In this document: one piece after another, positions 1 to 64,000 of the stretch
Numbering within the stretch: position 1 is the first letter of the stretch
How the letters are laid out: the number at the start of each line of letters is the position of its first letter
Sequence record: MN563784.1
Strand: one strand, 5' to 3'
DNA length: 64,000 bases
Notes under the pieces: generated by a model
Database searches by the model: none
Told to the model about the DNA's origin: nothing
The model's input: only the letters and a program-made list of their open reading frames with translations
Position numbers and translations under genes: made by a program

Positions 1-142
<142 letters not shown>

Positions 143-700
143 ATGACTAGTGAAGTTGAGAAAAATGAAAGCGAAGCTATGAACTCCATGCTATTAAAAC
201 GAATTCATATGCTAGAAGTAACAGTTAGGAATCTAACAAAACATGCTAATGTTGTAGATGAGGCTTTCCAACAATTGGTAAAAGCTAAAGCTGAAGAAAC
301 TGCAACATTTAATATTCGCGTTAGTCGAGTTCTTGCAGATATTCTTTGCAATATGGGTGAAAGTATTCGGCATGAAGTTGATGACGCATTGCGAGCTATC
401 CATGGTGATACTAAACCAGTATTCTCACTAGCTGAAGTAGATGGGGTTAATCAGAAAGAACATATGGAATCAGTCATTGTTCGTAAGGGCGGTGATAAAG
501 GTTATATGTTTGCTACTGTTGGAACGCCTAATAAGTTCACTACTGAAAACTGCGATGCGTTGATTGATTACCTAAATAGTAATCCTCAACTAATGGAAAA
601 TAAAGAAGAAGCTCGTTTTAATATCATCACTACTCTGACTAAACAACAGATTGAACAAGTTATGGGTAAAGAAGATGGCAACTCCGGAACCGAACACTAG
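143..700 (+). CDS. hypothetical protein (phiKZ gp63-like position)
   Basis: 185-aa ORF tightly packed in an operon with phage-typical codon use; number from synteny only. Confidence 0.75.
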   Translation: MTSEVEKNESEAMNSMLLKRIHMLEVTVRNLTKHANVVDEAFQQLVKAKAEETATFNIRVSRVLADILCNMGESIRHEVDDALRAIHGDTKPVFSLAEVDGVNQKEHMESVIVRKGGDKGYMFATVGTPNKFTTENCDALIDYLNSNPQLMENKEEARFNIITTLTKQQIEQVMGKEDGNSGTEH

Positions 701-1283
701 AGTTACAGATAGCGATAACATGATCATGGATGCAATGCAAGCCATGGTTAACATTCATCAGAAAGAGACACCTATTGTTCATGAGGACGTTTTTGTAAAG
801 AATATATTACCGTTACTTGAATGTCCATGGGCACCTGGTGCATTAGATGAATATCGTAAATATGTTCGTGAGCTATCAAATCCGTTACGCGTAGCAAGTG
901 TAAATACCAAAGAAGCAGTTGTGCTTTTTACAGTTCCAGCACTCTATCCTCGTCCAAGTGTTGCAATCTCATCTGGTGAGAATGTTGCTAGCATTTCTAA
1001 CGTAATGGATTATTATAATAAAGAACATAACCGTAATCCACGTGGTGGGTTTGCTAAAGAAGCGGCTCAATTCCTAGAGCGGTGTATTTATAATGAACCA
1101 TTAGAAAAACAACTTCTACAAGTGTTAATCCAAATCTTAGCAGCATATGGTCGGGTATTAAAAAATACTGATGGTACTCCGTTATATGAGTTACCGAATG
1201 CATCTTCATCTAAATCTGGAGGTGTGCAAGTAGATACACCTGAGAATGATGAATGTGTTTACGGTGACGAATATGAAGACTGA
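675..1283 (+). CDS. hypothetical protein (phiKZ gp64-like position)
   Basis: Track ORF 651..1283; ATG at 675 overlapping the end of the previous gene is the more plausible start. Acidic C-terminus. Confidence 0.75.
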   Translation: MATPEPNTRVTDSDNMIMDAMQAMVNIHQKETPIVHEDVFVKNILPLLECPWAPGALDEYRKYVRELSNPLRVASVNTKEAVVLFTVPALYPRPSVAISSGENVASISNVMDYYNKEHNRNPRGGFAKEAAQFLERCIYNEPLEKQLLQVLIQILAAYGRVLKNTDGTPLYELPNASSSKSGGVQVDTPENDECVYGDEYED

Positions 1284-2412
1284 TAAAACAAAGAAACCTG
1301 GCATATTTCGATATTTAACAGTAGGCGATGTCCATATGGGGCATCGCCAAACCCCTACTGAATTAATCATCAATAACTTTTGGAAAACTGTCCCTGATAC
1401 AATTTTAAAAGATATTGATATGTTGATTATTACAGGGGATTTATTTGATCGCCAATTAAACAATGGTGATCCAGCTGCATACGCAATTGATAGATTTATT
1501 ACAATACTTCTCTACAAATGTGAAATGTATAATGTAATGATCCGTATTGTTGAAGGGACTCCATCACACGATCGTGGGCAAATGCAGTTTTTCGTAGAAC
1601 AAAAGAATAATGCTAATATTAAAGTTGATTTGCATTATTCAAAGATTCTCGATATCGAGTATATTGAGAAACTAGATGCATATTTCCTTTATGTCCCTGA
1701 TAAATGGAATCCATCCACATCAGAGACTTTAAATCAAGTAAAAGATTTAATGCATAAGAAAGGTATATCTCAAGTTGACTTTACTATTTTACATGGTGCA
1801 TTTAAACACCAGCTACCTAGCATTGTTGAAGAGCCAACACATGATCCAGATGAATATTTAGCATTAACTAAATATATGATCAATGGTGGACATGTTCATG
1901 AGATGTCTATCTATGAACGCATTTTAGCTGCCGGTGGATTTGACCGATTAAGTCACAACGATGAAATTCCAAAAGGATTATTTGATGTTGTGGTGAAAGA
2001 AAATGGCGAATGGACTGCTACATTCCTTGAGAATAAGGGTGCGCGTAGATATGATACTTTGAATGTCCATGGAATGGATACTAAGCAACTTAATTACACT
2101 GTTAAAGAACATATCAAGACACTACCAACTAACTCTGCAATTAGGTTAAGATGTAATCCAGGTGATGTAGCTACTGGTGATCTCGATACATTTCAAAATG
2201 AATATCCTAATTTTTCATGGAGTATCTTAATTGAAAAAGTTACTACAAAGAAAAATACTGTGTCAGATAGCCTAAAGAATTTTGATTTATCAGAATTTTT
2301 GGATATAACTCCAGAAAGTATTTCTGATTTAATTATTCCAGATATTGAAAAATTTACAGCGGACGCTGCTCAGATCCAGCGGGTATTGGGATTATTGACA
2401 GAGTTCAAATAA
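1273..2412 (+). CDS. sbcD: SbcD/Mre11-family metallophosphoesterase nuclease (phiKZ gp65-like)
   Basis: All five calcineurin-like motifs present: GDVHMG, TGDLFD, EGTPSHD, LHGAF, GGHVH. Start moved to ATG 1273, overlapping the upstream gene end. Confidence 0.9.
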   Translation: MKTDKTKKPGIFRYLTVGDVHMGHRQTPTELIINNFWKTVPDTILKDIDMLIITGDLFDRQLNNGDPAAYAIDRFITILLYKCEMYNVMIRIVEGTPSHDRGQMQFFVEQKNNANIKVDLHYSKILDIEYIEKLDAYFLYVPDKWNPSTSETLNQVKDLMHKKGISQVDFTILHGAFKHQLPSIVEEPTHDPDEYLALTKYMINGGHVHEMSIYERILAAGGFDRLSHNDEIPKGLFDVVVKENGEWTATFLENKGARRYDTLNVHGMDTKQLNYTVKEHIKTLPTNSAIRLRCNPGDVATGDLDTFQNEYPNFSWSILIEKVTTKKNTVSDSLKNFDLSEFLDITPESISDLIIPDIEKFTADAAQIQRVLGLLTEFK

Positions 2413-2424
2413 AAGGCAATAATA

Positions 2425-3255
2425 ATGGATATTATCGAGAGAGATGTAGGTGCTAATATTCCGATTAGCATTGGAACTTCTTTTGCTCTCGAAGGGCTTA
2501 TAGGAACACATCCACAAAAGCCTAGACAACCAACTGATGTTAAGTCTATTAAAGAAATATGGATTAATGTCCGTACTCTTGCAAGAAATATGTGGCAGGC
2601 TATGAAGTCTGAACAACAAACTAATATTAACTTGGTTGCAGCAGTCGATGTTTTATTTCAAGAAGCACAAACAATCCCGGTTGCTTTACGGCAATCGGGG
2701 ATAAAAGCAACTGTAAAATATTACATTACTGGTCGAGATGCAGTGAAGTGGTTATTCCCTAAAGCTACATTTAAAGTATCACGAACACCGCAACAATTAG
2801 CTTATGATGTTTATGAACGATTTGTATCAATTGAACTATACCAGAAGTTAAAAGATACAGATTTAACTACAATGGAAATATCTAATAAACCTCCAAAGGT
2901 TGAAGGTACTGTTTTACTATTAACCCATTTCCCACATGAACTATTATGGAAACCCCATTTTAATAGACTTCTTTTATTGGAATCCCATACGGGTAAAATA
3001 AAGACATACAACATGTGGTATACTAAACTAAATGGTTTAAAAGAAGATACTCCATTTCCTTTTACATCATTTGCTATACAGATATTTGGCGATAAACAAT
3101 TACTTGAACCACAAGACAAAGCTATTCGTGCGCAATTAAAACAATTGGCACAATCTAGAAAATGGACAGGATTAACAACACCAGATAAAGTTCATCATGA
3201 CATTACTGCTTATGGTTCTAAAGAGTTAAAAGAAGCATACAAGAAATTCAAATAG
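2425..3255 (+). CDS. conserved jumbo-phage protein (phiKZ gp66-like), function unknown
   Basis: 276-aa ORF between sbcD and the ChmC-like gene; number from synteny. Confidence 0.8.
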   Translation: MDIIERDVGANIPISIGTSFALEGLIGTHPQKPRQPTDVKSIKEIWINVRTLARNMWQAMKSEQQTNINLVAAVDVLFQEAQTIPVALRQSGIKATVKYYITGRDAVKWLFPKATFKVSRTPQQLAYDVYERFVSIELYQKLKDTDLTTMEISNKPPKVEGTVLLLTHFPHELLWKPHFNRLLLLESHTGKIKTYNMWYTKLNGLKEDTPFPFTSFAIQIFGDKQLLEPQDKAIRAQLKQLAQSRKWTGLTTPDKVHHDITAYGSKELKEAYKKFK

Positions 3256-3341
3256 AAGAAATACTTGTTGCGATAATATTACGTAGAAATCATTTCCCAT
3301 CTAGTTAAAAGAATCTAGTTTTAATTTGGAGTTATCACATC

Positions 3342-4082
3342 ATGTCACAACAGCAGCCTAATGCACCCGTAGTTAACCCTTTTAACGTAATGAATACTTG
3401 GCTACATGCCAAACCATGTGAGGGTTCTCAAAAACGACCGACGCTACGATTTGGTCTGTTTAAAAACCAACCACGGGTTACTGTTCGTACTAATGTACCT
3501 GGTGATAAAGACCATGGTAAAATTGAGTTCAATACTGACCTAGCAACCTTTGCATGTTTCATTAAGTTTGCAATGGACTTAATTGAAGGTAAAACTGAAG
3601 ATACTGAACGCGTCTTTGTTTACCGCAATAACTTCGTAGCTGGTAAAAAGCGTGATAATTTTATTGAGCTTTCTAAGCTACATGTTGGCCGTGCACAAGA
3701 TGGTCGAATTTACATCGCAGTGCTGAGCACTCAACCTGATCGTCCAAAGATCAAATTCTTCTTTGGCCCGTCCCAATTCCATGATATCCGCAAAGCAGAT
3801 GGTAGTCAGCTATCACCTAAGGAAATGTCTGATGCTTATGCATACGGTTTCCTAGACCCCGCATATAAACTAGTAATGCATCTTCTAGTAACTGAATTCG
3901 ATCCAGATGCTAAAGGTGTATCTAACCCTGCTAATTTCAATCAGGGTAATGGTAATAGCGGTGGTTACAATAACGGTGGTCAGCGCAATAACTATAACAA
4001 CGGTGGCAATAATAGTTATGCTAAGCCGGCTAATAATAGTTATAATGACTCAGCTTTTGATGAGGATATGCCTTCCTTCTAA
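3342..4082 (+). CDS. chmC: phage-nucleus-associated RNA-binding protein, ChmC-like (phiKZ gp67)
   Basis: Globular N-terminal ~190 aa followed by an N/G/Y-rich disordered tail and acidic tip (FDEDMPSF). Lies directly upstream of the gp68 and PicA-like genes, as ChmC does in related phages (recalled, not searched). Confidence 0.6.
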   Translation: MSQQQPNAPVVNPFNVMNTWLHAKPCEGSQKRPTLRFGLFKNQPRVTVRTNVPGDKDHGKIEFNTDLATFACFIKFAMDLIEGKTEDTERVFVYRNNFVAGKKRDNFIELSKLHVGRAQDGRIYIAVLSTQPDRPKIKFFFGPSQFHDIRKADGSQLSPKEMSDAYAYGFLDPAYKLVMHLLVTEFDPDAKGVSNPANFNQGNGNSGGYNNGGQRNNYNNGGNNSYAKPANNSYNDSAFDEDMPSF

Positions 4083-4090
4083 AACATATT

Positions 4091-4119
4091 TCGGTGCTTA
4101 CTCTCGAAGTAGGCACCGA
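4091..4119. terminator. GC-rich stem-loop after gp67
   Basis: TCGGTGCTTACT (4091-4102) pairs with AGTAGGCACCGA (4108-4119), one G-U; no canonical U-tract. Confidence 0.6.
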
Positions 4120-4166
4120 TATGCCCTCAGCACTAAATACCGTTATACTAAAAAAAATTTGAGATC

Positions 4167-4174
4167 TATATTAC
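4167..4174 (+). promoter_or_regulatory. phiKZ-type early promoter core TATATTAC upstream of gp68
   Basis: Exact match to the published phiKZ early consensus TATATTAC, AT-rich upstream, 34 nt before ATG 4208. Confidence 0.65.
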
Positions 4175-4207
4175 TAACATGTATCTACATTGGTAAAAGA
4201 GGTTAAA

Positions 4208-5773
4208 ATGCAAATCATCGTTACAGGAGTTCAAGGTACTGGTTTTACTGAAGTGGCTACAGAACACAATGGTAAACGTTTAACTTGGACAACTACGGCT
4301 TATAGTAAAATCCGTGTACAAGATCAACAACGCGTATTCCAAGAAATCAATGATTATTGGAGTGGCCTAAGTGCTGAGACACAACAACATATCTGGAATT
4401 GTTATGTAGAAATTCGTAAGATCATGGATATGGCTATGGATCCGATGAGGATTGCAATGAGTCTATCCTATTACATCAAAGAGATGTATAAAGCCATGCC
4501 GATGAACAGTTTTCGGCGATGGCTACTAACTATTGGTAAACTTTATATTCCAGTAGATATTGAAGAAGTTATCACTGATGATTCACGATATAATCGACCA
4601 GATCAAACATATCTGAAACATGACTATATTAACCTTGCATCTGTATCACTAGCTCTTCGTCCTTTAGTACCTATTTGGGGCGAGTTTATTGATCAGGGCA
4701 CTTCTCAGGAAATGCATAAAGAGTGTGAAGTAATTAGTCTCATCTCGGATTGTGAGGTTAACCATTGGCCTGTTGATGAAATATCAATCGATGGAACTCC
4801 AGTAGAAACAGCTTATGATAAGCTAAGTGCATATGTTAAGTTTTGTGTAGAAGATGAAGCACCCACCTTAGCCAACCTTTATAGGGGTATGAGTTCAGCT
4901 GAAGTGCCGGATATCTTACAGGCTAAAGTTATGGTTAGGCGATTAACCATCCTACCATTAAACGATGTCACCTCACATTCCATCGTTTCAAATATGTTTA
5001 GATATGTTAAGTCAAATCTAAACCCTGCGGAACGATCAACTGCTGACCGGGTTAATGATAAACGGCCAGATAAAGGTGGTATTGATGATGATGATAAAAC
5101 ATCATTTATCGAATCGCATAAAACTAAACAGCGAGTTACTCCTGGTGATATCGTAGCTTATAACTTAGATGCTCTTGATGTAGTTAAACTGGTTCACAAA
5201 ATCGATGACACTGTCCCAGTAGAGTTAATTCAGGAATGTCTAGATTGCGTTGCAGTTACAGCTACTAAAGATATCTATCCACACCAGATATTACTTGCAC
5301 AATGGGTGATGCACAAAGCTTTCCCTGCAAGAGCATTCAGCCACATTAATAAAAATGCAGTTAACCATTTGTTGGCAGCAGCTCAGTCACTAATGTGGCA
5401 TTGGGGTTTCCAACAAGTTGCTGTATTTATGCAAGTAGAGTTGTATTATAGTGGTGAACATGCAATGTCCATTCAACCACGTAATAGTACACGTATTCAA
5501 ATTAAATATAAGGATGTGATGGATGAACTTTATCCACATCAGCGACAACAACGAGCTATTAACGGTATTCCAGTAGCACCTGTAAATATTGCGGGCATTG
5601 CTGTGCAATCTGCACATGCATCCATTAGATCTAGTAACTGGATCTATCATGGACCCGATCGTTTATTCAAAGAAGCAGAACAGGTAACTCAGAATAAAGT
5701 CCTTGTTGTACCGGCCACAATTAAGTCGGTGATCACCGAACTGGTAATTCATCTGGGTAAACTTAATCAGTAA
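4208..5773 (+). CDS. non-virion RNA polymerase sigma-like promoter-specificity subunit (phiKZ gp68)
   Basis: 521-aa protein from ATG 4208 (MQIIVTGVQGTGFTEVATEHNGKRLTW...GKLNQ) recognised as near-identical to phiKZ gp68; AGAGG RBS upstream. Confidence 0.9.
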   Translation: MQIIVTGVQGTGFTEVATEHNGKRLTWTTTAYSKIRVQDQQRVFQEINDYWSGLSAETQQHIWNCYVEIRKIMDMAMDPMRIAMSLSYYIKEMYKAMPMNSFRRWLLTIGKLYIPVDIEEVITDDSRYNRPDQTYLKHDYINLASVSLALRPLVPIWGEFIDQGTSQEMHKECEVISLISDCEVNHWPVDEISIDGTPVETAYDKLSAYVKFCVEDEAPTLANLYRGMSSAEVPDILQAKVMVRRLTILPLNDVTSHSIVSNMFRYVKSNLNPAERSTADRVNDKRPDKGGIDDDDKTSFIESHKTKQRVTPGDIVAYNLDALDVVKLVHKIDDTVPVELIQECLDCVAVTATKDIYPHQILLAQWVMHKAFPARAFSHINKNAVNHLLAAAQSLMWHWGFQQVAVFMQVELYYSGEHAMSIQPRNSTRIQIKYKDVMDELYPHQRQQRAINGIPVAPVNIAGIAVQSAHASIRSSNWIYHGPDRLFKEAEQVTQNKVLVVPATIKSVITELVIHLGKLNQ

Positions 5774-5789
5774 TAATTGAGGTAGTTCT

Positions 5790-7463
5790 ATGTTAGGTTT
5801 TAATAATTCAGCAATGGGCGGTAATACTGAAGTACAGATTGAATCATTCATTCTAGTACAAACTGGTACTTATCAACCTGAACATGTTCGACCATTTACT
5901 GTAGAGGTCACTGAGAACTCTATTGAACGTTTAAAAGAAGCAACTAATGATGGTCGTAATCTAGGTGTTGCAGCTGTACAGCAAATTGCAGCTGATGTGA
6001 TCGCACCACGTGCTCAAACTCAAGGCGAAGTCCCTATCGTCAATGGTTGGGGTGAACGCCGGTTTAGGTTCATGATGAAAGTATGGGAGAATAACCGTTT
6101 CTTTGGTAATACCCGTACTTGCCGGATTCTATTTGGTTGCTCTGACCATTGCTCTATTAGTCCGCTTAGCAATAGTCTAGATCCTAACATGCGTATCTAT
6201 TTTAATAGTGAAACTGTTATTGTAGAGCGTCAACGACCAACTGAGTTTGGTGTGGTTAAACAAGCACATATCCTAGGTTCTAACCAGATCCTTGCACCCG
6301 TCGATATCATGAGTGATATTACTATCCCTCAGAACGGGTTTAGCATGTATACTGGAACTTCATCATATCTCCAACGGCCAGAAGATGTTTTCCAGATTCA
6401 GCAAACGATGCAAGTAGCTAAACGCATTGAATCAACTGGACTACATCAAGGTGTATTTGACCGGATCATTGATCAACGTTCCAGTGTTGGTGAAGCAGGT
6501 ACTTTCCAATATTCAAATCGCCGTGATACTTCTCCTACTCGTTATCTATCTAGTACTCTTAATGCATGGCAGCATTCTGTTAAAGAAGCTGAGATGGCTA
6601 ATAATGATAACGATAATATCTTTGGAGGTGTCTCTGATGAAGTGATGCTAGGTGATGCATCAGCTGTACTTCGAAATCAAGATATCCATTCCAATATGTT
6701 CATGCGCATTCTAAAAGAACGCTGCAATTACATGGAACGTGGCTTTGTTACACTGGCTGACCTACAACGAGTATTCCCTGAACTACTGGTTGATGGTGTA
6801 GTTAAAGCTGGTATGGATAATGGTAATTCTCAACGCTTCGTTAACCGAGCAGAGCATTCCATGCATTGGGGTGGTGCAGATCATCACACTGTTGCAGCAT
6901 CTCTACTTGCACAAGTAGTTCCAGCAATCATGATGGATAACTATTTCCGGGTAACCTCCTTTGCAATTACAAATGGACATGGAGCGAATAACTATCTATT
7001 CGAAATGCATCCAAATGGTACCAGGAGTATCATGGATGGAATTGATATGACTCCACAGATTAATGACTTTGAACGTCGTCTTATTACCGATGCGATTAAC
7101 AGTATCTCTTATGGTAACCAGATTCCGTTTAAAATTTCCATGCACTCTGACTTAGCTGGTGATACTGTTATTGATATCAGTCTAAATCATGAATCGGTAG
7201 AACGATTCATCGCACCGACCTTCATTGATAGTCTGTTTAGTCCAGTCATTACTCGGGATGCATCTGCACCGGCTATGATCTCTAATGACCTTACCTATCT
7301 TGTTAAGAATGTTATCCCAACTAAGACTCAACAAAACATTCTAAACAGTAGTGGTCAGCCGGTTAACATGCAACCGTATCAACATCCTGTAGCTCAACCT
7401 GCTCAAATCAATCCTAAATTTGGTGATAACAATGCCTACGATTTCTCTTTCCAAGTTCTATAG
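5790..7463 (+). CDS. picA: phage-nucleus protein import factor PicA/Imp1-like (phiKZ gp69)
   Basis: 557-aa ORF immediately after gp68, the known position of gp69/PicA; GAGG RBS; Q/P-rich tail. Function by synteny and recall. Confidence 0.7.
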   Translation: MLGFNNSAMGGNTEVQIESFILVQTGTYQPEHVRPFTVEVTENSIERLKEATNDGRNLGVAAVQQIAADVIAPRAQTQGEVPIVNGWGERRFRFMMKVWENNRFFGNTRTCRILFGCSDHCSISPLSNSLDPNMRIYFNSETVIVERQRPTEFGVVKQAHILGSNQILAPVDIMSDITIPQNGFSMYTGTSSYLQRPEDVFQIQQTMQVAKRIESTGLHQGVFDRIIDQRSSVGEAGTFQYSNRRDTSPTRYLSSTLNAWQHSVKEAEMANNDNDNIFGGVSDEVMLGDASAVLRNQDIHSNMFMRILKERCNYMERGFVTLADLQRVFPELLVDGVVKAGMDNGNSQRFVNRAEHSMHWGGADHHTVAASLLAQVVPAIMMDNYFRVTSFAITNGHGANNYLFEMHPNGTRSIMDGIDMTPQINDFERRLITDAINSISYGNQIPFKISMHSDLAGDTVIDISLNHESVERFIAPTFIDSLFSPVITRDASAPAMISNDLTYLVKNVIPTKTQQNILNSSGQPVNMQPYQHPVAQPAQINPKFGDNNAYDFSFQVL

Positions 7464-8811
7464 TGATCAAGTATTACCTGCTTTCCGATACAAAGTAGGT
7501 GAAGAGGATATGATCAGTATTCTCGATCCACTTGGTCGACCTGCACCTGCAAAGGTAGATGGTAAGCGACTAGTGGTACCTACTAAAGATTGGCTTCGTA
7601 AAGGGCTAGGCGATGATTACATCGCCTTCCACCCGCTATCTGAAAAGATCTCTCGGCTAGGTACTTCTCAAGTACTACAGCATATGCAGCGTCAAGTTAA
7701 GGCTAATCTAATGTTTACTGTGAAGTATCTTACTTCACGTATTTTAGAAGTAGCTGCCGACTCCACTCTGCATAAAGACATTCCACCAGAATGTTCAGAC
7801 TTCCTAAAGAAACTATCCGGTGCTAAGCCAGATACCATTGAGTGGTTTAATAAGGTTGTCAAAGCTGCTGAAAAACGTTCACGTTTTGTAAGCGTGTATC
7901 TAAAAGCAAATGGTAAATTTGATGGGAAGACAGTTAACCGTATCTGCGTTATTCGGTTCCATATCGTAGAGGATCTTTATTCTAAAGATGATATCCTTGG
8001 AGTAAATGTACCTAAGAAACAGCGGCCAGTTCTAATCGAACTATTTAAACTAGTTGTACCATTTGGTGATTCACCAACTGAATATTCAGCAGGAACAGTT
8101 GAGCGGGTAGCACCTTATTTTGTATGTCTTATCCAGGCATTTAACAAAATCACTACTCAACTAAATAGTGTTATTGATAAGTATCGCCTGATCTTCGATG
8201 ATGCTATTCAACCTTATTCAAAAGTTGATGAGAAGGTGATTGCTGATTTTGCAAAGATGCAACGTGAGATCCCCTCTCTTGATGGTAATGAAGGAGTCAG
8301 CAATGAAGTAGAAGAAGAAGCTTCTGAAACTGTAAACCCAGTTGCCCAAATTCCTGTCCAGAAAAAGGATAGTGTAGTTAAAGTGGGTAATACTGCTAAA
8401 GAACAAACTACTTCTACACGTGTACCAGTAGGCACAACTGTGAATGTTAATCCATCTATGAGTCAAGCTGTAGCAATGACTCAGGCACCTCAACGTCCCG
8501 CACAACAAGTTCAAACTAGCAATAAAGCATCTATCCAAGATCTTCTAAACGCTGGGCAGAAAAACCAATTTGCTCAACCCGGAATGATGCAACAACCTGT
8601 TATGATGAACAATAACTTTGCAATGCCTGGGATGATGCAGCCACAGCAGCCAATGATGGCTAATATGCATCCGCAAATGATGCAACTCATGGGCAATCAA
8701 ATGCCGATGGGTGGTGGATTTGCACAAGCACTAAACCCCGCTCTAGCTGGTAATGGTAACACCGCGATGATGAATCTAGGTGGAAACCAAATGATGGGTC
8801 GTCTACTGTAA
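7432..8811 (+). CDS. conserved protein with M/Q/N-rich low-complexity C-terminus (phiKZ gp70-like)
   Basis: Track ORF 7420..8811, likely ATG 7432; the last ~100 aa are dominated by M, Q, P, N, G. Confidence 0.8.
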   Translation: MPTISLSKFYSDQVLPAFRYKVGEEDMISILDPLGRPAPAKVDGKRLVVPTKDWLRKGLGDDYIAFHPLSEKISRLGTSQVLQHMQRQVKANLMFTVKYLTSRILEVAADSTLHKDIPPECSDFLKKLSGAKPDTIEWFNKVVKAAEKRSRFVSVYLKANGKFDGKTVNRICVIRFHIVEDLYSKDDILGVNVPKKQRPVLIELFKLVVPFGDSPTEYSAGTVERVAPYFVCLIQAFNKITTQLNSVIDKYRLIFDDAIQPYSKVDEKVIADFAKMQREIPSLDGNEGVSNEVEEEASETVNPVAQIPVQKKDSVVKVGNTAKEQTTSTRVPVGTTVNVNPSMSQAVAMTQAPQRPAQQVQTSNKASIQDLLNAGQKNQFAQPGMMQQPVMMNNNFAMPGMMQPQQPMMANMHPQMMQLMGNQMPMGGGFAQALNPALAGNGNTAMMNLGGNQMMGRLL

Positions 8812-8822
8812 CACGGCATAAA

Positions 8823-8846
8823 CCAGGGGGCCTAAGGGTCCCCTGG
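8823..8846. terminator. stem-loop between convergent genes (probable bidirectional terminator)
   Basis: CCAGGGGGCC-TAAG-GGTCCCCTGG, 10-bp stem with one G-U, between stops at 8811 (+) and 8853 (-). Confidence 0.7.
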
Positions 8847-8852
8847 CTTGCT

Positions 8853-9227
8853 TTAAAACTTTTTAGTTTGATATAAGCTAACGAGGTGTTGAATCATGTC
8901 GTTATTCGGTATGATTAAATAGCTGGTGTAATCATTAGCTGAAGGATCCCTTAGAACTTTACCAAAATCATAAGGGCTAACTAAACCATTAACACGCATT
9001 TGAATCCACCACATATCAGGATTGACACGGCGTTCTGCCATGTATCCATAAAAGTTTCCTTCGAACTGGTAATACAGTTCAGGTGGAATTTGAATACGTG
9101 TGGATCTGACATTACGTAAGATATTCAAATGAGTCTCAATAATTAATCTGAACCCTGGTTCATAATAAACAGATTCACCTGAATCTGGCTGATTAGCTAA
9201 CAGTGTGAATGCCATAATAAATTCCAA
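8853..9227 (-). CDS. small protein, possibly LysM/T4 gp53-like baseplate component
   Basis: 124-aa ORF; segment FEGNFYGYMAERRVNPDMWWIQMRVNGLVSPYDF resembles the YG...WW.I...N....P pattern of LysM/gp53-type proteins (pattern recall only). Confidence 0.55.
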   Translation of the reverse strand: MEFIMAFTLLANQPDSGESVYYEPGFRLIIETHLNILRNVRSTRIQIPPELYYQFEGNFYGYMAERRVNPDMWWIQMRVNGLVSPYDFGKVLRDPSANDYTSYLIIPNNDMIQHLVSLYQTKKF

Positions 9228-9245
9228 TAAATTTTATTTAAGATC

Positions 9246-9253
9246 TATATCAT
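9246..9253 (+). promoter_or_regulatory. early-promoter-like motif upstream of gp71-73
   Basis: AGATCTATATCAT, sharing AGATCTATAT with the element upstream of gp68 (AGATCTATATTAC). Confidence 0.5.
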
Positions 9254-9279
9254 TGATTTGTAATTAGTAAACAGGAGGT

Positions 9280-9399
9280 ATGAGATTGGTGATACCAGAC
9301 ATTGAAGTCTTACAAAAGGCTATATCTAAAAACAGCGCAAATAAGAAATATAGTAGTACTGCATCTTGTCTAATTAATGGTGATAAACAAAATGGCTGA
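9280..9399 (+). CDS. 39-aa upstream ORF overlapping the gp71 start
   Basis: AGGAGG at 9273-9278, ATG 9280, MRLVIPDIEVLQKAISKNSANKKYSSTASCLINGDKQNG, TGA 9397-9399 overlapping ATG 9392. Below the track length cutoff. Confidence 0.45.
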   Translation: MRLVIPDIEVLQKAISKNSANKKYSSTASCLINGDKQNG

Positions 9400-10570
9400 A
9401 CTAGGTAAACGTGAAATTGATCTAACCCTATTAGGGCATACTGGTTTAGATCCTTGGTATGGCACTACCTCATCTGCACGGGGTGCTATGTTTGTAACAC
9501 ATATTGGCCAGGCACCAGAAGTAAATGGAAATGAATCGCGTTATTTCCTAACGGGTGCTGAATTAGAGTATGCCAAGTATACACATGATGTTCGTTTTCC
9601 TGAGGATTGTCGTGTACTACATGTTCTTAGAAAATATCCAACGGGTATTGGTAAAGACAGTATTAGATCTAACCCGGTAACAACTATTATCTACGAAAAC
9701 TATTTTGACAAATATAAAACCATTGGTGTCTTACATGTTCCCGAGTACATGAGTCATCACCAAGACTTTGGTTATGAACTTGTAAAGAATCGAGAAGTGT
9801 GGGAAACCATTGCCCCAAATGAAATGTTCTCTAAAGACACAGTGATTGCACAGTCTGGTGCAGTTAAGAAAGACGGTACTTTAGGGATGGGTGTTAATGC
9901 TAATGTTGTATTCCTATCTGCCGCTGGTACCATTGAAGATGGATTCGTAGCTAATAAGAATTTCCTTAAAAGGATGATGCCAACTAGTTATAGCACGGCT
10001 GTAGCTAATGCTGGTAGGAAAGCTTTCTTCTTAAACATGTATGGCGATGATAAGGTCTATAAACCATTCCCAGACATTGGCGATGTTATCCGACCAGATG
10101 GTGTAATCTTCGCCATCCGTGACCATGATGATGATCTAGCTCCTGCCGAGATGACTCCTAGGGCACTTCGTACACTAGATAGAACTTTCGATAGAGCTGT
10201 TATTGGCACACCTGGTGCGAAGGTTATTGATATTGATATTTGGCGTGATGAGCGTGTAAATCCATCCCCTACTCCAACAGGAATGGATGCACAACTAGTT
10301 AAATATCATACTCATCTTAGCAGTTATTATCGAGAACTATTAAAGATCTATCGTGGTCTATTAGCACGTCGTAAAGATGATCTACATATCACTGAGGAAT
10401 TTGAACGTCTTATTGTAACTGCACAGATGTTCCTACCTCAACCTGATAATGTCCGTAAACTATCTCGATTCTATCGACTAGACCCACTAGATGAATGGCG
10501 AGTCGAAGTAACTTACAAAGCCCAAAAGATGCCTGCTGGTGCTTTCAAGATGACTGATTTTCATGGTGGT
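9392..10570 (+). CDS. nvRNAP beta subunit C-terminal part, exon 1 (phiKZ gp71)
   Basis: Recognised as phiKZ gp71; ends ...GAFKMTDFHGG, the start of the beta GDK..RHGNKG motif, then runs into the intron. ATG 9377 is an alternative start. Confidence 0.9.
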
Positions 10571-10877
10571 AATTAATATCCATCCATCTCTCAGGAATGG
10601 ATATTGTCAAATTGCCTGCTTGATCTCGAAAGAGTCAAGTAAATCCTCTCTAATTGCTGGGACATCTCAATGAGACAATCAGCAGCGAAGCTTTCCAGAA
10701 ATGGATTGAACGTTCAACGACTATCCGGTTACGCGGAGTACACTCAAGCGAGTGGAAATGGGAGGGACCTGACCACCTAGGGTGAAGGTTAAGATATAGT
10801 CTGGTCTGCATGGTGACATGCAGCTGCCTGCAATACGAGAGGCGGGGTAAGCGTAGCGAACTTACCTGAACATAACG
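10571..10877 (+). ncRNA. group I self-splicing intron (IA2-like), 307 nt, no endonuclease ORF
   Basis: P AATTGCTGGGA 10652-10662, Q AATCAGCAG 10677-10685, R GTTCAACGACTA 10712-10723, S AAGATATAGTCT 10791-10802. P1 GGU/AAU pairs with AUUGCC 10611-10616 with the U-G wobble at 10570; terminal G at 10877. Removal restores FHGG-KGVICKV in frame. Confidence 0.93.
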
Positions 10878-11801
10878 AAGGGCGTCATCTGTAAGGTAAT
10901 GGAAGATGAAGATATGCCTATTGACGAAAATGGTAATAGGGCAGATCTAATTATCTTTGGTGGTTCAACCATGCGTCGTTCAAATTATGGTCGAATTTAT
11001 GAACATGGTTTTGGCGCAGCTGCACGAGATCTAGCTCAACGCCTACGCGTTGAAGCTGGACTAGATCGACATGCCAAACCAACCCAGCAACAACTAAATA
11101 GTGTAATGGGTAATACGCAATGGGTTGATTATGCATTTAAAGAACTATTAGGTTTCTATGAGATCATTGCTCCAACAATGCATAGTAAAATGATGGAACA
11201 CCCAAATCCAGCAGAACATGTTAAAACAGTACTAATGGATGGATTCCCATATATCTACGCACCAGTTGATGATCCAGTGGATCTAATGGCAGCAGTCAAC
11301 AAATTAATTAATAGCGATAAGTATCGACCACACTATGGGAAGGTATCTTATCGAGATCAAGCTGGTAAGTGGGTAACAACTAAAGATAATGTCTTAATGG
11401 GTCCACTTTACATGATGCTACTAGAAAAGATTGGTGAAGACTGGTCAGCAGCAGCATCTGTAAAAACACAACCATTTGGTCTACCTTCTAAGTTAAACAA
11501 TGCTGATAGGGCTAGCACACCTGGTCGAGAAACAGCTATCCGGTCATTCGGTGAATCTGAAACTCGGTCATATAACTGTACAGTTGGTCCAGGTCCGACT
11601 GCTGAAATCTTAGACCAAACTAATAACCCATTGGCGCATGCTGCGGTTATCGAGTCTTGGCTAACAGCAGAAAAACCTTCATCTGTACCAGTTGCAGTTG
11701 ATCGTGAAAAGATTCCATTTGGTGGATCTCGCCCAGTAGCTATGTTTGATCACCTGCTTGAATGTAGTGGTATTGCATTAGAATATGCCCCTGATCATTG
11801 A
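10878..11801 (+). CDS. nvRNAP beta subunit C-terminal part, exon 2 (phiKZ gp73)
   Basis: KGVICKVMEDEDMP...ADLII...GPLYMMLLEK...FGESE match the beta KGV...DMP...D...YxxKL...RFGEME motifs. Spliced product is 393+307=700 aa from ATG 9392. Confidence 0.9.
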   Translation, partial: KGVICKVMEDEDMPIDENGNRADLIIFGGSTMRRSNYGRIYEHGFGAAARDLAQRLRVEAGLDRHAKPTQQQLNSVMGNTQWVDYAFKELLGFYEIIAPTMHSKMMEHPNPAEHVKTVLMDGFPYIYAPVDDPVDLMAAVNKLINSDKYRPHYGKVSYRDQAGKWVTTKDNVLMGPLYMMLLEKIGEDWSAAASVKTQPFGLPSKLNNADRASTPGRETAIRSFGESETRSYNCTVGPGPTAEILDQTNNPLAHAAVIESWLTAEKPSSVPVAVDREKIPFGGSRPVAMFDHLLECSGIALEYAPDH

Positions 11802-11831
11802 TCAGGGGTTTAATAATACAAGAGGTAAATA

Positions 11832-13865
11832 ATGAATCTTAATCGTTATAAAGCGCGTGATCTTCTAAATCTAAGTTATGATGATTTATGGTCACTCCCT
11901 TCAGAATGGCATCTAATCGAATTTGATGATGGTAAAACGGTTGTGTCAGTTGACCGTATTACCAAATTATCCGTTCTGTGTTGGTATCCTCTTAAACATT
12001 ATAAAGATTGCCCAATTCCATCTGATCACCATATCGATTTCAATCGCATCTTAACTGATAACCCTAAAGATTATCTAAATGTTGAAGGTGGCCGAGTAAC
12101 ATCTAAGGCCATGGTTAAGCATTTAAATAAGGCTATTTGGAACATCTATGATTGGTCAGGTGAAACAGTAGATCCTGAAGTACTATCTAAACTGGCTATT
12201 GAAGGTAAGAACTGGCTGTATAATCAGACCACTGTGAAACTGTCTGAATATCTAGCAACCTTGTCGATGTTTGATATTGCTGAAGTATATAATCATCCCA
12301 AGGTACGTGAGGCTAACCATAATATCGAACCAACTACTTATGGTATCGAAAAAATTAGTTATGGTAAAGTCAAAGAAGTATTTAATGATCCTACCCAATT
12401 CATTGGTAACAGCATCATTGAAGGTCTTCGTTCTGGTACTCAGAAAACTGAACAGCTTCTACAAGCATTTGCTTGGCGGGGCTTTCCAACTGACATTAAC
12501 TCAGATATCTTTAAATATCCGGTAACAACTGGTTATATTGATGGTATTTGGAATCTGTATGAGAATATGATTGAATCTCGTTCAGGTACTAAAGCACTAC
12601 TATATAACAAAGAACTACTGCGAGTAACTGAATACTTTAACCGGAAATCTCAGCTTATTGCACAATATGTCCAAAGGCTACATCCTGGTGATTGTAAGAC
12701 CACAATCTTAGCTGAGTATCCTGTAACTAAGTTAACTTTAAAAGCATTCAAAGGAAAATATTATCAAAAAGAAGATGGTAAACTAGACTGGATCCGTGGA
12801 AATGAAACACACCTAATTGGAACTAAACAGAAATTCAGGTCTGTATTTGGATGTAATCATCCAGATAGTCAGGGTATCTGTATGACTTGTTATGGCCGAC
12901 TAGGTATCAATATTCCAAAAGGAACTAATATCGGTCAGGTTGCTGCCGTATCGATGGGTGACAAAATTACTTCAGCAGTATTGTCTACTAAACACACCGA
13001 TGCGTCTTCTGCTGTAGAACAATATAAACTTGGCAAAATTGAAAGTAATTATTTAAGAACAGGTGAAATCCCAGAGACACTATATCTAAAGAAAGAACTT
13101 ACTCAGAAGGATTATCGTTTAGTAATCGCACGGTCAGAGGCAGAAAACCTTGCTGACATTTTAATGATTGATGACCTTACTGCATATCCAGCTACTTCAG
13201 CTACTGAACTAACCAGCCTGGCCCTAGTCTATGATGATGAGGTGAATGGTGAATGTGGTGATGTTCTGACTGTGTCGCTGTATAACCGTAGGGCTAGTCT
13301 ATCTATTGAAATGCTAAAGCATATTAAGATGGTCCGTTGGGAACTAGATCAGCGAGACAATATCGTCATTAGTCTTCGTGGTTTTGATTTTAACCTACCA
13401 TTCTTAACGCTACCAAATAAGCACGTAAACATGTATGAAGTAATGAAACGATTCCAAAGTTTCTTACATTCCGGTAGTGACTCAGCCGAGGCAGGTAAAC
13501 TAAGCACTGAGAAAGTTGGATATACGTCTAAAACGTATCTTAAAAACTACAAGTCACCAATTGAAGCACTACCTGTATTTGCAACAATGGCTAATGAAAA
13601 GATTAGCCTTAATATTTCCCATTGTGAGATCTTGATATACGCTATGATGATCCGTTCAGCTCAATATCGAGACTATCGCTTACCTAAACCCGGTATTAAT
13701 GGCCAATTTGAAAAATATAATAGGCTAATGCAATGTCGTAGTTTAGGTGGTGCGATGGCTTTCGAAAAGCAGCATGAGCCACTAAATAACCCAGGCAGTT
13801 TCCTTAACAAGATGAGGAATGACCATCCATATGACTTACTAGTTAAAGGTGGTAAACTGCGATAG
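11832..13865 (+). CDS. nvRNAP beta' subunit C-terminal part (phiKZ gp74)
   Basis: 677 aa recognised as gp74. Zn ligands GDC, RSVFGC, GICMTCYG; trigger-loop-like GQVAAVSMGDKITSAVLSTKH; GAGG RBS. Confidence 0.92.
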   Translation: MNLNRYKARDLLNLSYDDLWSLPSEWHLIEFDDGKTVVSVDRITKLSVLCWYPLKHYKDCPIPSDHHIDFNRILTDNPKDYLNVEGGRVTSKAMVKHLNKAIWNIYDWSGETVDPEVLSKLAIEGKNWLYNQTTVKLSEYLATLSMFDIAEVYNHPKVREANHNIEPTTYGIEKISYGKVKEVFNDPTQFIGNSIIEGLRSGTQKTEQLLQAFAWRGFPTDINSDIFKYPVTTGYIDGIWNLYENMIESRSGTKALLYNKELLRVTEYFNRKSQLIAQYVQRLHPGDCKTTILAEYPVTKLTLKAFKGKYYQKEDGKLDWIRGNETHLIGTKQKFRSVFGCNHPDSQGICMTCYGRLGINIPKGTNIGQVAAVSMGDKITSAVLSTKHTDASSAVEQYKLGKIESNYLRTGEIPETLYLKKELTQKDYRLVIARSEAENLADILMIDDLTAYPATSATELTSLALVYDDEVNGECGDVLTVSLYNRRASLSIEMLKHIKMVRWELDQRDNIVISLRGFDFNLPFLTLPNKHVNMYEVMKRFQSFLHSGSDSAEAGKLSTEKVGYTSKTYLKNYKSPIEALPVFATMANEKISLNISHCEILIYAMMIRSAQYRDYRLPKPGINGQFEKYNRLMQCRSLGGAMAFEKQHEPLNNPGSFLNKMRNDHPYDLLVKGGKLR

Positions 13866-13885
13866 ACGTGGAGGACGTGAGGTTT

Positions 13886-13902
13886 GGGGAGCACTGCTCC
13901 CC
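13886..13902 (+). terminator. stem-loop after gp74
   Basis: GGGGAGCA-C-TGCTCCCC, followed after a short spacer by a T-run at 13917-13923. Confidence 0.5.
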
Positions 13903-13923
13903 TTACCGATCGTTGATTTTTTT

Positions 13924-15462
13924 ATGAAACCGATTCTTACAGCAGAACGATACACCCATGGTGTTCGTTTATCCGGTTACGATCGGGAAACATACTTAAA
14001 GATGACTGGATATCTTAATAAACTGGTTTTAAAAGAACCTAAGAAGATACCTGGTCAACGCACCATAATGGAAATAAAGAAAAAATATTATGGTGAAACA
14101 GAAGATGGTAAATCTGTATTCATCCATCGTGAATGTCTTCAAGAACTTATTAATTATCTAGCCGATAAGAATATACCATCTACTAGAATTGAAATTGTAG
14201 ATATTCCTGTACCAACAGCTGTTAAAGTAGACTATACTTTATTTGAACATTATGTTCTAAGGGATTATCAGGAAACCATCCGCGAAGATATTCTAAGACC
14301 ACATTTACATTCAGCACGTGTTGATTTACAGACTGGTAAAGGTAAAACCTTAACTAGTTTAGCTTCAGTTGCAGTAATGAAAGAACGTGGTGTTGTTATG
14401 ATTCCACCTAAATATTTCGGTATTTGGGAGAAAGCATTAAAAGAAACATTTGTTGGTTATGAAGATCAGCTAGGTATAAAATATTTAAAAGTATCTGGAT
14501 CTGCTGAGTTACAGAATCTAATTAATCGCGGACTAGAGAATGATTTAGAGGGTGTTGAAATTATTCTCATTAGTTCTACAACATACCGTGCATATATCGA
14601 TACTTTTGAACGATTAGGTGAAAAAATCGATGTAGTTGGATTTAATGTACCACCACCTAGATTCCATGAGGTTATTGGAGCAGGTTGGCAGATCAATGAT
14701 GAGATTCAAGAAGATCCAGGATTAGTATTTCGTACTGATCTATATACCAATGTCAATAAACAAATCTATTTATCAGCTACTCCATACACTGGTAATCAGT
14801 TTGTTACTAAAATGATTGATGTCATGCTACCTGCCACTACAAAGTGTAGGTTACCTGCATATGACTCATACATCAATGTTATTGGCTTGTTATATAGTGA
14901 ACCAACTATTAAACCTAAGGACTATTTAACTCCATTTAAAAATACATATAACCATGCTCGTTATGAAACAGTAATGATGAAGAATCCTAGGCGACTAGAC
15001 TTCTATTTAAAGATGGTTAAACGTATTGTAGATGGCGTTTATATAAAGGATCGTATTGAAGGTCAGAAATGTTTGCTATTATGCGCGACTGTAAACTTTA
15101 TCGATGTACTGACAGCTTATCTTAAGAAACAATATCCAGATCTTCAGATTAATAGACATGTTTCGGGTAGTCCGTATGATAGATTAATGACTAATGATAT
15201 CACTGTATCAACTATTAAATCATCTGGTACTGGTGTTGATATTAGGAATTTAAGGGAAGTTATTCTATTACAAGCAACTGACTCTAAAAAGGACAGCATC
15301 CAAATTCTTGGACGACTAAGACCATTGAAGAACTGGCCTGATGTAATACCAAGGTTAACATTCATGGTTTGTAATAACATACCTCATCATTGCAGATACG
15401 CTAGAAATAAAGAAAATCATTTCATGGGTAAAACTAAAAGTATGCGCATGATGCGTTTATAG
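13924..15462 (+). CDS. SF2 helicase, UvsW/Rad25-like (phiKZ gp75)
   Basis: Walker A LQTGKGKT, motif II NDEIQ, motif III LSATP, motif V GTGVDI, motif VI QILGRLRP. Start moved from GTG 13849 to ATG 13924. Confidence 0.9.
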   Translation: MKPILTAERYTHGVRLSGYDRETYLKMTGYLNKLVLKEPKKIPGQRTIMEIKKKYYGETEDGKSVFIHRECLQELINYLADKNIPSTRIEIVDIPVPTAVKVDYTLFEHYVLRDYQETIREDILRPHLHSARVDLQTGKGKTLTSLASVAVMKERGVVMIPPKYFGIWEKALKETFVGYEDQLGIKYLKVSGSAELQNLINRGLENDLEGVEIILISSTTYRAYIDTFERLGEKIDVVGFNVPPPRFHEVIGAGWQINDEIQEDPGLVFRTDLYTNVNKQIYLSATPYTGNQFVTKMIDVMLPATTKCRLPAYDSYINVIGLLYSEPTIKPKDYLTPFKNTYNHARYETVMMKNPRRLDFYLKMVKRIVDGVYIKDRIEGQKCLLLCATVNFIDVLTAYLKKQYPDLQINRHVSGSPYDRLMTNDITVSTIKSSGTGVDIRNLREVILLQATDSKKDSIQILGRLRPLKNWPDVIPRLTFMVCNNIPHHCRYARNKENHFMGKTKSMRMMRL

Positions 15463-15477
15463 TAAATGGCATAAATG

Positions 15478-15520
15478 ATCCCTCCCTTAGTTGGGAGGGA
15501 TTATGCTTTTTTTATTTTTT
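15478..15520 (+). terminator. intrinsic terminator after the helicase
   Basis: ATCCCTCCC-TTAGTT-GGGAGGGAT, then TATGC and a long T-tract. Confidence 0.75.
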
Positions 15521-15542
15521 GTATTTAAAGCATTTTAAACAG

Positions 15543-15550
15543 TATATCAC
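15543..15550 (+). promoter_or_regulatory. early promoter (TATATCAC variant)
   Basis: TTTTAAACAGTATATCAC shares TTAAACAGTATAT with the exact TATATTAC copies at 52278 and 53466. Confidence 0.7.
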
Positions 15551-15579
15551 AAATGTGATAAAACTATAGGGTATTTACA

Positions 15580-15645
15580 ATGAAGAAAAAATTGATTATG
15601 ATTACAATTGTAGTTATAGCTTATAAACTATGGGAGTGGAAATAA
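15580..15645 (+). CDS. 21-aa hydrophobic peptide
   Basis: MKKKLIMITIVVIAYKLWEWK; first ATG after the promoter; TAA overlaps the next ATG (TAATG). Confidence 0.45.
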   Translation: MKKKLIMITIVVIAYKLWEWK

Positions 15646-15902
15646 TGTATACAGTTGATCAGATCTTTGGTGCAACATGGCTTCTAGTCAGTACTTTGAT
15701 CTTAGTTGATATTCTTCTAACATGCATGCTGATATTTATTATTAAAACATATCTTGAGTTTAAAGATATCTTTAATAAAAGTGCATGCCAGTACGCTATG
15801 CTTTTTCTCTCCGTAAGCATTGTATTAGTTACCATATGGGTAAGTACTATTGTTAGTTGCTGGACTAACTATTCACTGACATGTACAACTTATCTATTTT
15901 GA
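15645..15902 (+). CDS. small two-TM membrane protein
   Basis: Track ORF 15630..15902, coupled ATG at 15645; two long hydrophobic stretches. Confidence 0.65.
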   Translation: MYTVDQIFGATWLLVSTLILVDILLTCMLIFIIKTYLEFKDIFNKSACQYAMLFLSVSIVLVTIWVSTIVSCWTNYSLTCTTYLF

Positions 15903-15914
15903 TGAGGTGTCTAT

Positions 15915-16106
15915 ATGGCTCGGGTATTGTTATTTTTAGTACCACTATTAATTGCATTTAGTGGATTAATAACTTCAATTATATTTCTTGCTGCTGCTAA
16001 AACAATCAAACAAAAAGCAATGATTGTAAGTGGCTTGATTTGCAGTATGTTTACCCTTATGTTAGGGTTGTGGTTATTTAATATGATAATCATGCATATT
16101 AAATAG
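15915..16106 (+). CDS. small two-TM membrane protein
   Basis: 63 aa, GAGGTG RBS, almost entirely hydrophobic with a basic loop. Confidence 0.7.
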   Translation: MARVLLFLVPLLIAFSGLITSIIFLAAAKTIKQKAMIVSGLICSMFTLMLGLWLFNMIIMHIK

Positions 16107-16161
16107 ACATGCTATGTAAGAACAATTGATCATTGTTCTCTAATAATAAGAGCATCCCACT

Positions 16162-16356
16162 ATGGTCTTTTTGTGTCAACTTATAGTAATAGCCCTTGTG
16201 GCTAGTATGGGATATAAAAGTTATCAGATTTATCTTTATGTCAAGTTTGACTTAGATAAAGATAGTATTAAATCCCGGTATGTTCGCCAAAAGACACTGC
16301 TTGTTGTTTTATATGGCTTCTTTGCTTTATTCCCATTAGGATATCTGATGGTTTAA
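16162..16356 (+). CDS. small two-TM membrane protein
   Basis: 64 aa, hydrophobic N- and C-terminal segments around a charged loop. Confidence 0.65.
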   Translation: MVFLCQLIVIALVASMGYKSYQIYLYVKFDLDKDSIKSRYVRQKTLLVVLYGFFALFPLGYLMV

Positions 16357-16360
16357 TAAA

Positions 16361-16391
16361 TATTACCCCGCCTTTTATTGGTGGGGTAATA
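16361..16391. terminator. stem-loop closing the membrane-peptide cassette
   Basis: TATTACCCCGCC-TTTTATT-GGTGGGGTAATA, 12-bp stem with one G-U. Confidence 0.6.
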
Positions 16392-16451
16392 TGCCATCTT
16401 TATATCAAAAGACTTTTGAATATCATATCCCACCCTGATAAGGAGTAGACC

Positions 16452-16595
16452 ATGCAAGTACGAATTGAGGTAATCAATAGTGAGGGCAATCTGGATATCG
16501 AAGAACGGGTTGATATCCGCCCAATGAAGGGGTTAACGGCCTGGATGGTCGCTCTAGCTATCAAAGGTCTTGTAGCTAGCTTTGCACGTAAGTAA
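16452..16595 (+). CDS. 47-aa protein missed by the ORF track
   Basis: AAGGAG RBS at 16440-16445; MQVRIEVINSEGNLDIEERVDIRPMKGLTAWMVALAIKGLVASFARK; TAA 16593-16595. Confidence 0.6.
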   Translation: MQVRIEVINSEGNLDIEERVDIRPMKGLTAWMVALAIKGLVASFARK

Positions 16596-16606
16596 GGCGA
16601 CATAAA

Positions 16607-16650
16607 CCCCTCTCCACATGGAGAGGGGCCTGTCTTTATTTTTTTTTTAT
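16607..16650. terminator. bidirectional terminator-like stem-loop
   Basis: CCCCTCTCC-ACAT-GGAGAGGGG followed by a T-run; lies between convergent genes. Confidence 0.7.
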
Positions 16651-17150
16651 TTAGTTAACGGCTTGTTTAATTCATTTAACTGGTTATTGTTATTAACAGC
16701 TTCATTATGGGTAATATTTCTACATAATTCAATTATGTATTCTACCTCAGAATAAGCTAATTCAAAGAATTCAGTTAATGACATATTAGATAAGCTACCT
16801 ACTTTATACTTGAAGAAATCTCTAGTCAGTCTCCTTCTCAACCCACCTTCGATAAAGTCCTCTTTAGGATTTACCTTATTTAACCACATGGGTCCGTTTT
16901 CTGGTGAACCGATATCGTAATCAAGTAGATATGCTTCTCTTGTTAAACGTGCTGCTGTAGACGGTCTTACTGCCCCTACTGTCGATAATAGTCTATCTAA
17001 GTGTGTATCATCTTCAGTTAACTTATCATAACCAAAGTTTGGATGTAGGATGTGACCACTATCTTCCTTGAAAGTGGCCTCAAGACGACTATATCTCAGA
17101 TCATTAACTACACCATCCGGTTTGACTTCGAGGCCGCCAAAGTAAAAAAA
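16647..17150 (-). CDS. -1-frame extension of gp77 (phiKZ gp76-like), probably made as a gp77 frameshift fusion; T/gp51-like C-terminal domain
   Basis: Frame open for 167 codons from 17150, bounded upstream by TGA at 17165-17163, with no ATG/GTG/TTG for the first 87 codons. The track reports only the last 80 aa from ATG 16889, which has no clear RBS. Confidence 0.7.
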   Translation of the reverse strand, partial: FFYFGGLEVKPDGVVNDLRYSRLEATFKEDSGHILHPNFGYDKLTEDDTHLDRLLSTVGAVRPSTAARLTREAYLLDYDIGSPENGPMWLNKVNPKEDFIEGGLRRRLTRDFFKYKVGSLSNMSLTEFFELAYSEVEYIIELCRNITHNEAVNNNNQLNELNKPLTK

Positions 17151-18709
17151 GTTGACAGCATGTCAATAGGGATTAAGTGTGGGAAACGTTCTTTAAATTT
17201 AGTAGCGGCAGGTGACTCACATACTGGACAATTCCAACTTGTAATTGCAATCATTCCAATTAGTTGTGAATCAATGAAGTTACTCACCGCATTAATAAAG
17301 CGGTCATTATATTCCGGTGTGGATAGAATATTAGTTAAGAACTTTTCAATAGTTTCACGATTAGTGGTTGCAGTACGAATATTGTCTTCAGAACTTTCAC
17401 CATCGTCATCTTCACGTACTTTAATTTCTTTAACAAAATGTGAGAACTGACGGGCAATAGAGATCTTTTGTAAACGTGCAATATACTGAGAACGTTGCGG
17501 ACCATCGACTGGTTCATTAAAACTACCTTGAGTCATATCGATAATTGAGTTAATCCAACTATCACCAGACTCTCGGCGATCAGCAATTGTACACATCTCA
17601 AGAACAACACCAACGTCACCAAACATTTCAGTTACTTGAGTTTCAATACGGAATCCTTCTTTATAAGTCTTAAGATCAGATTCAGTACATGCATTAAACT
17701 TACGTGCAATATATTTCTTTTGTTCTTCTGAGAATGCCAGTAGATCATATTGAACAAGCGTTGACATATTAAGTTTCGCTGTTTCAATATGGTTACATGT
17801 ATTGGCATCTGCAATGCATGGATAACTATAATTAAATCCATCTGGATACATAGTCGCCGCTAGTGCGTGATGCAAGAACGGCTCATCAGCTACTGAGATA
17901 ACATGCTCTAGATCAGTTGGGGTGTTGAACTTATAGTTGGATTGAATAACACATGCAAGTGCTAAACTACTAACCATGTTAAGTAACACAGCTGCCATGT
18001 TTGAGAACAGCATACCTTTTGATTCAGCGCCTAGCCGGATCTTTAATTGTGCTAGACGTGCTTGTAGGGCAGCTACTTCAGTACCAGTAGGTGCACGTAG
18101 TTTTACCCAAATACCTGAATGAGGTAGGAAAGTATCATATGGCGTACCGATGTTAGCTTTACGTGTTAGGAAAACTAGAGTTTCATCATCGGTCATTTTA
18201 CGACCACTGGTATTAAATACAGGTCGTCCAGGTCGAATGATCTTTTCACCATAAGGAATTTCACTAGACCATTCAGAGCCTTCTCGGGCAGTTGCACCGA
18301 TTGGTGCATCTTCAACAATAGAGTGAGCTAAGCCCTCCAGAATAGCAGCTGTCCACTTTACACCATCACTAGTGTCATCTACTTTATTATCAGCAAATGC
18401 TTTAAATAGTTCTTTATTGTGATCCAGGAAATCATAAACAGTCTGGGGGTTCTCACGTAGCAAAGTAAGAATGCTAGCACTGTCTTTAATAGCCGGTTCA
18501 GAAGCATCCCGAATATTTCCAGTTTTAGCATTACGTGGAATACGTAGTTTAATTTCTTTTTGATCAGGAACGAAAGGTGGAGTTTCCACCTCGTCATTAT
18601 TTTCAATACTAGAGTCAGGATCGTGTTGCGCATTGATCTCATCAATTTGATCTAGTAGATTCTCTTCTGGAGTATCATCGTACTCATTATCGAAGTCAGC
18701 AGTAGCCAT
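17108..18709 (-). CDS. phiKZ gp77-like protein; possible tail/baseplate assembly chaperone (T4 gp26-like Cys motifs)
   Basis: 533 aa, GGAG RBS, acidic N-terminus, Cys clusters YPCIADANTCNH and WNCPVCES. Chaperone role is inference. Confidence 0.75.
   Translation of the reverse strand: MATADFDNEYDDTPEENLLDQIDEINAQHDPDSSIENNDEVETPPFVPDQKEIKLRIPRNAKTGNIRDASEPAIKDSASILTLLRENPQTVYDFLDHNKELFKAFADNKVDDTSDGVKWTAAILEGLAHSIVEDAPIGATAREGSEWSSEIPYGEKIIRPGRPVFNTSGRKMTDDETLVFLTRKANIGTPYDTFLPHSGIWVKLRAPTGTEVAALQARLAQLKIRLGAESKGMLFSNMAAVLLNMVSSLALACVIQSNYKFNTPTDLEHVISVADEPFLHHALAATMYPDGFNYSYPCIADANTCNHIETAKLNMSTLVQYDLLAFSEEQKKYIARKFNACTESDLKTYKEGFRIETQVTEMFGDVGVVLEMCTIADRRESGDSWINSIIDMTQGSFNEPVDGPQRSQYIARLQKISIARQFSHFVKEIKVREDDDGESSEDNIRTATTNRETIEKFLTNILSTPEYNDRFINAVSNFIDSQLIGMIAITSWNCPVCESPAATKFKERFPHLIPIDMLSTFFTLAASKSNRMV
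17144..17150 (-). promoter_or_regulatory. candidate -1 slippery heptamer U UUU UUU
   Basis: mRNA ...TCA ACT TTT TTT ACT TTG...; seven T in X XXY YYZ register at codons 520-522 of gp77, 11 sense codons before its stop. Confidence 0.65.
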
Positions 18710-18720
18710 TTAAAACTCCA

Positions 18721-19215
18721 TTATTGTTGAATTAGTTTTTCGTCCCAACCAGCTTCTCGAAGAGTGCCGATCATCGCTAGGATTACACCATCAATACCGC
18801 GTTCAATAGCACCTTCAATACCAGTGTATTTAGTAACAAGTTCACTGATGAGTTTTAGTTCATCTTCATTATTTGCTGGACCAGCCTTACCTTGATGTTG
18901 TGCATATAGGACACTGATAATTTTAGTTAGTCGATTAAGGTCAGCAATAACTGTTTGTAGGTTCTTTTGGAATCCAGTAGGATCAGATAACGTCGGAATG
19001 ATTTCATTGATCTTATTGATAACTGGATTAATGAATACTTCAGTTTGTAGAATACGTTTACCTACGGAACCTGCTAGTACATTGACAACATCCCAACCAT
19101 CACGGTTAAGAATATGATCAGCTGCGGCAGCTGATGCTCCAACTGCACGTTCAAATAGACGTAGAGTCTTTTCCTGTTCTTTAGTTAGAGTTGGTTCTTT
19201 AGCTTTATTTGACAT
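18721..19215 (-). CDS. hypothetical protein (phiKZ gp78-like position)
   Basis: 164-aa ORF with GGAG RBS, co-oriented with gp77. Confidence 0.8.
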   Translation of the reverse strand: MSNKAKEPTLTKEQEKTLRLFERAVGASAAAADHILNRDGWDVVNVLAGSVGKRILQTEVFINPVINKINEIIPTLSDPTGFQKNLQTVIADLNRLTKIISVLYAQHQGKAGPANNEDELKLISELVTKYTGIEGAIERGIDGVILAMIGTLREAGWDEKLIQQ

Positions 19216-19353
19216 CTTGTTATACTCCGATAGAGGCTTAATTTAATATTTGCCAATATAAATTGACAAATGAAAAAAATGATTAGTTCAACATATATTT
19301 AACACATTTGGTAATTTTACACTATATTAAAGAATAACTATCTGTCCAACCCT

Positions 19354-20244
19354 ATGTTAATAATTCCGTATAAAAAGGATATCGTCATGAAAGATTTCAT
19401 TGATAGTTATCTTACGCCTCTTATACATGAAGAGCGTAAAGAAGTTATCCTAGACTGTGTAGCATCTTTTGAAAAGATCAATTATGTTGCAGCTCTAGAT
19501 GAACTAAATACAGTATGTCAGATTCAATCAGGTATCTCAGATAATGCAATGCTTCTTTCTCGCATTGATGATATCATTCGCATTGCACAAGATGAAATTC
19601 TAAATGAACATCTTATTAAAATTAGTGATGAAGCAACTCAGGCTGAACGGCAAGCTGTTGTTAATACACTCCTTAGTTTAGAAGATTACATTATTCCAGA
19701 TGAAGTGAATGATATTCTGTTAGCCGAATATTCACCCGAAGAGACGTTAGCACATCTGGTAGAACTTATCGATACAAGTGTAGATTTCTTAAATATCATT
19801 GACTTAATTGAAAGTGTATCACCAACACTTATTAATAATATTACATCATTTATTCAGTCAGTACTTACTACCCGTGGTCAAGCATATGGCAATGTAAGTA
19901 ATGTCGAACGGATTAATTTAATTAATCGCCTTATTCGTATTCATACGCGGGCATCATTTAAGTTAGCTATGGAACTAGTTAATGCAGGATTACGTGTTGG
20001 TAAAAGGAATATTGATGACCTATTACAAATTTCATTTGGCCCATTAGATGCTATGACGCCTATTGAAGTTGCTAAAGAAATTGTCGGATTGGTATTAATT
20101 TCAAATACTGAACAGAATGAAATTAGTAGAACCGTAATGAGTATTATAGATGATTTCACATCTAACAATATTGAACGATCTATTATGGAAAATGAAGCTA
20201 AAAAGATTTTAAATAGCATAGGTGATACTAATGAAATTACGTGA
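19354..20244 (+). CDS. hypothetical protein (phiKZ gp79-like position)
   Basis: 296-aa helical ORF (ATG 19387 is an alternative start), overlapping the start of gp80. Confidence 0.8.
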   Translation: MLIIPYKKDIVMKDFIDSYLTPLIHEERKEVILDCVASFEKINYVAALDELNTVCQIQSGISDNAMLLSRIDDIIRIAQDEILNEHLIKISDEATQAERQAVVNTLLSLEDYIIPDEVNDILLAEYSPEETLAHLVELIDTSVDFLNIIDLIESVSPTLINNITSFIQSVLTTRGQAYGNVSNVERINLINRLIRIHTRASFKLAMELVNAGLRVGKRNIDDLLQISFGPLDAMTPIEVAKEIVGLVLISNTEQNEISRTVMSIIDDFTSNNIERSIMENEAKKILNSIGDTNEIT

Positions 20245-21580
20245 TTATTTTCTAATGGGTATCAATGCTGGATTAGATAAGAAACGAGCATGGGTTAACG
20301 TTTTATTTAATATCGTTTATAACCCAAATGATGGTGGTGAATATCTATACAAGCCATATTTCAAAGATGGTAAAATGTTCTTCTATAAAGAAGGCGATTC
20401 TAATGATGAAGTTGTTTATATCGACGATTATATTGAAGGTAAACAACCATTAGCATTTCGAGATGAATTCATTTTACAACCTGGTGAAATTGAAAACTAT
20501 AAAGGACCAGGTGCATTAAGAACAACTTATGGTAACGTTTTTGTTAACCATTTAGTATTATGTTTACCTTTTGGTGATCTGTTCCCATTCCAATCTGGTT
20601 ATTTCGATATTGGTAAAGTTGAGAAAGAAATTCTTAACCGCATGATCGATGATCCAATTGATGATGATAATCCACCGCGTGCAACTGATGGTAAGTTATA
20701 TGTATGGCAATATCGGATGTTTGCAGATCATTGTTTAGCATTGCCAGCATATGCCAGTACCTTGGTAACATCCATTACTGAGAAATCAATGACCTCTGCA
20801 CCAGACAGAGATAAGTTACGTAAAGAACTAGAAGAGAAATATAAAGATCGGTTAGATGATCCGGCTGTTATTGCAGAAATGGGTAATGCATTAATCAAGC
20901 TAGATGAGGACTATCTAAAAGACGATCCTTCTTATGAGTTCTATGACACTAAACATAGTAAATTATTTGGTGGCGTGCGTAAGAAAGTATTTGGTATGTT
21001 TGGTGGGGAAGCGCCATTCCAAGATGGTACATCAGTTGAATATATCGGTAAATCATTGGAAGAAGGCATTGACACTGACCATATGCCAGTAATGAATAAC
21101 TCATTACGTTATGGTTCATATAACCGTGGTGCACAAACAGCCCTAGGCGGTGAGTCAACTAAAACGATTTATCGAATGGTTGGTACAGTCAGGATTATTA
21201 TGGAAGACTGCAATACATGGATAGGTATTCCAACTACTGTTCACCAATTTAATAAGAAAGATTTCATTGGCTTGTCTTATGTTAAGAATGGGAAATCTAT
21301 CCTTATTGAAGAAACTAATATTGATGAACTAGTTGGCACTGAGATTGAACTACGTGGTCCAATGACATGTAAGGCCGGTGGTGATCCAGCTAATGGTGTA
21401 ATAGGTAGAGGTAAGAACGTATGTGCTGTCTGTATGGGTAAACAAATGTCAGAGAACCCCAATGGCATTCCGGCAGCAGCAGCAGGTGTTGGTGGTCGAT
21501 TCCTATCCATCTTCATGTCTAAAATGCACAGTGCTGTTCTTAAGACTGTTAAATGGTCTTATCGCGATCGCATCAGTTAA
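20231..21580 (+). CDS. virion RNA polymerase beta' subunit C-terminal part (phiKZ gp80)
   Basis: Zn ligands MEDC, PMTC, VCAVCMG; bridge-helix-like YNRGAQTALGG; trigger-loop-like FMSKMH. Recognised as gp80. Confidence 0.88.
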   Translation: MKLRDYFLMGINAGLDKKRAWVNVLFNIVYNPNDGGEYLYKPYFKDGKMFFYKEGDSNDEVVYIDDYIEGKQPLAFRDEFILQPGEIENYKGPGALRTTYGNVFVNHLVLCLPFGDLFPFQSGYFDIGKVEKEILNRMIDDPIDDDNPPRATDGKLYVWQYRMFADHCLALPAYASTLVTSITEKSMTSAPDRDKLRKELEEKYKDRLDDPAVIAEMGNALIKLDEDYLKDDPSYEFYDTKHSKLFGGVRKKVFGMFGGEAPFQDGTSVEYIGKSLEEGIDTDHMPVMNNSLRYGSYNRGAQTALGGESTKTIYRMVGTVRIIMEDCNTWIGIPTTVHQFNKKDFIGLSYVKNGKSILIEETNIDELVGTEIELRGPMTCKAGGDPANGVIGRGKNVCAVCMGKQMSENPNGIPAAAAGVGGRFLSIFMSKMHSAVLKTVKWSYRDRIS

Positions 21581-21642
21581 AATAGATGGAGAAGTTACTC
21601 AGCTTCTCCATTATTTAGATTATAACCCGAAAGGAACTAGTA

Positions 21643-23064
21643 ATGTCTAAAAAGAATCAACGATTTGGAAAGTTTCCTCAACTCAATCGTTTACCTGAAA
21701 AACCTATTGTCAAAGACGAAGTTTTATCAGAAGTAACTGAAGATAAGCCAACTTCTGAAATTGGTCGAGGATTAACAAATATTGAATTAGTATCTCCTGA
21801 GGAAGTATATGCTACAGCAGATGATATTAATTCTTCAGTTAATACAGTTAACGATACCTCAGAATTAGCTAAAGTTAATGTAAATGCACTGCGTACTGAC
21901 CATGATATTCCTGAAACATGGACAGATGAAAACGTCATTGAATGGTTTACCAATGATGGCATTGCTAAAGGTAAAACTGAACTCGGTAGCTTTGTATTTG
22001 ACCCAACCCGTAAATATCGTCCTTATGATGAATGGTCAGATGATGAACTAATCGATGCTGCTAACCATCGTCTAACTGGTGTAGTTAATGATATCGCAGA
22101 TATTGCTGATGATATTTTAACTAAACGGGCTAAAGAGAATGAGACTACTGAGGAAGTAATTGTACCGGTAGTTAATGAAGATACTCTGAAACAAGATATT
22201 CGCAATACTGAAGACAGTATCAAGCTTGAAGAATTAGTCAAGCAACTGCGTATTCACACTAGTAATATTCCACTAGATTGGTCTACCCAAGAAGTGGTTG
22301 ATTTTGTTAAACAAGGTATTACCCCACCAAAAACACTACGTGGTAGTTGGGTCAATAGTGTTATTCGTGATAATGCTCCACCTACCGATTGGACGACAGC
22401 AGAGCTTGAAGACTGGGCTGAAGGACTTATTAAAAATAGTAATCTGATAAAAGATTTTAAAATTGCTATTGAGTTACGCGATCGTTTATTCTTACCTACC
22501 ACTAGTCAAGATATTGAAACTATTGTTGAGCAATGGAAAGTATTCTCTGGTAAAGATGATATTAAACCAACCGGGGAAGTTAAAATCTTGAATAGTGAAT
22601 CAACATCTAATGAACCTGTACTTCGTAAAGGTATGACCAAAATGAACCAAGTATTTATCGAATCTCGTCTAGAGCAGTTTGCCACTGGTGCTAAACCTGG
22701 TGACTATATCACTATCGAACGTGGTGGCGATGCACAAAAGAAACTAGATGATGTATTCAACTACGTAATGACAATCGAAGATATTGAAGGCTTTAAATCA
22801 GGCATGGATATTATCTTTGATTTCGTTAAGAAAAATCGTAATACTCTATTTAGTGAATCTAACGCACTTCGCTTTGTTGCTACTCTACCTACTCAGAATA
22901 ACCGTCAAGAAGCACACATTAATCTTCTTACTCTATTCTGCCTATTTACTAGTGATGTATCAGATGCGCTTTATCAGGTAGATATTAACTATCTTGCACG
23001 TTTCATCCCTGAAGGTAAGCGGCAACTCGTTCTACACTTCTTCCGGCAGAAAGCTGGTATGTAA
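21643..23064 (+). CDS. hypothetical protein with internal duplication (phiKZ gp81-like)
   Basis: 473 aa, AAGGA RBS; two ~55-aa Trp-containing repeats. Confidence 0.8.
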   Translation: MSKKNQRFGKFPQLNRLPEKPIVKDEVLSEVTEDKPTSEIGRGLTNIELVSPEEVYATADDINSSVNTVNDTSELAKVNVNALRTDHDIPETWTDENVIEWFTNDGIAKGKTELGSFVFDPTRKYRPYDEWSDDELIDAANHRLTGVVNDIADIADDILTKRAKENETTEEVIVPVVNEDTLKQDIRNTEDSIKLEELVKQLRIHTSNIPLDWSTQEVVDFVKQGITPPKTLRGSWVNSVIRDNAPPTDWTTAELEDWAEGLIKNSNLIKDFKIAIELRDRLFLPTTSQDIETIVEQWKVFSGKDDIKPTGEVKILNSESTSNEPVLRKGMTKMNQVFIESRLEQFATGAKPGDYITIERGGDAQKKLDDVFNYVMTIEDIEGFKSGMDIIFDFVKKNRNTLFSESNALRFVATLPTQNNRQEAHINLLTLFCLFTSDVSDALYQVDINYLARFIPEGKRQLVLHFFRQKAGM

Positions 23065-23071
23065 ACATATT

Positions 23072-23095
23072 GCCTCCCCTAGGGGAGGCTTTATG
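23072..23095. terminator. palindromic stem-loop followed by TTATG
   Basis: GCCTCCCCTAGGGGAGGC is a perfect 18-bp palindrome; CATAT before it, TTTATG after it. Confidence 0.65.
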
Positions 23096-23165
23096 CTGAT
23101 TATTACTTTTACTAGGCACTAATATAGTACGTAGATAAATATCAATATGTGCTGAGGTTATAGCA

Positions 23166-25082
23166 ATGTCTAATGAACAACAGGTTACAAATAAGAAAAA
23201 GATTAAGGGCATTGAAGCCAAACATATTACTTATTGTACTGATCAATTTGGTAAGTTTACAGATGCGCATTTCGTTAAAGAACGAATTCATTTTGAAGAT
23301 GGTACAACTGCAAATAATTTAAGGATGTGGGAAAACTACCAGCGTCCTTTTTGGATTACCGCAAAAGGAATGCGTAACCATAAAGAAAAGAAAGATTACG
23401 AATATGAGCGTAACTTAGTTAAATACATGTCAACTCAAATTGACATGAAACGTAAGATTAGTAAAATCCTAGGTGACTATTCGGCTAGATCTCTTCGTCA
23501 ACTAGCGCGTAGTCCTTACCTATATGGCAGTGATGTTAGTTCAACCTGTTATCTGAAGCATGATTATCAAGAACGTTATCCTGGTCTAATCTCTCTAAAC
23601 ACTGTTGCTGGCGGTGACATCGAAACCAACGTTTATGAAGCTGAGAACGATGGCCAGATTATCTGTATGTCAGTTACACATAAGAACAAAGCTTTCCTAG
23701 CCTATTTAAAACGATGGGTTAGTGATATTGAAGATCCAGTGAAAGAGACATTAGAACAAGCACAAAAAGAAGAGGTATTATCACATCTAATTAAAGAACG
23801 TGGTCTAGATATTGAAGTAATGGTTGTTGAAACACCAGTAGATATTATTATTGAATGTTTTAAACGACTACATACCTGGAAACCAGATTTCTTCGCATTC
23901 TGGAATATTAGCTTCGACATTGGTAGAATCTTAAAAACATTAGAACACTATGGTGTTAATCCAGCTGATGTTTTTTCTGATCCATCGGTACCTAAGAATT
24001 ATAGGTATTTCCATTTTAAGATTGATGAACCTATGACCACCACTGCATCTGGGGTCACTAAATCTAAAGGACCGGAGGATCAATGGCATTGGATTACAGC
24101 ACCCTCTAGTTTTCAATGTATCGATTCTATGTCAACTTATCGAGTAACTCGATTAGCTAAAGGACGTGATCCTAACTATCGGTTAGAGTCTATTCTTAGA
24201 AAAGAACTAAACATCGATAAATCCACGACCATTAAAAATGATAAGGACTTAGAAGATTTTATTGAAGGTTTTAATAAACAACTAGTTGACCGACCAGGCG
24301 GCGTTATTACTAAATATATTAAAAATGTAGGTAGTAATGAATGGGTACCGGTGGATGATTTTATATTAAATGATAACTTTACCTATGGTGATTCTATTAG
24401 ATATGTAATGGAATTTGGTAAGTTAACCTTTAAAGAAACTGCACATCTTGGTGGTATCGATTGGCACCGTGAGATGCAGACTAAGCATAAAATCAAATAT
24501 GGTCTTTATAACATCATCGACTCCATTCGACTAGAACAACTTGATGAACAAGTAAATGACCTTGGTCGCTCTATAAGTCTATTCTCTAAGGCATCTGACT
24601 ATAAGAACTTTAGTTCTAACCCAAAACGACTATGTGACGATATGCACTTCTGGTATTTGAATAGACCAGAGCCATGTGTCATTGGTTCAAGTTCAGATCA
24701 GATGGTGCATGAACTTGATCAATATGTTATTGGCCATAATGATTGGATTGTTACACTACCATCATACATGGCAGGTCCAAATGGATTGCAGTGTGTTAAA
24801 GATTTACCGAATTATAAAACCTTAATCTTCTGTCATATCGCCGACCTTGACATCGTGTCGACATATCCTAACGTTAGTCAGATTCTAAATATTGCACGTG
24901 AAACATGTGTGATGGAATTCTCAATGATGGAAGGAATTAGTGAACACCATCGCCGTGAAGTTGGCGTAAACTTAACAGGTGGTAGGGTTAATGCTATTGA
25001 AATCACACAGAAGATCATGGGTGCTCCTAAAATGGACACCCTGCTAGAGAAGTTTATTAATACCTATAAGAACCCAAAGTAA
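23166..25082 (+). CDS. split family-B DNA polymerase, 3'-5' exonuclease-containing part (phiKZ gp82)
   Basis: Exo I GDIET, Exo II FWNISFD, Exo III YNIID, PolB motif A DLDIVSTYPN; ends before motifs B and C. Confidence 0.85.
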   Translation: MSNEQQVTNKKKIKGIEAKHITYCTDQFGKFTDAHFVKERIHFEDGTTANNLRMWENYQRPFWITAKGMRNHKEKKDYEYERNLVKYMSTQIDMKRKISKILGDYSARSLRQLARSPYLYGSDVSSTCYLKHDYQERYPGLISLNTVAGGDIETNVYEAENDGQIICMSVTHKNKAFLAYLKRWVSDIEDPVKETLEQAQKEEVLSHLIKERGLDIEVMVVETPVDIIIECFKRLHTWKPDFFAFWNISFDIGRILKTLEHYGVNPADVFSDPSVPKNYRYFHFKIDEPMTTTASGVTKSKGPEDQWHWITAPSSFQCIDSMSTYRVTRLAKGRDPNYRLESILRKELNIDKSTTIKNDKDLEDFIEGFNKQLVDRPGGVITKYIKNVGSNEWVPVDDFILNDNFTYGDSIRYVMEFGKLTFKETAHLGGIDWHREMQTKHKIKYGLYNIIDSIRLEQLDEQVNDLGRSISLFSKASDYKNFSSNPKRLCDDMHFWYLNRPEPCVIGSSSDQMVHELDQYVIGHNDWIVTLPSYMAGPNGLQCVKDLPNYKTLIFCHIADLDIVSTYPNVSQILNIARETCVMEFSMMEGISEHHRREVGVNLTGGRVNAIEITQKIMGAPKMDTLLEKFINTYKNPK

Positions 25083-25450
25083 TATATCAGTGGAAGCGCC
25101 GAGGAGGATATGAATGTTCATCTGTTGGTGACAAAAGATTCTCGGCTCTTTACGCAAGGCTTCCTGATGGCAGAACAATTGAGGAAGCTTGGCAGTTAGA
25201 TTGTAAAGGATATCGCATATACTCCAACCATTGGAAAGCTGGTAAAGGAAAACCACCACTAGACGGGTATAATCCCAAATATGATGATTATAAAAATCTG
25301 TGGAAAGTATGGGCGGTATCTAATAAACATCTAATGGATGAATTGCGTCAGAATGCAAAAGAACATGATAACTATCTTTCTGATGTTTTTGCTTCTACTG
25401 ATATTTCACAGGCACGTGCTCTAGCAGAACTACTTAATGAAGGATATTAA
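25082..25450 (+). CDS. hidden 122-aa NADAR-like protein (ADP-ribosyl glycohydrolase candidate); start codon reads ATA, so possibly a start-loss allele
   Basis: Open frame IYQWKRRGGYECSSVGDKRFSALYARLPDGRTIEEAWQLDCKGY...YKNLWKVW...LSDVFASTDISQARALAELLNEGY, TAA 25448-25450. Fills the gap between gp82 and the terminator. Family call is from motif recall. Confidence 0.65.
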   Translation: MYQWKRRGGYECSSVGDKRFSALYARLPDGRTIEEAWQLDCKGYRIYSNHWKAGKGKPPLDGYNPKYDDYKNLWKVWAVSNKHLMDELRQNAKEHDNYLSDVFASTDISQARALAELLNEGY

Positions 25451-25522
25451 AAAATGGAAGGTATTCCTAATTAAATATTATCAATTGATCATTACTGCTA
25501 ACATAAACTTCGACACATCATA

Positions 25523-25547
25523 AAACCCTCCCATTACGGGAGGGTTT
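25523..25547. terminator. bidirectional terminator-like stem-loop
   Basis: AAACCCTCCC-ATTAC-GGGAGGGTTT between convergent genes. Confidence 0.7.
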
Positions 25548-25553
25548 ATTTCG

Positions 25554-27068
25554 TTAACTAATTTGGTATTTTAAATTCTGATTACCGTTTAGAACATAAA
25601 TCTTACCGTCATTATTAAACGTATTGGCAAAACCTGCATCCACTAAACCAGTTTCTAAATTACCTAAATTTATCCATCGTGCTAATCGTGGTTCATAATA
25701 CTTAATTGGTGCGTTATTTTGATTTTCACCAGCGATTACATAAAGTTCACCAGATGGGCGTATATTAATAGCTGCACCAAGAGGTATACCTGTAGTTATT
25801 GGTTTGGACCAATTATTGTTGGTTTGATTGTACGATATGATTCCAGTGTTAACACCAGCACCAACCGTACCACCAATAACGCATACGCTATTATTATAAA
25901 TACTCACTGAATAATCTTGGGTATATTCCCCAGTATCATTAAATGCTGCACCACTGGTATATGTATCTGTAGTTGGATTGTACATTAATGTAAATCCACG
26001 ATTATTTGTCGCAGTTGTATCAGCTGCACCTAATATGTAGATTAACCCATTAAGACTAGTTCCACGTGCATACCGGCAAGCTATCGTGCCTGGTGATTTT
26101 ATTTCCCATGTATTAGTTGCAGGATCATAACACTGCATATCTTTAGTAAGTACACCATCTGTGGCACTTTCACCACCATAGAAATATACTTTACCATTAA
26201 ATGCAACAGCCGAGCATTGTTTAACTGCTATAGGCGTACCAGTTGGTTGTAATGTTGTTAACTTACCCGTGACTAAATTCAGTGTACGTAGAGCAGTATT
26301 AGCATTATTCTTACCACCGTAATAATAGACTAAGTTACCTATTTGGGCACCTGCTGCCATTTCGTTATCAGTTTCAAAATCAGTAAGTTTAATAACATTA
26401 TCTTTAACGAATGGATATGTACCACTAGCATAAACCACTGGACGCCAACCTTGGGTTGCAGCACCCGTTTCACTACTTGACGAGCTAGTTATATCAATCG
26501 CATAGTAGCCACGATAGAGCTGGTCATTAACTGGATCACTACCTGGGTCTCTTCCCCAGTTAGTAGTACCATCAGTGCTAATACCACCAGCGACCGCTTG
26601 GTTAATACCTAAGTCATTATCTGTAAATTTATAAGGCCAGTTAGCACCATTTAAATTAGATACGTGAACATTATAAAGTAACCTTTGCCATTCTGATGTG
26701 GCACCAGCCATTGTTAATAAACCAAATTTATAAATGTTCCCCATAAATCTAACTTCATAGTCACCATTACGGAGTCCGGCATTATTAAGCCGTGATTTTT
26801 GTATTGATTTACGAGCTGGTTTCTTTGGTATGTAACAAGTAACATTTTTATTAGAGAACTTTAACCATGGTTGTCCATCATTGATTACTGTTCCAAATGT
26901 CATATTAACTAATTTAGCTGCATCATCATAACCAAATAATTCTGAAGATGTTGTTTCACCATACAAACCTAATTCCCTTGTCCCAGCTATCAGTGTTTTA
27001 GGACCTGGATAAGGATCGGAATATATAGGCGTATTTGTTAGTCCAGAAGACAACAATAACTCAAACAT
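25554..27068 (-). CDS. virion protein with C-terminal Kelch-like beta-propeller (phiKZ gp83-like)
   Basis: 504 aa; repeats with a Kelch-type spacing of about 47-50 aa: VYYYGG, VYFYGG...YDPATNTW, IYILGA...YNPTTDTY, VCVIGG...YNQTNNNW, LYVIAG...YEPRLARW. Confidence 0.75.
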   Translation of the reverse strand: MFELLLSSGLTNTPIYSDPYPGPKTLIAGTRELGLYGETTSSELFGYDDAAKLVNMTFGTVINDGQPWLKFSNKNVTCYIPKKPARKSIQKSRLNNAGLRNGDYEVRFMGNIYKFGLLTMAGATSEWQRLLYNVHVSNLNGANWPYKFTDNDLGINQAVAGGISTDGTTNWGRDPGSDPVNDQLYRGYYAIDITSSSSSETGAATQGWRPVVYASGTYPFVKDNVIKLTDFETDNEMAAGAQIGNLVYYYGGKNNANTALRTLNLVTGKLTTLQPTGTPIAVKQCSAVAFNGKVYFYGGESATDGVLTKDMQCYDPATNTWEIKSPGTIACRYARGTSLNGLIYILGAADTTATNNRGFTLMYNPTTDTYTSGAAFNDTGEYTQDYSVSIYNNSVCVIGGTVGAGVNTGIISYNQTNNNWSKPITTGIPLGAAINIRPSGELYVIAGENQNNAPIKYYEPRLARWINLGNLETGLVDAGFANTFNNDGKIYVLNGNQNLKYQIS

Positions 27069-27169
27069 TTTGTGTGCGCCTCTTTTATAATACGTAGTGC
27101 ATAAGATTGAATTCTATACAACGCAGCCTTATCTTTATGATTATAAATTAATACTGGTAGAGATATAAA

Positions 27170-28411
27170 ATGCTACATACGATAGAAATCTCTAATGAAG
27201 TGTTAGATGTGAATGTTAAGCGTGACTTAGGTCCATTGATCGAAGAACATCTAACCAAGATTCGTGATAAATTAGATAATCAACAGAGAATAGATATTAA
27301 TGATTTTAGGTCACTGAGTGATGATGTTTCTAAGATCCTCAATATGAATATAGAGTTTACACACCTGGATGATCAGGGTATAATGGGTGGTGCATACACA
27401 TCCTTTACAGTTGGACATACTGGTAGTAAATTTGACAATATTAATCGAGTTACTTTAGCAACTGAGCAAGGTGTCAATACATTCATTAATATTGATTTAA
27501 CAAATTTAAAAGTTACGGGTGAGGCTGTTTCAACTTTTAAATACAAGGTCGGTTTATCTATTGGTTTATTATCGGCTATTAACCGTGTTAGTATAGCAGA
27601 AGCTACTGCCATTACATTACATGAAATTGGGCATTGTTGGGAAACACTGGCTACAATGGGTGACTACGTCTATCTTAACTATGCACTTACTGAAGGTATA
27701 CTTATCTTACAGGGTAGGAAAGCTAATAAGTATAAGATTCAATTATTGGATGAAACATGGTTAAAGAAAAACGTTGATCCAGCCGATTATGAGAAGTTTG
27801 CTAATGATAGGACTGAAGGAAATATTCGTAAAGTCATTCTATCATCATTTAAGAAAGCGCAACGTCCGCATTTAACTGGTGATGTTCAATCACGTAAACG
27901 CGATGAACAATTAGCTGATTTATTCGCCACTCGATTAGGTTATGGAAGGCCACTGGCAACGGCATTAACTAAATCAGGTCGGTATTATAATGACCGTGAA
28001 TATAAATCTGTTTCTAGCCATATTACTGCTGAGGTATTCAAAGGTCTATTTATGATCATTGGTTTACCTGTTACACTAGGTATCATTGCCGGTAATTTAA
28101 AAGTTGGATATGATCCAATTAGTTCACGTTATGACAAACAACGACAACGTTTAATGAAAATTAAACAAGATCTAGTAGCACAACTTAAATGGGTAAAGGA
28201 CTCATCACTAAAACCAGGAATTGATGATGACATTAAAGTAATTGATTCATTGATAAATGATTTAGCTAATGAGTGGACCATTTTTGATAAAATTTTAGAT
28301 TTCCTTAGTCCCCAGCGTCGTAAAGATAAACGGGCTACTGAATTAGAAGATACTTTAGAAAGTCTATTAAATAATGACTTATTTGTAAGAGCCTACCGCT
28401 TAACTAAATAG
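27170..28411 (+). CDS. virion head protein with HExxH zinc-peptidase motif (phiKZ gp84-like)
   Basis: LHEIGH plus downstream EQLADLFATRLGYGRPLATAL; hydrophobic segment VFKGLFMIIGLPVTLGIIAG. Confidence 0.8.
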   Translation: MLHTIEISNEVLDVNVKRDLGPLIEEHLTKIRDKLDNQQRIDINDFRSLSDDVSKILNMNIEFTHLDDQGIMGGAYTSFTVGHTGSKFDNINRVTLATEQGVNTFINIDLTNLKVTGEAVSTFKYKVGLSIGLLSAINRVSIAEATAITLHEIGHCWETLATMGDYVYLNYALTEGILILQGRKANKYKIQLLDETWLKKNVDPADYEKFANDRTEGNIRKVILSSFKKAQRPHLTGDVQSRKRDEQLADLFATRLGYGRPLATALTKSGRYYNDREYKSVSSHITAEVFKGLFMIIGLPVTLGIIAGNLKVGYDPISSRYDKQRQRLMKIKQDLVAQLKWVKDSSLKPGIDDDIKVIDSLINDLANEWTIFDKILDFLSPQRRKDKRATELEDTLESLLNNDLFVRAYRLTK

Positions 28412-28422
28412 AGAGAAAAATC

Positions 28423-28872
28423 ATGCAACAATTAGGTTTTGAACTTTCCCGTATTCTAAAGCAACTGCCTAACTTAGGTGGTTCTGATCGTAAAACCCGC
28501 GCAATGCTCCTAGCTAATGCGGTGGCATTACAGATTCCATTTGAGATTTTACTTGATTTCAATGAACAACAGGATAAAGCTGTTGCTAAATTTAAGAAAA
28601 TCTTAAGTAAAGTTAATGAGAATATTGCAGTTGATACTAAACTAGCCGTAACATATTTTAACAATATTCTTCGCATTCGCCAAAGTCTTATCAACGGTAT
28701 TACTGATCCATGTCTTGTCAAAGCTGTACTGACATCTGATACCGCTAATGATTATCTAACTGTCGATGATATCAATATTGTCTCTGCCGTTGTTAATGGC
28801 TCAGATTATAACCGTATCCAAGCAGACATGGGTAATGCATTAAATCAATTAATCGGTAGTATTGATGAGTGA
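28423..28872 (+). CDS. virion/head protein (phiKZ gp85-like)
   Basis: 149-aa ORF in the structural operon; synteny. Confidence 0.7.
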   Translation: MQQLGFELSRILKQLPNLGGSDRKTRAMLLANAVALQIPFEILLDFNEQQDKAVAKFKKILSKVNENIAVDTKLAVTYFNNILRIRQSLINGITDPCLVKAVLTSDTANDYLTVDDINIVSAVVNGSDYNRIQADMGNALNQLIGSIDE

Positions 28873-30151
28873 GGTTAAACCCATGTCTCATGTTAAAGAA
28901 GTAGATGTCGAAGAGGAAAAACTTTTCTTTGATGAGAACCAACCAGAGATGGTTGAAGGCGAAGAAGAGACTGTTTCAAGTGCCTCGGCTCCTGAAATTT
29001 TAGCTAAGATGTGTGTAGCTGTCGAAGCGATTCATCAGCTATCTGATATTTATGCAATCACTAAACTTGAAGGCGTATCAAAACCAGATGTTGATGGTAT
29101 TCGAGCATTAGTTAAGCGCATGAGCACTGAAGGGTTTGAAGCTCCTAAGAAAGCAGTAGCTTCACTTGAGCAATATGCTTCTATGTTTACACCAACCCGT
29201 AGTACTCTTAATGTGACTATTTCTCAAGAGGCAGTGATGGCTACCATCATTAATACTCTTAAGACTTGGTTTGAGAAACTAATGGAACTATTTGCTAAGC
29301 TGATGCGTTGGATTAGTGATTTTAAGAAGCGTGATGTTGTTGTAGCAACTCGTTATGGAAAGATTGTCCGGGCAGTTGATCAAGCACGTACTCTCTTTCA
29401 AGAGTTACTAGTTAAAAATCGATTAGGTAATCGAAAGGATGCATTACTAGAAAAGTTTGATGCAATTGCACAATCAATCATTGATGATCCTAAAATCCTA
29501 GCTAGTCGTGTATATGCTGCTGCATTTGGTAGTGTATACTACCAGAAAGAAATCATTAATATTAATAATGAAGCACGTACTGAACTAGGTACAATGGAAA
29601 AGCTAGTTGGCACTATCATTGAATATGTTAATTACAATGGTGATGATTATCGTGCACTTATGCCTATCGCTAATATCCGTGAGATTGGTAAACTAGCTAC
29701 CCGGTGCAATGAACTATCTACAGTGTATCCTGATCGTTCAAGCATTCCAGATTTCCCTGATAAGAATTTCTGGAAAAACTCACATCTGTTAAAAGATCGT
29801 TTTGTCGCACCACTTGATGATTTGTTAAAAGCATATCGCAATAGCAGTGATACTCTACGTAAGTTAAAGCAACTATCACGTAATTATAGTCAAGAAACTA
29901 TTGATGCTATTGGTGAGTCTGTTCAATTAATCAACACTTCCCTTGAAGGTATGCGTCGTATTACTGATACGATGTTTGAATATTCTCAAGCACAATATCT
30001 AGCAGCTAGTTGCGTACTTAACTATTATGGTAAGTGTGCACAAGTAGTTAGTGAAGATTATAAGATCCATGGCTTCAATGATGCTATTCGCGAATGGCAG
30101 CGTCGATTTGATAAAGTCATCGATGACTTTAAACGTGGTTATGCAATGTAA
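28862..30151 (+). CDS. virion head protein with cleavable propeptide (phiKZ gp86-like)
   Basis: 429 aa, acidic N-terminus and S-x-E sites (STE, SLE, SQE) typical of gp175 protease substrates. Confidence 0.75.
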   Translation: MMSEVKPMSHVKEVDVEEEKLFFDENQPEMVEGEEETVSSASAPEILAKMCVAVEAIHQLSDIYAITKLEGVSKPDVDGIRALVKRMSTEGFEAPKKAVASLEQYASMFTPTRSTLNVTISQEAVMATIINTLKTWFEKLMELFAKLMRWISDFKKRDVVVATRYGKIVRAVDQARTLFQELLVKNRLGNRKDALLEKFDAIAQSIIDDPKILASRVYAAAFGSVYYQKEIININNEARTELGTMEKLVGTIIEYVNYNGDDYRALMPIANIREIGKLATRCNELSTVYPDRSSIPDFPDKNFWKNSHLLKDRFVAPLDDLLKAYRNSSDTLRKLKQLSRNYSQETIDAIGESVQLINTSLEGMRRITDTMFEYSQAQYLAASCVLNYYGKCAQVVSEDYKIHGFNDAIREWQRRFDKVIDDFKRGYAM

Positions 30152-30164
30152 AATACAACATAAT

Positions 30165-30189
30165 GCCCTCCCCTAGGGGAGGGCTTATG
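30165..30189. terminator. palindromic stem-loop between convergent genes
   Basis: GCCCTCCCC-TA-GGGGAGGGC flanked by CATAA (30159) and TTATG (30185). Confidence 0.7.
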
Positions 30190-30192
30190 ACC

Positions 30193-34164
<3,972 letters not shown>

Positions 34165-34176
34165 TTATAACTCTCT

Positions 34177-34517
34177 GCAAACCCATATAGGAAGAGAAAA
34201 ATGCCATTACCTGTAATCGCCGGAGCAGTAAGTTCTGCTCTGATGACTGTTGCTGCTGATCAAGGTGTACGTGGTCTAATGCAGACTGTCCTACAAGCCA
34301 CTAAAAATGGTGTAGAGATTTTTCTTTGTCTTATATCTAAAATTCCGATCGTTCCTTTTTTTTTAACCCCCCGCAAACCCATATAGGAAGAGAAAAATGC
34401 CATTACCTGTAATCGCCGGAGCAGTAAGTTCTGCTCTGATGACTGTTGCTGCTGATCAAGGTGTACGTGGTCTAATGCAGACTGTCCTACAAGCCACTAA
34501 AAATGGTGTAGAGATTT
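34177..34517 (+). repeat. 145-bp perfect direct repeat, period 196 bp
   Basis: 34177-34321 is identical to 34373-34517; the 51-bp spacer is a corrupted copy of 34125-34176. Confidence 0.97.
34201..34386 (+). pseudogene. truncated duplicate of the gp89 5' end (40 shared residues plus a 21-aa unrelated tail); probably an assembly artefact
   Basis: First 40 aa identical to ORF 34397..35560, then reads into the corrupted spacer. Confidence 0.6.
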
Positions 34518-35560
34518 CTTCTCTAACCGATCTAGCACGTCCAACTCGTGTTGAACCATTGGTCATCGTAGACCAAACCTTAGTTGATCAACCTTACATG
34601 AAAGACGTTATGAAATTTGTTTCATCGTCTTTTACTGGTTATTATCTACAAGCTGTTAATATGCTTCTAGGTGTGGATAAGATTGATACTTTAAAAGTAT
34701 TCGATACTATTAATCCTAACCGTACAGGTGTAACTCGCACTAGTGTATTCTCTGCCGAAGAGTATTCTGATGGTCTTCCTTCATTAGAGTCTTTTGAGAA
34801 GCCTGTGCATTTACCAAATATCGTCGCTGAACACTCACATGAGCGTTGGGTAGCTTCAATGGAAGCAAATGACGAAAGTACAAGTGCACAAAGTATTTCT
34901 AGTGGCGATACACAAAAGATTTATGAAGTTGAAAACCTTGCCGTTGGTAAGCTGGTTAACGTTGATGTTAAATCAGGAAAGCAGAAAGCTAAAATTCCTG
35001 TTATGATCCGTTTAATTCCAGCCGCTGTTAGTCCTCAGATTATTGCGCACATCTTTAGTGCTGGTGGACGAGATACTTGGCTACATCGTCTATTTCTAGT
35101 GAAAACTGGTCAAATTAAATTCTGGCGTGACTTTGTTCTAGGTCAGGATATGATCGATGAACATTATCGCATTCTAATGAATGATAAGTCAGGTGTTTAT
35201 AAACAAATCACCGATCGTCGCCGTAACAACTGGAAACAATCTGTTCGCAGTGGCACGGTTTCATTAGCAGATGCATCAAATATCGCGATTGTATCAACGT
35301 CAACTCTTAAAGCTGCTTCTAATTCTCTTTATGGTCGTATCGATGATTTCGCCACTCGGCAAAAGATCTTTGACAATAGCTATCTAATGATGCTTGTTGT
35401 TATCGATGATCGTTATGAGCGAGTAACTATTTATCATCGTGGGGTTGATCTATCTACATCTCACCGACTTGATGAAATTAAAATGGCTGAAAAGAATAAA
35501 GGTCCGGATATCACTGAGATCTTTAAAATGATGAATAAAACCATGTCTACCAATATTTAA
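34397..35560 (+). CDS. inner-head protein (phiKZ gp89-like)
   Basis: 387 aa; S-x-E sites SAE, SLE, SME; position in the head-protein operon. Confidence 0.8.
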   Translation: MPLPVIAGAVSSALMTVAADQGVRGLMQTVLQATKNGVEISSLTDLARPTRVEPLVIVDQTLVDQPYMKDVMKFVSSSFTGYYLQAVNMLLGVDKIDTLKVFDTINPNRTGVTRTSVFSAEEYSDGLPSLESFEKPVHLPNIVAEHSHERWVASMEANDESTSAQSISSGDTQKIYEVENLAVGKLVNVDVKSGKQKAKIPVMIRLIPAAVSPQIIAHIFSAGGRDTWLHRLFLVKTGQIKFWRDFVLGQDMIDEHYRILMNDKSGVYKQITDRRRNNWKQSVRSGTVSLADASNIAIVSTSTLKAASNSLYGRIDDFATRQKIFDNSYLMMLVVIDDRYERVTIYHRGVDLSTSHRLDEIKMAEKNKGPDITEIFKMMNKTMSTNI

Positions 35561-35567
35561 GGACTGA

Positions 35568-36500
35568 GTGATGAGAATTATTGATTATGTACGTGAACTC
35601 GCACCAGTTACTGAACGTCGTGAACTATTAAATCAAATCCGTTCATTACGTGAAGAATATGATGCAACTCTCGCACCAATTATTGACGATGTAGGTGAAG
35701 TATTTGGTAATATGCAACTTAAATCAGATTTAGGTATGCGACTATCTACTGAACTACGGCGAGCGATTAGTTTTAATACCGAACCAATTACACTAGTACT
35801 GGATACTCTTTCAAATATTCGTGGTAGCTTTGATATGATCGAAAGCGAAATCCGACGTTTATTTGCTATTCAGTTTACTAACTCTAATCTAACCTTTGAC
35901 CGTGCAAATATGCTACGTTTTGTTGATGGTCTTAGTTTCTATATTCGTTATGGCCGTAAACTACTGCTAAATCTAATTGCACAAGAAGCAATGAAATTAG
36001 GTAAGGCTACAGAATTAAAATCATCTCGTGCTGAGAAAGAATGGCTATACACCAATATGGCACAATTCATTACTCTGTATCCAGCAATGAGTCTTAAGAC
36101 TAATGAACTGAAACAACGCTTAAGCCGTGCATCTAGTGCTGAAGTCAATGAAGGTACTTATGATGTAGCTGTGAGTGCTCTCTCTATAGCTCAACGTGAT
36201 CCACTTAACATGGATGGCTTCTCACCTCGTCAGAACCCGTTCGTGCTATTTGGCAAGTTCTTAGCTGAGTATCAGGTTGAACGTTTTAAAGAAGCTGAGC
36301 AAGAATTCCTTGCACTTCAACTACGTTTACAAGAAATGCGGGAAATGCAAAGTAATGGTAAAGTGGATGCACGCCTACAGAAGCTTATTAAAGAGTATGA
36401 AATTCGTATCTCTGATTATAACTATCGCCTAGGTATGATCCAAGATCGCGCATCTGAGTTCTTTGCTAACCATCGTGATCTACTATCTCTTGGTCACTAA
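35568..36500 (+). CDS. head protein (phiKZ gp90-like)
   Basis: 310-aa helical ORF; synteny. Confidence 0.8.
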   Translation: MMRIIDYVRELAPVTERRELLNQIRSLREEYDATLAPIIDDVGEVFGNMQLKSDLGMRLSTELRRAISFNTEPITLVLDTLSNIRGSFDMIESEIRRLFAIQFTNSNLTFDRANMLRFVDGLSFYIRYGRKLLLNLIAQEAMKLGKATELKSSRAEKEWLYTNMAQFITLYPAMSLKTNELKQRLSRASSAEVNEGTYDVAVSALSIAQRDPLNMDGFSPRQNPFVLFGKFLAEYQVERFKEAEQEFLALQLRLQEMREMQSNGKVDARLQKLIKEYEIRISDYNYRLGMIQDRASEFFANHRDLLSLGH

Positions 36501-37045
36501 TGGAGGGCATTGATATGCCAGCAACTAATGCTGTACGCCCATTTGGTCGTAATTACTCAGGTGGTCAACAACAGGCCATTTCACGGTTCACTGCTCGTCC
36601 CGGTGATCCTCAAGTTGAAGAACTATATCTTATCTTTACCAACTTTCCTGCACAAACTGCATATTGGGAATTCCATAAGAAAGTTCTAGCTTGTGCTATT
36701 CGTCTTTTTAGCGGAAACTATAATTGGTTTATTCTACAGGACAATAATAGTAATATTGATAGTTATAATTATCAATTCCTATTAGATACTGTTCGATACA
36801 TTGCTACGGGTCATCGACGTATTTCAATTACCCAATGGCCAATGTTACTAGCTACTGAACCAGATGCTGGTGCACAACTCATTGAACCGCGCGCTGAAAT
36901 TGCTACTCTCTTTAATGAGTTAAAATTAGATCTAGATACTGTTTCAATGATCCAGAATTGGGTTAAACACAAAAACGGTATGAATGATCTAATGTATACC
37001 CTACATCTACTATTTGGATCTGTAGAAGTAATAGATAAGGACTGA
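36500..37045 (+). CDS. head/minor capsid protein (phiKZ gp91-like)
   Basis: 181 aa; TAATG coupling with gp90. Confidence 0.75.
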   Translation: MEGIDMPATNAVRPFGRNYSGGQQQAISRFTARPGDPQVEELYLIFTNFPAQTAYWEFHKKVLACAIRLFSGNYNWFILQDNNSNIDSYNYQFLLDTVRYIATGHRRISITQWPMLLATEPDAGAQLIEPRAEIATLFNELKLDLDTVSMIQNWVKHKNGMNDLMYTLHLLFGSVEVIDKD

Positions 37046-37054
37046 GGACTATCT

Positions 37055-38377
37055 ATGACTAATAATTCACTTAGTCATTCGGTCTTACTTGAATCAATCG
37101 ACGGGGACAGCCCCGTCGATATGATCGCTACATGCGATGGATATCTAAAAGAATTATTGCCATCAATTGAAGATATTCAAAGTAGATTAGAATGCACTGA
37201 AAAAGACATTTTAGTTAAAACCTATACCGATGGCTTATTTCAAAAATATGCAGATAACCAAGATGTTGTTAGTGAACACATTCTAAAAACTGAGAATGTG
37301 TCATTAGAAGACCTATCTAAGACAGCACGAAATACCTGGGATGAAATGAAAAAATCCCAAGCAAAGCATCGAGATGAGTTAAAAGAGTATGCACGTGTTA
37401 TTACACAAGGTAATCAACGTACTCTTGAACGAATAAACATGCTTTTAGAAAGAGCTGAAAATATTAAGCATGAGCCATTTAAGCAAGAATTAAAATTTAA
37501 AAATACTAAACGATTTAGTATTGATGGTAAATTCGAACCGACTACAGTTGATCCGATACTCATGCAAGTTAACAACTTGATAGCTTTCTATGATAAATCC
37601 CTACTCTTGTATATCCAATCTGTAGCGGATATCCTTAGGAAATTATCATTTGATGAAAAATGGACTGATAGAGCTGCACAAGACTTTAGTAAGTTTAATG
37701 TTAAGAACTGGATGAAGGGTGCAGTACCTATTAAGAAAGATGATAGATTTAGAGTAAGTTCTACAGTTTATCGTAGTATGCCAGTTCAAGGTAATAAGAC
37801 TTTATTTGGCGCAGGGCCAACTGAAACACAGACTGAAGAGATCAGGGATTGGGATTTTTTAGTAAATACTGTCCGTGATTTTGCCTTTAAGTTTTATACT
37901 ATTCCTACTATGAAGGATGCACCTGAAGGTAACAATACCTTTAAGGTTAATGATACGAGTTCAATTGGAAGACGGTTAGTATTATTAAGCGAAATGGCTA
38001 AACGTATAGATGCTAGAAAAGATTATGCAACTAAACTAGATTTTGAATTTGGTAGGTTAATGCAGTTAGCCGAGACTAATCGTCAACAAGCTGGTAGGAT
38101 TCGGGCACAACAATCTAATATGCGAAATCGTCAAGCAAAAGTTCAAGATCCGGATGCACCTGATGGCATCCCTGCTATCTCAAATATCATTAATTCAATT
38201 ACATTAATGATCAATAATGTAAGTCGCGTTGTAACAGATTTTAGTAATGCTCTTGCTGGTTTAGTCAGAGTAATGGGTCGACTAGTATTCGTGACCGAGT
38301 TAGAATTAAAAGCTTACCAGCGTCCAATTCAAAGACCTACGCAAGAACAAGTAAATAATCCCTCCCAGGTAAGGTAA
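37055..38377 (+). CDS. head protein with propeptide (phiKZ gp92-like)
   Basis: 440 aa; GAGGA RBS; SIE and SLE candidate cleavage sites in the N-terminal region. Confidence 0.75.
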   Translation: MTNNSLSHSVLLESIDGDSPVDMIATCDGYLKELLPSIEDIQSRLECTEKDILVKTYTDGLFQKYADNQDVVSEHILKTENVSLEDLSKTARNTWDEMKKSQAKHRDELKEYARVITQGNQRTLERINMLLERAENIKHEPFKQELKFKNTKRFSIDGKFEPTTVDPILMQVNNLIAFYDKSLLLYIQSVADILRKLSFDEKWTDRAAQDFSKFNVKNWMKGAVPIKKDDRFRVSSTVYRSMPVQGNKTLFGAGPTETQTEEIRDWDFLVNTVRDFAFKFYTIPTMKDAPEGNNTFKVNDTSSIGRRLVLLSEMAKRIDARKDYATKLDFEFGRLMQLAETNRQQAGRIRAQQSNMRNRQAKVQDPDAPDGIPAISNIINSITLMINNVSRVVTDFSNALAGLVRVMGRLVFVTELELKAYQRPIQRPTQEQVNNPSQVR

Positions 38378-38382
38378 TTAAC

Positions 38383-39690
38383 ATGTCTCTACTTAAAATG
38401 CTAGACAAACTATCACTTGAATCAATTGAAGATCAAGGCACTACGATTCATGGTGATGTTGAATTAGTCGTTGAAAATGAAACTTCTGCTGATGTATCAT
38501 CCGTTTTAGCAGAAGTAGATCAGATTGAGAATAATCCCGTAGAAGAAGTTCTTGATGCAGATGATGCTGTTCAACCCACTGCATTAGATACTGAAGTGAC
38601 TATTGTTCAAGCTGAAGATGAATTAGGCCTAATTGAAGATGCTAAAGAAGCACTTGAAAAGTTCCAAGGTCTTTTACTTCAAGCTGGTGAAGATGGTATC
38701 TCTCGTCAAGCAGCTGCCTTCATGCATGTTGGCATGGAATCAATTGATCGTATCCTAGGTATTGAAAAATCTGGACTCACTGCCGCGCTTGAGAATTACG
38801 ATGCTTCTCCACGCAGCGCTATTCAGAAAGCAGCAGTTATCTCTCTTGAGGATCTCAAAGAGAAACTAAAAGAAGCAGGTAAGAAAGCTTTAGAGATTAT
38901 CAAGAAGATTGTTGCAATGATAAAGCAGAAGATTAAAGATTTTAATCCTAAGCTGATTGCACTCGATATGCGTATTACTAAAACTATTGATGCTATTAAA
39001 TCACTCAAAGCCGGTGATCTAAAGAAAGAAGAAATTAAGTTCACTCCTTCTGAGTATATGGTATCTAGTAGTGGCTTTATTGCAAATAATCCGAAGACTA
39101 TTGCAGACTTCATGACTGTATTCTCAACTCAGTATGTATCTGCTCTTAGGAAATATGGCGAACTTGGAGTACGTTATCTCAAAGGTGACAAGTCTATTGA
39201 TATTGATCAAGTCACCAGTGATTTACAAGCTAAGATGGCTGAAGATATTAATAAAGCCGTTGAGAAAGCTCCTGGTAATGTTAAGTTAGAAGTTACTTCT
39301 TCTAAGTCGGGTGTGAATAAGTGGGAAGTTGTTGAGGGTGATGGGGAAACGGATCTACATGAAGTTGAAGTTGATGTCCGTGCACCGAGTAAAATCTTAG
39401 CACATCTTAATATTCTTAAAGGTCTTGTTATTAAACTACAGGACTTTAATAAGATTGATTACAAGATTGCTGAGAATCTTGAAAAGGCCCTAGCTGATTG
39501 GAATCCTGACGAAGCAGGCATGTCAAAAGAAACAGCGCGTGATGCACTGAATATTGGTGGCATTGACAATAGTGCACTAGTTAACTATATTGCTAAATGT
39601 ATCGCTGCGCAATATACATTTATTGTTAAATATGAACTAGCTGCATATGGCAAAGAAACTTCTAAAGCATCTGAGAATGATGAGAAGTAA
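38383..39690 (+). CDS. inner-body/ejection protein family member (phiKZ gp93-like)
   Basis: Acidic propeptide and shared module ALEKFQGLLLQAGEDGISRQAAAFMH...ALENY...ISLEDLKE. Confidence 0.85.
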   Translation: MSLLKMLDKLSLESIEDQGTTIHGDVELVVENETSADVSSVLAEVDQIENNPVEEVLDADDAVQPTALDTEVTIVQAEDELGLIEDAKEALEKFQGLLLQAGEDGISRQAAAFMHVGMESIDRILGIEKSGLTAALENYDASPRSAIQKAAVISLEDLKEKLKEAGKKALEIIKKIVAMIKQKIKDFNPKLIALDMRITKTIDAIKSLKAGDLKKEEIKFTPSEYMVSSSGFIANNPKTIADFMTVFSTQYVSALRKYGELGVRYLKGDKSIDIDQVTSDLQAKMAEDINKAVEKAPGNVKLEVTSSKSGVNKWEVVEGDGETDLHEVEVDVRAPSKILAHLNILKGLVIKLQDFNKIDYKIAENLEKALADWNPDEAGMSKETARDALNIGGIDNSALVNYIAKCIAAQYTFIVKYELAAYGKETSKASENDEK

Positions 39691-39700
39691 CAAACATAAT

Positions 39701-39727
39701 GAGGAACCCTTCGGGGTTCCTCTTATG
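39701..39727 (+). terminator. UUCG stem-loop flanked by CATAA/TTATG
   Basis: GAGGAACCC-TTCG-GGGTTCCTC then TTATG. Confidence 0.7.
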
Positions 39728-39759
39728 CTATGTAATTAAGTATTCTTGAGGAATTGTAA

Positions 39760-41277
39760 ATGAACTTAAATAAGTTACTTGATAGTTTAGAAGGTTATGG
39801 TGTTGTCGAAGTAAAAGAAAAAGTCGCGAAAGCCAAACTAAAGCACGCTGCTACAGACGACAAGCAAATATCTAAAGAACCAGAAGAAGCTGCCAAATTA
39901 ATTGATGAATTACCAAATGATGTAAAAGCAACTAATAATGGGTTAGATGTTGAAGAAGCACATAAACCTAATATCCATTGGAAATCAGATCGTGGTTTAG
40001 TTACTGAAGTTGATTCATTTGGTAAAACATACGTCGCATCAGAAGAATATCCAGCATCACCCCATGATACCCGAGAAAGTCCTGATAATAGACCTACACC
40101 AGTGGATGGTAAAGATTTAGATAGTGATGATGATCATTTAAATATCTTTGCGTATGATGCACCTCCATCTCAAAACATGACATATCAGCTAAATCAATTA
40201 CTGCATGCGCGTACTAGTTTAGAATGTTTTATAGATTTATTAAATACCGCTGGTGATAGAGGTATTACTAAACAATCAGCTGCTTTTATGCACGTTACAT
40301 TAGAATCAATTGATAAGCTTATCGGCTTTGAAAAGATTAGTATTGAAGATTTTAATGCAACCCCTAGCAGCGCTATGCGTTTTGTAAATATTTCTCAAGA
40401 AGAAATAAAAGAACGTATTGAAAGTATAGGTAAAAAGATACTTGCTTTAATAGTCCATGTTATTGAACAAGCTAAAGTAGCGGCACAGCGTGTACTAACT
40501 GGAATCAAATCAGTTGAAGATAAAACTGATGAGTTAATTGAAAAAGCGAAAAGTTTAATCAATAAGCCAACTGTATCAAATGAAAGGGTAACACCTGATT
40601 TTGATATGTCAATTAAAATTGACAATCCTAAAATGTTATTCATTGGTGATGAATTTGTTTTAGACGATTTAACTAATGAAACAAAAGTTAGTCAATTTCT
40701 AGCTAAAGAATGGCCAAATATAGCTAGATCAAACATTGATAAAGTAGTTAAATTAATTAAAGACTACGACTTAGAAGATAATGAACTAGATAAGTTTAAA
40801 GAGGCTTTTGAATTTATTGGTGAAGCTAATCAGTTAGATAAAGTAAAAGATACTTCTCTACCTGGTAATAGTAAACTTATATTCCAGAAAGATAAATATG
40901 CTCCACGACTTGGTGAAGATAAACATGGTGATGGTCCAGATACAATCACGATCGAGCCAAGGCCGCCTGTTGAAGTGCGTAAAACATTAGAAGTTAATAA
41001 AGAAGCTATTCGTCGTTTAGGTGATCTATTTAAAGCTGAAAAAGATGTCCTTGAACAACTGAAGAAGGTTGCACAGGGCATTGAGGACATGGAGCTACGT
41101 AGGTCTAAAGCTATTTGGAAAGGTGCTCGTGATGATGCAAAGGAGATTATATCTTTAGTTAATGGCTTTATTACCGATATGTCACCAGAATACGCAACAC
41201 TAATTAGTTACCTATTACGTATTGCAAAGCAACGAAATGCTGTTTGTAATATGGAATTAGAAAGATATGGCCAATAA
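39760..41277 (+). CDS. inner-body/ejection protein family member (phiKZ gp94-like)
   Basis: Same module: SLECFIDLLNTAGDRGITKQSAAFMH...SIEDF...ISQEEIKE. Confidence 0.85.
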   Translation: MNLNKLLDSLEGYGVVEVKEKVAKAKLKHAATDDKQISKEPEEAAKLIDELPNDVKATNNGLDVEEAHKPNIHWKSDRGLVTEVDSFGKTYVASEEYPASPHDTRESPDNRPTPVDGKDLDSDDDHLNIFAYDAPPSQNMTYQLNQLLHARTSLECFIDLLNTAGDRGITKQSAAFMHVTLESIDKLIGFEKISIEDFNATPSSAMRFVNISQEEIKERIESIGKKILALIVHVIEQAKVAAQRVLTGIKSVEDKTDELIEKAKSLINKPTVSNERVTPDFDMSIKIDNPKMLFIGDEFVLDDLTNETKVSQFLAKEWPNIARSNIDKVVKLIKDYDLEDNELDKFKEAFEFIGEANQLDKVKDTSLPGNSKLIFQKDKYAPRLGEDKHGDGPDTITIEPRPPVEVRKTLEVNKEAIRRLGDLFKAEKDVLEQLKKVAQGIEDMELRRSKAIWKGARDDAKEIISLVNGFITDMSPEYATLISYLLRIAKQRNAVCNMELERYGQ

Positions 41278-41364
41278 ATATATCTAAGTGTTCATTTTTA
41301 TCTAAGTACCTAATTCTATGGTTTATTGTTAAACGCGCGCAAAGAAATTCCTTGAGGAAATAAC

Positions 41365-43008
41365 ATGACATTTAAACTCAATGAGTATCTAGATAGTCTA
41401 GAAGACTATACTGAGGTACCTATTCCTGAAACAGCAGTTGATAAAGTAGCAGCCATGACTAGTGGCGATTGTATTTCTGAAGACGCTGTACCTGAAAATA
41501 CTATTCAAGATGTGACTGACAATAATGTTGGTGTAACACCAACTGCACCAGTGGATGCAGATACCACTATTGTTAATACTCCTAATAATGGCGTTATTGT
41601 TGAGACTCCAGCTGCTACTCTAGTTGAACAACCAGCTGTACCAGTTACCGTAGTTGAAACAGATGTAGTAACAGAAGTACCCCCTATTCCTGAACAACCT
41701 AATATTGCTGTTGAAACAGTTATTCCAGCAGGTGCCGAAGGAGAGGAACCACAAGGTGGTGAAACAGTAACTCAGCAAATCGCTGATCAGGCTGCCAAAG
41801 ATAGTTCTATTCCACTAGCGCATAATGGCGTGGTGCCACAGATCGCTGTTGCAGTGGATATGGATAAACCTACTGATTTCATGGACATTGGTAATGCACA
41901 AGTAGTTACTACAGCAGTGCAAGATATTAATCAAGGTCTAAATACCGCATATGCCCTAGAGTCGATTAAAGCTCTTGTTCGACAAGCTGGTATTAATGGT
42001 ATCAGTCAAAGTACAGCTGCATTTATTCATTCTGCACTCTTACCACATCGTCATGTACTTGGTGATAATACTTTAACTAGCTCATTAGAAAACTATACGA
42101 CTGGTGGTAAAAGTCATTTATATCCAGTTAAGATTTCAACTGAGGATATTAAAGAGTTAAGTCGTAAGGCGCTTGCTTATATCAAGAAAGCTATTGCTAA
42201 ACTACGTGAAATTATTAGCCACGTATGGGATAGTCTTAAGAATAGTGTACCGCGTGTGAGTGTAAAAGTTGATGAACTCATTTTAGCTATCCAAAATGCT
42301 AAGTTTGAAAATATACCCAGTGAATTAACGGTTCCTGTTAAAAATGGTGGACCCGTATTTGCTAATGGTAAATTCATTCAGCCTTCAGCTAACGTTGGAT
42401 ATGGCCCTATCGTTAAATGGATGGCATCTGTATATGCAAAAGACTATGCTACCTACCTAACGAATATTGGTACTGTGCTTAAAGCTTGGGATCCAGAGCG
42501 TAATGATGCTAGTGAACTAGTTGAGAAGATGGACAAACTTCAAGATGGACCTCTCAAACACTACGCTAGTACATCTAACACTTTACCGGGTAATAAGCTT
42601 GTAACTACGACTGCTACTCAAGTATATCTAACGGATGATGAGACAGCCGCAGAACCTGGCACTGAAGTGACTTTAAAGAACTTTGATAAGAGTCAAGCTA
42701 AGAAAGAAGCGGTAGCTCTACGTAATCTGGTTGATGATGCAGCTGATGTTATCACTGGCGGTCGGAATATTGTTAAAGCCATTAAGCAACTTGAAGATGA
42801 TGTTGATCAACTTTCACGGAAACTAGAGAGTGATAAAATCGACGATGTTTCTAAAGAACAGATCGAAGAAGTATCACGTAAGGTAGCATCTATTATTACA
42901 GATAGTGCACCTAAACATGACTCCATTATTCGTGAAGCAATGCGTTACGCAAATACTGCAACTGGACTTTATAATAGTGTAATTAACACTAAATTCCAAG
43001 CAGAATAA
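41365..43008 (+). CDS. inner-body/ejection protein family member (phiKZ gp95-like)
   Basis: Same module: ALESIKALVRQAGINGISQSTAAFIH...SLENY...ISTEDIKE; long acidic P/V/T-rich propeptide. Confidence 0.85.
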   Translation: MTFKLNEYLDSLEDYTEVPIPETAVDKVAAMTSGDCISEDAVPENTIQDVTDNNVGVTPTAPVDADTTIVNTPNNGVIVETPAATLVEQPAVPVTVVETDVVTEVPPIPEQPNIAVETVIPAGAEGEEPQGGETVTQQIADQAAKDSSIPLAHNGVVPQIAVAVDMDKPTDFMDIGNAQVVTTAVQDINQGLNTAYALESIKALVRQAGINGISQSTAAFIHSALLPHRHVLGDNTLTSSLENYTTGGKSHLYPVKISTEDIKELSRKALAYIKKAIAKLREIISHVWDSLKNSVPRVSVKVDELILAIQNAKFENIPSELTVPVKNGGPVFANGKFIQPSANVGYGPIVKWMASVYAKDYATYLTNIGTVLKAWDPERNDASELVEKMDKLQDGPLKHYASTSNTLPGNKLVTTTATQVYLTDDETAAEPGTEVTLKNFDKSQAKKEAVALRNLVDDAADVITGGRNIVKAIKQLEDDVDQLSRKLESDKIDDVSKEQIEEVSRKVASIITDSAPKHDSIIREAMRYANTATGLYNSVINTKFQAE

Positions 43009-43027
43009 TGATAAGTGACGACATATC

Positions 43028-43056
43028 GACGGGGCTCGGAAGAGTCCCGTCTTATG
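43028..43056 (+). terminator. stem-loop followed by TTATG
   Basis: GACGGGGCTC-GGAA-GAGTCCCGTC, 10 bp with one G-U. Confidence 0.65.
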
Positions 43057-43069
43057 TTAGGAGTTAGCA

Positions 43070-44185
43070 ATGGAATTAATTGATATTTATAAAGATACTC
43101 CAGATGAAATGATTATTGATCTTGATGAACCTAAAAGACTTGCAGATTTATTATCAGGCGATGAAGCGTTAGCTAGGCGAGTGATGGATCTATTAGGCGG
43201 TATGGAAGATTATAATCAGATCCAAGGGGTTATCAAAGAATTAGAGGATGTTGTATCTACTGAAGATATTAGTGATACTATTAAACATGTTATTGATCGA
43301 GTTATAAAACTATTTGTTACCACTATTGAGAAACTGATGGATAGTGGAGTAGTGCTAGCAGCTACTGCTGAATATGTTGCAATTCGAGCAGAAAACTTAC
43401 GAGTTAACAGTCGTGCTAGAACTCGTAAAAATAAGAATCCTACATTTCTAATTACAACTCGTATTCAGAACTTAAGTGTTAGATATAAACCTATTACCAA
43501 TAGTGCTAATTTGTTATCTCACTTACGCGTATTGGAGACAGTAGTTGATGGGTATATCAATGGATTAGACAATGTGATTCTAAGGCCAGCTAATATCATA
43601 CCTTCGTATATGAATCCAAATGCTAGTCCAGATGCTTTAGCAGAACTACTATTAAATAGTGCCCCAACTAAAATAACCACACCATCTGTTTATCGCGATC
43701 AAGGTAATCGATTTGTATCATTGCATTTGCTAGGTAATCATCAAATTGTAATTAACTATAATCCCGATAAGAATGCAAGTGCTTATGATCAGTGTAGGGA
43801 TATTTCTTCACGGTTAGTTCCATCTGAAGAAACCCCTAGACCACTACCAGTCGAAATAGAATTTGAACATTTCAACCATCAAGTTACTGAAAGTATTATT
43901 GATCGAGTTGTTAAGGTAGTTGATAAGATCAATCGTGCAAATGCTGCATCAATGCGTACTCGTCGAAATGAACGGTTAAGGACTCTTAAAGGTGCATTAA
44001 TCAGGTTTAGAGATGAACTAACACGTGCTCGTAATGAAGGGCGACCTGATAGAGAAATACAAGAACTTGTTTCATTGGTAGAAACATATGTTGATTGGTT
44101 GGCTATTCCTTATCACGACCTATTTAAATTAACATGTCGTAATTTGACTGCCATACTCAATGTATGCGATGAAAATCTAAAGTAA
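43070..44185 (+). CDS. head protein (phiKZ gp96-like)
   Basis: 371 aa, AGGAG RBS, GME and STE candidate cleavage sites. Confidence 0.75.
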   Translation: MELIDIYKDTPDEMIIDLDEPKRLADLLSGDEALARRVMDLLGGMEDYNQIQGVIKELEDVVSTEDISDTIKHVIDRVIKLFVTTIEKLMDSGVVLAATAEYVAIRAENLRVNSRARTRKNKNPTFLITTRIQNLSVRYKPITNSANLLSHLRVLETVVDGYINGLDNVILRPANIIPSYMNPNASPDALAELLLNSAPTKITTPSVYRDQGNRFVSLHLLGNHQIVINYNPDKNASAYDQCRDISSRLVPSEETPRPLPVEIEFEHFNHQVTESIIDRVVKVVDKINRANAASMRTRRNERLRTLKGALIRFRDELTRARNEGRPDREIQELVSLVETYVDWLAIPYHDLFKLTCRNLTAILNVCDENLK

Positions 44186-44284
44186 GATTCCAGCGCAATA
44201 TTTTGAATGTTAACGTTCGTCGCTTGGAGTTATGACTAAGACGAATAGCATAACTCATAAACTCTGTACAGAAGGTATATTAAC

Positions 44285-46735
44285 ATGATGGTAAATATTC
44301 ACAAATATGTAGCCAGCCTTGAGAACCAAGATGGTACGGCTGTGGAACAGGATGTATCCAAAGTCGAGACATCTGTTAAAGATGATCATGAACTAGTTCA
44401 AGATTTAAAGAAAGATAATGATGCATCTGCAACTATTGAGAATGAAACTGTTAAAACAGATACTGATATTATCTCTGCTGAAGAACATGAAGAAACAGCA
44501 CATGCTGCTGATAAGTCAGCAGTAATTGTTGAAGAAGTTGTACCAGAAGAAACTGTTGTTGAGGAAAGTATTCCTGAACCGCTAGCTACCACTAGTGTCG
44601 AAGAAGGCGAAGAAGCAGTTAAAGTTGCTGAAGCTGAAATCGCTGAAGAAATCGGTACAATTTCTGAAGGCGGTAAAGAGGTTTTAGATTCAACCACTGA
44701 AATTATTGAAGCTGCACAAGATGCGGCTGATGATACTGAACTAGTACCTGTTGCAGAAGCACCTGGTGAAACAGCAGTGGAATTAACCCCCACTGAAGAA
44801 ACCCCACTTGGTGACGAAACTCCACCGCCTGCACCACTATCTGAGGAACTTCCAGCTGGTGATGAACCTGTTTCATCAACCATGGATACACTACCAGATG
44901 AAGTGTTAGATGCTGGTGAAGTTGTAAGTGAAGCAGTCCCTGGTATTGATGACGATGTAACTCCTGAAGAAGCCGGTGCTGAGCAAACAACTGCTGATGA
45001 AAGTTCCAATGATGAACCTGAGACAGAGATCACTGAAACAGAAGAAGTCGAAATTACTGAACCAGCTGTAGCTGATGCTGAAACAGAAGTTGTTGAAACC
45101 GTAGAAGATACGCCGGATACAACTGATAGTGAAGTAGCTGAAGTAGTAGAGGCGGAATCTGAAAGTGTTCCTGCTGAAGCTGAACCAGATGAAATCGTAG
45201 CAGTTGATGAAGAAGTAGCTGTAACTGATCCAATTGTAGAAGAAGCTGCCGAAACAGCAGAAGTAGCTGAAGAAGGCTTAAGCGAATTGGAAGAAGTTCG
45301 GGATGAAGCTGAAGAAGAATTAACTAATGATGACAGTGATTCTACTGATGTATTAATCAATGAAGCTGAAACTGAAGAAACAGTTGCTGAAACCGAAACG
45401 GCATCTACTATTTCCGAACCAACAATTGAAGAAGGTGCTGTTGAAGACGACAGTGAAACAATTGTTGCAGAAACAGATGATGACGTTTCAGAAGATGACA
45501 TCGAAGAAAAGTTAGCTGAAGGTGAAATTGACATCCCGGATGTTGACGTAGAAGTAACTGAAGATGATGTTGAAGAAGCTGACGAGACTGCTGATGAGGC
45601 AGTTGAAGAAGCCGATAAGCTTGAAGATGACATTGAAGATGGTAAGAAAACCATTGGTCAATTACTTGAAGAGCAGGCATCAAATGAATCCATGCTTGAG
45701 ATTCTACATTATGGCCTAGAACATAAGCAATATAGTCCTCAGTTCATCGTACATGCTAATAGCTGTTTAGAACGCCTGCATAACGCCTTTGATGTCTATT
45801 CACCTGGTGTTCCAGCAATGGAAGATTATGGTTATGGTAATCTAGAAGATTACTATAAGGCGATGGTTACTTCGCTAGAATCATTTAATAGCACTATTGG
45901 TAAGTTTGTTCGAAATATTATCGACAACATTGCTGAAGGTGCAAATGCATCCATCCATGTTAAAGCTAACCAAAAAGAACTAGCCGCAGCTAATACTAAA
46001 GCTGACCAACTTCTAGTTAAGCTTAAAGATACTGATAATTTTGAAAATAAAGAAATCAAAATTAATGGTATTCTAAAAGGTGATGATAATCTAGTACGCG
46101 GTGTTGCTGGAGAAGTTCGTCGTATTAGCGATATTATTAACAAATGCTTCAAAATCGATGGTGAATACATCGAACGTTTAGTTGGTCACCTATCAACTGC
46201 TATTGAAGCTGATAGTGAAGAAGCTATTGATAAGGCTCTAGAAGAAGCAACTAAATTAGAAGTACCTGTTAAGAAATATCCTGAGAGTTCATTTATCAGT
46301 GGAAAACTAGAAGGTAGTTTTACCTTCGAGAAGTCTGGCCGTGATGTAACTGGTCGCACTAGTAAAGATATTGAACGATTAGCTGCTATTGCACTTCCAA
46401 CTGGTGAATGGGGTGCTACCGGTACTACTACTGCTAAAGTTAGCCGTAAGGACGTTACTGAACTAATGAAACTTTCTAAAGTTCTAATTGGTCTTGGTAA
46501 TGCCTCTCTAAAAGTTAGCGGTAACCGCGGTGTACGTCGTCTTGACCAAGCTAACCGTGATATCTCTAAAGTGGCTAGCATGGATAGTAAAGCCGGTAAA
46601 AAGAAAGTCCGGCAACTAGCTAGTGCAGTATGGGAAGTTGTTGGCCAATCGGCTGAAAACCACACCGTTCTAGTTGATTACATTGTAGCTCTTACCAATG
46701 CAATTAACACTGCTGTGAATCGTGCCATTAAGTAA
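44285..46735 (+). CDS. inner-body protein with very long acidic propeptide (phiKZ gp97-like)
   Basis: 816 aa; the first ~470 aa are E/D/T/A/V-rich; SNE, AME, SLE sites precede the globular part. Confidence 0.85.
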   Translation: MMVNIHKYVASLENQDGTAVEQDVSKVETSVKDDHELVQDLKKDNDASATIENETVKTDTDIISAEEHEETAHAADKSAVIVEEVVPEETVVEESIPEPLATTSVEEGEEAVKVAEAEIAEEIGTISEGGKEVLDSTTEIIEAAQDAADDTELVPVAEAPGETAVELTPTEETPLGDETPPPAPLSEELPAGDEPVSSTMDTLPDEVLDAGEVVSEAVPGIDDDVTPEEAGAEQTTADESSNDEPETEITETEEVEITEPAVADAETEVVETVEDTPDTTDSEVAEVVEAESESVPAEAEPDEIVAVDEEVAVTDPIVEEAAETAEVAEEGLSELEEVRDEAEEELTNDDSDSTDVLINEAETEETVAETETASTISEPTIEEGAVEDDSETIVAETDDDVSEDDIEEKLAEGEIDIPDVDVEVTEDDVEEADETADEAVEEADKLEDDIEDGKKTIGQLLEEQASNESMLEILHYGLEHKQYSPQFIVHANSCLERLHNAFDVYSPGVPAMEDYGYGNLEDYYKAMVTSLESFNSTIGKFVRNIIDNIAEGANASIHVKANQKELAAANTKADQLLVKLKDTDNFENKEIKINGILKGDDNLVRGVAGEVRRISDIINKCFKIDGEYIERLVGHLSTAIEADSEEAIDKALEEATKLEVPVKKYPESSFISGKLEGSFTFEKSGRDVTGRTSKDIERLAAIALPTGEWGATGTTTAKVSRKDVTELMKLSKVLIGLGNASLKVSGNRGVRRLDQANRDISKVASMDSKAGKKKVRQLASAVWEVVGQSAENHTVLVDYIVALTNAINTAVNRAIK

Positions 46736-46746
46736 CAAACATAACG

Positions 46747-46772
46747 GGGAGCCTTCATGGCTCCCTTTTATG
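46747..46772 (+). terminator. stem-loop flanked by CATAA/TTTTATG
   Basis: GGGAGCC-TTCAT-GGCTCCC then TTTTATG. Confidence 0.7.
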
Positions 46773-46800
46773 CTGTTAGACCATGATCTTATGATCTTAA

Positions 46801-49856
<3,056 letters not shown>

Positions 49857-49860
49857 TACC

Positions 49861-51834
<1,974 letters not shown>

Positions 51835-51850
51835 TTTATTTAGGTGTATT

Positions 51851-52273
51851 ATGGAACAACTATTTATACGAGTTGATGTGAGGTGGTCACAACAATTCTT
51901 TTCTGAATTAAAACAATACTTTAATTATACCGCAAAAGATGAAGATGATCTTAACTACTTGATCATTCTTTATATTAAAGAACGACATAATTTCTTTTGG
52001 ACATGTGTTCCAGATAGATACAATGATGTAATGTGTAGTTTCTATAAATCAATTTGTGGTTATCCAATAAATCCTAATATCATTGCAAATAGATTTGATC
52101 AACTCTATCGTGAGATTATGAATAGCTTATTACAAATAAAAGGTATTATCAAAGATATAGTTGCTGTTAAAACAAAAGAAGGGGATATCGAGGGATTCAT
52201 TATACATTCTGAATCACTACCTAGGTCCTATCCAAGACCTACTAATTGGAAAGGTGTATTTGAAAGATCTTAA
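51851..52273 (+). CDS. hypothetical protein
   Basis: Track ORF 51827..52273; ATG 51851 after AGGTG is the more plausible start. Confidence 0.7.
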   Translation: MEQLFIRVDVRWSQQFFSELKQYFNYTAKDEDDLNYLIILYIKERHNFFWTCVPDRYNDVMCSFYKSICGYPINPNIIANRFDQLYREIMNSLLQIKGIIKDIVAVKTKEGDIEGFIIHSESLPRSYPRPTNWKGVFERS

Positions 52274-52277
52274 ACAG

Positions 52278-52285
52278 TATATTAC
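52278..52285 (+). promoter_or_regulatory. early promoter TATATTAC
   Basis: TTAAACAGTATATTAC, exact core consensus. Confidence 0.8.
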
Positions 52286-52312
52286 ACATATGAACTAATG
52301 TGGAGTATATAC

Positions 52313-52438
52313 ATGGAAAACATCCCTTTAAATAAACCTAAACAACCGGTAGTACCTGAAACATGGATAAAACTTCATCATGTGGTCGTGTTATTCATTC
52401 TCTCACTAATAGGAACTTTAATCTTCAATGGTATTTAG
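52313..52438 (+). CDS. 41-aa single-TM peptide missed by the ORF track
   Basis: GGAG RBS at 52302; MENIPLNKPKQPVVPETWIKLHHVVVLFILSLIGTLIFNGI; TAG overlaps the next RBS. Confidence 0.6.
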   Translation: MENIPLNKPKQPVVPETWIKLHHVVVLFILSLIGTLIFNGI

Positions 52439-52446
52439 GAGGACAT

Positions 52447-52839
52447 ATGTCATTTATAATTGCTATATGTCTAGCAGTAATGGTAATAGGTATTTTTACT
52501 ATTGGATCTAAAGTTAGAGCTTTATGGTATCTTATAAATGGTAAAACTTTAAATGAGCATAAGAAATGGCGCGCAGACTTCAATGAAGTAATTCAATGGC
52601 TTCATGAAGGTGCTTTCTTTACTAAATCAGGTTTATTTAAAGATCAAGCTATCTCGATTAGATTGTGTGAGCTATCGCGCAGTAAGAAATTATTCCCAAT
52701 GCTACGGCGTTCTAAGTTCGAAGTTATAACTGCTAAGGTATTTAGGGAAATAACTGGTGAGCCTTCAGAGTATAATTATTACTTGAAATTTAATAAGGCT
52801 TATATTGGCTTCTACAACGCTAATCCAGAAATCCAATAA
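52447..52839 (+). CDS. N-terminally membrane-anchored hypothetical protein
   Basis: AGGAGG at 52437-52442 favours ATG 52447 over the track start 52363; hydrophobic first ~20 aa. Confidence 0.75.
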   Translation: MSFIIAICLAVMVIGIFTIGSKVRALWYLINGKTLNEHKKWRADFNEVIQWLHEGAFFTKSGLFKDQAISIRLCELSRSKKLFPMLRRSKFEVITAKVFREITGEPSEYNYYLKFNKAYIGFYNANPEIQ

Positions 52840-52919
52840 GCCTGGAAATGCACCCAATCTAATGAGAAGGTCTATGTTTTGATCTTCTCATTAGTACTCT
52901 TGTAGAAGGAGCCATTATC

Positions 52920-53408
52920 ATGGCTGAATTTATTATAGGTAAAGATATATTCAATGTACCTGGTGATCTTTATCTAATCACTGTTAATGTTGTTGGCGTC
53001 ATGGGCGCTGGTTTAGCCAAATCGTTTAAAGAAAAGTATCCTGAACTTTTTGAAAGATACAAACACGATTGCAAAAAGAGAATTATTACTATTGGTAATC
53101 CGGTTATTTACAAAGCATCCGATGGTAAACGTTTCATGATGTTTCCTACTAAGGATAACTGGCGGAACCCATCTCAAATTAGTTTCATTGAACGTGGTCT
53201 AGAGTGGATGATGGAGAACGTATCGGATTCTGCGGAAAATGAAGAAGACTGTATTCATCCAGATTGGAAAATTATCATACCACCTCTAGGGTGTGCTAAT
53301 GGTGGATTAGATTTCTCTGATGTTAGAACTATCATTGAAGATTGGTCTAATCACATGCCTAACCAGATTGTGGTTGTTTATCCACCGTGGATAGATTCAT
53401 CGGTTTAA
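52920..53408 (+). CDS. macrodomain protein, DarG-like ADP-ribose glycohydrolase (phiKZ gp104-like)
   Basis: TVNVVGVMGAGLA, FPTKDNWR and IPPLGCANGGLD match the DarG-class macrodomain signature; AAGGAG RBS. Confidence 0.88.
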   Translation: MAEFIIGKDIFNVPGDLYLITVNVVGVMGAGLAKSFKEKYPELFERYKHDCKKRIITIGNPVIYKASDGKRFMMFPTKDNWRNPSQISFIERGLEWMMENVSDSAENEEDCIHPDWKIIIPPLGCANGGLDFSDVRTIIEDWSNHMPNQIVVVYPPWIDSSV

Positions 53409-53413
53409 CATTG

Positions 53414-53439
53414 GCCTTCCCTCAGGGGAAGGCTTTATG
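53414..53439 (+). terminator. stem-loop followed by TTTATG
   Basis: GCCTTCCC-TCAG-GGGAAGGC. Confidence 0.65.
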
Positions 53440-53465
53440 TCGTATATTCAAACCATTTTAAACAG

Positions 53466-53473
53466 TATATTAC
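53466..53473 (+). promoter_or_regulatory. early promoter TATATTAC
   Basis: TTTTAAACAGTATATTAC, exact core consensus, heading the small-gene array. Confidence 0.8.
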
Positions 53474-53531
53474 ATTTGTGACAATACTGTAAACATTATC
53501 ATACAACTTAATGTAAATAGGTGGAAATAAA

Positions 53532-53978
53532 ATGGCAAAGACTAAAAAGCAGAAAGTGCAAGAGGCGATTACTCGTAAATTGATCAAGTTCTATAGTGAT
53601 ACATTTCCGGAGTTGATGAAAGCTATTGAAAACTGTGATAGCAGTGGCGAAGAGCATAACCTCCACAATGTATTTGATAATTATAAGAAAACCATTAAAA
53701 TGGCAGAAGAAGCCAAGGTTGACCTTAGTCTTTATGGAGTAAATTTAATTGACAAGGATACATACACGAGTCTTTTGTGGTTTATCGAAGGTTGCTATGT
53801 ATGGGACATGATTAAAAAACTTAACAAAGCAAAATATGACAATGTTCCTGAACTGGCCAGAATTACACAATGGGATGAACTGGATGACGCAAAGAAACTT
53901 CAATTCAATAAAAGTCGAGATTACATCATCAAACGACTGAAAGAAGTAACGACTTGTGAACATTTCAGAAACTATTAA
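53532..53978 (+). CDS. hypothetical early protein
   Basis: 148 aa; AGGTGG RBS. Confidence 0.75.
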   Translation: MAKTKKQKVQEAITRKLIKFYSDTFPELMKAIENCDSSGEEHNLHNVFDNYKKTIKMAEEAKVDLSLYGVNLIDKDTYTSLLWFIEGCYVWDMIKKLNKAKYDNVPELARITQWDELDDAKKLQFNKSRDYIIKRLKEVTTCEHFRNY

Positions 53979-54012
53979 ATAGTTTTAATATTAGTAAATA
54001 GGAATATTTATT

Positions 54013-54351
54013 ATGAAATTCAATACGATTGCAAAAGGTGTATCTTTTCTTCTGGCCACTGCATCACTGGCTGGAACTGGGTATGTTATCTACAAGAAGG
54101 CTAAAGAGACTAAAGCCAACTTTGACAAACTCATGGGTTTCAGGGATCAGTTTAAAAGTATTTCAAAAGAGTATGGTGAATCAGATGAGTTCATGATGTT
54201 CGTCAATGCTGCAATGACTGAGACAATGGATAGTGCTGTTGCTGAGAGCAATATTGAAAAACATCGACTGGATGTAATTCGTAATAAGCTGTCGATCATT
54301 TATGGCGATGACTATACGAATCAAGTATTCGATACAGTTCGTAAGATGTAA
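54013..54351 (+). CDS. N-anchored helical early protein
   Basis: 112 aa; hydrophobic GVSFLLATASLAGTGYVIY then a charged helical domain. Confidence 0.75.
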   Translation: MKFNTIAKGVSFLLATASLAGTGYVIYKKAKETKANFDKLMGFRDQFKSISKEYGESDEFMMFVNAAMTETMDSAVAESNIEKHRLDVIRNKLSIIYGDDYTNQVFDTVRKM

Positions 54352-54459
54352 AAATGGATAGGGCCTCACTGAGGCCCCATTCAAATATAATTACGATAAT
54401 AAAATTATATTTGAATGAGTTTGTTAAACCTTCAATTAATCGTAAAAAGGAAAATACAA

Positions 54460-54621
54460 ATGAATATTGATAAAGTTAAACTTCAAAAACTTATCGCGGA
54501 TGTGCCCGAGGCACCTAAACATAAGAAGATTAAAAACGTCATCACCAAATATGCGGAGATAGCACTAGGAGTATATGTTGGTATTATAATAGCTAAACGT
54601 GTTCTAAATATCAAGTTTTAA
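54460..54621 (+). CDS. small protein with C-terminal hydrophobic helix
   Basis: ATG 54460 after AAGGA preferred over the track start 54415. Confidence 0.65.
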   Translation: MNIDKVKLQKLIADVPEAPKHKKIKNVITKYAEIALGVYVGIIIAKRVLNIKF

Positions 54622-54666
54622 TATAATCAAAATAAATCTACATTCATTAACTAATAGGATATTATC

Positions 54667-54984
54667 ATGCTTTCCATTATCGGTAATGTTGTAAAAACTG
54701 GTCTCATGCTGGCTGGTACCATCTATGTGTTCGAAGTCAGTGTGACTGTTTATAATGAGATTAAATTAGAAAAGAATATCCGTGAAAAAGTAAAGGACTA
54801 TTCCGATTATATCAAATCTAATTCAGATAATACCACCGTGGAAGTAATGACGGACTTTATTGAAGTAGAGCTTATATACGTTATTAATGATGGATTGGAT
54901 ATGTTTAACACCATCAGTGATAAACATCGAATTAAATCAAAAATCCGTAACTGGATTAAGGATGCAATTAACAATGAACTCTAA
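54667..54984 (+). CDS. N-anchored helical early protein
   Basis: 105 aa; AATAGGA leader. Confidence 0.7.
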   Translation: MLSIIGNVVKTGLMLAGTIYVFEVSVTVYNEIKLEKNIREKVKDYSDYIKSNSDNTTVEVMTDFIEVELIYVINDGLDMFNTISDKHRIKSKIRNWIKDAINNEL

Positions 54985-55414
54985 GCTATCTCTTACATTA
55001 GGGATGGTAAGTGGAGCCGTACTCGGTAAGCTTGCTTGGGATTCTAGAGAAAAACTCTATGAATTCTATTATGGACGAATTATTATCCATAAACTGAAAG
55101 CTTATCAAAAGACCATGGATGTCGATAAACTACCGTTCCATCCAGCAACAGCAATGGCCCATTATCTTAAGGCTAGCATTAATGCATCCAAGGAGACACT
55201 TGTGTCACTGGATCTTCTTGAGAGCATTAATGAAGTAGGGCTTAAATATATTGAATCAGTGCGATGCCGTTATGATACTGCATGGCAAATGAGTCTGCAC
55301 AGGAGGCTTGTCAAACGGCAGAAAGAGATTGAAGAAGAGAATCGTCGTATCGAAGAAGAAGAACGACGTAATCGGAAACAACTTGATCTGTTCGATGATG
55401 TGTCAGATGTGTAA
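54974..55414 (+). CDS. N-anchored protein with C-terminal coiled coil
   Basis: ATG 54974 overlapping the previous gene; LSLTLGMVSGAVLG anchor; E/R-rich tail. Confidence 0.7.
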   Translation: MNSKLSLTLGMVSGAVLGKLAWDSREKLYEFYYGRIIIHKLKAYQKTMDVDKLPFHPATAMAHYLKASINASKETLVSLDLLESINEVGLKYIESVRCRYDTAWQMSLHRRLVKRQKEIEEENRRIEEEERRNRKQLDLFDDVSDV

Positions 55415-55422
55415 CTGATAAT

Positions 55423-55450
55423 GGGAGTCTTCGGACTCCCTTTTATTTTC
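55423..55450 (+). terminator. intrinsic terminator
   Basis: GGGAGTC-TTCG-GACTCCC-TTTTATTTTC. Confidence 0.85.
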
Positions 55451-55501
55451 TACATCGTATTATTTTTTAATCACTTCAATAAACGTAAATAGGTATACAA
55501 A

Positions 55502-55858
55502 ATGAATATTGATAAAGTATCACTCTGTCTTGGTATTTTTGTTGGTTCAGTTACAATGTGTGCAGTTGGTAAAATCTATCATAAAACTGTTATTGATGTA
55601 AAAATCAATAAGTTGCGTAATGCTGCTTCAGTGTCTAATGAAATTCTTACAATGCTTTCTAAGCGTGCCTCTGTTATTCGCGCTGAGGTTATGCCAACCG
55701 CAGAAGACTTTATCGATTGTGAAGGTAAAGTACACAACAAACTCACTGAAGAGTTACAGGACATCGTCGCTGGTTTTAAAGTAGCGCCTGAACACGGGGC
55801 TAGTGTTAATACACGTATTAATGATTGGTTCCTACAAACGTTCCCAACTGTTTACTAA
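55502..55858 (+). CDS. N-anchored helical early protein
   Basis: 118 aa; VSLCLGIFVGSVTMCAVG anchor. Confidence 0.75.
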   Translation: MNIDKVSLCLGIFVGSVTMCAVGKIYHKTVIDVKINKLRNAASVSNEILTMLSKRASVIRAEVMPTAEDFIDCEGKVHNKLTEELQDIVAGFKVAPEHGASVNTRINDWFLQTFPTVY

Positions 55859-55868
55859 TAGGTGATAT

Positions 55869-56291
55869 ATGTCAAAAGTAGTATTTCCTAATGGTCTACT
55901 AATAGCGCTCATGCAAAACTTCGATCACACTCTCGAATGTTTTGATCATGATGTTAGTGTTTTTAAAAAGGCACTCAGTGACCTAGATAATAAAATTAAA
56001 GGTGGTATTAAGTCACTTGATAATGATTACTCTAATGCTAAAATTGTATTAGAACGCATTCTTGAAGAACTTTTTAAAAGAGGATTACATATCCCTGGGC
56101 CTTCTGGAAAAGCATTTGTCATTGAAAAAGTTCACATTGTAGATAGCACAGGTGTGGCTAAGGCATACCGTGTCAGTTACAATGATGAAAAAGCTATGCC
56201 TGAATATGTATCAGCCGATAATGTATGGGGTGCACTAATTTCATATCAAAAACGTAGTCGTAGTGCAAATCCATTCAAACCAACTGCGTGA
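55869..56291 (+). CDS. hypothetical protein
   Basis: 140 aa; AGGTG RBS. Confidence 0.75.
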   Translation: MSKVVFPNGLLIALMQNFDHTLECFDHDVSVFKKALSDLDNKIKGGIKSLDNDYSNAKIVLERILEELFKRGLHIPGPSGKAFVIEKVHIVDSTGVAKAYRVSYNDEKAMPEYVSADNVWGALISYQKRSRSANPFKPTA

Positions 56292-56362
56292 AAAGGATCT
56301 GATGGTTAAAGCCATAATCCATTATCGTATTACATAATACCTGCAAAAGAAGGAATAAGTCA

Positions 56363-56614
56363 ATGAGCGAATCTAAAGAAGTTATCAACATGGTGGAATG
56401 TTTTATCAGTGAATCTTACATGGAGCCAGGTGTTGACCACAATCGTCGGATTTTGATGCGTGAATACGGGATCAACCCTAACAGCGGTATACCACTTCGG
56501 GGGAACTGGGTTCTGCGTAACATGCTCACTGGGGAATTTATCGACAATGATAAATACCTCAACGATATTGTTGAACGTAATTCCATCCAATTCGAACGCA
56601 ATACCTTCGTCTAG
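56363..56614 (+). CDS. small protein, paralog of 57608..57883
   Basis: 83 aa; REYGINP...P.RG.WV.R...TG.FID motif; AAGGA RBS. Confidence 0.75.
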   Translation: MSESKEVINMVECFISESYMEPGVDHNRRILMREYGINPNSGIPLRGNWVLRNMLTGEFIDNDKYLNDIVERNSIQFERNTFV

Positions 56615-56649
56615 CTATAATTAATCCAAATCTGAAAATAGGTCAAACC

Positions 56650-57021
56650 ATGAACGAACACATTCAAAAGAAAATCAACCAGGGTACTGGCAGACTGGCT
56701 ATGTGCAACTTCGACAAAATGAACTATGTTCAGGGTCGTGAGTACTATGCCATCTCAGATAGTGGTTTACTTGAACAAATCGTTGCTCTATGCGCAGTTC
56801 AGTGGCCTCAGGAAATGGCCAACTACCTGCATGATGAAAGCGCTCTGTTCTGGGCTCTTTTCGACCGTGGTATCGTAGCTGATGGTAAACCTCGCGCCGA
56901 CCGTAAAGACTTCATCTACGAACGCCTTGGTTTCATCCACAAGAAGAAGTTCAAAAAATACGGCTTGTCTATTCTACAGCGTGCGCGCACCCGCTCGATG
57001 GCTAGTTTTGAGAAAGCTTAA
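56650..57021 (+). CDS. hypothetical basic protein
   Basis: 123 aa; AATAGG leader; higher GC than neighbours. Confidence 0.75.
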   Translation: MNEHIQKKINQGTGRLAMCNFDKMNYVQGREYYAISDSGLLEQIVALCAVQWPQEMANYLHDESALFWALFDRGIVADGKPRADRKDFIYERLGFIHKKKFKKYGLSILQRARTRSMASFEKA

Positions 57022-57068
57022 GAGACTTGCTGAGCTATGCTGCAACACCAATACGAGGATCGTTAATT

Positions 57069-57566
57069 ATGAACCGCATGATTCCTGCAAATGAGCGTGA
57101 CAGTGAACTCAGTCTCTATGGCTATTTGACCTCTGTTGTAACTGGTGGGGTTGCTTGGGATTATAACCCTATCGTTCTGCTGGAGAAGATGTGTAATCGT
57201 GATGATGAGGCCATCTGCATGGGTGAACCCAATTACGATCAATTACGTTTGATCGGTGCAAGGGGTATGTTCGAACAGATCTCTGAAAACATCCTGTCTC
57301 GCAATGAACAAATCATGGATGGTGTTCGTGATTTCTTCAAAGATGGTCTCCAGTTGAAAACCAATGTAGATGACATGTTGGTGAGACTGAATTATCAAAC
57401 TGTGCATAACGGGACTGATATGGATGAGGTGATCATGGTAAACTTGTTCAAAAAAATTGATGGTGATTATGTGGTTGCTCATAAGTGCACATATGACCCT
57501 CAAGATTGGAAACATGCGTTATATTACTTCACCAATGCCTCCATGATCAGTCAAAAACAAAAATAA
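57069..57566 (+). CDS. hypothetical protein
   Basis: ATG 57069 after GAGGA preferred over the track start 57027. Confidence 0.7.
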   Translation: MNRMIPANERDSELSLYGYLTSVVTGGVAWDYNPIVLLEKMCNRDDEAICMGEPNYDQLRLIGARGMFEQISENILSRNEQIMDGVRDFFKDGLQLKTNVDDMLVRLNYQTVHNGTDMDEVIMVNLFKKIDGDYVVAHKCTYDPQDWKHALYYFTNASMISQKQK

Positions 57567-57607
57567 ATATCATGCATATCCCTTCAGGTAATTTTAGAGA
57601 GGTTATT

Positions 57608-57883
57608 ATGAGCAATAAAGATGTATCAATGATCCCAGTTTATGAAAATCACTTTGTCACTACTGGTGCTACTCCACGACATGAAGCAATTGTGGTATGT
57701 CGTGAATATGGTATTAATCCATTAGATGATGCACCATTTCGGGGTTCATGGGTGATGCGCTACCGAGAGACTGGCAAATTCATTGATTGTTCCAGGGATA
57801 TTGATGATTTAGCTAAGAAATATAATCTGACCATTCATAAACCAACCATTGAATTATACACCAGCACGTATATTGGTCAATAG
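57608..57883 (+). CDS. small protein, paralog of 56363..56614
   Basis: ATG 57608 after GAGAGG; REYGINPLDDAPFRGSWVMRYRETGKFID. Confidence 0.75.
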   Translation: MSNKDVSMIPVYENHFVTTGATPRHEAIVVCREYGINPLDDAPFRGSWVMRYRETGKFIDCSRDIDDLAKKYNLTIHKPTIELYTSTYIGQ

Positions 57884-57889
57884 AAAAAA

Positions 57890-57913
57890 AAACCACCCTA
57901 TATAGGGTGGTTT
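57890..57913. terminator. palindromic stem-loop
   Basis: AAACCACCCTA-TA-TAGGGTGGTTT with an upstream A-run. Confidence 0.6.
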
Positions 57914-57929
57914 ATAAAAGAGGTGAAAT

Positions 57930-58193
57930 ATGCATAAACTTAATCCTGGTTGTTATCCATTAACTATAAATCCTAATGGTAAGTTTCTGAATAAAGACGA
58001 TTTACGGAATCTTCCCAATGGGATTTATGTAACTTCTCCGTTACATGGTCCTAGGGTATATAGCCATGATCGACGCGTTATGGTTGATGGTGATTATTGT
58101 TATCTAATCACTGCACCGAACATAAAATTCAAGGTAAGTGATTTCTTTAAATATAATGTAGTTTATTATCCGAGCATTTACCTCAAGAGGTAA
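57930..58193 (+). CDS. small protein, paralog of 58549..58776
   Basis: 87 aa; GAGGTG RBS; NLPNGIYVTSPLHGP...DRR motif. Confidence 0.75.
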   Translation: MHKLNPGCYPLTINPNGKFLNKDDLRNLPNGIYVTSPLHGPRVYSHDRRVMVDGDYCYLITAPNIKFKVSDFFKYNVVYYPSIYLKR

Positions 58194-58200
58194 TAAATAA

Positions 58201-58485
58201 ATGGCAAACGAATGCACTCCCGGTGTCTGGGATACACTAGTTGACTCGACAAAAGAAACTGAAAACCTACGTATCCGTTCCCAACTCATGCGGGCTCTCA
58301 CCCGTACTATAAAGGGCTGGGATCTTCCGCAAAAAGACGCTGCTGCTCGCCTACATGTTACGCAACCGAGATTGAATGATCTTCTCAAAGGCAAGATTGA
58401 CAAGTTCTCTCTGGACGCCCTGGTAAACCTACTGGACGCGGCTGATCTGACTCTTGAGATATCAGTGATCCCACGTGCAGTATAA
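58201..58485 (+). CDS. XRE/HigA-like helix-turn-helix protein (orphan antitoxin-like)
   Basis: LPQKDAAARLHVTQPRLNDLLKGKIDKFSLDALVNLL is a typical HTH_37/HigA-type signature; hand count 140/285 = 49% GC; GAGG RBS. Confidence 0.85.
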   Translation: MANECTPGVWDTLVDSTKETENLRIRSQLMRALTRTIKGWDLPQKDAAARLHVTQPRLNDLLKGKIDKFSLDALVNLLDAADLTLEISVIPRAV

Positions 58486-58548
58486 ACCATGGGGACGCAG
58501 CTTGATACGGCCACCGGGTGGTTTCATGACAGCAAGGAAATAAAGAAA

Positions 58549-58776
58549 ATGACAACTGATAAAAAGTTTAGTATTAAAGAACTCGGATGGGAAAAAGCCA
58601 CTAATCTACCCGATGGTGAATACTACACTATTCCTAAACATGGACCACAAAACTGGCGGTATGATCGCAAGATTATCAAAACCAAGAACAGTGTAAAACT
58701 GGTAAATGAACCAGATTATAGCTGGTCAGCCCCATTCTTTTTCGAGGCAAATAACTTGTTAATCGAAGAACCATGA
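58549..58776 (+). CDS. small protein, paralog of 57930..58193
   Basis: ATG 58549 after AAGGA preferred over the track start 58489; NLPDGEYYTIPKHGP...DRK motif. Confidence 0.7.
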   Translation: MTTDKKFSIKELGWEKATNLPDGEYYTIPKHGPQNWRYDRKIIKTKNSVKLVNEPDYSWSAPFFFEANNLLIEEP

Positions 58777-58934
58777 CTATGAAACGATCACCAGGTTATT
58801 TTAAAAGAGTAGTAAAAGAACTAACTGAGCGAGAGAACATTATACATCAGAAAGTTCTTAAATACATCAATGATAATCCGAATATTTCTTATAAAGAAGC
58901 ACGTCAGATAGTAACTAAGGAGATTATAAAGTGA
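58773..58934 (+). CDS. 53-aa basic protein missed by the ORF track
   Basis: MTMKRSPGYFKRVVKELTERENIIHQKVLKYINDNPNISYKEARQIVTKEIIK; ATGA and GTGA overlaps with both neighbours. Confidence 0.65.
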   Translation: MTMKRSPGYFKRVVKELTERENIIHQKVLKYINDNPNISYKEARQIVTKEIIK

Positions 58935-59143
58935 CTATTTCAATTCCTGCATCAGTTCGTGGTGAGTTTGGAATTTATTACAAAAACAATAAGAATCTTC
59001 GCCTGGGTCAGGCATGGCATAATTACATGCGTCTTGAAAATATCCAAAATGAAATGGATAAAGAATGGGCTGATAAACTCTGGAATGCTTCTGATAAAGA
59101 AGCAGCTGACATGGTTGATGAAGCCACTAATTGGACTATGTAA
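58931..59143 (+). CDS. small hypothetical protein
   Basis: 70 aa; GTG start coupled to the previous stop; AAGGAG upstream. Confidence 0.7.
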   Translation: MTISIPASVRGEFGIYYKNNKNLRLGQAWHNYMRLENIQNEMDKEWADKLWNASDKEAADMVDEATNWTM

Positions 59144-59182
59144 CTAAACAATATTCAATATAGTAAATAAGGAGAAATACAA

Positions 59183-59326
59183 ATGACCAATGAAGAAATT
59201 ATCGCAGATGAAAGTAAATGGGCCGATGACAGTGAGGCGGTCGGCTGTGAACCAGTTGATCTGTTTATTGATTTTTACTGGGTAGAGCCCGCTCATCATA
59301 CCCAAGAAGGAAAAGAGGATAATTAA
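59183..59326 (+). CDS. 47-aa highly acidic protein missed by the ORF track
   Basis: AAGGAG RBS; MTNEEIIADESKWADDSEAVGCEPVDLFIDFYWVEPAHHTQEGKEDN (14 D/E, 2 K). Confidence 0.65.
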   Translation: MTNEEIIADESKWADDSEAVGCEPVDLFIDFYWVEPAHHTQEGKEDN

Positions 59327-59327
59327 C

Positions 59328-59603
59328 ATGGGTGAATATACACAGAATGGTATTCGTTATTTTCGTCCGGATGATACCGAAGATACCTTTTATGTCTTGG
59401 GTGATTGTTATGTGGCCAATACTATCGCCGATATTATCAAGATGGCAACTAAGAAATGGGGTGATGGTATTACTCTTGATATGATTAATATCAGTACTGA
59501 ATATATCCATACAAGTTGTCTAGGGTATGATGAGTACGACCCTAGCGATTATAGTAATTATCTATGCATCTCTCGTATTAGGGAACCATCGCTGGTTAAA
59601 TAA
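59328..59603 (+). CDS. small hypothetical protein
   Basis: 91 aa; GAGGA RBS; acidic and Tyr-rich. Confidence 0.75.
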   Translation: MGEYTQNGIRYFRPDDTEDTFYVLGDCYVANTIADIIKMATKKWGDGITLDMINISTEYIHTSCLGYDEYDPSDYSNYLCISRIREPSLVK

Positions 59604-59616
59604 ATCAACGACATAA

Positions 59617-59638
59617 GCCCTCTCCTTCGGGAGAGGGC
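59617..59638 (+). terminator. UUCG stem-loop preceded by CATAA
   Basis: GCCCTCTCC-TTCG-GGAGAGGGC. Confidence 0.7.
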
Positions 59639-59672
59639 ATTTATTCAGTTAAACATTTAAGAATAAAAGAAT

Positions 59673-59704
59673 TAGCCCTACTGCTGCAACAGTAGGGCTA
59701 TATG
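59673..59704. other. second stem-loop followed by TATG, upstream of ORF 59769
   Basis: TAGCCCTACTG-CTGCAA-CAGTAGGGCTA-TATG, 11-bp stem. Confidence 0.6.
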
Positions 59705-59768
59705 CCGTTGAGTAAAAAATACTCAACATTTTCGCCCAAATGGGCTTGGATTAACAAGAGGAACCATC

Positions 59769-60074
59769 ATGTTAATTCCAGTTACCGCTAACAATGTTAG
59801 CCCTGACCTGCACAGAATGCAGGATGTGGGTTTCTTTTTCAAGAGACCCGATGGATCAACCCATAGCATGTCAGTTGCGAAAATACACGCTGATAATGTT
59901 ATCCAATGTCGAGATCGTAAAGGTCACTTCATTGGTTATTGGGCTGGTCCTACGATAGGATACGTCAACAACGCAAGTTTAGCCGTATCCATCAACCCCT
60001 TCGACAATTTCATAGTAACGGACACTGACATGGATCAGAAGAAGTTCTATGTAACCGAAAGGAGAAGCCTATGA
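59769..60074 (+). CDS. hypothetical protein
   Basis: 101 aa; GAGGA RBS; sits alone between hairpins. Confidence 0.7.
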   Translation: MLIPVTANNVSPDLHRMQDVGFFFKRPDGSTHSMSVAKIHADNVIQCRDRKGHFIGYWAGPTIGYVNNASLAVSINPFDNFIVTDTDMDQKKFYVTERRSL

Positions 60075-60710
60075 TAAACAACCCCTCTCCTTCAGGAGAG
60101 GGACTTATCTGAATTCTTTTTTTGTTTAAGTGAGAGCCGCCCGCTAAAGCGGCTCCCAAGTGGAGTTAAGTCTCCCGCTAAAGAGACACTCCAGTATACA
60201 TGGGGTAGCGACTCCTCATGTAGATATCCTAATTAATCTCTTTAGCTAGTAATCAATACCAGTTATCACTCGTTGATAATTGATTTGTTTATTAACTAAT
60301 TTGACTTAATCAGAATAATCAATACATATTGTTAATAACCTAGTATATTATTACCAGTATCATTGAGTAATACTGGTAATCAAATATTACTCATGAATAT
60401 TACCTAATGTGGAACTGATGAATCGGATCGCCCCGTAGGGGCTTTTATTTCATAATAAACTATACCGAAGGTATATCCTTATTCTAATAATAAACAATAT
60501 TAGCATTATTCTAATAGCGTTAGCTAATACATACTGTCTCCCTAAAAGGAGACACAGTGTAGATTATATTTTTTTTAATTAAAAAATAATAAGTCTAGAG
60601 ATAGACTTTCTTTATGCCTTTAATACCTTCTAATTTGCTCTATAATCGATTTTATTCATTATCTACTAGCATATTAGCCATACGACATAAAAGCCCTCCT
60701 ATGAGGGCTT
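60075..60710. other. non-coding island dense in inverted repeats at a convergence point
   Basis: No ORF of 60 aa or more over most of it; at least nine stem-loops, listed in findings. Confidence 0.75.
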
Positions 60711-60717
60711 AAATGCT

Positions 60718-60954
60718 TTATTTTTCATTAGTCGGATATAGGAGTACAATAGACTCTGCGCATACTTTAATAACTTGGATATTTTCACTGTCATTATTTT
60801 TTGATTGTTTATTTTTAACGCAGTATTCAAATTGTTGGGATTTGAGTTTATATACGTTATTGTTCTCTTCTCCCAGTATTCCTCCAAATACCAATCCTAG
60901 GATAAATATTAATAAACCACCAATAAAGATAATATAAACATTACCATAGTACAT
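60718..60954 (-). CDS. small membrane-anchored protein
   Basis: 78 aa; hydrophobic N-terminus; start directly after the upstream stop. Confidence 0.6.
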   Translation of the reverse strand: MYYGNVYIIFIGGLLIFILGLVFGGILGEENNNVYKLKSQQFEYCVKNKQSKNNDSENIQVIKVCAESIVLLYPTNEK

Positions 60955-60955
60955 A

Positions 60956-61324
60956 TTACATTAACTCCTTTACATCATCTGGAATAGATTCACACCGATC
61001 TAAATCCCAGTAGATGTGTGTATAGTGATCTTGGTTTACGATACTGATAAAATCCCCATTAGGATCGGGTAATGGTTTACGGATAATATCAACGTAAATA
61101 GTGTAATATAAATAAAGATCACTGATGAGTTCATCAATGTTTAAATTATTACCCTCTGCATATTTCCCATATTTAAAATAATGGGCTTCTTCTGCTACAG
61201 CATAACGGATTTTATCGTAATTTTGTGATGCGGCATATACACGTGCAAATAGAGGGCGATTAAACTTTCTACATTCACTAATATTTTTTCTTAAAGTATT
61301 TACTAAATTATCAATTGCACTCAT
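60956..61324 (-). CDS. hypothetical protein
   Basis: 122 aa; AATAGG leader on the minus strand. Confidence 0.7.
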   Translation of the reverse strand: MSAIDNLVNTLRKNISECRKFNRPLFARVYAASQNYDKIRYAVAEEAHYFKYGKYAEGNNLNIDELISDLYLYYTIYVDIIRKPLPDPNGDFISIVNQDHYTHIYWDLDRCESIPDDVKELM

Positions 61325-61349
61325 TTAGATTACCTATTAAAATTATAGT

Positions 61350-61375
61350 GCTCTCCCCGAAGGGAGAGCTTTATG
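61350..61375. terminator. stem-loop after dnaB
   Basis: GCTCTCCC-CGAA-GGGAGAGC then TTTATG on the + strand (CATAA precedes it on the - strand). Confidence 0.65.
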
Positions 61376-61378
61376 TTG

Positions 61379-62926
61379 TTAATATCCCCAGTCATCTCCA
61401 CCAGTTGCTTGCATGTTACTAAGACTTGGTACGAAATCCATGTAATTGTTTTCTTCTTTATCGATATCCCATCTAATACCACCAATACGGTCTGGATCAA
61501 ACGGCATAACAAAATAGTGATGCTTACTATCACTTACAACGTTACGGTGTTTACCACGTTGTACAGTTAGATAATACTTACCACTTACTTTAACAATGTG
61601 GAAGAAGAATTCCAGATCAGGTTCTTGCCCAAGTCGACGACAACCATCATAGTAACCTTTGTTAGCAACTTGTTTAACAAAGTCTTCTGGTGGGATATTA
61701 TCCCTGATTAGTTCTAGTGCCTGAGAACTTAACTGGTGTGGACTAAAGAATGTAATACCACGTGGCGCAGTATAATTACGCATTCGCCTAAATAGGAGAC
61801 GAACGTCATCACCTGCTACACTGGTTACTAATCCAGTTTTAGGCAACATGTTTAGATAATCTACGCAGAGATATTGTAGTTCATAACCACGTGCTTGATA
61901 TGTATCTAGATAGTTAACTAAACCAGCAATCGTAAATTCAGTCGGGTCAAAACGGTACATTACTGGCTCGAAACCATTTTCACGAAGACGAGCTGATACA
62001 TATTCAGCTGCTTCAGCTTTACTAATGGAACTACGATCTACCTTGATACCTGTTTCATTTTCGTAAATATACTCATAAATGAAAATAAGGTTATCCGGAA
62101 TCTCATTCTCAAGAGTAATAAACATTACTAATGGTTTCTTATTGATATCACGCATGTATGGTTTATTAAATAGACATACATGACAAAATAGACTCATAGA
62201 AACGCCAGATTTATATTGGTGTTGTAGGCCACCACCAATAATGAATTCACCACGTTTTAATGCACCTAGATCACCAAGCATACGGTTAAAGCCTTTCCAT
62301 CCAGTTCGGAAAGCACCATTTGGTGAAAGAATGGTTTTAGCTTCTTCGAAGAATCCTTCAATAGAATCTAAATTACCAAAATCAAGTGCACCCATTTCAG
62401 CTGGGTGTTTCTCTTCAGCACGGGCGCGAATATATGGGTCAGCTCTGGTTGCCATTTCATTAATGATTGCCGGAATATCAGCAGAGCCTCTATTGAAAAG
62501 AATTTTTGATGAACATTCTTTTACAATAGCTTTTACCTTTTCATCAGCTAAGTAGCTATTTAGATCACGACGATATGATGTTACACGCATAGCTAATGCC
62601 ATGCCATTTGGAAATTCTTCTTCTACCGCATTTTTAACAGCATCGTATAGATAACTTTCTTCACGACAACATACTTGTAGTGATTGTAATACCTGTTGGG
62701 TAGCTGGGAAATATGTTTTCTGTTTCTTATTTAGATCCACTAGTAGATTACGAAGATCTAAAAATGTTTGTCGACCATGATCTACATCTAATGTACCACC
62801 CTTATCATTTAGAGTATCAAGAATCTCAGTAACCAATTCATTGGATGGTTCCACTGGAGAATCTTCTCGATTTTCTAAACATAATAGAGTGATACATGAA
62901 ACGAGTAATTGTTTTGGACTTGACAT
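61379..62926 (-). CDS. dnaB: DnaB-like replicative helicase (phiKZ gp118)
   Basis: TGWKGFNRMLG..G.LKRGE, Walker A-like GLQHQYKS, FITLENE, Walker B LCVDYL, SPHQLS. Confidence 0.9.
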   Translation of the reverse strand: MSSPKQLLVSCITLLCLENREDSPVEPSNELVTEILDTLNDKGGTLDVDHGRQTFLDLRNLLVDLNKKQKTYFPATQQVLQSLQVCCREESYLYDAVKNAVEEEFPNGMALAMRVTSYRRDLNSYLADEKVKAIVKECSSKILFNRGSADIPAIINEMATRADPYIRARAEEKHPAEMGALDFGNLDSIEGFFEEAKTILSPNGAFRTGWKGFNRMLGDLGALKRGEFIIGGGLQHQYKSGVSMSLFCHVCLFNKPYMRDINKKPLVMFITLENEIPDNLIFIYEYIYENETGIKVDRSSISKAEAAEYVSARLRENGFEPVMYRFDPTEFTIAGLVNYLDTYQARGYELQYLCVDYLNMLPKTGLVTSVAGDDVRLLFRRMRNYTAPRGITFFSPHQLSSQALELIRDNIPPEDFVKQVANKGYYDGCRRLGQEPDLEFFFHIVKVSGKYYLTVQRGKHRNVVSDSKHHYFVMPFDPDRIGGIRWDIDKEENNYMDFVPSLSNMQATGGDDWGY

Positions 62927-63065
62927 TTTTATAGATTTCCAATTGTGAAATTAAGAGATGTACAGTGTATCATTTAGATAGCTAGTAATTTTAGTGAATG
63001 TATTTGCTATATTGCTATGTAGACAGTTCCCAAAAGCCTAAAGTTACAATATAGGTACTTTCACA

Positions 63066-63599
63066 ATGACCCAAGTTCTGGTTATGCCAAAAGCTGTTTT
63101 TGAATCATATAAAACAGCAGGTGTACAATTTAACAAATTGTTAGACACCAACTATATAGTTTCCGAAACCTCCGTAAATGATCTTGCGGAGATACATCAG
63201 GCTTTAACTGCTTTCCCCTTTCTATTACCAGAAAAACTAGATATTAAGTTAGCAGTAAGCCCGATAATCAAAGTTGCTGAGTTAGGTGAAATAGACGGTC
63301 CTGAACAATTTAAGATGAAGGATTTACACAATCGTTTAGAGAGCCGCCTAGCGACTAATGAACTTAGGGATGCAGGTAACCGTAATTTAGTGTACGATTA
63401 TTACCTATATCCTGTAGATGAGAATCTGTGGGTTGCGGTGCAGCAGAGTGCGCACATTGCAAGTAGCGATCCTAGACGTGTCTCAATTCAACTTAACCAT
63501 ACTTTCTTTGATAGTATGATAAATGAAATGTTGAACACCCGCCCACGTGAATCCGTGGCGTCAACACAAATTTTTACCTATTATTTGGAGAGCTGCTAG
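63066..63599 (+). CDS. virion/minor capsid protein (phiKZ gp119-like)
   Basis: 177-aa ORF directly upstream of the major capsid gene; synteny. Confidence 0.7.
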   Translation: MTQVLVMPKAVFESYKTAGVQFNKLLDTNYIVSETSVNDLAEIHQALTAFPFLLPEKLDIKLAVSPIIKVAELGEIDGPEQFKMKDLHNRLESRLATNELRDAGNRNLVYDYYLYPVDENLWVAVQQSAHIASSDPRRVSIQLNHTFFDSMINEMLNTRPRESVASTQIFTYYLESC

Positions 63600-63671
63600 G
63601 TTGATTCCGGAAAAGATGCTTAGTAGACCCAAATTTTTAAACCAAAAACTCATCCTACGTAGGAATAAAAA

Positions 63672-64000
63672 ATGAGCGTACATGCCCTAAGAGAACTGTT
63701 TAAACACAAAGGCGAAAAGAATTACGAAGTCTTCTCAATGGAAGATTTCATTGGCCGCCTAGAAAGTGAAATTGGTCTAAATGACAGCGTTGTTAGTCAA
63801 GGTCGTTCCCTTATTAGCAGCATTTCACATGAAAACTTCGGTACCGTGCAAGCTACCGACATTCAAGATGCCGCTGCAATTTATAACAAAATGCAAATGC
63901 TCGTTAACGACTATGGTTTCGAACGAGTAAGTTCCAGTGATCCTCAAGTACGTGCTCGTGAAGAACGTGTCCGTGAGAACCAAATCACTGCTGCTACCAT
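63672..64000 (+). CDS. major capsid protein, 5' part (phiKZ gp120), truncated by the window edge
   Basis: AGGA RBS; MSVHALRELFKHKGEKNYEVFSMEDFIGRLESEIGLNDSVVSQGRS... recognised as the gp120 N-terminus; open to the window end. Confidence 0.92.
   Translation, partial: MSVHALRELFKHKGEKNYEVFSMEDFIGRLESEIGLNDSVVSQGRSLISSISHENFGTVQATDIQDAAAIYNKMQMLVNDYGFERVSSSDPQVRAREERVRENQITAAT

Follow-up and report, generated by a model that had tools for sequence, protein, structure and literature searches.

The locus considered here lies in a stretch of 64,000 nucleotides of sequence record MN563784.1 (hereafter the window), where two open reading frames on the plus strand flank a segment of 307 nucleotides at positions 10571–10877. 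The question is whether this segment is an intron that joins the two frames into one gene and, if so, how it came to be without the endonuclease gene that was expected from the related phage phiKZ. Approximately 2.4 kb flanking the segment have 100% identity to the Pseudomonas phages KTN4, PA7 and many others (Phikzvirus phiKZ), and on sequence identity the window is assigned to a phage of the phiKZ species. We consider it highly probable that 10571–10877 is a functional self-splicing group I intron of the IA2 type, namely the gp72 intron of phiKZ after deletion of its HNH cassette.

The interrupted gene and its splice junction

The ORFs on either side of the segment are halves of a single gene, that for the nvRNAP beta-like subunit (phiKZ gp71-73). 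The features of the gene are as follows.

9392..10570, plus strand: exon 1 (gp71 part), 393 codons, ending in ...FHGG; corresponds to 7OGP_C 1–393 and phrog_3295 7–403
10571..10877, plus strand: group I intron, 307 nt, without ORF; matched by RF00028, skipped in RNA contigs that join 10570 to 10878, 15 helices canonical
10574..10576, plus strand: in-frame TAA two codons into the intron, in frame with the ORF 9377–10576
10878..11801, plus strand: exon 2 (gp73 part), 307 codons and stop, beginning KGVICK; corresponds to 7OGP_C 394–700, PF00562 and phrog_3295 404–692

The ORF of exon 1 is open from 9377, but the proteins of phiKZ and KTN4 and the PDB chain begin at ATG 9392. Both exons were searched separately and not as a joined sequence. 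Against solved structures, residues 6–398 of the exon 1 ORF correspond to residues 1–393 of chain C of the phiKZ nvRNAP (PDB: 7OGP; labelled 'PHIKZ071', 700 aa), while residues 1–307 of exon 2 correspond to residues 394–700 of the same chain. The PHROG profile for the RNA polymerase beta subunit (phrog_3295; 698 positions) is likewise divided, with exon 1 at 7–403 and exon 2 at 404–692. The Pfam domain PF00562 (Rpb2 domain 6) was found in exon 2 with 28 bits (cut-off 23.4); the Pfam search of exon 1 returned no match, and this half was identified through PHROGs and PDB. Exon 2 aligns with residues 1073–1129 of the E. coli beta subunit, its first residue facing position 1073, which agrees with the placement of the site just before the Lys equivalent to K1073 in the initial annotation. 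By these matches the host gene has the characteristics of the second-largest subunit (beta/Rpb2) of a multisubunit RNA polymerase, including the HG.KG segment, and the insertion lies inside the conserved HG(G/N)-KG active-site motif of the early gene for the nvRNAP beta-like subunit. Position 10878 is in frame with the ORF 10899–11801. The exact restoration of frame to a 700-aa protein, as it had been proposed, holds only with the start at ATG 9392 (393 + 307 residues), and the product then equals 7OGP_C.

The splice junction, 10570|10878, reads ...CATGGTGGT|AAGGGCGTC..., and four independent lines of evidence agree on it: the PDB chain together with the PHROG profile, homologues from other genera, the phage KEN49, and assembled RNA contigs. 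Uninterrupted homologues in two other genera have FHGG-KGV (PS119XW) and WHGG-KGV (Psa21) at this place, and the uninterrupted gene of KEN49, a close relative, has FHGG-KGV. The boundaries and the junction originally put forward are thus those of the solved chain, the intron-less allele, the homologues in the two other genera and the RNA.

The RNA evidence comes from the Logan assembled contigs of four RNA-seq runs, each belonging to a different study and all of the phiKZ type. Two contigs from different studies, of 2201 nt (run X10) and 58 nt (run X2), join 10570 to 10878 and skip exactly 307 nt of the window. The 2201-nt contig has every phiKZ-specific variant in both exons, while the 58-nt contig spans no differing site. 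The same runs also contain the intron with the phiKZ HNH cassette, and the phiKZ variants of the X10 contig together with this cassette indicate that the spliced RNA arose in phiKZ-type infections in which the phage DNA contains the intron. The joint is ambiguous by 2 nt (AA follows both sites), and only with the first position is the 5' site preceded by U and the last intron base a G. Some contigs end at 10877/10878, one of them continuing into Illumina adapter, which fits a free 3' end of the intron. Exon ligation in vivo was seen on the ORF-bearing phiKZ allele only; from its 99% identity to that allele we infer that the ORF-less allele of the window is spliced as well.

It is hardly credible that the phage stock contained an intron-less DNA allele which, rather than splicing, gave rise to the joined contigs. 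Such an allele exists in nature, as KEN49 demonstrates, but the contigs match GGTGGT|AAGGGCGTC without difference across the joint, where KEN49 has GGAGGG|AAGGGAGTT, and both the phiKZ-specific variants of the long X10 contig and the presence of intron and cassette in the same runs speak against this origin. The native phiKZ enzyme has a single 74-kDa gp71-73 polypeptide (PMC4666361), whereas a long-read transcriptome study found no evidence of splicing for the phiKZ introns (PMC10914365). The RNA contigs qualify the latter statement and agree with the former.

Two further observations were made on these contigs. All phiKZ-type RNA contigs cease to match the window before the start codon at 9392; the region upstream of 9392 differs between phiKZ and the lineage of the window, and differences cluster within the initial 60 nt of the gene. 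Contigs derived from a different locus have only 10646–10666 and 10787–10807 (21 nt each; P3-P4 and J8/7-P7') in common with the window, the two stretches being separated by 210 other letters; they represent a paralogous group I intron that is expressed from another place in the phiKZ genome.

Structure of the putative ribozyme

The Rfam group I model RF00028 matches 10595–10823 of the plus strand over its full length (positions 1–253) with 84.2 bits (E value 5.9e-20; curated cut-off 50 bits), and this is the sole Rfam hit within the 64-kb window; the phiKZ copy of the intron scores 87.6 bits against the same model. The P, Q, R and S strings in the Rfam alignment are AAUUGC.GG, UC.GCAGC, GUUCAA.GACUA and AAGAUAUAGUCU, so that the complete core described in the initial annotation is borne out by a covariance search of the kind suggested there. 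The predicted elements are listed below.

10568..10616, plus strand: P1, GGU|AAU (10568–10573) with AUUGCC (10611–10616); encloses P1a; in the minimum-energy fold
10574..10606, plus strand: P1a hairpin, 9-bp arms 10575–10583 and 10597–10605; putative deletion scar 10596|10597 after AGGA
10617..10641, plus strand: P2, GAAA tetraloop; in the minimum-energy fold
10644..10801, plus strand: catalytic core, with P3 at 10644–10650/10760–10766 and P4-P5-P6-P6a at 10655–10713; from the Rfam alignment
Remainder of the catalytic core, plus strand: P7 at 10719–10723/10797–10801, P7.1 at 10724–10737, P7.2 at 10741–10754, P8 at 10768–10788
10806..10877, plus strand: P9 region, with P9 at 10806–10823 (GUGA loop), P9.1 at 10826–10843, P9.2 at 10845–10867 and a 3' tail to G10877

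All 15 helices from P1 to P9.2 were placed by hand and by script, and every proposed pair is canonical, including those of the P9 cluster (P9, P9.1 and P9.2). The minimum-energy fold of 10562–10645 consists of P1 with P1a nested in it, followed by P2 (z = -5.5; 0 of 200 shuffled sequences folded as well). It contains the U10570-G10614 wobble at the proposed 5' splice site, the 9-bp hairpin that had been noticed in the P1 loop, and P2 with its GAAA loop. The 5' splice site directly follows U10570, and the intron closes with G10877 as its terminal (omega) G. P7.1 and P7.2, already recognised as IA2-like, appear in the Rfam alignment as an insertion of 33 nt between P7 and P3', and the 3' part of the intron from P7' to P9.2 (10792–10875; intron nt 222–305) has approximately 80% DNA identity to the td intron of phage T4; both features support a probable IA2 type. 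The initial description of the intron as minimal needs correction: it is compact at 307 nt, yet this is not minimal for a group I intron. Counting against a functional intron, the exon part of P1 comprises 3 bp only, and P10 has at most 2 bp. An alternative P1, in which exon ATGG would pair with CCAT repeats at 10580–10587, was dropped, as it lacks the splice-site U-G wobble and is absent from the minimum-energy fold.

An endonuclease ORF of the kind found in mobile introns with an HNH (I-HmuI-like) homing endonuclease is absent from 10571–10877, where the only frames of at least 40 aa are chance frames of 43 and 53 aa over the core. In several records, small ORFs over the ribozyme at 10654–10785 (plus strand) and 10650–10811 (minus strand) are given as hypothetical proteins (e.g., PHIKZ072.1); these look like annotation artefacts of overlooking the intron.

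The catalytic chemistry of the window intron, which we infer from that known for the family, would proceed as follows. The end of the 5' exon, GGU, would pair with GCC of the internal guide in P1, leaving the U10570-G10614 wobble at the cleavage site, and guanosine would attack after U10570. The terminal G10877 would then dock and the exons would be ligated, giving one subunit of 700 aa. Unspliced RNA would be translated only as far as the TAA, whose presence at 10574–10576 agrees with the initial annotation, and production of the middle/late RNA polymerase would therefore depend on splicing.

Comparison of the four allele types described below indicates that substitutions at paired positions all keep pairing, while the other variable sites are located in loops or junctions. 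The P2 pair 10625-10634 is C-G, U-G or U-A depending on the allele, a compensatory change, and the pairs 10581-10599, 10577-10603 and 10846-10866 turn into G-U wobbles. As it is drawn from four sequences, this pattern is suggestive of selection on the ribozyme but not statistical.

These data bear on the view that the ORF-less ribozyme is decaying into a relic and has lost efficient splicing, the polymerase being made either from split gp71 and gp73 or with the aid of a protein helper. Two separate CDSs are indeed annotated in most records, and the long-read study mentioned above saw no splicing in phiKZ. A split product would, however, be interrupted within the conserved HGG-KG segment, the counterpart in the alignment of the active-site region of E. 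coli beta. The usual start of 'gp73' at ATG 10899 would lose 7 conserved residues, the sole purine-rich stretch (AAGG) lies approximately 3 nt upstream of it, and this start looks like an artefact of overlooking the intron. In about 34 records the ribozyme sequence is 100% conserved, and none of the changes seen conflicts with its structure; for the phiKZ ribozyme, which has 99% identity, both spliced RNA and a fused protein of 74 kDa are known. We therefore regard decay as very improbable and a functional intron as the preferred reading.

The HNH cassette and the allele series

An HNH gene, gp72, had been placed between gp71 and gp73 of phiKZ in the initial annotation, and PHIKZ072 does sit between PHIKZ071 and the gp73 CDS. 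The intron is 1218 nt long in phiKZ, OMKO1, fMGyn-Pae01 and FBPa36. Alignment to the phiKZ locus places an exact difference of 911 nt between intron nt 26 and 27 (window 10596|10597), which is the position of the cassette in the ORF-bearing alleles, in the loop of P1a. After removal of these 911 nt, the identity to the window intron is 304/307 for phiKZ and 299/307 for FBPa36. The cassette protein has 316 aa, with weak matches to NUMOD4 and HNH_3 that are at or just below the Pfam cut-offs. Its ORF starts 5 nt after GGAG, passes through the 3' arm of P1a and through P2, and has its stop codon at 10640–10642. Because the cassette is located in the P1a loop, the hairpin initially described as extra is the stem closing the ORF-bearing loop and not a new element. 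At position 10606 the window has G where phiKZ has T, and the G adds a wobble pair to P1a.

Among the 47 records that hold the gene, 36 have the 307-nt form of the intron, four have a 313-nt form, five are ORF-bearing (two of these records being the same phiKZ genome), and one, KEN49, has no intron. In the one other record, PaZh_1 (MN871489.1 249333–249610), the match to the intron is broken into two pieces that together cover 91% of its length, which may reflect either another variant or a flaw in the assembly.

The 307-nt allele of the window retains, at the scar, the AGGA of the ribosome-binding site (RBS) of the HNH ORF. The 313-nt ORF-less intron was found in T2P, U1B, U5 (MT995928.1 401–713) and phi9_PA9, and has a ribozyme of the FBPa36 type (seven variants in common). 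Of the lost HNH ORF it still has the RBS, spacer and ATG, joined through an ATG repeat to the last codons of that ORF, and it corresponds to a deletion of 905 nt whose breakpoints differ from those of the 911-nt type. Microhomology was looked for at the window-type deletion (911 nt) and not found; that of the U5 type (905 nt) lies in the ATG repeat. From the retained RBS, spacer and ATG of the second ORF-less allele and from the different breakpoints it follows that the ORF was probably deleted at least twice, once per ribozyme lineage.

Loss of the HNH ORF is, on these comparisons, very likely, and the proposal that this lineage lost the endonuclease and kept the ribozyme is supported by the AGGA remnant and by the independently deleted allele of the U5 group. 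The 911-nt cassette would have been deleted from the loop of the P1-extension hairpin, leaving the hairpin and the remnant of the RBS, and the ORF-less allele would now be an immobile passenger that is obliged to keep splicing. Laboratory deletion mutants of orf72 in phiKZ are viable (bioRxiv 10.1101/2025.11.23.690004), which fits loss of the ORF.

The reverse course, in which the ORF-less intron is ancestral and phiKZ and FBPa36 acquired their HNH cassettes in the P1a loop later, we consider improbable. ORF-less alleles are in the majority (36 + 4 of the 47 records), and the cassettes of phiKZ and FBPa36 are only 80% identical, compared with approximately 98% for their ribozymes, so that the cassettes have had a separate history; endonuclease genes can also invade introns independently. 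Gain would, however, require that the ancestral loop had by chance an AGGA exactly where the RBS of the ORF begins, and it leaves the U5-group allele with a complete string of RBS, spacer and ATG and no ORF behind it. Two ORF-less types on two ribozyme lineages, with 911 and 905 nt between their breakpoints, fit two deletions better.

The locus in KEN49 (PP456877.1 1607–3724; junction at approximately 2800) is a natural intron-less allele in a Phikzvirus. Its exons are of the FBPa36 haplotype except for four synonymous differences around the site, at -4, -1, +6 and +9, and the allele could be either an endonuclease-resistant empty site or the product of precise intron loss.

A second group I intron (74.8 bits) is present in the nearest genome, G001, at 256751–257055, some 4.5–4.8 kb before the position at which the window starts. 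It splits a phrog_2987 gene (annotated as RNA polymerase beta subunit; upstream exon of 437 aa) and is followed by an HNH ORF of 386 aa, so that the lineage which lost gp72 appears to have kept another intron endonuclease.

Significance and comparison with known introns

The window intron is the known phiKZ intron in an ORF-deleted form, a finding that is well supported and largely ordinary. The intron of phiKZ has been published, as has the fused gp71-73 polypeptide (PMC4666361, PMC10914365), and the paper on KTN4 already remarks on HNH differences from phiKZ (PMC4908380); the allele series is a modest addition. For annotation, approximately 40 public genomes of the phiKZ type divide an essential subunit into two CDSs with no stated relation, and in many cases add small spurious ORFs over the ribozyme; the correct product is one spliced protein of 700 aa. 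The RNA contigs provide direct in vivo support for a splice junction of the phiKZ intron that was unseen in one long-read study. The allele series (empty, two ORF-bearing and two independently ORF-deleted) offers a compact natural system for the study of endonuclease-driven competition among therapeutic Pseudomonas jumbo phages. The understanding of how group I introns work is unchanged by these findings.

The virion RNAP gene gp210 of phiPA3 contains a group I intron that has an HNH nicking endonuclease (Birkholz et al. 2024, PMC11620839). Like the present intron, it interrupts a jumbo-phage RNA polymerase gene at a catalytic motif, and it supplies the framework for endonuclease-mediated competition between co-infecting phages. 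It differs in that the host gene encodes a virion polymerase subunit of the beta' type in another genus, and in that the endonuclease is present and was shown to act, whereas it is absent in the window. By analogy with this system, the protective role first suggested for the ORF-less intron, which would shield its allele from endonuclease attack, is a plausible hypothesis. A wider and distinctly tentative proposal, which we think rather doubtful, is that all stages of the homing cycle are kept at this site by conflict between phages: phiKZ-type phages with gp72 would, in mixed infections, nick their rivals at the empty site, ORF-less introns would be immune through their split target, and KEN49 would escape by its synonymous changes at -4, -1, +6 and +9.

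The life cycle of homing endonucleases comprises invasion, decay of the ORF, loss of the intron and re-invasion. The present site resembles this cycle, as an empty site (KEN49), introns with the ORF (phiKZ, FBPa36) and introns of two types without it coexist in one species group; here the comparison is one of genomes, from which the order and rate of events are deduced. The T4 td intron (IA2) shares with that of the window the P7.1/P7.2 architecture, an in-frame stop just inside the intron and a conserved site in the gene for an essential enzyme. The endonuclease gene of td (I-TevI, of the GIY-YIG type) sits in the loop of P6, whereas the ORF site in the window is the loop of the P1 extension and is empty, and the host gene is a different one. 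Closest of all is the gp71/gp72/gp73 locus of phiKZ, which has the same gene, insertion site and ribozyme and, except for a few residues, the same 700-aa protein, and from which the window differs by being without the 911-nt cassette and its 316-aa HNH ORF.

Follow-up and report, generated by a model that had tools for sequence, protein, structure and literature searches.

A probable programmed −1 frameshift at the conserved Phe-Phe motif of gp77, a chimallivirus core protein

What occupies the apparent 218-nt gap that follows gp77 in phiKZ-type phages, and is the reading frame beyond it a gene in its own right or a continuation of gp77? The window analysed here, a stretch of 64,000 nt from record MN563784.1, derives from a phiKZ-type Pseudomonas phage: the region under study matches Pseudomonas phage vB_PA32_GUMS at 100% identity and a further 46 phiKZ-like records at 95% or more, and the gene concerned is phiKZ gp77. 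This is the chimallivirus core gene cg18, a 'hypothetical protein' in the supplement of the core-genome paper (PMC10299810). An initial annotation of the locus proposed that gp77 is extended by programmed −1 frameshifting at a run of T residues near its 3′ end, and likened the resulting pair of proteins both to the tail assembly chaperones G and GT and to T4 gp26 and gp51. We found no published account of frameshifting in gp77 of chimalliviruses or in gp26/gp51, which is not proof that none exists.

Anatomy of the gp77 locus

The zero-frame gp77 ORF occupies positions 17108..18709 of the minus strand, comprises 533 codons plus a stop, and matches phrog_4585 (E = 8.5e-196). It is predicted to encode the short form of the protein as well as the N-terminal body of a longer one. 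Reading of the sequence places its seven-T run in the X_XXY_YYZ phase, followed by 11 sense codons and TAG, as the initial annotation had it; the −1 frame that was said to open four codons upstream of the run and to stay open to 16647 is likewise present. From stop to stop this frame spans 16647..17165 on the minus strand and matches phrog_12109 (E = 8.6e-24). The two frames overlap at 17108..17165 (minus strand), a dual-coding segment with a single U-run on a conserved Phe-Phe pair, which we regard as the putative slippery site. Counted from the U-run onward the extension has 165 residues, and the first ATG, GTG or TTG of the −1 frame lies 87 codons in. The apparent gap of 218 nt is simply what is left by the absence of a start until 87 codons into this frame. 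The product sizes inferred earlier, 533 and 687 residues, agree with these coordinates, by arithmetic only.

Upstream lies the co-oriented gp78 (18721..19215, minus strand); in those annotated relatives that we examined, its homologue immediately precedes that of gp77. The neighbours of gp77 comprise gp78, a head protein, small ORFs, a helicase and RNA polymerase subunits. Downstream, 19 nt past the stop of the −1 frame, lies a terminator-like G+C hairpin with T tracts on both strands (16607..16628) that is likely to mark the 3′ end of a gp78-gp77 transcript. No other terminator-like site occurs between the gp77 stop and this hairpin, and since the sole candidate lies beyond the −1 stop, the extension belongs inside the transcript and is not a 460-nt untranslated tail.

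Conservation of the site and of the extension among chimalliviruses

Homologues of gp77 were found in 226 phage records, among them phages of Erwinia, Salmonella, Serratia, Ralstonia, Klebsiella, Vibrio and Aeromonas, and our comparison rests on 34 loci from about 20 genera, 17 of them outside the Pseudomonas-phage clade. The slippery site and overlap on which the proposal turns are kept in every one. Exactly one T5-T8 run is present within the last 70 codons of the gp77 homologue, 9-46 codons ahead of its stop, in 34/34 loci, and in all 34 the −1 frame is open from the run or earlier to a point 123-170 codons beyond that stop; within some 20 codons of it the +1 frame is for the most part closed. 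Tblastn searches with the −1 piece gave matches of 34-40% identity in PhiPA3, 201phi2-1, PS119XW, Psa21, Phabio, Noxifer and others, and these matches begin within the overlap with the gp77 homologue. At every junction in the Pseudomonas-phage clade a Phe-Phe pair sits on the T-run, the zero-frame stop follows 10-14 codons on, the −1 frame runs for 160-181 codons, and the −1 translations can be aligned from the first residue past the run. The canonical heptamer U_UUU_UUY is found in 22 of the 34 loci, including all 17 outside this clade. The other 12, all from within it, either depart from the canonical first base or reach no more than T5; as the Phe codon is preceded by U's in these loci too, re-pairing of tRNA-Phe would still be possible.

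Because Phe-Phe is also a conserved protein motif, invariant in both of our alignments (A1 and A6), conservation of the run is partly explained by the protein. The run is, however, maintained at the nucleotide level as well, and against the codon preference of the genes themselves. TTT serves as the penultimate Phe codon of the site in 32/32 loci, whereas gene-wide the preference is for TTC (TTT share 0.36); the naive product of these background frequencies is 7e-19, with the qualification that the loci are not independent. Elsewhere, runs of T6 or more are limited to a single case in 33 ORFs.

The extensions are homologous throughout the family. In Goslar, RSF1, Ea35-70, PCH45, SPN3US and SA002, small downstream genes have been annotated that are homologous to the phiKZ extension and occupy the −1 frame with respect to the large gene; their frames are open for 42-71 codons upstream of the annotated starts. 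In the Pseudomonas-phage clade, the stretch from the stop of gp77 up to the earliest possible start shows variability of 0.44, 0.32 and 0.62 at codon positions 1, 2 and 3, and the rest of the domain 0.44, 0.35 and 0.66. This close resemblance indicates that the start-less stretch is coding in the −1 frame, without any possible site of initiation. Across the 34 loci the first candidate starts are scattered over non-homologous positions, often past conserved motifs, and only 2 of them have a Shine-Dalgarno-like motif. A profile search with the extension against 1.84 billion cluster representatives returned 528 matches at E 0.001 or better; among the best 150 of these, all 72-186 aa long, there is no in-frame fusion of the two parts, which fits a need for both products. 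An alignment was required as query, since a word-indexed protein search with the extension alone gave only one match; single distant proteins, used as queries for related loci, recovered close relatives only. For cg18, these comparisons add a predicted second product and a hidden domain that is conserved family-wide.

Relationship to the gp26/gp51 hub-assembly chaperones

In T4, gp26 and gp51 are hub assembly chaperones (Leiman et al. 2010, PMC3004832, Table 2), and the likeness of gp77 to them that was proposed in the initial annotation was supported in part. The evidence for a relationship between the gp77 core and the gp26 family is suggestive; it rests on a low-confidence model, a profile match of 27% probability, motif layout and the recoding architecture. 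The AlphaFold2 model of gp77 is of modest quality (mean pLDDT 60.8). When it was compared by Foldseek with BFVD, the matches beyond chimallivirus homologues were three models named 'Baseplate hub assembly protein, T4-like', of 260-284 residues, at E 2.7e-5 to 4.5e-4 and target TM 0.54-0.58; models named 'tail assembly chaperone' were reached only at E 0.47-1.1. An hhalign comparison of a profile of 19 gp77 homologues (A6) with one of six gp26 homologues (T4 and five diverse relatives; A5) gave a probability of 26.8% and E 6.8e-4 over 145 colinear columns, in which the gp77 core is colinear with gp26 residues 55-196 and both Cys pairs are matched. In A6, conservation reaches 90% or more at C298, C305, C494 and C497, and F521 and F522 do not vary; the gp26 family has the same layout, and both families end, at the C terminus, in CxxC followed by Phe-Phe.

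Other searches were uninformative. Profiles of gp77 aligned by hhalign with the single T4 gp26 or gp51 sequences (T4 genes 26 and 51 were taken from the accession given in PMC2993671) reached probabilities of only 1-9%, there were no PHROG or Pfam cross-matches between the gp77 and gp26 families, Pfam returned no matches for gp77, the extension or 18 relatives, and neither NCBIfam, nor PDB sequence profiles, nor Foldseek against the PDB assigned a function to gp77 or the extension. The part of the proposed likeness that concerned the gp51 C-terminus was not borne out for chimalliviruses: a likeness of their extension to the gp51-type extension, perceived by eye, was not confirmed, and hhalign of the chimallivirus extension with either the T4-like extension or gp51 gave a probability below 1%.

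We infer that the two forms of gp77 are most likely a non-virion pair of baseplate-hub assembly chaperones, an assignment that gives cg18 a testable role in hub assembly and rests on analogy and distant similarity. As separate observations, and as hints only, Goslar gp81 and gp82 are unmentioned in the paper on virion structure and mass spectrometry, and the record notes for 201phi2-1 gp135 and gp136 lack the remark 'identified using mass spectrometry' that gp138 carries.

The proposed likeness to gp26 and gp51 also found backing within T4-like phages, where cyanophage gp26 genes have the same site and a gp51-like −1 extension. The −1 frame of T4 gene 26 is closed and its Phe-Phe lacks a U-run, but such a run is present at this point in the gp26 homologues of cyanophage S-WAM1 and Cronobacter phage LPCS28. 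We fetched 98 related loci, of which 97 were readable, representing 74 distinct ORFs of cyanophage and LPCS28-like origin. A heptamer in canonical phase falls on the homologous Phe-Phe in 97/97 readable loci (74/74 distinct ORFs), 3-5 codons before the stop, and the codon ahead of Phe-Phe always ends in T though it encodes five different residues. In loci not cut by the locus end the −1 frame runs for 55-66 codons further, and the +1 frame closes within 2-24 codons. Many of these gp26 genes have an ATG just past the stop; in 24 distinct loci no start occurs before codon 18 of the extension. The arrangement thus shares with gp77 a C-terminal Phe-Phe on a U-run heptamer in canonical phase, and differs in that the extension is only about 60 residues long and the slip site lies 3-5 codons from the stop.

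In cyanophages and LPCS28 the extensions match phrog_634, 'baseplate hub assembly catalyst' (E 7e-31), and residues 200-244 of T4 gp51 (hhalign 81%, E 1.2e-5), and residues 8-188 of gp51 are themselves a paralogue of gp26 (hhalign 97.9%, E 4e-13). As gp51 is therefore a gp26 paralogue joined to this extension, the short and long forms in T4 are two genes, whereas its relatives appear to make both from one. The logic of a short and a long form is common to T4 gp26/gp51 and gp77; the two forms come from separate genes in T4, and gp77 is about 2.5 times longer. It is conceivable that slippage into the −1 frame at the C-terminal Phe-Phe is an old trait common to gp26/gp51-type chaperones of myoviruses with complex baseplates, among them chimalliviruses, T4-like cyanophages and some Straboviridae, a counterpart of the G/GT frameshift, and that T4 gp26 and gp51 arose when a single recoded gene was duplicated and its two products were divided between a gene for the short form and another for the long form. 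This would offer an evolutionary explanation for T4's two related hub chaperones, but we hold the hypothesis only tentatively and would give it slightly less than an even chance.

Ribosomal slippage and its alternatives

The comparative evidence (34/34 loci) strongly supports the original proposal of a programmed −1 frameshift that extends gp77, with the reservation that the product has not been observed. Our preferred reading, to which we assign a probability of roughly 0.8, is that tRNA-Phe slips back on the U-run and so gives rise to short and long forms of gp77, the long form being as yet unobserved. The sequences themselves establish the layout of the locus, how widely it is kept, the coding constraint on the start-less stretch and the upkeep of the run in the nucleotide sequence; that the ribosome does the slipping, how efficiently, and what the products do are inferences. 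Most ribosomes would keep to the zero frame and terminate once its 533 codons had been read. Some would slip back by one nucleotide as tRNA-Phe decodes the U-run at Phe-Phe, and would then translate 165 further codons in the −1 frame, giving a long form of 687 residues; all that such a slip should require is re-pairing of tRNA-Phe on U_UUY. In the long form the last short helix would be exchanged for a flexible linker and a helical C-terminal domain. The latter, approximately the last 67 residues (16650..16850, minus strand), is predicted from an AlphaFold2 model of the extension in which residues 101-167 have pLDDT 78-93 and the remainder falls below 50.

No conserved stable structure was detected in the 60 nt after the site (mean MFE z +0.16 over 32 loci; pseudoknots lie outside the model), the 101 nt downstream of the phiKZ site gave z −0.42, with no stimulatory structure, and the loci sequences inspected for a Shine-Dalgarno-like stimulatory element upstream share no motif. 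The lack of both a downstream structure and an upstream element favours an unstimulated slip, probably of low efficiency, and with no helper RNA structure evident we infer that the long form is probably a minor product. The Escherichia coli dnaX gene, in which a −1 slip on a homopolymeric heptamer yields tau and gamma with a common N-terminal body, differs from gp77 in having strong stimulators, an upstream Shine-Dalgarno-like element and a downstream hairpin, neither of which was found at gp77. The frameshift product of dnaX is also the shorter one, unlike that proposed here.

In phage lambda (G/GT) and P2 (E/E+E'), tail assembly chaperones are made in short and C-terminally extended forms by −1 slippage. 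Xu, Hendrix and Duda reportedly described this frameshift as conserved among tail assembly chaperones in 2004. As in those systems, at gp77 a heptamer near the 3′ end allows one gene to specify a short and a long assembly factor, the arrangement outlasts sequence divergence, and neither form is expected in the virion. In contrast, gp77 belongs to a different protein family and has a much larger body (533 aa), it does not lie directly upstream of the tape-measure gene as the lambda pair does, and its slippery site falls on a conserved Phe-Phe of the protein itself. Membership of the lambda G/GT family, suggested at the outset, cannot be upheld: with no Pfam or PDB match and no adjoining tape-measure gene, the likeness is one of logic only. 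The recoding of gp77 is thus G/GT-like logic in a different protein family, which suggests that T4-like and jumbo myoviruses, hitherto thought to be without it, also follow the short/long chaperone principle of lambda.

It is also possible, though we consider it unlikely, that the T-run causes the phage RNA polymerase to stutter, and that some mRNAs, with an altered number of U's, then encode the long form in a single frame. Runs of T7-T8 are present in 20/34 loci, the polymerases that transcribe these genes are unusual phage multisubunit enzymes of unknown slippage behaviour, and the failure to find a ribosomal stimulator is compatible with such an origin. Yet lineages with only T5 or T6, such as PS119XW, Noxifer and L030 (first start 68 codons in), keep the start-less arrangement, which argues against polymerase stuttering as a general mechanism, and the T4-like ORFs, T6 followed by C in strict codon phase in 74/74 cases, are better accounted for by tRNA re-pairing.

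Less likely still, the downstream domain could be a stand-alone product, initiated at a canonical or unusual start or made by reinitiation past the gp77 stop, so that there would be two separate genes with an incidental overlap. Such a view draws on the small downstream gene annotated in many records and on the ATG or TTG found close to the stop in some loci, such as 201phi2-1 and many cyanophages. It does not explain why the relative frame is −1 in 34/34 chimallivirus and 97/97 T4-like loci and always open back through the U-run, nor why in many genomes conserved residues lie upstream of every possible start (85 codons in phiKZ, 68 in Ea35-70, 65 in Aeromonas D3). The starts annotated for this gene include CTG and TTG and fall at non-homologous positions, and in T4 gp51 a gp26-like body and the T4-like extension form one continuous reading frame.

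Some sequencing chemistries do err at homopolymer runs, and the initial annotation had left room for an eighth T, but a sequencing error or a recently inactivated gene can be set aside: a 121-base query over the site aligns across exactly 121 bases in 47/47 phiKZ-like genome records, so that 47 independent assemblies agree on one run length, the arrangement is common to genera with only 20-40% protein identity, purifying selection acts on the extension, and the distribution across phages refutes any reading as artefact or decay.

Ribosomal slippage at gp77, if correct, has practical consequences for annotation, as gene callers and annotators would need to mark the recoding site in hundreds of jumbo-phage and cyanophage genomes. 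Current annotations omit the gp77 extension or split it into tiny ORFs; for phiKZ, GenBank gives the 533-codon gene and, of the −1 frame, no more than small pieces such as PHIKZ076.4. The T4-like −1 ORFs appear in records either as a gap or as a tiny 'gp51' annotation, and in the LPCS28 record an unannotated gap of 163 nt is filled by the −1 ORF.

Heptamer and -1 frame in gp26 genes outside the chimalliviruses

In the T4-like cyanophages and the LPCS28-like phages, all gp26 ("baseplate hub") genes carry a canonical U-run heptamer under a terminal Phe-Phe, and a -1 ORF of ~60 codons then follows the heptamer. The loci that define this observation are the IMG/VR set, L053-L150, together with L051, L052 and L151:2674-3583. 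Database records either leave this short gp26 -1 ORF unannotated or label it as a tiny gp51.

The paralogous genes of T4

Residues 8-188 of T4 gp51 constitute a paralogue of gp26 (hhalign, 97.9%), and the C-terminal domain of gp51 is the one that the cyanophage gp26 genes encode as their -1 extension. In the T4 record (L047), genes 51 (L047:6480-7229, plus strand) and 26 (L047:5803-6429, minus strand) are neighbours in divergent orientation. Because the same record annotates 26' (L047:5803-6090, minus strand) as an internal-start product of gene 26, T4 already obtains two products from that gene, by a different route.

Annotation and surroundings of the gp77 extension

Fragments of the -1 ORF downstream of gp77 are recorded as tiny separate genes, namely PHIKZ076.4 and 45-aa ORFs (L004:2774-3016; L001 and L002:5017-5154), whose starts are internal ATGs that thereby cut the conserved extension domain. 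The small downstream genes of Ea35-70 (L010:2685) and SA002 (L013:2862) have annotated starts of CTG and TTG, and from genus to genus the annotated starts fall in non-homologous alignment columns. On the opposite strand, Churi_gp258 (L002:5205-5348) is a 47-residue ORF equivalent to phiKZ gp076.3; its record calls it a "baseplate hub protein", a name for which we saw no basis.

A 96-residue protein labelled "Klebsiella pneumoniae, partial" (P0021), with 90% identity to the phiKZ -1 piece, probably represents phage DNA within a bacterial assembly; its source is a 288-nt contig. Beyond the -1 ORF, the G+C hairpin at window 16607-16628, which has T tracts on each of the two strands, resembles a bidirectional terminator and is placed between convergent gene blocks.

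What the first reader, a model, noticed from the sequence alone, without database searches (positions are those of the whole stretch)
25067..25450. Hidden NADAR-like ORF with an ATA in the coupled start position
Seen: the apparently empty 470-nt gap after gp82 holds a 122-codon frame (25082-25450) bounded by TAA at 25067-25069. The gp82 stop reads TAATA, where the operons here use TAATG coupling (15643, 36498, 48445), so it is one base from a coupled start. Motifs ECSS..DKRFSALY...DGRTIEEAWQ..CK, Y..LW and LSD.F...SQARALA parallel what I recall of NADAR proteins (LSNFY...TVEH.FQ..K) and DarT1-associated NADAR antitoxins (EISSK...LSAFN...TVE..FQ; FTD......CQARS.A). Known: NADARs remove ADP-ribose from guanine and phage NADARs can counter DarTG1. 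Inference: an anti-DarT1 enzyme next to the DNA polymerase gene, either expressed weakly from ATA, silenced by start loss, or mis-sequenced.
Basis: partly seen in the sequence, partly recalled or inferred. Interest (0 to 1): 0.75.

Follow-up and report, generated by a model that had tools for sequence, protein, structure and literature searches.

The report
Frameshift extension of phiKZ DNA polymerase
The "empty" gap after the phiKZ-type DNA polymerase gene holds a strongly conserved 122-residue domain with no start codon of its own. It is most likely made as a rare tail on the polymerase when ribosomes slip back one base at a classic slippery site, an unannotated feature of a well-studied jumbo phage.

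Summary
The window is a phiKZ-type jumbo phage. The frame 25070-25450 is open, lacks ATG/GTG/TTG until codon 85, and matches PHROG 9995 (E 1.8e-55).

It is not dead or mis-sequenced:
- The stretch is identical in 34 GenBank genomes.
- dN/dS is about 0.03 within the start-less clade.
- Its annotated 38-residue tail (PHIKZ082.1) was detected by published mass spectrometry. It co-sedimented with both polymerase subunits at about 0.65% of gp82 abundance.

The ATA is probably not a start. gp82 ends in C_CCA_AAG|TAA, the only in-phase occurrence of the three most shift-prone bacterial heptamers in about 19,900 ORF codons of the window. The -1 frame then runs 123 codons.

Of 30 related polymerase 3' ends:
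- 29 carry this domain.
- 18 have it in the -1 frame, each behind C_CCA_AAG, G_GGA_AAG or A_AAA_AAG, mostly without any start codon.
- 8 have it in the +1 frame behind a conserved GAA_AAG_AAG.
- 3 have it in-frame behind one TAG.

Two more distant phiKZ-like contigs encode direct in-frame fusions.

NADAR membership is not supported by sequence. There is a weak fold resemblance (TM up to 0.57) and NADAR-like fusion partners (DUF4326, SLOG).

The parts
23166..25082 (+). gp82 = DNAP-N, the N-terminal subunit (NTD, exonuclease, part of palm) of the split B-family DNA polymerase; this is the zero frame
   Evidence: The ORF is listed. It is annotated as DNA polymerase / PHIKZ082 in relatives. Subunit identity comes from bioRxiv 10.64898/2026.09.30.755723.
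25073..25079 (+). Slippery heptamer C_CCA_AAG, in phase with gp82 (AAC CCA AAG)
   Evidence: Sequence. It is the only in-phase A_AAA_AAG/C_CCA_AAG/G_GGA_AAG in 19,891 ORF codons of the window. It is conserved, or replaced by another shift-prone heptamer, in all 18 -1-frame relatives. These heptamers are highly shift-prone in E. coli (PMC5009743).
25080..25082 (+). Zero-frame TAA stop, flush with the heptamer ('shifty stop' arrangement)
   Evidence: The same flush arrangement is seen in 10 of 11 C_CCA_AAG/G_GGA_AAG lineages.
25079..25450 (+). -1-frame extension: 123 sense codons (Val plus the 122-residue domain 'X') and a TAA stop. The predicted trans-frame product is 638 + 123 = 761 residues.
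   Evidence: The -1 frame is open for 123 codons after the shift. Translation. Purifying selection.
25085..25447 (+). Domain X core (PHROG 9995); the AlphaFold2 model has pLDDT 96.7
   Evidence: profile positions 2-123 of 124; 25 invariant columns in 78 sequences.
25334..25450 (+). The 38-codon ORF annotated as PHIKZ082.1 / PHIKZ_p28 in phiKZ and PA7. It is only the C-terminal piece of X (PHROG 33573).
   Evidence: It was detected by mass spectrometry at log10 iBAQ 8.1 and co-sedimented with PHIKZ082 and PHIKZ050.
25110..25199 (+). Out-of-frame 29-codon ORF behind GGAGGA, annotated in phage ANB1. It is a by-product of the Gly-Gly-Tyr-Glu codons of X and not part of the system.
   Evidence: PhiPA3 has TAC there and therefore no ATG.
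25523..25547 (+). Intrinsic-terminator-like hairpin (10 pairs) plus T run that ends the polymerase-X transcription unit. It lies between convergent genes.
25554..27068 (-). Convergent neighbour gp83, a virion structural protein

Best explanation
The 122-residue frame is not a separate gene with a damaged start. It is a C-terminal extension of the DNA polymerase N-subunit (gp82), reached by programmed -1 ribosomal frameshifting.

Proposed mechanism:
1. Ribosomes finishing gp82 pause with CCA and AAG in the P and A sites, with the TAA stop next.
2. A small share re-pair on CCC AAA.
3. These ribosomes read on through Val and 122 more codons to the TAA at 25448-25450.
4. The result is a 761-residue DNAP-N-X protein beside the normal 638-residue gp82. 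The published iBAQ ratio suggests roughly 1%.

The extended subunit still joins gp50 (DNAP-C), so a minority of polymerase cores carry X.

Shown:
- the site, the frames and their conservation;
- the selection on X;
- translation of the X frame in infected cells and its co-sedimentation with the polymerase;
- natural in-frame fusions in distant relatives.

Inferred:
- the slip itself and its rate;
- the function of X. My best guess for X (about 0.4) is a NADAR-like or analogous hydrolase that removes ADP-ribose-type adducts from DNA bases or nucleotides at the replication fork.
For: 1. Heptamer uniqueness. C_CCA_AAG lies in phase, flush with the stop. It is the only such heptamer in 19,891 ORF codons of the window, and the -1 frame is open for 123 codons after it.
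2. Spelling. NNC CCA AAG is expected about 2% of the time for an x-P-K tail under this codon usage. It recurs although the residue before the proline is N, P, S, V or A.
3. Polymerase-anchored survey of 30 loci.
   - 29 have X at the 3' end of the polymerase gene.
   - All 18 in the -1 frame have in-phase C_CCA_AAG, G_GGA_AAG or A_AAA_AAG, the three heptamers called highly shift-prone in E. coli (PMC5009743).
   - The single locus without X (L127) has none.
4. No own start. Most lineages have no start codon at or near the first residue of X (ACA, ACT, GTT, GTA, GTC, AGC, AAA). In the A_AAA_AAG lineages the polymerase zero frame runs 24-96 nt past the heptamer, overlapping the X-coding sequence by up to 79 nt.
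5. Other routes to the same junction. Three loci have X in frame behind a single TAG, and eight have it in the +1 frame behind a conserved GAA_AAG_AAG.
6. Natural one-frame fusions.
   - P0341 is 698 residues: a gp82 homologue at 30% identity with X at 562-678, on a contig next to a PhiKZ_MCP gene.
   - P0267 holds a homologue of gp82 residues 550-630 followed by X.
7. Selection. Six start-less Phikzvirus genomes keep the frame open, with 19 synonymous-only against 4 amino-acid-changing variable codons. dN/dS is 0.026 against PhiPA3.
8. Published Grad-seq mass spectrometry (PMC10914614, Suppl. Table 1).
   - PHIKZ082.1 was detected at log10 iBAQ 8.1.
   - It peaks in fraction 5, like PHIKZ082 (r = 0.94) and PHIKZ050 (r = 0.95).
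   - A small protein such as PHIKZ050.1 peaks in fraction 1 instead.
9. Function of X.
   - The only PDB hits with TM above 0.4 are YbiA (0.53) and Phytophthora NADAR (0.44).
   - About ten NADAR-named viral models score TM 0.43-0.57.
   - Elsewhere X is fused to DUF4326 (17 of 74), SLOG domains, an AlkB-like oxygenase, RNase H and a PIF1-type helicase.
   - DUF4326 and SLOG are the partner set reported for viral NADAR and Macro domains (PMC9503650).
Against: - No peptide spanning the junction and no 87-kDa gp82 species has been shown. The mass-spectrometry signal sits just above the study's detection cut-off (log10 iBAQ > 8). It would also fit a separately made X that binds the polymerase.
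- A second deep proteome lists PHIKZ082 but not PHIKZ_p28.
- No conserved stimulatory RNA structure follows the heptamer. The consensus fold is -1.5 kcal/mol. The window alone gives -22.5 kcal/mol, z = -2.1, starting 10 nt downstream. No consistent upstream Shine-Dalgarno-like element was seen.
- Four or five lineages (PhiPA3 ATG; 201phi2-1, L007 and PS119XW GTG; L103 ATG) do have a usable start at or next to the first codon of X, so independent initiation may coexist there.
- A -1 relation is also what ordinary 4-nt stop/start overlaps give.
- All sequence tests for NADAR homology were negative. Foldseek E-values were above 0.1.
Confidence: 0.75

Rival explanations
1. X is a separate protein started at the ATA (or the preceding GTA) by termination-reinitiation after the gp82 stop.
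For: - TAATA occupies the place of the TAATG overlaps seen at 36498 and 48445.
- PhiPA3 has ATG, and 201phi2-1, L007 and PS119XW have GTG, at or next to this codon.
- PHROG 9995 profile position 1 aligns to this codon.
- A low abundance (0.65% of gp82) would suit a very weak start.
Against: - Relatives have ACA, ACT, GTT, GTA, GTC, AGC, AAA or CGG there, which are not initiators.
- Others have X overlapped by up to 79 nt of polymerase frame, or placed behind an in-frame TAG.
- There is no Shine-Dalgarno sequence before 25082.
- This model does not explain the heptamer's conservation and substitutions.
- A free 14-kDa protein should sit in gradient fractions 1-3, not 5, unless it is bound to the polymerase.
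Confidence: 0.1
2. X is made on its own by some other route and binds the polymerase non-covalently. Candidate routes are the annotated internal ATG at 25334, which gives 38 residues, or an unrecognised start.
For: - PHIKZ082.1 is the annotated product.
- Its peptides are what the mass spectrometry matched, and co-sedimentation does not prove covalent linkage.
Against: - Synonymous-biased change and 25 invariant residues extend over the whole 122 codons. Most of the invariant residues lie upstream of codon 85.
- There is no Shine-Dalgarno sequence before 25334.
- 38 residues would be only the last helix of a compact fold.
Confidence: 0.07
3. Decaying remnant: a once-coupled gene that lost its start in Phikzvirus and is now untranslated or only noise. 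A sequencing error is a variant of this reading.
For: There is no canonical start. Most genome annotations leave the gap empty or call only 38 codons.
Against: - The frame is intact in all six Phikzvirus variants examined, with dN/dS about 0.03.
- The stretch is 100% identical in 34 independent records.
- Protein was detected.
- The start-less state is the common one across genera.
Confidence: 0.03

Closest known systems
Phage T7 gene 10A/10B and phage lambda G/GT: -1 frameshift near the end of a gene, giving a minor C-terminally extended product
   Same: - An in-phase X_XXY_YYZ heptamer; lambda uses G_GGA_AAG, which one lineage here (L017) also uses.
- A minor longer product alongside the major one.
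- A downstream frame without its own start.
- Conservation of the arrangement rather than of the sequence.
   Different: - Here the recoded gene is a subunit of the replicative DNA polymerase, not a capsid or tail chaperone.
- The added part is a widespread, enzyme-like, autonomous domain.
- The heptamer lies directly against the stop codon.
- No conserved stimulatory structure was found.
E. coli dnaX tau/gamma: A_AAA_AAG -1 frameshift in a replication gene
   Same: - A replication-machinery gene.
- The same heptamer as in eight lineages here.
- Two products in a fixed ratio.
   Different: - dnaX frameshifting truncates the protein (gamma) and is about 50% efficient, with a Shine-Dalgarno-like element and a hairpin.
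- Here it extends the protein by a domain, probably at about 1%, with no stimulators recognised.
Phage Qbeta A1 readthrough protein: a stop-codon readthrough extension
   Same: Three related loci (L071/L072, L088) place X in the same frame as the polymerase, behind a single TAG. That gives the same extension logic by another recoding route.
   Different: That arrangement is not the one in this window. Whether TAG is read through or reassigned in those contigs was not settled. In L088 there is no other TAG in about 600 polymerase codons.
NADAR / YbiA superfamily, including T4 AdfN (gp30.3), the anti-DarT1 DNA ADP-ribosylglycohydrolase
   Same: - A small alpha-helical core flanked by two small beta elements (against the description in PMC11543638).
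- Best TM-scores of 0.44-0.57 in both structure libraries.
- Invariant E34, Q38 and K42 on and after the first helix, against invariant E36 and Q40 and near-invariant K43 in the gp30.3 alignment. E36 and K43 are catalytic in AdfN.
- The same fusion partners, DUF4326 and SLOG.
   Different: - No Pfam PF08719 or PF08010 match; hhalign probability 0.2%; hmmsearch E > 0.5.
- X is 30-60 residues shorter.
- The Glu-to-Lys spacing is 8 residues, not 7.
- The conserved His and C-terminal Glu/Phe columns of the NADAR alignment have no evident counterpart.
- There is no DarT neighbour and no PADLOC hit.
phiKZ AdfM (gp104), a nuclear macrodomain anti-DarT2 factor
   Same: [quoted passage not shown] It shows that this selective pressure acts on phiKZ.
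   Different: It has a different fold and is a different gene. It is made as a free protein and imported. X has no demonstrated activity.

Membership tests
Programmed -1 ribosomal frameshift sites (bacterial/phage type) | In-phase X_XXY_YYZ heptamer of a type known to slip on bacterial ribosomes | tested here: met
   C_CCA_AAG at 25073-25079 is in the gp82 phase. It is listed as highly shift-prone in E. coli (PMC5009743).
Programmed -1 ribosomal frameshift sites (bacterial/phage type) | A long -1 frame that opens at or before the heptamer and has no initiation codon of its own | tested here: met
   The -1 frame opens at 25070 and runs 123 codons after the shift. The first ATG/GTG/TTG is at codon 85 of X.
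Programmed -1 ribosomal frameshift sites (bacterial/phage type) | Site and frame relation conserved in diverged relatives, with heptamer substitutions that stay within slippery types | tested here: met
   All 18 -1-frame loci have C_CCA_AAG, G_GGA_AAG or A_AAA_AAG. The one locus without X has none.
Programmed -1 ribosomal frameshift sites (bacterial/phage type) | Stimulatory element: a downstream hairpin or pseudoknot 5-9 nt away, or an upstream Shine-Dalgarno-like sequence | tested here: not met
   The consensus structure is -1.5 kcal/mol with no covarying helix near the site. The window alone gives a modest hairpin starting 10 nt after the heptamer, z = -2.1. The adjacent stop codon is the only candidate stimulator.
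Programmed -1 ribosomal frameshift sites (bacterial/phage type) | Trans-frame protein observed | tested here: inconclusive
   Published Grad-seq mass spectrometry detects the X-frame product co-sedimenting with both polymerase subunits. No junction peptide or intact mass is available.
NADAR / YbiA superfamily (Pfam PF08719, PF08010) | Significant match to the family's sequence models | tested here: not met
   No NADAR hit at E<=10 for the window protein, nor at E<=1 for any of 78 family members.
NADAR / YbiA superfamily (Pfam PF08719, PF08010) | Profile-profile similarity to bona fide NADARs | tested here: not met
   hhalign of A1 against A2 (T4 gp30.3 plus 60 homologues, several also matching PF08719) gave probability 0.2% locally and 0.04% globally. 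Reciprocal hmmsearch gave E > 0.5.
NADAR / YbiA superfamily (Pfam PF08719, PF08010) | YbiA-like fold | tested here: inconclusive
   The model has pLDDT 96.7. Foldseek gave YbiA TMq 0.53 and PnNADAR TMq 0.44, the only PDB hits above 0.25, but with E > 1. Viral NADAR models gave TMq 0.43-0.57 at probability <= 0.41.
NADAR / YbiA superfamily (Pfam PF08719, PF08010) | Catalytic Glu and Lys on the first core helix (AdfN E36 and K43) | tested here: inconclusive
   X has invariant E34, Q38 and K42. The NADAR alignment has E36 and Q40 invariant and K43 near-invariant. No significant alignment joins them, and the spacing differs by one residue.
NADAR / YbiA superfamily (Pfam PF08719, PF08010) | Hydrolysis of ADP-ribosyl-guanine or related N-glycosidic adducts | not testable with these tools
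   No biochemical data exist for any member of PHROG 9995.
PHROG 9995 (phage protein family of unknown function) | Full-length match to the family profile | tested here: met
   E 1.8e-55, covering profile positions 2-123 of 124.
Translationally coupled gene pair with overlapping stop/start (TAATG type) | A start codon overlapping the upstream stop | tested here: not met
   The window has TAATA. The overlap with a start codon exists in PhiPA3 and L103 only.
DarT1-associated NADAR antitoxin (DarTG1) | Adjacent DarT toxin gene, or a match to defence-system models | tested here: not met
   The neighbours are the polymerase and a virion protein. There was no PADLOC hit for five family members at E<=10.

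The most novel reading that the evidence does not exclude
Nucleus-forming jumbo phages set the dose of an accessory enzyme on their replicative polymerase by recoding. The same polymerase-X junction is crossed by -1 frameshifting (three interchangeable heptamers), by a +1/-2 shift at GAA_AAG_AAG, by TAG readthrough, or by plain fusion. In this reading X is a minimal NADAR-like glycohydrolase. It rides on about 1% of polymerases and clears ADP-ribose-type base adducts, the lesions made by DarT-type defence systems, ahead of or behind the fork inside the phage nucleus.
Probability: 0.3. Interest if true: 0.9.

Novelty: new variant of a known kind. Interest (0 to 1): 0.8.

Why it matters
- phiKZ is the reference nucleus-forming phage. 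Its polymerase core was solved by cryo-EM in 2026 from gp82 plus gp50 alone. That paper does not mention an extension.
- A conserved recoding signal that adds a 14-kDa enzyme-like domain to a subset of polymerases would change the parts list of the chimallivirus replisome.
- It would explain an "empty" gap in about 60 GenBank genomes.
- It would give the widespread orphan family PHROG 9995 (855 clusters, also found inside 2,000-6,000-residue phage proteins) a first functional anchor.
- It would add a rare case of one junction crossed by several different recoding mechanisms within one phage lineage.
- If X removes base adducts, it links anti-defence chemistry directly to the replication fork.

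Tried and rejected
- **Internal frameshift idea.** I first wondered whether the real start was the out-of-frame ATG at 25110 behind GGAGGA, with a frameshift inside the gene. I rejected this. The nine residues upstream of it are conserved family-wide, and PhiPA3 has no ATG there. I count no stops and no frameshifts within the X frame.
- **Sequencing error.** Rejected.
- **Family libraries.** Pfam, NCBIfam and PADLOC gave nothing meaningful. The PDB sequence search gave only a spurious uL3 match at E 0.007.
- **NADAR by sequence.** I fetched T4 gp30.3 (AdfN) by an accession shown in papers and built alignment A2. hhalign in three modes and reciprocal hmmsearch were all negative.
- **Stimulatory RNA.** None is conserved.
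- **Giant X-containing proteins.** Nine of ten scanned had no Pfam hits.
- **Literature.** There was no main-text hit for PHIKZ082.1, gp82.1 or PHIKZ_p28. Within the searched library, nothing mentioned frameshifting in a jumbo-phage polymerase.
- **Proteome supplements.** The Fossati 2023 SEC-MS supplements did not list PHIKZ_p28. For PhiPA3 they listed neither X nor the polymerase. The 2021 Grad-seq supplements had no hit.
- **Not done on purpose.** I built and folded no sequence joined across the frameshift.
- **Transparency.** While thinking, I compared the consensus lines that the alignment tool printed for A1 and A2. Nothing in this report rests on them; the motif comparison uses the invariant-column lists only.
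Full report
**What is there**

The window is a phiKZ-type jumbo phage. The region 24700-25800 is 100% identical to PA7, SL2, KTN4 and 31 other Pseudomonas phage records, and 95-99% identical to 13 more, including phiKZ itself.

- The ORF 23166-25082 is PHIKZ082. A 2026 preprint shows this is DNAP-N, the N-terminal subunit (NTD, exonuclease, part of palm) of a split B-family polymerase whose other half is gp50.
- Every coordinate in the finding checks out.
  - The stop reads TAATA.
  - The other frame is bounded by TAA at 25067-25069 and is open to 25450.
  - 25082-25447 is 122 codons, and the first ATG/GTG/TTG in that frame is at 25334.
- Genome records either leave the gap empty or annotate only the last 38 codons as PHIKZ082.1.

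**It is a real protein domain**

- The frame matches PHROG 9995 at E 1.8e-55 over its whole length.
- It has 500 homologues in the first search, at 52-88% identity.
- It has 855 cluster representatives at E<=1e-3 among 1.84 billion proteins.
- In 78 aligned members, 25 columns are invariant.
- AlphaFold2 gives a compact alpha+beta model with pLDDT 96.7.
- PhiPA3 gp084 and 201phi2-1 gp143 are annotated full-length homologues in the same position.

**It is not dead and not an error**

- Six Phikzvirus genomes that all lack a canonical start keep the frame open.
- They differ at 19 synonymous-only codons against 4 amino-acid-changing ones.
- Window versus phiKZ gives dN 0.0035 and dS 0.127. Window versus PhiPA3 gives dN/dS 0.026.
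- I count no stops and no frameshifts inside the frame.

**How it is expressed: the comparative argument**

gp82 ends AAC CCA AAG TAA. C_CCA_AAG in that phase is a canonical -1 slippery heptamer, and X lies in the -1 frame.

[quoted passage not shown] In the whole window, with 19,891 codons in ORFs of at least 100 residues on both strands, there is exactly one in-phase occurrence of any of the three. It is this one, and the -1 frame after it is open for 123 codons.

I then collected relatives in two ways: by the X domain (80 IMG/VR loci) and, independently of X, by the C-terminus of the polymerase subunit (30 loci).

In the polymerase-anchored set, 29 of 30 loci carry X at the polymerase 3' end.

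| Arrangement | Loci | Signal before X |
|---|---|---|
| X in the -1 frame | 18 | In-phase C_CCA_AAG, G_GGA_AAG or A_AAA_AAG in every case |
| X in the +1 frame | 8 | Conserved in-phase GAA_AAG_AAG |
| X in the same frame | 3 | One TAG |
| No X (L127) | 1 | No such heptamer |

- The codon at the first residue of X is ATA here. Elsewhere it is ACA, ACT, GTT, GTA, GTC, AGC or AAA. It is ATG or GTG in only a few lineages.
- In the A_AAA_AAG lineages, the polymerase zero frame continues 24-96 nt past the heptamer. It overlaps the X-coding sequence by up to 79 nt, and the first in-frame start lies 22-26 codons inside the conserved domain.
- Under this genome's codon usage, an x-P-K tail would be spelled NNC CCA AAG about 2% of the time. 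Yet that spelling recurs in about ten lineages, although the residue before the proline varies.
- Two more distant phiKZ-like contigs encode the fusion in a single frame.
  - P0341 is 698 residues: a gp82 homologue with X at 562-678, next to a PhiKZ_MCP gene.
  - P0267 holds a homologue of gp82 residues 550-630 followed by X.

Taken together, X is a polymerase appendage whose translation depends on ribosomes coming from the polymerase gene. The ATA is an ordinary isoleucine codon.

**Published expression data**

Gerovac et al. 2024 (PMC10914614) analysed phiKZ-infected cells by glycerol-gradient mass spectrometry.

| Protein | log10 iBAQ | Peak fraction | r with PHIKZ082.1 |
|---|---|---|---|
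| PHIKZ082.1 (X-frame tail) | 8.1 | 5 | - |
| PHIKZ082 (DNAP-N) | 10.29 | 5 | 0.94 |
| PHIKZ050 (DNAP-C) | 10.46 | 5 | 0.95 |
| PHIKZ050.1 (small protein) | 7.35 | 1 | 0.21 |

- The values come from Supplementary Table 1.
- The authors note that most phage proteins sit in fractions 1-3 and that polymerase subunits sediment in fraction five.
- So the X frame is translated, and its product travels with the polymerase core at roughly 0.65% of gp82. That fits a low-efficiency frameshift.
- Caveats:
  - The signal is just above the study's cut-off.
  - Linkage is not proven.
  - A second proteome lists PHIKZ082 but not PHIKZ_p28.

**What is missing for the frameshift model**

- No conserved downstream structure or upstream Shine-Dalgarno-like element was found.
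- The flush stop codon is the only evident stimulator in the C_CCA_AAG group. The "shifty stop" idea rests on general knowledge; the review only cites the paper of that name.
- The mechanism in the +1-frame group is unresolved. A -2 re-pairing of the Lys tRNA from AAG to the AAA two bases upstream is possible. This is my inference.

**What X does**

Sequence methods do not place X in NADAR:
- no Pfam hit in 78 members;
- hhalign probability 0.2% against an alignment built around T4 AdfN/gp30.3;
- no PADLOC or NCBIfam hit.

Three weak lines still point that way:
1. The only PDB hits with TM above 0.4 are YbiA (0.53) and Phytophthora NADAR (0.44). About ten NADAR-named viral models score 0.43-0.57, all at non-significant E-values.
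2. Invariant E34, Q38 and K42 at the first helix echo invariant E36 and Q40 and near-invariant K43 of the gp30.3 alignment. E36 and K43 are the catalytic residues of AdfN.
3. Outside chimalliviruses, X is fused to several other domains:
   - DUF4326 in 17 of 74 multidomain members;
   - SLOG domains;
   - DUF488-N3a, RNase H, an AlkB-like oxygenase, a guanylate kinase and a PIF1-type helicase;
   - and it is embedded in 2,000-6,000-residue proteins.

DUF4326 and SLOG are the partners reported for viral NADAR and Macro domains (PMC9503650).

phiKZ is known to face DNA ADP-ribosylation and already carries a macrodomain counter-measure, AdfM (PMC13309987).

My working model, at about 0.4, is a NADAR-like or analogous adduct hydrolase tethered to the polymerase. 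Membership in NADAR is not claimed.

**Novelty**

- Within the searched library, no paper mentions PHIKZ082.1 in its main text or any recoding of a jumbo-phage polymerase gene.
- The 2026 structural study of gp82 and gp50 does not mention an extension.
- Frameshift-made extensions are a known kind. A replicative polymerase subunit as the carrier is new, as far as I could find. So are a widespread orphan domain as the cargo and several recoding routes at one junction.

**Limits**

I built no trans-frame sequence, so the fusion itself was not modelled. Efficiency, linkage and activity remain inferred.

Noticed in passing
L107, L108, L110-L112, L116-L118 (IMG/VR jumbo-phage contigs), about 1675-1714 in each locus: In eight related phages X lies in the +1 (= -2) frame of the polymerase gene and overlaps it by 17-20 nt. 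It sits behind a strictly conserved in-phase GAA_AAG_AAG. The first X codon is GTG, TTG, CTG, ACG or CGG. The recoding mechanism (-2 or +1) is unresolved.
   Followed up: partly
L071/L072 (2995) and L088 (2980); the same contigs as L125/L126 and L122: X follows the polymerase subunit in the same frame, after a single TAG and with no start codon. In L088 there is no other TAG in about 600 polymerase codons, so this looks like readthrough rather than genome-wide TAG reassignment.
   Followed up: partly
L004:920-1225 (PhiPA3, NC_028999): A group I intron (Rfam RF00028, 71.7 bits, E 8e-17) interrupts the PhiPA3 DNAP-N gene. The deposited 'DNA polymerase' CDS stops at the intron. The last exon, which ends in the heptamer, is unannotated.
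   Followed up: partly
window, whole 64 kb: Apart from the gp82 end, there are no in-phase A_AAA_AAG, C_CCA_AAG or G_GGA_AAG heptamers in about 19,900 ORF codons. By my rough base-composition estimate (not a tool result), several A_AAA_AAG would be expected by chance. This suggests avoidance of shifty sites.
   Followed up: no
P0253, P0256, P0272, P0278, P0282, P0310, P0351 and others; L044, L059, L066: The X domain also occurs inside giant phage proteins of 2,000-6,000 residues. The nine giant proteins or ORF stretches scanned that lack other domains have no Pfam hits. They may be polyvalent, virion-packaged proteins.
   Followed up: partly
window 25110-25199: A strong GGAGGA followed by ATG lies out of frame inside X. 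It gives a 29-codon ORF that phage ANB1 annotates as a gene. It arises from the Gly-Gly-Tyr-Glu codons of X and is absent in PhiPA3.
   Followed up: yes
L097:2550-4711: In one metagenomic phiKZ-like contig the polymerase subunit is called as two adjacent ORFs in different frames (482 and 236 residues). The second ORF carries X in frame. I count one apparent frame change and did not check whether it is real or an assembly error.
   Followed up: no
window 25523-25547: A 10-pair GC-rich hairpin with a T run sits between the convergent polymerase-X unit and gp83. It is a likely terminator for the plus-strand unit, and possibly for both.
   Followed up: no
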